Positions 1-64,000 of a stretch of DNA of 64,000 nt are shown one piece after another. The notes beneath the pieces were generated by a model that searched no databases, was not told the DNA's origin, and saw only the letters and a program-made list of their open reading frames with translations. Position 1 is the stretch's first letter; each line of letters opens with the position of its first letter. Origin of the DNA: Thermoanaerobaculia bacterium (lineage in GTDB: Bacteria > Acidobacteriota > Thermoanaerobaculia > Multivoradales > UBA5704); contig JBIOUG010000010.1 of the NCBI GenBank assembly GCA_044866775.1, forward strand, positions 9,052 to 73,051. The letters are read 5' to 3'. The position numbers were made by a program, and so were the translations under genes.

Positions 1-1
1 G

Positions 2-24440
<24,439 letters not shown>

Positions 24441-24513
24441 ACGCGCGAGGCGCGGGGGCGACCGACGGCCGGCGAAGGCACCTGCAAACTCGCCGCAAAC
24501 CTGTCCCAAGGCT

Positions 24514-24544
24514 GGAGGTTAGCGGCACTTGGAGGTTGGCGGCA
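24514..24544 (+). promoter_or_regulatory. Tandem direct repeat GGAGGTTAGCGGCA / GGAGGTTGGCGGCA (17-bp period) upstream of ORF2
   Basis: Two 14-mers with 13/14 identity at 24514-24527 and 24531-24544. Confidence 0.25.
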
Positions 24545-24625
24545 TGCTTCCGGTTCGAAGAGCGAGGACGCCCGCGCCGCAGTCTGAAACGGGCCAGGAC
24601 TCGGTGTCTGTTCCTAATCTTTTGC

Positions 24626-24639
24626 GCGGCATGCCGCGG
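24626..24639 (+). promoter_or_regulatory. Perfect 14-bp palindrome CGCGGCATGCCGCG, about 35 bp upstream of the ORF2 start, next to the AT-richer stretch TTCCTAATCTTTTG; candidate operator or promoter element
   Basis: The sequence is self-complementary. It sits in the only AT-richer patch of the 24347-24672 intergenic region. Confidence 0.3.
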
Positions 24640-24672
24640 CCCTCATAAAGCGCAAGGTCGGAGGTGGCGTCG

Positions 24673-30780
<6,108 letters not shown>

Positions 30781-30788
30781 AGGCGGGG

Positions 30789-48311
<17,523 letters not shown>

Positions 48312-48677
48312 GCGGGCACACGCAGCGCTCGCTGCACAGCTCTCTCTCCAGCGCCGGACATCGTAGAAAGAACGAGGGGCGGGCCAGGCTGCCGACTCCC
48401 CGCCGACGCGCGAGACGCGCGGGTGAAGAGTCACGCGCGACTTTCTTCACCGGTTTTGTCCCCCTAAAGGCCGCTTGCCGCACCTATCAGACGTCTAGGG
48501 GCACAGGAGAGCTTCGATGGCGGCGGACGACGTCACGCGCGGACGGCTAAGTGCCGGCATCACAGTGATTTGGCGAGGGCATCACGCCTACGCGAATAGT
48601 GAACATTACATGCGGCCTGGATCCGGGGCCGATTTCTGATCTTTCGCGCAACCATCCAACCGCAAAGGAGGGTTTCT

Positions 48678-50450
48678 TTGGACAAACCACAGGACCACGA
48701 GGAGTCGAATCCTGAGCTGGACCTCAACCGCCGGCAGTTCCTCGGCGGGGTCGGCGGCGTCACCGCGACACTGGCGGGCGGCCTGACCGGCATCTCCGCG
48801 CTCTCCGGCCTGACGAGCGAGGAGGGGGTGGCGGAGGCCGCTCTCATCGGCCCGCTGAGCCCCGCGGACCGCGCCAGCGAGGCGAAGGCGATCCGGAAGG
48901 AGGCGGCCGATGCGGAGAAGGCGCTCGGCGTCCCCGCGACGCCGACCAACGGCGACGAGGAGACGTACACCAACTTCATCGGCAACTACCACAAGTGCCT
49001 GCCGCACGACAGCATCACCGGTCTGGTCGATCCGGCGGCGTACAACGCGCTCACCGGGGCGATCCAGATGGGCACGTTCGCGGCCTTCGACGCGGTGCCG
49101 CTGGGCGTCCCGAACCAGAATCGGCTGCTGAACCCGCTCGGCGCCAACGCCTTCGGCATGGCCGGCCCGGACGCGCAGGCGGTCGGCACGCCGGCGCCGC
49201 CGTCGGTGGCCAGCGCCGCCCTCGCGGCCGATGCCGCCGAGGTCTACTGGATGGCGCTCGCCCGCGACGTCTCCTTCGCCGACTACGGCACCTCGTCGGT
49301 CATCGCCGACGCCTGCGCGGACTTGAACAACCTGCCGGGCTACGCCGGCCCCAAGGACCCGAGCACCAACCTGGTCACGCCGCAGGTGCTGTTCCGCATG
49401 AACTCCCCGGGCGTTCTCGACGGCCCGATGGTGTCGCAGTTCCTGCTCCGCAACTGGGTCTTCGACGCCTCGACGATCACGCCGTTCGTGATCACCTCGC
49501 TGCCCGGCGAGGACTACATGACGCAGTGGAACGAGTGGCTGGCGATCCAGAACGGGGCGTTTGCGGTCGGAGGGCTCAACCCGATCCTCGACGGCACGCT
49601 GCGCCTGCCGCGCAACGCCCGCGACGTCGGCATGGTCTCGGCCTTCGACCGCGTGTACACGATCTACCTGCGCGCGGCGCACATCCTCCAGAACTTCTGC
49701 AACTTCAGTACGGGCGCCAACTGCGACCTCGCGCACCCCTACCGCAACACCACCAAGCAGGCCGGCTTCACCACCTTCGGCCTCGCCTGGCTGTTCGAGA
49801 ACCTGGCCTCCGTCGGCCGCTCCGAGCAGAACACCTGGTGGTCGAAGTGGAACGTGCACCGCTTCGTGCGGCCGGAGGAGTACGGCGGGCTCGTGCAGAG
49901 CAACCTCGCCGACGGCGCGTCGCACCCGATCCACAGCGACCTGACGAGCGTCTCGACCGTGCTGCCGCGGATCTTCGCCGCCAACGCGGCGCGTAATGCG
50001 GCACGTGGCCTCAGCGGCGGCGGCACGTACCTGCTGTCGCAGGGGCTGCGCAGCGGCTGCCCGGCGCACCCGTCGTTCCCCGCCGGCCACGCCTTCTCGG
50101 CCGGCGCCTGCGTGACCTTCCTCAAGGCGTTCGTCCTCGAGACGCGCATGTGGACGGGGGTGCTGCCGACGGTCAAGCCGAACGCCGACGGCACGGCGAC
50201 CGTGCCGTACGTGGTCGGCGTCGACGGGCCGGCGCTCACGCTCGTCGGCGAGCTCAACAAGCTGGCGCACAACCTGACCTACGGCCGGAGCATGATCGGC
50301 ATCCACTTCCGGGCCGACAACGACGCCGGCCTACTCCAGGGCGAGGAGGTGGCGATCCGCACCCTGCGCGAGCAGATGGCCACCTACCCCGAGCCGTTCA
50401 CCGGCTTCACGCTCACCAAGTTCGACGGCACGACGATCGTCATCTCCTGA
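48678..50450 (+). CDS. Vanadium-dependent haloperoxidase-like protein (PAP2 / acid-phosphatase superfamily) with a twin-arginine (Tat) signal peptide; TTG start
   Basis: 590-aa ORF with a TTG start preceded by AAGGAGGG (48663-48670). The N-terminus NRRQFLGGVGGVTATLAGG is a Tat motif. The conserved vanadate/phosphate-binding motifs are present: KWNVHRFVRPE (KxxxxxxRP-like), PSFPAGHAFSAG (PxYPSGHA-like) and LTYGRSMIGIHFRADND (RxxxGxHxxxD). Confidence 0.65.
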   Translation: MDKPQDHEESNPELDLNRRQFLGGVGGVTATLAGGLTGISALSGLTSEEGVAEAALIGPLSPADRASEAKAIRKEAADAEKALGVPATPTNGDEETYTNFIGNYHKCLPHDSITGLVDPAAYNALTGAIQMGTFAAFDAVPLGVPNQNRLLNPLGANAFGMAGPDAQAVGTPAPPSVASAALAADAAEVYWMALARDVSFADYGTSSVIADACADLNNLPGYAGPKDPSTNLVTPQVLFRMNSPGVLDGPMVSQFLLRNWVFDASTITPFVITSLPGEDYMTQWNEWLAIQNGAFAVGGLNPILDGTLRLPRNARDVGMVSAFDRVYTIYLRAAHILQNFCNFSTGANCDLAHPYRNTTKQAGFTTFGLAWLFENLASVGRSEQNTWWSKWNVHRFVRPEEYGGLVQSNLADGASHPIHSDLTSVSTVLPRIFAANAARNAARGLSGGGTYLLSQGLRSGCPAHPSFPAGHAFSAGACVTFLKAFVLETRMWTGVLPTVKPNADGTATVPYVVGVDGPALTLVGELNKLAHNLTYGRSMIGIHFRADNDAGLLQGEEVAIRTLREQMATYPEPFTGFTLTKFDGTTIVIS

Positions 50451-50475
50451 TCCGCCGCGATCACGCGGCTCTCGA

Positions 50476-50512
50476 GGGGTGGCCCCTGGGGCTGGGGCCA
50501 CCCCCTTTTTTT
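50476..50512 (+). terminator. Rho-independent terminator after the haloperoxidase-like gene (probably bidirectional with the convergent rlmL-like gene)
   Basis: Perfect 11-bp stem GGGGTGGCCCC (50476-50486) / GGGGCCACCCC (50494-50504), 7-nt loop, followed by TTTTTTT at 50506-50512. Confidence 0.85.
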
Positions 50513-50519
50513 GCTTCCG

Positions 50520-51683
50520 TCAGTAGAGATCGAACACCAGGATCCGCGCTTCGAGCGGGCCGTTCCACACCGGGATGCGCCGGCGGGGGCGAAGGCCGAT
50601 GCCTTTGCCAAGAGCCGGACCGCCGGCGAGGACGGCGGCCTGCCAGCCGGCGAAGCGGCGCTTGAGCAGGTCACCGAGGCGCCGCCACTGCTCGGCCGCG
50701 CCGGCGAGCCGCTCGCCGTGGGGCGGGTTGACGACCACGAGGCCGGGACCGTCCGCCGGCGGCTCCAGCTCGAAGGCGTCGCCACGCGCCAGCCGCGCGC
50801 GCTCGGCGAGCCCGGCCCGCGCGAGATTGGCGCCGGCGGCGCGCAACGCCTCGGCCGAGGTGTCCACACCCAGCAGACGCAGGCTCTCGGCACCGGGTGC
50901 CCGGAGCGGCTCGGCGCGGACTGCCGCGAACGCCTCCGCGGCGAACCCGGGCAGCCGCTCGAAGGCCCAGCCCCCGGCCCCCGGCTCGGCCCGCAGCGCC
51001 CCCGGCGGACGGCCGAGAGCGAGCCATCCGGCTTCGACCAGGAGCGTCCCCGAGCCGCACATCGGATCGACGACCGGCCCCGCGCCGCTCCATCCCGAGG
51101 CCAGCACGCAGGCCGCCGCAAGCTGCTCGCGCAGCGGCGCCGCGACCGAGGCGACACGGTAGCCCCGGCGATCGAGCGGCTCGCCCGAAGTGTCCAGCAA
51201 GAGGGTGGCGCGGTCGTGGTGGAGGCGCAGCCGCAGCGCCAGGTCGGGGCGCTCGCGGTCGACGGCCGAGCGGCGGCCCCAGCGGTCGCGCTGGCCGTCG
51301 ACCAGGCCGTCTTTCACCTTGAGCGCCGCCCACTGCGGGTCGCGCACGGCCGAGCCGGCGACGCTGGCGCGCACGGCGAGGCTGCGCGCCGGGTGGAGGA
51401 GCGCGACCAGCTCCTCGCGCTCTGCCGTGACGACGGCACCCGCGGCGAGCGCGCGTGCGCCGGCGGCGAGCGCGTCGCCGTCCGGCGCGTCCCAGGCGGC
51501 GATCTCGACCAGCACCCGGTTGGCGGTACGCAGCCGCCAGTTGGCGCGCCAGCAGTCTTCCCAGGCGCCGCGGAAAGAGACCGCGCCGCGCTCGCGGGCG
51601 AGGTCGCGCGCCCCGAGCGCGGCCAGCTCGCCCGCCAGCAGCTCCTCGAGACCGAGACCGCAGGTGGCGACGAGGTCGAGCAT
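50520..51683 (-). CDS. rlmL: THUMP-domain class I SAM-dependent rRNA methyltransferase (RlmL-like, 23S rRNA m2G family)
   Basis: 387 aa. The N-terminus CGLGLEELLAGELAALGA resembles the RlmL THUMP N-terminus. SAM motif VVDPMCGSGTLLVEAG. Catalytic motif VVVNPPHGERL (NPPY-like). Confidence 0.65.
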   Translation of the reverse strand: MLDLVATCGLGLEELLAGELAALGARDLARERGAVSFRGAWEDCWRANWRLRTANRVLVEIAAWDAPDGDALAAGARALAAGAVVTAEREELVALLHPARSLAVRASVAGSAVRDPQWAALKVKDGLVDGQRDRWGRRSAVDRERPDLALRLRLHHDRATLLLDTSGEPLDRRGYRVASVAAPLREQLAAACVLASGWSGAGPVVDPMCGSGTLLVEAGWLALGRPPGALRAEPGAGGWAFERLPGFAAEAFAAVRAEPLRAPGAESLRLLGVDTSAEALRAAGANLARAGLAERARLARGDAFELEPPADGPGLVVVNPPHGERLAGAAEQWRRLGDLLKRRFAGWQAAVLAGGPALGKGIGLRPRRRIPVWNGPLEARILVFDLY

Positions 51684-51762
51684 CGCGCAAGTCTAACCAG
51701 CGGCGCGTGGTATCCTGACCACGGCGACCCGCCCGGCCGCCACCCCGACCAGGGAGAGGACC

Positions 51763-52332
51763 ATGGACGCAGCCTGTTCACCGGCGGTCAGCCGGATGAT
51801 CGAGCAGTGGCGCGAGACGGTGCGCGGCGGCGACGTCGACGCCATCACGCGCCGCATCAAGCGAGACCTCAGCGAGCAGATCCGGGGCGAAGGGGTGGAG
51901 CTGCCGCCGGCCTACCGCCACACGCTTCCCGACCACTACGCGCGGCGCCTCCTCTACCGCGATCCCGAGCTGCCGCTCACCGCGGTGGTCATGGCCTGGG
52001 CGCCCAGCCAGCAGACGCCGCTGCACGACCATTCGGGGATCTGGTGCGTCGAAGGGGTGGTGGAAGGGGAGATGGAGGTCGTCCGCTTCGAGCTGCTCGA
52101 GGAGTGCGGCGGCCGATGTCGCTTCGGCGAGTTCGAGCGCCTGCGGGCCGGCACCGGCTCGGCAGGGGCGCTGATCCCGCCGCTCGAGTACCACGTCCTG
52201 CGCAATCCCACCGGTCGCACCGTCATCACTCTCCACGTCTACGGCGGCGAGATGGACCACTGCGGCGTCTTCGTGCCGCAGCCGGACGGGAGCTGGCGGC
52301 GCGAGGAAAAAGCCCTCTCCTACACCGACTGA
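51763..52332 (+). CDS. Cysteine dioxygenase type I (cupin)
   Basis: 189 aa. Metal-binding PLHDHSGIWCVEG (3-His site HxH plus the conserved Cys). A second cupin motif EYHVLRNPTG...TLHVYGG (His/Tyr) is present. Arg in YARRLLYRD is consistent with an Arg-type true CDO. Confidence 0.7.
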   Translation: MDAACSPAVSRMIEQWRETVRGGDVDAITRRIKRDLSEQIRGEGVELPPAYRHTLPDHYARRLLYRDPELPLTAVVMAWAPSQQTPLHDHSGIWCVEGVVEGEMEVVRFELLEECGGRCRFGEFERLRAGTGSAGALIPPLEYHVLRNPTGRTVITLHVYGGEMDHCGVFVPQPDGSWRREEKALSYTD

Positions 52333-52352
52333 GCGCTCCCGCCGCCGATCCC

Positions 52353-53453
52353 ATGGCTTCGCCGGCGATCCCCACCGGGAAGAGCCCCGACCTCCGCGTC
52401 TGCCAGGAGGAGCCGTTCAACGCCGGCCCACCGGCGGCCCGCCTGCTGCGCACGGTCGTCACTCCGACCGACCTCTTCTTCGTCCGCAGCCACGCGCCGG
52501 TGCCGCGCATCGACGTCCAACGCTTCCGCCTCACCGTCGAAGGTCTGGTCGAGCGGGCGCTCTCGCTCACCGTCGACGACCTGCGCCGCAACTTCTCGTG
52601 GGTGTCGCTCGAGGCCACCCTGGTCTGCGCCGGCAACCGGCGGAGCGAGCTGCTGCAGGTGGCGCCGATCCCCGGCGAGCTGCCGTGGGGGATCGAGGGG
52701 GCGAGCAACGCCCGCTGGGCGGGAGCGCCGCTCGCCGAGGTATTGACCGAGGCCGGCGTGCTCCCCGAAGCGCGGCACGTCGGCTTCACCGGTCTCGACC
52801 GGGTGGAGCGGCACGGGAGCCGCTTCGGCTTCGGCGGCTCGGTGCCGCTCGCCAAGGCGCTCGGGTCCGAGGTCCTCCTGGCCTACGAGATGAACGGCGA
52901 GCCGCTCACCCCGACGCACGGCTTTCCGCTGCGCGCGCTGGTGCCCGGCTTCTTCGGCGCCCGCAGCGTCAAATGGCTGTCGCGGGTCGAGGTGCGGCTC
53001 GAGCCGTCGGACAACTATTTCCAGACCCGCGCCTATCGCCTGGCGCCGGCAGCCGACGGCGGACCCGAGGGCGTGGACTGGCTGCGCGCCGTGCCGCTCG
53101 GCGAGATGCCGGTCAACTCGATCATCTGCGACCCCGGCGACGGCGCCGAGGTGCCGGCCGGGCGGCTCACGGTCGCCGGCTGGGCAATCGCCGGCGGCGG
53201 CCGCACCGTCGAGCGCATCGACCTCTCGGGCGACGGCGGCCGCACCTGGACCCGCTGCGAGCTGCTGCGCAGCGACCCCTGGTCCTGGTGCTTCTGGGGG
53301 GGCGAGGTGGAGCTCCAGCCCGGGCGCCACACGCTGGTGGCGCGCGCCCTCGACTCGGCCGCCCAGCTCCAGCCGGAGCGGCTGGAGAGCGTCTGGAACG
53401 CCAAGGGCTACGCCAACAACGCCTGGCACCGGGTTACGGTAACGGCGGTCTAG
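52353..53453 (+). CDS. Sulfite oxidase-family molybdopterin oxidoreductase (Oxidored_molyb plus Mo-co dimerisation domain)
   Basis: The ATG at 52353 is in frame within the spurious long ORF 50511-53453. The Mo-ligand cysteine motif LVCAGNRRSE is present. GFPLRALVPGFFGARSVKWL is typical of sulfite oxidase / YedY-like enzymes. No signal peptide is evident. Confidence 0.75.
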   Translation: MASPAIPTGKSPDLRVCQEEPFNAGPPAARLLRTVVTPTDLFFVRSHAPVPRIDVQRFRLTVEGLVERALSLTVDDLRRNFSWVSLEATLVCAGNRRSELLQVAPIPGELPWGIEGASNARWAGAPLAEVLTEAGVLPEARHVGFTGLDRVERHGSRFGFGGSVPLAKALGSEVLLAYEMNGEPLTPTHGFPLRALVPGFFGARSVKWLSRVEVRLEPSDNYFQTRAYRLAPAADGGPEGVDWLRAVPLGEMPVNSIICDPGDGAEVPAGRLTVAGWAIAGGGRTVERIDLSGDGGRTWTRCELLRSDPWSWCFWGGEVELQPGRHTLVARALDSAAQLQPERLESVWNAKGYANNAWHRVTVTAV

Positions 53454-53482
53454 CGGCCCGCGCTCCTCCTCACCTGAGCTTT

Positions 53483-54220
53483 TTATTCTTTTTCCGTGTA
53501 CGCCTCGTGCAGGCGGACCGGCGGCGCCGGCACGCGCCGCAGGCGCAGGTTGAGCGCTTCGACGAAGACCGAGAACCCCATCGCGAAGTAGATGTAGCCC
53601 TTCGGGATGTGCTGGTCGAGCCCCTCGGCGATCAACGAGACGCCGATCAGCAGCAGGAACGAGAGGGCGAGCATCTTCACCGTCGGATGGCGGTGCACGA
53701 AGTCGCTGATCGGCCCCGAGGCGAAGAGCATCACCACCACCGCGATGACGACGGCGGCGATCATCACGCCGACCTGCTCGACCATGCCGACCGCGGTGAT
53801 CACCGAGTCGAGCGAGAAGACGATGTCGAGTAGCGCGATCTGCACGATCACGGCGCCGAACGAGGCCGCCACCCGCGCGCTGGCGTGCCCCTCGTCGCCC
53901 TCCAGCCGGTCGTGGATCTCGTGCGTCGCCTTGTAGAGGAGAAAGACGCCGCCGGCGAGCAGGATGAGGTCGCGGCCGGAGATCTCCTGGCCGAAGGCGG
54001 TGAAGAGCGGCGCCGTCAGCCGGATGACCCAGACGATCGACAGGAGCAGCAGGATGCGGGTCCCCATCGCCAGCATCAGCCCGAGGCGGCGGGCGCTCGC
54101 CTGGCGCTCGGGCGGCAGCTTCCCCGCCAGGATCGAGATGAAGACGATGTTGTCGATGCCGAGGACGATCTCGAGGACGGTCAGGGTGAGGAGCGCGATC
54201 CAGATTTGGGGAGAAAGCAT
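53483..54220 (-). CDS. TerC-family integral membrane protein
   Basis: 245 aa, multi-pass hydrophobic protein. TerC signature LEIVLGIDNIVFISILAGKLP and a second repeat VFSLDSVITAVGM. Confidence 0.8.
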   Translation of the reverse strand: MLSPQIWIALLTLTVLEIVLGIDNIVFISILAGKLPPERQASARRLGLMLAMGTRILLLLSIVWVIRLTAPLFTAFGQEISGRDLILLAGGVFLLYKATHEIHDRLEGDEGHASARVAASFGAVIVQIALLDIVFSLDSVITAVGMVEQVGVMIAAVVIAVVVMLFASGPISDFVHRHPTVKMLALSFLLLIGVSLIAEGLDQHIPKGYIYFAMGFSVFVEALNLRLRRVPAPPVRLHEAYTEKE

Positions 54221-54285
54221 GGAGAGCCTCCGGTGTCGTTTGATGCGACCGTTGGAGCTGAGCGGACGTCCGAGGTGCTTCCACC

Positions 54286-54347
54286 TTTACTGCATTGATC
54301 CGATCTCCCTCGCCCCTGGCCCCTCTCCCACATGGGAGAGGGGGACG
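54286..54347 (+). repeat. GC-rich palindromic intergenic repeat, copy 1 (REP/MITE-like)
   Basis: CTTTACTGCATTGATCCGATCTCCCTCGCCCCTGGCCCCTCTCCCACATGGGAGAGGGGGACG. It contains a 10-bp stem CCCCTCTCCC / GGGAGAGGGG with loop ACAT. Lies in the divergent terC-apaG intergenic region. Confidence 0.8.
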
Positions 54348-54423
54348 TGCTTCCGGGCTGCTCGGCGGGCGGCGGATTCTAGCAGCCGGAGACGAAGGCC
54401 GGCGTGCAATAATCGACCGCCCC

Positions 54424-54807
54424 ATGAGCGACGCGACCACCCGCGGCATCCGCGTGCAGGTGGCGAGCTTCTACGACGCCGAGCGCAGCGCGCCGCAGGA
54501 GCACTACTACTTCTTCGCCTACCAGGTCCGGATCACCAACGTCGGCGAGCAGACGGCGCAGCTCGTCTCGCGCGAGTGGATCATCACCGACGGCGACGGC
54601 GACGTGCAGCGCGTGACCGGCCCCGGGGTGGTGGGGGAGCAGCCGGTGCTGGCGCCCGGGGCGAGGTTCGAGTACACCAGCTTCTGCCCGCTGCGCACGC
54701 CGGTGGGGTCGATGGAAGGCACCTACCGCATGCGCACCGAAGGCGGCGAGACCTTCGACGCGGTGATCGCGCCGTTCTCCCTCGCCGTCCCTCACGCCGT
54801 GAACTGA
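54424..54807 (+). CDS. apaG: ApaG-domain protein
   Basis: 127 aa. IRVQVASFYDAERSAPQEHYYFFAYQVRITNVGEQTAQLVSREWIITDGDG matches the ApaG/DUF525 fold signature. The start is the ATG at 54424 inside the longer annotated ORF. Confidence 0.8.
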   Translation: MSDATTRGIRVQVASFYDAERSAPQEHYYFFAYQVRITNVGEQTAQLVSREWIITDGDGDVQRVTGPGVVGEQPVLAPGARFEYTSFCPLRTPVGSMEGTYRMRTEGGETFDAVIAPFSLAVPHAVN

Positions 54808-54811
54808 AGGC

Positions 54812-54847
54812 AACAGCGGCGACCGTTTTCGTCGGCGCCACTGTTGC
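54812..54847 (+). terminator. Possible hairpin terminator after apaG
   Basis: CAACAGCGGCG ... CGGCGCCACTGTTG forms an imperfect inverted repeat with a T-rich loop (CCGTTTTCGT). No downstream T-tract is present. Confidence 0.3.
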
Positions 54848-54871
54848 GGTCGGGGGAGGCTGGAGATGACT

Positions 54872-54938
54872 CCACCTGTACTGCATTGATCCGGTCTCCC
54901 TCACCCCTGGCCCCTCTCCCACATGGGAGAGGGGAACG
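54872..54938 (+). repeat. GC-rich palindromic intergenic repeat, copy 2
   Basis: TCCACCTGTACTGCATTGATCCGGTCTCCCTCACCCCTGGCCCCTCTCCCACATGGGAGAGGGGAACG. Lies between convergent apaG and the VOC gene. Confidence 0.8.
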
Positions 54939-54941
54939 CCT

Positions 54942-55352
54942 TCAGGGCCTAGGTATCTCGCTGTACAGGGCGTGGAAGTTCCCCTCAAGATCGCGGAAGA
55001 AGGCCATCCAGAGGTCGACCTCGCCCAGGCTCGCGACCTTGTGCGGGTCGCCCTCGAAGGCGACACCACGCTCGACGAGCGTCGAGTGGGCGGCATGGAT
55101 GTCGGGCACGTCGAAGTAGAGGATCGAGCTCGGGTGATCGTATTCCGGTTTCTCCGGCAGGCCGAGCATCAGGCGGATGCCGCCGCAGTCGAAGAAAGCC
55201 ATGCGCGGCACGGTGAAGAGGAAGCGCAGGCCGAGGACGTCGCGGTAGAAGGCGGTCGCGCGGTCGACGTCGTGCACATTGACGGCGATCTGCGCGATGC
55301 GGTTGATGCCGACGCTGGTGCCCGGTTCCGGGCTCGTCTCGTGACTGGCCAT
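54942..55352 (-). CDS. VOC-family protein (glyoxalase/bleomycin-resistance/dioxygenase fold)
   Basis: 136 aa. IAVNVHDVDRATAFYRDVLGLRF ... GIRLMLG ... HALYSEIP is a typical VOC beta-alpha-beta-beta-beta module. Confidence 0.7.
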   Translation of the reverse strand: MASHETSPEPGTSVGINRIAQIAVNVHDVDRATAFYRDVLGLRFLFTVPRMAFFDCGGIRLMLGLPEKPEYDHPSSILYFDVPDIHAAHSTLVERGVAFEGDPHKVASLGEVDLWMAFFRDLEGNFHALYSEIPRP

Positions 55353-55379
55353 GAGTTCCTCCTCTCGACCTCGTCGTTA

Positions 55380-55410
55380 CCCCAGCAAGCGTTCCCCTCT
55401 CCCGGGTCAA
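55380..55410 (-). repeat. Truncated, inverted copy of the same repeat family (copy 4)
   Basis: The reverse complement reads CTTTACTGCATTGACCCGGGAGAGGGGAACG. The two ends of the element are present, with an internal deletion of about 33 bp that removes the left stem arm. Lies between the VOC gene start and the rnd end. Confidence 0.65.
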
Positions 55411-55465
55411 TGCAGTAAAGATCAAAGCAACTCGGAGGTCGCGGCGCGTCAACCGATCACCGCCG

Positions 55466-56638
55466 CTACTCCGATGACACCAATTGAATCCCCTCTGCCG
55501 CCGCCGCGATCGCCGTCCGTCCCGCCAGCCAATCGAGCGCCGCCTGCCCCGCCAGCTCGCGCCGCCATCCCTGGAGCAGCGGCAGGTCGGGCTCGCGGCT
55601 GCGGTCGCCGGCGAGCCACCAGCCGGCCAGCGCCTCGGCGTCGCCTTTGCCGGCGACGAAGCGCTGCGCCACGTCGGCCTCGCGGCAGCGCGCCTGGACG
55701 AGGGCCTGGAGGAGCGCCGCCCACCCTTGCGCCACCGCCGGCAGCGCCGGCTCCCGCTCGGCCGCGAGCGGCTCGTCCCAGCCGCGGTGGAGCGCTGCGC
55801 GGATCTCCTTGCCGTGCCGCCGCGCCACCGCCTCCGGGACGCCGCGCACCTCTTCGAGCGCCGCCTGCGACTTGGGCGGCCGCCTGGCGAGCGCGAGGAG
55901 GGGCCCCTCTTGCAGGATCCACGACGGCGGCCGGTTGCTCGCCAGCGCCTCGCGCTCGCGCCACGCGGCGAGGGCGCGGAGCGCCCCGAGCTGGCGCGGG
56001 TTGAGCGAGCTCCAGCCGCGCAGCCGGCGGAAGATCTCCTCCGGCGGGGTGCGGCTCGCCGCCGACGCGGCGAGGCGGCGGCTCTCCTCCTCGACCCAGG
56101 CCAGGCGGTCGCGCGCCGCGAGGCGCCGCTCGAGCTCGGCCCACAGCCGCGGCAGGTAGCGGACGTCGTCGAGAGCGTAGGCGAGCTGCTCGGCGGTCAG
56201 CGGCCGCCGGGTCCAGTGGGTGAACTGCGACGTCTTGTCGAGCTTGACCCCCAGCAGCCGCTCGACGAGGGGCGCGTAGCCCACCTGCTCGCCGAGACCG
56301 ACGAAGGAGGCCGCGATCTGGGTGTCGAGCACGGTCTCGCCCCGCACCCCGAAGACGTGGCCGAGGAGGGCGAGGTCCCCCTGCCCGGCGTGCAACGTCG
56401 TCCGCACCCGCGCCTCGCCCACGAGGTCCACGACCGGCCGCGGGTCGGCGGCCAGCGGGTCGATCGCCGCGACGTGCGGATCGTCGACCTCTCCCCAAGC
56501 CACCTGCACCAGCGCCAGCTCCGGCACGTACCGCGCCTCGGAGACGAACTCGACGTCGAGCGCGAAGGCGCCGGCGGCGGCGAGGTCACGCGCCAGGGCG
56601 GCGACGTCGGCGGAGTCTGTCAGGGGATGGGACATCAC
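55466..56638 (-). CDS. rnd: Ribonuclease D (DEDDy 3'-5' exonuclease plus HRDC domain)
   Basis: 390 aa. Exo motifs ALDVEFVS (DxE) and HAGQGDL. YALDDVRYLPRLWAELERRLA (Exo III with Tyr). C-terminal HRDC-like repeats. Confidence 0.8.
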   Translation of the reverse strand: MMSHPLTDSADVAALARDLAAAGAFALDVEFVSEARYVPELALVQVAWGEVDDPHVAAIDPLAADPRPVVDLVGEARVRTTLHAGQGDLALLGHVFGVRGETVLDTQIAASFVGLGEQVGYAPLVERLLGVKLDKTSQFTHWTRRPLTAEQLAYALDDVRYLPRLWAELERRLAARDRLAWVEEESRRLAASAASRTPPEEIFRRLRGWSSLNPRQLGALRALAAWREREALASNRPPSWILQEGPLLALARRPPKSQAALEEVRGVPEAVARRHGKEIRAALHRGWDEPLAAEREPALPAVAQGWAALLQALVQARCREADVAQRFVAGKGDAEALAGWWLAGDRSREPDLPLLQGWRRELAGQAALDWLAGRTAIAAAAEGIQLVSSE

Positions 56639-56707
56639 GGGGCGGCGACGGGCGGATTATAGAATCCCCCCGGAACCGCCTTCCCGCCTGCCATCCATCC
56701 TGCCGAC

Positions 56708-58432
56708 ATGAGCGAGCCGAGCGAACCGCCACACTCGCACGAGCCGCAGCTCGCGCGAGGCAATGCAGGAGCCCGCGGCGGCGGCGGCGCCGCGCGCGTG
56801 GCGCTCGGGATCCTCGGCTCGCGCCTGATGGGCTTCCTGCGCGAGCGCGGTCTCGCCTACTTCTTCGGCGTCGGCCCGCATGCCGACGTCTTCCGCACCG
56901 CGCTGCGCGCCCCGAACGTGCTGCAGAACCTGCTCGGCGAAGGCACGCTCTCGGCGGCGTTCATCCCCGTCTACACCCGCCTGCTGGCCGCCGGGCGGCG
57001 GGAGGAGGCGGGGCGCTTCGCCGGCGCCATGCTCGGGCTGCTCATCGCGGCGGCGGCGGCGGTCGCGCTGGTCGGCGTGCTCTTCGCCCGCCCGATCGTC
57101 GCTCTGCTCGCGCCGGGGTTCCTCGACGACGACGGCGGCGCGCTCGGCGTCGACCGCTACGAGCTGACCGTGCGGGCGGTGCGCATCCTCTTTCCGATGA
57201 CCGCCGTGCTGGTGCTGTCGGCCTGGTCGCTCGGCGTCCTCAACAGCCACCGGCGCTTCCTGCTCCCGTACGTGGCGCCGGTGGTTTGGAACGCCTCGAT
57301 CCTGGCGGCGCTGGTCGGCGCCGGCGCCGCCTTCGTGCCGGGCGGGCTGGCGGCGGCCGGCGGCGGAGTGCCGCTGCCGGTGCTCGATCGCATCCTCCTC
57401 GCCGCCTGCGCCGGCGGGCTGGCCGGCGGCCTCCTCCAGTTCCTGGTGCAACTGCCGCTGGTGCTGCGGCTGCTGCCCGGGTTCCGGCTCTCGCTCTCGC
57501 CGCACGTCGAGGGAGTGCGCGAGGCGCTCGCCACCTTCGGTCCGGTGGTGGGGAGCCGCGGCGTCGTGCAGCTCGCCGGGTACCTGGACATCTTCCTCGG
57601 CTCGTTCCTCGCCGCCGGCGCGCCGGCCGCGATCGGCTACGCCCAGCTCCCGTACCAGCTCCCGGTGAGCCTCTTCGGTCTCTCGGTGGCGGCGGCCGAG
57701 CTGCCGGAGCTGGCGCGGCTACGCGATCCCGCCGCCGCCGAGGCGCTTCTCGGGCGCGTGCGCCGATCGCTTGCCCGCATGGCCTTCCTCAACGTGCCGA
57801 CGGCGGTCGGCTACCTCGCCTTCGGCTTCCTCATCATCGGCGCCCTCTACCGCACCGGCACCTTCGGCCTGGCGGACAACTGGCTGGTCTACTTGGTCCT
57901 CTGCGGCTACACCCTGGGGATCCTCGCCACGACCTCCTCGCGCCTGCTGCAGAACACCTTCTACGCCCTCGGCGAGGCGCGCACGCCGGCGCGCATTGCG
58001 ATGACGCGGGTGGCGGTCTCGGCCTCGCTCGCGGTGCCGCTCATGCTCTGGCTCGACCGTTTCCCGCTCAGCGCGCTGGTCGGCGCGCGGGCCGCCGGCC
58101 GCCCCGTCTTCCTCGGCGCGGTCGGGCTCGGGCTCACCTCGGCGGTCGGCGCCTGGTTCGAGCTCTGGCGGCTGCGGCGCGCGCTCGCCCGCCGCCTGCC
58201 GGGACAGATCCTGCCCCTCGGCACGCTCGGCGGCATGCTCGGCGTCGCAGTCGTCGCGACGCTCCCCGCCGCGGCGATCGCCTGGGCGCTGCCGCCCCTC
58301 CACCCGGCGCTGCGCGCGCTGCTCGTCATCGGCAGCTACGCCGCCGTCTATCTCGTCCTCGCCCATCTCGCCGGGGTGGGCGAGACGCAGGCGCTCGCCC
58401 AACGGTTCCTGCGCCGCGCCCGCCGCCAGTGA
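56708..58432 (+). CDS. murJ: Lipid II flippase MurJ (MviN)
   Basis: 574 aa polytopic membrane protein. The N-terminal signature LGSRLMGFLRERGLAYFFGVGPHADVFRTALRAPNVLQNLLGEGTLSAAFIPVY matches MurJ. Confidence 0.8.
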   Translation: MSEPSEPPHSHEPQLARGNAGARGGGGAARVALGILGSRLMGFLRERGLAYFFGVGPHADVFRTALRAPNVLQNLLGEGTLSAAFIPVYTRLLAAGRREEAGRFAGAMLGLLIAAAAAVALVGVLFARPIVALLAPGFLDDDGGALGVDRYELTVRAVRILFPMTAVLVLSAWSLGVLNSHRRFLLPYVAPVVWNASILAALVGAGAAFVPGGLAAAGGGVPLPVLDRILLAACAGGLAGGLLQFLVQLPLVLRLLPGFRLSLSPHVEGVREALATFGPVVGSRGVVQLAGYLDIFLGSFLAAGAPAAIGYAQLPYQLPVSLFGLSVAAAELPELARLRDPAAAEALLGRVRRSLARMAFLNVPTAVGYLAFGFLIIGALYRTGTFGLADNWLVYLVLCGYTLGILATTSSRLLQNTFYALGEARTPARIAMTRVAVSASLAVPLMLWLDRFPLSALVGARAAGRPVFLGAVGLGLTSAVGAWFELWRLRRALARRLPGQILPLGTLGGMLGVAVVATLPAAAIAWALPPLHPALRALLVIGSYAAVYLVLAHLAGVGETQALAQRFLRRARRQ

Positions 58433-58437
58433 GTAGC

Positions 58438-58806
58438 ATGCGTCCCCCGTGGCTCGTCCTGGCCGCAATGCTCCTAGCGACCGCGGGATGCGACAGCGCC
58501 GAGCGCGGAGCCCGCGCGCTCACGGGCGGCGAGCCGGCGAGGGGACGCGAGCTGCTGCGTTCCTATGGCTGCGGAACCTGCCATATCGTCCCCGGAGTGC
58601 CCGGGGCCGCAGGAGTTGTCGGGCCACCGCTCGACCGGCTCGGCAGCCGCGCCCAGCTCGCCGGACGGCTCCCCAATACCCCCGACAACCTCATCCTCTG
58701 GGTCCGCCAGCCGCAGCGCATCGTGCCGGGCACCGCGATGCCGGATCTCGGGGTGGGGGAGCGGGACGCGAGGGATATCGCCGCGTATCTGTACACGCTG
58801 AGATAG
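58438..58806 (+). CDS. c-type cytochrome lipoprotein (mono-heme)
   Basis: The in-frame ATG at 58438 lies 5 nt after the murJ stop. Signal peptide plus lipobox MRPPWLVLAAMLLATAGC. Heme-binding CGTCH. It is the C-terminal part of the spurious long ORF 57286-58806. Confidence 0.6.
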   Translation: MRPPWLVLAAMLLATAGCDSAERGARALTGGEPARGRELLRSYGCGTCHIVPGVPGAAGVVGPPLDRLGSRAQLAGRLPNTPDNLILWVRQPQRIVPGTAMPDLGVGERDARDIAAYLYTLR

Positions 58807-58861
58807 CGGCTCCCACTCGCAGCGATCGGCGAGCCTGGTCAGAACTTAGCGCTGCGTCGGT

Positions 58862-58925
58862 CTTTACTGCATCGATCCGATCTCCCTCACCCCTGACCCC
58901 TCCCCCACATGGGAGAGGGGAACTC
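58862..58925 (+). repeat. GC-rich palindromic intergenic repeat, copy 3
   Basis: CTTTACTGCATCGATCCGATCTCCCTCACCCCTGACCCCTCCCCCACATGGGAGAGGGGAACT. Lies between the convergent cytochrome c gene and the TonB receptor gene. Confidence 0.8.
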
Positions 58926-58934
58926 CTGCTGGTC

Positions 58935-61073
58935 CTATCGCTCGTGGTGTGGCCGCGAGAGGCGGAGGCCGAGGCGTAGCAGGCGGGGCGGGCCGAGGGT
59001 GCGGACCGGGGTGCGGCCGACGTCGTAGCGCTCGTCGAGCAGGTTCTCGGCGGCGGTGAAGGCCGAGAGGCCGCGGCCGAGGGGGCGGGCGACGAGGAGG
59101 TCGAGCGTCGCGAAGCCGGCTAGATGGAGGCGGTTCTGGTCGTCGTCGAATTGAGAGTCGGTCCAGCGCGCCTGGAGCGCCGCGGAGAGCCGGCGCGGAT
59201 CGTCGAAGCGGAGCTGGAGCGACGCCTGGTGACGCGGCACCTGGGGGAGGGCGAGTCCCTCGAGCGCGCGGTTGGCGGGGAAGCTGCGGACCTCGGCGTC
59301 GGCGAAGAGGTAGCCGCCCGTCAGCGTCCAGCGCTCGGTCAGGCGCGTCGTGGCATCCAACTCGACGCCGCGCGAGCGGCTGCGGCCGAGGTTCTCCCGC
59401 CGGCGCGTGATGAGGCCCGGCGCGACGGAGAGCGTGACGTTGGCGATCGTATCGTCCACCTCCATCCAGAAGCCGGTGCCGCGGGCGGTCACGGCGCCGC
59501 CGCGCGCGGTGAAGAGTGCCCCGGTCTCCACCCCGGTCAGCCGCTCGGCCGCCAGCTCCTCGTTGGCGAGCGTCACCACGTCGCCGACGCGGAAGGCGCG
59601 GTAGAGCTCGTTGAGCGTCGGGGCGCGGAAGCCGCGGTAGGCGGAGGCGGTCCAGGTCCAGCGCTCGCCGGTGCGGTAGAGAAGGGTGGCGCGCGGCGAG
59701 ACGGCGCTCTCCTCGCGGGCCGCGAGCGGACTCGCTGTCCCGCCCGGCACGCTCCGCTCGCCCTCGTTCTCCCAGCGATCGGCGCGCACGGCGAGCGACA
59801 GCGACAGCCGCGGCCCGAGCCGCAGCAGGTCCTCGACGAAGAGTGCCGCCGTGCGCTGCCGGCCGCCGGCGGCGCCGCGCACGGGACCGCCGGGGGTGAA
59901 CGCGGTCTCGTCGCTCGTCCCCTCGACCTGCTTGAGCTCGAGACCCGCGACCAGTGTGTGATCCAAGCGCGAGGGCGTTCGCGCCGGGCCGCGATTGGGC
60001 TGCGACGGCTCTCGTGCCGGCTGCTGACCGGCCGCTGGCGCCCAGCTCCACTGCACGCTCCCGCCTGCGGCGTTGGCCGGCACCTCCTGCGCGCGGGTCA
60101 GCCGCTCGCTCCGCCGGTCGGCCTCGACCGCCGAGAAGTCCTGCTCGAAGTCCTGGTCGGCGGCCCAGGCGCGTGCGCTCACGAGACCGGCCGCGAGCGG
60201 CCAGTCGCCGCCGGCGGTGAGCTGTCGGATGTCGGTGGAGTTGACCTGGAGCGGCGTGCCGTTGTCGCGCTCCTCGCCGAAGGCGGCGCCGCGCAGGAAG
60301 AGCCGCCCACCCGAAGCCGTCGCGCGGTCGAGGGTCAGATCGGCGGTCCTGTGCCGCGACCCGGCCGGCGTGTCCACAGGCCCACGCTCTCGTGGATCGA
60401 CGAGCACGTAACCGTTGGTCGCGGCGGCGCCGGCGGCGAGCGCCGCGCCCCACCCGTCCCGCCGGCCAGCGAGGAAGAGCGATCCCTCCGCGCTGCCGCG
60501 CTCGCCGTAGGAGGCCTCGAGGCGGACCTGCGGCGCCGGCTCGCGGCGCAGGAGCTGCACGACTCCCGCGAGGGCGGCGCCGCCGTAGAGATCGGAGGCC
60601 CCGCCGCGCAGCACCTCCACCCGCTCCAGCGCCGCGCGTGGCACGCGCCCCCAGTAGATCCAGCCGCCGAACGGATCGTTGAGCGGCACGCCGTCGTCCA
60701 GCACCAGCGCCCGGCTCGCGCCGCTGCCGCCGAGGCCGCGCAGCGACACCCCTTGCGCCGTCGGGTTGGCGAACCGGCTGCCCGACCGGCGGAAGAGCGT
60801 GAAGCCGGGCACCTGGCGCAGGGCGTCGTCGACGGTCGGCGCGGCGGCGACCGCCAGCTCCTCTTCCGAGAGCACCGCCACGCTCGCCGCCGTCTCGCCG
60901 AGGCGGGTCTCCGTGCGCGTGGCGGTCACGGTGATCCGGTCGTGGAACGGCGGCGGCGCGGCGGTCGCGATATCGCCGTCGGCCGCTGGTGCGACGCCGA
61001 GCGGCGGCTCGGCGCCAGGCAAGGGCTCAGACGCCGGCGCCAGAAGCCGAAGCACGAGAAGGAGAGCCGTCAT
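58935..61073 (-). CDS. TonB-dependent outer-membrane receptor
   Basis: 712 aa. Signal peptide MTALLLVLRLLAPASEP. Plug domain DRITVTATRTETRLGETAASVAVLSEEEL and LRGLGGSGASRALVLDDGVPLNDPFGG. Long beta-barrel region. Confidence 0.8.
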   Translation of the reverse strand: MTALLLVLRLLAPASEPLPGAEPPLGVAPAADGDIATAAPPPFHDRITVTATRTETRLGETAASVAVLSEEELAVAAAPTVDDALRQVPGFTLFRRSGSRFANPTAQGVSLRGLGGSGASRALVLDDGVPLNDPFGGWIYWGRVPRAALERVEVLRGGASDLYGGAALAGVVQLLRREPAPQVRLEASYGERGSAEGSLFLAGRRDGWGAALAAGAAATNGYVLVDPRERGPVDTPAGSRHRTADLTLDRATASGGRLFLRGAAFGEERDNGTPLQVNSTDIRQLTAGGDWPLAAGLVSARAWAADQDFEQDFSAVEADRRSERLTRAQEVPANAAGGSVQWSWAPAAGQQPAREPSQPNRGPARTPSRLDHTLVAGLELKQVEGTSDETAFTPGGPVRGAAGGRQRTAALFVEDLLRLGPRLSLSLAVRADRWENEGERSVPGGTASPLAAREESAVSPRATLLYRTGERWTWTASAYRGFRAPTLNELYRAFRVGDVVTLANEELAAERLTGVETGALFTARGGAVTARGTGFWMEVDDTIANVTLSVAPGLITRRRENLGRSRSRGVELDATTRLTERWTLTGGYLFADAEVRSFPANRALEGLALPQVPRHQASLQLRFDDPRRLSAALQARWTDSQFDDDQNRLHLAGFATLDLLVARPLGRGLSAFTAAENLLDERYDVGRTPVRTLGPPRLLRLGLRLSRPHHER

Positions 61074-61202
61074 TGCGTGCTGTCCGCGTGCAACCGCGGG
61101 ACCACACCAGTCGCCACCTCATTCTGCCGGGTGCGCCGCACCGGCGCCACCCGCAGTCTTCGCTCTGGCTCAGAGCCTTTGGAGGAAATCGGGCCGCCCT
61201 CC

Positions 61203-61230
61203 GAAAACGCCCGGGACGTAGCCCGGGCGC
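61203..61230 (-). terminator. Rho-independent terminator after the minus-strand lipoprotein gene (end of the AAA+/VWA/lipoprotein operon)
   Basis: Read on the minus strand: GCGCCCGGG CTACGT CCCGGGCG followed by TTTTC. There is an 8-bp GC stem and a 6-nt loop, about 30 nt after the stop at 61259. Confidence 0.7.
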
Positions 61231-61258
61231 TACGCTCAGGATGACGCAGGGAGCCGAG

Positions 61259-61765
61259 TCAGAGCCGCGCCAGCGCCTTCCTCGCGAGCTGCTGCGCCGC
61301 CGCGTACGGGTTTGCCACCTGCGGCGCGTGGACGGTGATGGTGAGCTGCACGGCGCCCTTCCGCACGTGGAGCTGCCCCTGACCGAAGTAGGCGCCGTCG
61401 CCGAGGCCGGGGACCGGCCGGGCGTCGAGCACCGACTCGACGGCGCGCAGCGCTCCCGCCGCGCGATCTTCGGAGGGGTAGCGCCGCACCTGCAGGCTCA
61501 GCATGTCGGGCGGCGAGCCGGCGCCGGTCGAGTACGCGCAGGAACCGGGGTCCTTCCCCAGCTCGTCCTCGGCGAAGCTCGTCATCCGCCCGGCACCGAC
61601 GCCGAGCACCGCCCGCGCGTCGTCCGGCGTCAGCAGTGCGCAGGCGTCGATCGGCGGCGGCTGCGGCGCCGCCCGGTCGCCGCTGCCGTCGTCGCAGCCG
61701 AGCGCGCCGGCGGCGGCGATGAGCGCGGCGGCGAGCGCGCGTGACGCACCTCGGGAACGTGCCAT
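61259..61765 (-). CDS. Hypothetical lipoprotein
   Basis: Only the C-terminal 168 codons of the 495-aa minus-strand ORF look protein-like: MARSRGASRALAAALIAAAGALGC (signal plus lipobox). The ATG at 61765 is preceded by GGAGGAGGA. The upstream 5' part of that ORF overlaps the VWA gene out of frame and is Arg-rich noise. Confidence 0.5.
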   Translation of the reverse strand: MARSRGASRALAAALIAAAGALGCDDGSGDRAAPQPPPIDACALLTPDDARAVLGVGAGRMTSFAEDELGKDPGSCAYSTGAGSPPDMLSLQVRRYPSEDRAAGALRAVESVLDARPVPGLGDGAYFGQGQLHVRKGAVQLTITVHAPQVANPYAAAQQLARKALARL

Positions 61766-61782
61766 CCGGTCCTCCTCCGTCT

Positions 61783-62871
61783 TCAGTGCACCCGCCGCCG
61801 CCGGTTGCGGATGTAGTCGGCGAGGATGAACTCGCCCAGGTTGTAGGGCGAGGCGAAGTAGGCGCGGCCGCGGTTGACCTTGGTCAGCTTCTCGACGAAC
61901 TCGGTGAGCATCGGGTCGGTGGCGAGCATGAAGGTCGTGATGACCACCTTCTGGCGCCGGCAGACATCGGCCTCCTCGAGCGTCAGGTTGACGATCTTCA
62001 TGTCGAGCCCGAAGGGGTTCTTGTAGATCCGCCCGCCGTCGGTGATCGCCGAGGGCTTGCCGTCGGTGATCAGGAAGATCTGCTTGTTGGGCTGCTTCTG
62101 CCGCGCCAGCAGGCCGCGCGCGAGCTGCAGCGCCTCGCGCGTGTTGGTGTGGTACGGGCCGGCCTGGATGTAGGGGATGTCGGCCAGCTTCACCCGCTCG
62201 GCGCGGTCGCCGAAGAGGATCACGCCGAGGTGGTCCTTCGGGTACTTGGTGGTGATCAGCTCGGTCAGCGCCAGCGCCACCGTCTTGGCCGGCGTGATCC
62301 GGTCCTCGCCGTAGAGCACCATCGAGTGGCTGACGTCGATCGCCACGATCGTCGCGCAGGCGGTCAAGTGCTCGGTCTCGTGGACCTCGAGGTCCTCCTC
62401 CGCCAGCTCGAGCTCGCCGTGGGTGCGGCGCATGGCGTTCTGCAGCGAGCGCGCGGCGTCGAGCAGGTGGAGGTCGTCGCCGAAGGCGTAGGGGCGGGTC
62501 TCGGGCTGGCGCTCGATCCCCTCGCCGGACTGCCGCACCGGGTGATATCCCGGGCCGGCGCGCTGCAAGCTGCCGAAGATCTCCTCGAAGGCGCTGCGCC
62601 GGATCTGCCGCTCGCCGGCGCCGGTGAGCTGCAGCTCCCCGCCGGCGTCGCGCTCCAAGAGCTGCTGGTCCTCGAGGCTGGCGAAGAAGGCCTCGAGGTC
62701 CACCTCGTCGGAGATGTAGCCCTCCTCCTGGAGGTGGCGCATCCAATTCATCGCCTCCTCGACGTCCCCGCCCGAGGCCAGCAGGAGCTGGTTGAAGAGC
62801 CGCAGCAGCGAGAGACCCGCGAGGATCTGCTGCAGGAGGGCGGGGTCGAGGTAGCGGTAGGTGTGGCGCAT
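61783..62871 (-). CDS. von Willebrand factor A (VWA) domain protein, CoxE/BchD-like partner of an AAA+ ATPase
   Basis: 362 aa. MIDAS motif VAIDVSHSM (DxSxS) and the FLITDGKPSA motif. Confidence 0.75.
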   Translation of the reverse strand: MRHTYRYLDPALLQQILAGLSLLRLFNQLLLASGGDVEEAMNWMRHLQEEGYISDEVDLEAFFASLEDQQLLERDAGGELQLTGAGERQIRRSAFEEIFGSLQRAGPGYHPVRQSGEGIERQPETRPYAFGDDLHLLDAARSLQNAMRRTHGELELAEEDLEVHETEHLTACATIVAIDVSHSMVLYGEDRITPAKTVALALTELITTKYPKDHLGVILFGDRAERVKLADIPYIQAGPYHTNTREALQLARGLLARQKQPNKQIFLITDGKPSAITDGGRIYKNPFGLDMKIVNLTLEEADVCRRQKVVITTFMLATDPMLTEFVEKLTKVNRGRAYFASPYNLGEFILADYIRNRRRRVH

Positions 62872-62886
62872 CTCAGCCTGCCCGCG

Positions 62887-63999
<1,113 letters not shown>

Positions 64000-64000
64000 C

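Follow-up and report, generated by a model that had tools for sequence, protein, structure and literature searches.

The 64-kb window (the whole stretch of 64,000 nucleotides analysed here) encodes, next to a hybrid NRPS-PKS megasynthase, a 590-aa protein that, judged by its sequence and predicted fold, is a vanadium haloperoxidase (VHPO) of the algal bromoperoxidase (VBPO) type and not a PAP2 phosphatase. Comparison of related loci strongly supports that a family of acidobacterial NRPS-PKS clusters has the haloperoxidase gene as a conserved accessory, a link for which a literature search found no earlier report tying acidobacterial VHPOs to such clusters. The features of the window that bear on this finding, all on the plus strand, are the following:

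20-24346, +: ORF1, NRPS-PKS truncated at the window edge, more than 8108 aa (Pfam)
24502-24528, +: further copy of the motif TGTCCC-N17-GCAC, 135 nt ahead of ORF2
24664-30780, +: ORF2, a 2038-aa NRPS with the order A with FkbM-type methyltransferase, T, C, A, T (Pfam)
30789-48311, +: ORF3, a 5840-aa hybrid megasynthase of four C-A-T modules, then KS-AT-T-TE (Pfam)
44502-48311, +: final PKS module and thioesterase of ORF3, KS-AT-T-TE (Pfam, translation)
48457-48483, +: conserved bipartite promoter-like motif TGTCCC-N17-GCAC, 195 nt ahead of the haloperoxidase start codon
48665-48672, +: Shine-Dalgarno AAGGAGGG, 5 nt ahead of the TTG (read in the sequence)
48678-50450, +: haloperoxidase gene, 590 aa, TTG start (ORF list, PDB homology, AF2 model with Foldseek)
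48678-48839, +: predicted Tat signal peptide, residues 1-54, with a conserved motif and disordered in the model
49845-49871, +: vanadate-site motif 1, Lys390 to Arg398 (HMMER alignment to 1QI9)
50067-50090, +: vanadate-site motif 2, His464, Ala469, Gly470 and His471 (alignment to 1QI9)
50286-50306, +: vanadate-site motif 3, Arg537 to His543 (alignment to 1QI9)
50476-50512, +: intrinsic terminator of the haloperoxidase transcript, hairpin and T-run

Identity of the protein and its vanadate site

The reading frame with its TTG start is in the ORF list as the original prediction described it, and the strong Shine-Dalgarno claimed for it is found as well, its GGAGG being kept ahead of the start codon in homologous loci. 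At the 70% GC of this region, where several spurious ORFs overlap the haloperoxidase ORF, a long ORF is weak proof of a gene, and its reality therefore rests on homology. The best solved match by phmmer against the PDB is the VBPO of Ascophyllum (1QI9; E 1.4e-90, residues 59-586), which is about 36% identical across about 530 residues. A profile search of the PDB gave significant matches at E 1.7e-139 to 4.8e-106, all of them VBPOs, and the sole non-VBPO matches were three antibody heavy chains at E 0.4-0.7. With the AF2 model (pLDDT 76.8, residues 1-59 disordered), Foldseek retrieved 1QI9 at E 2.5e-37 and TM 0.73/0.77, and its best 12 matches are all VBPOs (TM 0.65-0.77). Thus, sequence, profile and predicted fold all return only algal and cyanobacterial vanadium bromoperoxidases as top matches, and the original description of the gene as vanadium-haloperoxidase-like holds.

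A secreted acid phosphatase had been named as the alternative, to be decided by comparing haloperoxidases with PAP2 phosphatases, and that comparison favours the VBPOs. PAP2 phosphatases are absent from the sequence and profile matches in the PDB even at E<=10, the weak Pfam PAP2 match (16.2 bits) falls below the gathering threshold of 27.2, and acid phosphatases appear among the Foldseek matches only at low rank, with E about 0.1-0.5 over some 100 residues. Class A acid phosphatases (Escherichia blattae 1D2T, PhoN) do have the active-site scaffold in common with the 590-aa protein, which contains both KX6RP and RX5HX3D, but the latter is about 2.5 times their size and possesses all of the helical architecture of a VBPO. 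It shares fold and family with the solved enzymes of Ascophyllum (1QI9 and AnVBPO II, 5AA6), Corallina (1QHB/1UP8) and Acaryochloris marina (5LPC). In contrast, kinship with the napyradiomycin and merochlorin enzymes cited in the original prediction is not borne out: 3W36, 8CXL and 1VNC are absent from the sequence and profile matches in the PDB and reach only E 2e-3 to 1.1 and TM about 0.2 in Foldseek (TM about 0.2 for 3W36 and 8CXL). The protein thus falls in the algal VBPO clade, outside the NapH1/Mcl24 clade (Streptomyces/Curvularia-like VCPO), although it may still work likewise as a cluster tailoring enzyme.

The residue-by-residue HMMER alignment matches Lys390 and Arg398 to Lys341 and Arg349 of 1QI9, and Trp387, three residues ahead of Lys390, to Trp338. 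His464, Ala469, Gly470 and His471 correspond to His411, Ser416, Gly417 and His418, and Arg537 and His543 to Arg480 and His486, the last being the vanadate-binding His. The second-shell Trp (PMC11871015) and the extra His are therefore as in the Ascophyllum enzyme, from which the window protein differs in being bacterial, in its predicted 54-residue Tat-type signal and in having Ala in place of Ser416. All three signatures named in the original prediction were located (KWNVHRFVRPE at residues 390-400, PSFPAGHAFS at 465-474 and GRSMIGIHFRADND at 536-549, in addition to RRQFLGG at 18-24), but the middle one is noncanonical, with the Ser of PSGH replaced by Ala469. Likewise, of the full ligand set that was to be checked, Lys, Arg, Gly-His, Arg and His are in place, as in the VBPOs listed above, and Ser is not, which is the sole vanadate-site replacement relative to 1QI9. 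Lys390, Arg398, Gly470, His471, Arg537 and His543 are invariant among the 24 homologues of alignment A1.

The lost Ser is one that hydrogen-bonds vanadate (CiVCPO Ser402, AnVBPO Ser416), and it is present in all solved VHPOs among the PDB matches. Since the PSGH Ser is equally conserved in phosphatases and VHPOs, its loss does not favour phosphatase function. Among 120 homologues, the position reads AGH in 101, SGH in 13 and SVH in two (116 scored), and Ser is kept in the cluster-linked relatives P0019 and P0024, which suggests that Ser and Ala are interchangeable here. Nevertheless, Ala469 could alter vanadate affinity or activity; a literature search for an S402A mutant found nothing. The anion site of CiVCPO consists of Lys353, Arg360, Gly403, His404, Arg490 and His496 (PMC10278073, PMC9144378).

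Bacterial vanadium haloperoxidases, which the original prediction took to be rare, turn out to be numerous in this family. An alignment-based scan of a genome collection found relatives in at least 530 species-representative genomes (a single-protein query of the same collection found none), and 790 clusters at 50% identity have E<=1e-30, with hundreds of full-length homologues found. Among bacterial enzymes, Thermoanaerobaculia VHPOs had already been noted as the nearest kin of the brown-algal ones (PMC11765636), and what they do natively is thus relevant to what algae received by transfer.

Export signal and transcription unit

A twin-arginine signal at the N terminus is strongly supported by the residues themselves. 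N-R-R-Q-F-L-G at residues 17-23 is followed by a weakly hydrophobic, Gly/Ala/Thr-rich core (residues 24-46, mean Kyte-Doolittle hydropathy 1.14) and by A52-E53-A54, the likely signal-peptidase site by prediction, so that motif, weakly hydrophobic core and AxA site are all present ahead of residue 59, where homology to mature VBPO begins. Within residues 1-58 of alignment A1, only R18, R19, L22, G23 and A54 are conserved, and RRxFL occurs in 100 of 101 full-length homologues; the twin-arginine motif is present in Gram-negative homologues and absent in Bacillota ones. The proposal of Tat export is thus upheld by a family-wide RRQFLGG motif, whereas the signal prediction called for, made with Tat HMMs, stayed below threshold (PF10518, 15.4 versus 22.7 bits; TIGR01409, 10.5 versus 16.7), as it did for most of the family, two of 24 members reaching E<=0.05. 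Because these short models are weak, the motif evidence outweighs their scores. No tat genes lie within the 64-kb window.

The haloperoxidase gene starts 366 nt after the ORF3 stop at 48311, and this gap holds the bipartite promoter-like motif. Its clade-wide form is TGTCyC-N17-GCAC, and 16 of the 19 exact matches in 1.62 Mb of loci sit 124-270 nt upstream of cluster-linked haloperoxidase genes. Related loci have one motif each, only before the haloperoxidase gene, whereas the 64-kb window has two exact matches, counting both strands, where 0.38 are expected. The second one, ahead of ORF2, is weak evidence for cluster-wide co-regulation, because it lies inside a duplicated intergenic region: an alignment shows the region before ORF2 to be paralogous to that before the haloperoxidase gene. 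No sigma-70-type promoter was found in 48000-51000 and no meaningful Rfam match in 48200-50700. A riboswitch or conserved leader RNA was considered and rejected, as conservation across lineages is confined to the bipartite motif and the Shine-Dalgarno, and a hairpin at 48613-48631 has too poor a T-tail to count as a terminator separating the haloperoxidase gene from ORF3.

The textbook terminator of the original prediction is there, with an 11-bp stem of 10 G-C pairs (50476-50504) followed by CTTTTTTT, a fold energy of -39.7 kcal/mol and z = -3.0. It sits between convergent genes, the next being an rlmL-like gene at 50520-51683 on the minus strand, and a strong hairpin with a T-run is likewise found 3' of the gene in seven related loci (L002, L003, L005, L087, L088, L091 and L092). 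Since the gene has a promoter-like element and a terminator of its own, its expression may be controlled separately from that of the synthetase.

Linkage to the NRPS-PKS cluster

ORF3 lies directly upstream of the haloperoxidase gene and has counterparts in the same place in related loci. It is paralogous to ORF1 (ORF1 residues 4440-8108 and ORF3 residues 2105-5840 are 65.6% identical), which by Pfam has an embedded sulfotransferase domain and also ends in KS-AT-T-TE, and the single synthetase found upstream in relatives shares about 65% identity with each of the two, either of which may be its orthologue. In the final module of ORF3, the translation contains the KS motifs TACSTS, EAHGTG and KTNLGH (Cys/His/His), the AT motif GHSIG and the TE motif GASMG. 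We take this AT, with GHSIG and HAFH, to be of the malonyl type. Pfam found no KR, DH or ER in the module and, because it is without a ketoreductase, this non-reducing module predicts a 3-oxoacyl (1,3-dicarbonyl) end of the product. Adenylation-domain codes, read by hand against reference codes, predict Gly, Thr, Ala and Ser, with no aromatic residue. No H2O2-producing enzyme was seen in the cluster, and no ADOP/MacB-type permease in the 64-kb window.

That a haloperoxidase should be associated with an NRPS-PKS cluster, a suggestion of the original prediction, is confirmed as the rule within its clade. An NRPS or NRPS-PKS megasynthase is encoded directly upstream on the same strand in 10 of 10 gene-neighbourhood contexts (10-kb flanks; homologues 50-74% identical; loci with an upstream megasynthase, L002-L011 and L087-L092), while the other flank is variable. 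The upstream megasynthase ends in KS-AT-T-TE in nine of these contexts, and the exception is an NRPS ending in C-A-T (L090). Downstream, rlmL is the neighbour in the window lineage, and elsewhere an ADOP/MacB-type permease in either orientation, FG-GAP/ASPIC, a second haloperoxidase copy or hypothetical genes. Syntenic loci belong to Thermoanaerobaculia MAGs, from which the taxonomy of the window was deduced. In a neighbour-joining tree, the cluster-linked enzymes form one clade. The same Tat motif occurs in homologues below about 49% identity, but these have no NRPS next to them, with the exception of the sister clade, which adjoins an NRPS-TE-permease operon. As the linkage has a single evolutionary origin, its persistence could partly reflect inheritance of the cluster as a block.

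Proposed role and competing explanations

What the enzyme does for the cluster is a matter on which we put about equal weight for and against our own proposal, namely that a cluster-encoded, Tat-exported VBPO halogenates the exported peptide-polyketide in the periplasm, most probably at its 3-oxoacyl end. The folded enzyme would reach the periplasm via Tat, bind vanadate at His543 and, with H2O2, oxidise halide to a hypohalite-level species, most likely from Br- or I-, although Cl- would be possible too given that Trp387 and His464 match the Ascophyllum VBPO. This species would then halogenate the exported peptide-polyketide, the most probable target being the activated C-2 at the 3-oxoacyl end, 1,3-dicarbonyl or tetramate-like, that the final KS-AT-T-TE module should leave, and the producer would be protected, as the reactive halogenated form would be made only outside the cytoplasm. 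Among carbon nucleophiles, VHPO-made HOBr prefers beta-dicarbonyls (PMC11106770). Similarly, in the bromoform route, in which the A. marina VHPO was used in engineered microbes (PMC11106770), a haloperoxidase acts on a 3-oxoacyl/1,3-dicarbonyl carbon, as predicted here, but that route is unselective with fatty-acid substrates suggested, whereas a dedicated NRPS-PKS product in the periplasm is hypothesised for the window enzyme. An extension of our proposal that we regard as quite improbable is that a harmless 3-oxo-acid or tetramate peptide is exported and its methylene halogenated in the periplasm, perhaps with decarboxylation, to yield a peptidyl alpha-halomethyl ketone warhead. If true, NRPS-PKS biosynthesis would gain its first halogenation step in the periplasm and the algal-type bacterial VBPOs their first assigned metabolic substrate, and nature would have a route to protease inhibitors resembling halomethyl ketones.

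Until now, the meroterpenoid enzymes of Streptomyces were the bacterial VHPOs with a defined pathway. NapH1, NapH3 and NapH4 (napyradiomycin) and Mcl24 and Mcl40 (merochlorin) are likewise cluster-encoded, with a tailoring role presumed, but they belong to another VHPO clade (Foldseek E about 2e-3, TM about 0.2) and to meroterpenoid rather than NRPS-PKS clusters, and we know of no reports of their Tat export. Algal genes, for their part, are stand-alone or tandemly amplified, whereas the window gene is inside an NRPS-PKS cluster. In uncultured Acidobacteria, a clade firmly tied to an NRPS-PKS cassette offers a testable substrate hypothesis for an algal-type bacterial family spread over hundreds of species, and suggests that a phylum with almost unexplored chemistry makes halogenated or halide-dependent peptide-polyketides, whose tailoring step would lie outside the cytoplasm. 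For biocatalysis, it would provide robust exported bromoperoxidases, as predicted, with a possible native substrate.

One may argue that the enzyme is instead a general extracellular weapon or signal-modifier, which releases diffusible HOBr/HOI into the periplasm or medium, or halogenates the molecules of other organisms like the secreted alkyl-quinolone VHPOs, and accompanies the cluster only since both serve antagonism. We consider this rather unlikely. Algal-type VHPOs are generally seen as unselective makers of free hypohalous acid (PMC12615548, PMC11106770), so that a dedicated substrate is not required, and secreted bacterial VHPOs acting on exogenous quorum signals are documented (PMC11312541). 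In addition, most homologues of the family, being below about 49% identity, bear the Tat motif without standing beside an NRPS, which argues that an exported stand-alone function is ancestral, and the gene's own promoter-like motif and terminator would suit such independence. Nevertheless, in every context the gene stays next to the megasynthase on the same strand while the other flank changes, and the sister clade too adjoins an NRPS-TE-permease operon. The alkyl-quinolone-brominating HZ11-VHPO, esVHPO and lpVHPO are instructive here, since these bacterial enzymes also have N-terminal secretion signals (mostly Sec, few Tat), are proposed to be extracytoplasmic and include one from an acidobacterium, but are reported not to co-localise with biosynthetic clusters and to have negligible synteny (PMC11312541), whereas adjacency is the rule in the window clade when the two are compared by description.

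Compared with periplasmic halogenation as we propose it, tailoring that leaves no halogen in the product would be a related outcome, by cryptic halogenation with subsequent elimination, cyclisation or decarboxylation, by halide-independent peroxidations like sulfoxidation, or by a NapH3-like rearrangement. Non-halogenating VHPO homologues do exist, and NapH3 (PDB 8CXL) is among the Foldseek matches; two papers cite halide-recycling oxidations of non-native substrates by VHPOs (PMC12615548, PMC13061610). The Ser-to-Ala replacement in the anion site could tune the chemistry, and a 3-oxo acid terminus would, we infer, readily decarboxylate after alpha-halogenation. However, all residues needed catalytically to oxidise halide are intact, the acid-base His471 and Lys390 among them, and the sequence offers nothing that separates non-retained halogen from ordinary halogenation. 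We hold this outcome to be improbable.

Finally, a secreted PAP2-like phosphatase of periplasmic phosphate esters, or an inactive relic, with no role in halogenation, is very unlikely: the active-site architecture common to both enzyme classes, the name 'phosphoesterase' given to one homologue in one source and the chance that Ser-to-Ala might weaken vanadate binding are set against best matches that, along all 530 residues of the mature protein, are bromoperoxidases without exception, and strong conservation over hundreds of homologues speaks against a relic.

The haloperoxidase gene and its product

At 70-75% GC, long open reading frames arise by chance and several others overlap that of the haloperoxidase, so that the reality of the gene depends on homology. 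The elements of the original prediction, namely the frame, its TTG start, a Shine-Dalgarno sequence and a strong terminator of its own, were all recovered from the ORF listing and the sequence.

Haloperoxidase gene and flanking elements
48665-48672, + strand: Shine-Dalgarno sequence AAGGAGGG, 5 nt ahead of the TTG
48678-50450, + strand: haloperoxidase ORF, 590 aa, TTG start
50476-50504, + strand: intrinsic terminator stem, 11 bp with 10 G-C pairs, then a T-run
50520-51683, - strand: rlmL-like gene, converging on the haloperoxidase gene

Given the minus-strand rlmL-like gene, the terminator (fold energy -39.7 kcal/mol, z = -3.0) lies between convergent genes. The translation contains the anticipated RRQFLGG (residues 18-24) and three active-site signatures. 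Among all solved structures, its best sequence match is vanadium-dependent bromoperoxidase (VBPO) I of Ascophyllum nodosum (1QI9; E = 1.4e-90, residues 59-586), followed in order by AnVBPO II, the Corallina VBPOs and the Acaryochloris vanadium-dependent haloperoxidase (VHPO). Significant matches of a profile built from 24 homologues (E 1.7e-139 to 4.8e-106) were likewise VBPOs and the Acaryochloris VHPO only; the sole others at E<=10 were three antibody chains (E 0.4-0.7), and neither NapH1, the Curvularia chloroperoxidase nor any PAP2 phosphatase was found among solved structures at that cutoff. In Foldseek, the AlphaFold model (mean pLDDT 76.8; residues 1-59 disordered) retrieved the same twelve VBPO chains on top (E 2.5e-37 to 1e-24, TM 0.65-0.77), with the Streptomyces enzymes NapH1 and NapH3 (E about 2e-3), acid phosphatases (0.1-0.5) and the Curvularia-like chloroperoxidase 1VNC (1.1) below. 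Since VBPOs lead by sequence, profile and fold, the Pfam PAP2 score is below threshold (16.2 versus 27.2 bits) and the active-site residues are conserved, it is unlikely that the protein is a phosphatase, as the original prediction had allowed, or a relic. As far as sequence and modelled fold indicate, it is very probably a VHPO.

Residue equivalences to 1QI9, counted along the HMMER alignment
Trp387 = Trp338
Lys390 = Lys341
Arg398 = Arg349
His464 = His411
Ala469 (codon 50082-50084) = Ser416
Gly470 = Gly417
His471 = His418
Arg537 = Arg480
His543 = His486

The canonical vanadate ligands are Lys, Arg, Ser, Gly, His, Arg and His (PMC10278073, PMC9144378). All are present here but the Ser, which is replaced by Ala469. 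The mapped residues are (near-)invariant across the family alignment except at position 469, where 116 of 120 homologues could be scored (AGH 101, SGH 13, SVH 2). The PSGH Ser is kept in every solved VHPO matched here, none of the solved structures being of the Ala type, whereas Ala occupies the position in 101/116 bacterial homologues. That Ser-type (P0019, P0024) and Ala-type cluster-linked enzymes coexist within one clade suggests that the change is tolerated. In addition, a Trp three residues ahead of the catalytic Lys occurs in the Ascophyllum and Curvularia enzymes, which can chlorinate, and an Arg at this position in those of Corallina and Acaryochloris, which only brominate (PMC11871015). 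The window protein shares the Trp state (Trp387); sequence alone does not predict halide preference.

Predicted export signal and distribution of the family

Within residues 1-58, conservation across the family is limited to R18, R19, L22, G23 and A54, which matches a twin arginine together with position -1 of a predicted AxA site (A52-E53-A54), and similarity to mature VBPOs starts directly after this site. RRxFL is present in 100 of 101 full-length homologues. The predicted Tat signal stands as far as motif and cleavage site are concerned, but dedicated Tat HMMs remain sub-threshold for the window protein and across the whole family; Tat export is probable, and in a diderm acidobacterium the enzyme would then be periplasmic. 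Bacterial VHPOs that are secreted, in a few cases with a Tat signal, are on record (PMC11312541), so export alone is not new. Homologues from Gram-negative phyla carry RRxFL; those of Bacillota (loci L027, L032, L037, L053, L059, L062, L064, L065, L073, L080 and L081) lack it and have N-termini that are short and hydrophilic, which points to another location, either in the cytoplasm or with the spore. These Bacillota proteins begin with a short Lys-rich stretch followed by a conserved Cys-x-I-G-P.

Relatives are encoded in at least 530 species-representative genomes of Acidobacteriota, Bacillota, Myxococcota, Planctomycetota, Chloroflexota and Proteobacteria, plus one archaeal MAG. They form 790 clusters at 50% identity (E<=1e-30), and some sources already label homologues "vanadium-dependent haloperoxidase"; the rarity ascribed to bacterial VHPOs is therefore inaccurate for this family. 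Among bacteria, the Thermoanaerobaculia enzymes have been singled out as those most closely related to the VHPOs of brown algae (PMC11765636).

Linkage to the megasynthases and a conserved upstream motif

Megasynthase genes of the window
20-24346, + strand: ORF1, NRPS with embedded sulfotransferase and methyltransferase and a KS-AT-T-TE end, cut by the window edge
24664-30780, + strand: ORF2, followed by ORF3
30789-48311, + strand: ORF3, four C-A-T modules, then KS-AT-T-TE

The homologues nearest to the window protein (74, 66 and 62% identity) have the same synthetase upstream and, downstream, the same housekeeping genes (rlmL, cupin, sulfite-oxidase-like Mo enzyme, terC, glyoxalase, RNase D, murJ and TonB receptor), so these loci alone show no more than common descent. 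At 50-58% identity, in Holophagales and other Acidobacteriota, none of this downstream synteny is left, yet the haloperoxidase gene is still directly 3' of a megasynthase on the same strand. The upstream enzyme ends C-A-T-KS-AT-T-TE in L008 to L011 (L087 to L089), L091 and L092, and is there orthologous, with 50-55% identity, to the end of ORF3; the exception is L090, whose upstream NRPS ends in C-A-T. What follows the haloperoxidase gene differs among lineages: it may be a duplicated MacB/FtsX ("ADOP"-like) permease, which occurs in both orientations, a protein of the FG-GAP/ASPIC type, another copy of the haloperoxidase, or hypothetical genes. No NRPS lies within 10 kb of homologues with less than about 49% identity, apart from a sister clade (L017, L018, L021) in which the haloperoxidase gene faces an operon made up of an NRPS (C-A-T-TE), a small ORF, a MacB-like permease and an ABC ATPase. 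Neighbour-joining places every synthetase-linked enzyme in a single clade, thus the link arose once and was kept to about 50% identity through several neighbourhood changes. Such retention is good evidence for the proposed association with the NRPS-PKS cluster, and we consider it likely that the gene is a cluster member.

The 366 nt between the ORF3 stop (48311) and the haloperoxidase gene contain no sigma-70 consensus and no convincing terminator, so transcription may read through from ORF3. When intergenic regions of relatives were aligned, a two-part element emerged, TGTCyC-N17-GCAC (more fully TGTCyCGCT-N13-mGCAC).

Positions of the bipartite motif
48457-48483, + strand: window, ahead of the haloperoxidase gene
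24502-24528, + strand: window, second copy, ahead of ORF2
Relatives: L002 2468; L003 9843; L005 9848; L008 9816; L087 9802; L088 9795; L089 9824; L090 9877; L091 9824; L092 9796; L013 99

The fetched loci, 1.62 Mb in all, contain 19 exact matches, of which 16 lie 124-270 nt 5' of cluster-linked haloperoxidase genes, one per locus, and none precedes an unlinked homologue; the rest of the leader is not conserved. With a spacer of N17(18), the motif stands ahead of every cluster-linked haloperoxidase gene. The window has exactly two matches (0.38 expected), but the intergenic regions ahead of ORF2 and the haloperoxidase gene are paralogous, so the ORF2-side copy is no independent evidence. Two conserved boxes around a fixed, non-conserved spacer are typical of alternative-sigma-factor promoters, and the motif may be such an (ECF-like) promoter or an operator. 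Strong terminators follow the haloperoxidase gene in most lineages; together with the motif, they make it the last cluster unit with its own conserved control element.

Several features of the surroundings deserve mention. The cupin (51763-52332, a weak cysteine-dioxygenase-like match) and sulfite-oxidase-family Mo enzyme (52353-53453), both past the convergent rlmL, are kept solely in closely syntenic relatives and so are probably housekeeping genes outside the cluster. The ADOP-like permease (about 820 aa, MacB_PCD/FtsX), absent from the 64-kb window, occurs beside or near the haloperoxidase gene in other lineages and the sister clade, and could be a product exporter or immunity pump.

ADOP-like permease genes
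L087 11832-14294
L088 11836-14304
L089 11896-14352
L090 15976-18441
L018 (sister clade) 13515-15944

Past its thioesterase, L091 has nearly identical tandem haloperoxidase genes (7919-9691 and 10001-11770), with the motif ahead of the second only. The upstream C-A-T-KS-AT-T-TE region is broken across several frames and called genes in L091 (about 583-7713) and L092 (about 2-9752), either because long-read assembly introduced frameshifts or because the clusters are decaying.

Candidate chemistry and the assembly lines

The protein family and its annotation, secreted bacterial VHPOs and the cluster-encoded VHPOs of Streptomyces meroterpenoid pathways are already known; the window protein is probably cluster-encoded too, but in an NRPS-PKS cluster. 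The searchable literature holds no report of an algal-type VBPO with a Tat signal whose gene, under a conserved promoter-like element of its own, is consistently the last in an NRPS-PKS cassette of Acidobacteria. The enzyme would be exported folded with vanadate bound at His543, form peroxovanadate with H2O2 and oxidise halide, and the resulting hypohalite-level species would halogenate the exported cluster product. There is about an even chance that the cluster product is its substrate. Alternatively, it may simply be a source of diffusible HOX, or it may act on foreign signals, as the secreted alkyl-quinolone VHPOs do (PMC11312541), and exported stand-alone function looks ancestral within the family. 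It may also perform cryptic or non-halogenating chemistry.

If the cluster product is halogenated, the target would be the C-2 methylene of a 3-oxoacyl or tetramate-like terminus, the obvious soft carbon nucleophile given that no aromatic residue is predicted from the hand-read adenylation-domain codes. VHPO-derived HOBr prefers beta-dicarbonyls (PMC11106770), though a 1,3-dicarbonyl site is a tentative and rather unlikely assignment. The terminal PKS module of ORF3 is non-reducing (KS Cys/His/His, AT GHSIG and HAFH, TE GASMG), with no KR in its domain annotation. The codes predict Gly, Thr, Ala and Ser, and there are two further, Lys2-like domains.

By sequence, two assembly lines in the window are paralogous: ORF3 residues 2105-5840 and ORF1 residues 4440-8108 (about 3,700 aa) are 65.6% identical, and both lie equally far, at about 65%, from the one synthetase that relatives have upstream. 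About 130 nt past the two stop codons (intergenic 24347-24663 and 48312-48677) are about 85% identical, thus a very large tandem duplication took in the 3' flank. In one adenylation domain of each, LAHDPLHRDVF replaces the usual FDxS core (ORF3, + strand, about 39621 onward, residue about 2945; ORF1, + strand, about 7922 onward, residue about 2635); we take these domains to resemble the Lys2/alpha-aminoadipate-reductase type. ORF1 has a Sulfotransfer_3 domain between modules (residues 1690-1903, window about 5087-5728), as do its orthologues in L003 and L004; in-line sulfation, or sulfation then elimination, is unusual for an NRPS. Finally, ORF2 carries an FkbM-type methyltransferase (residues 552-741, 26317-26886) after its first, Ser-like adenylation domain.
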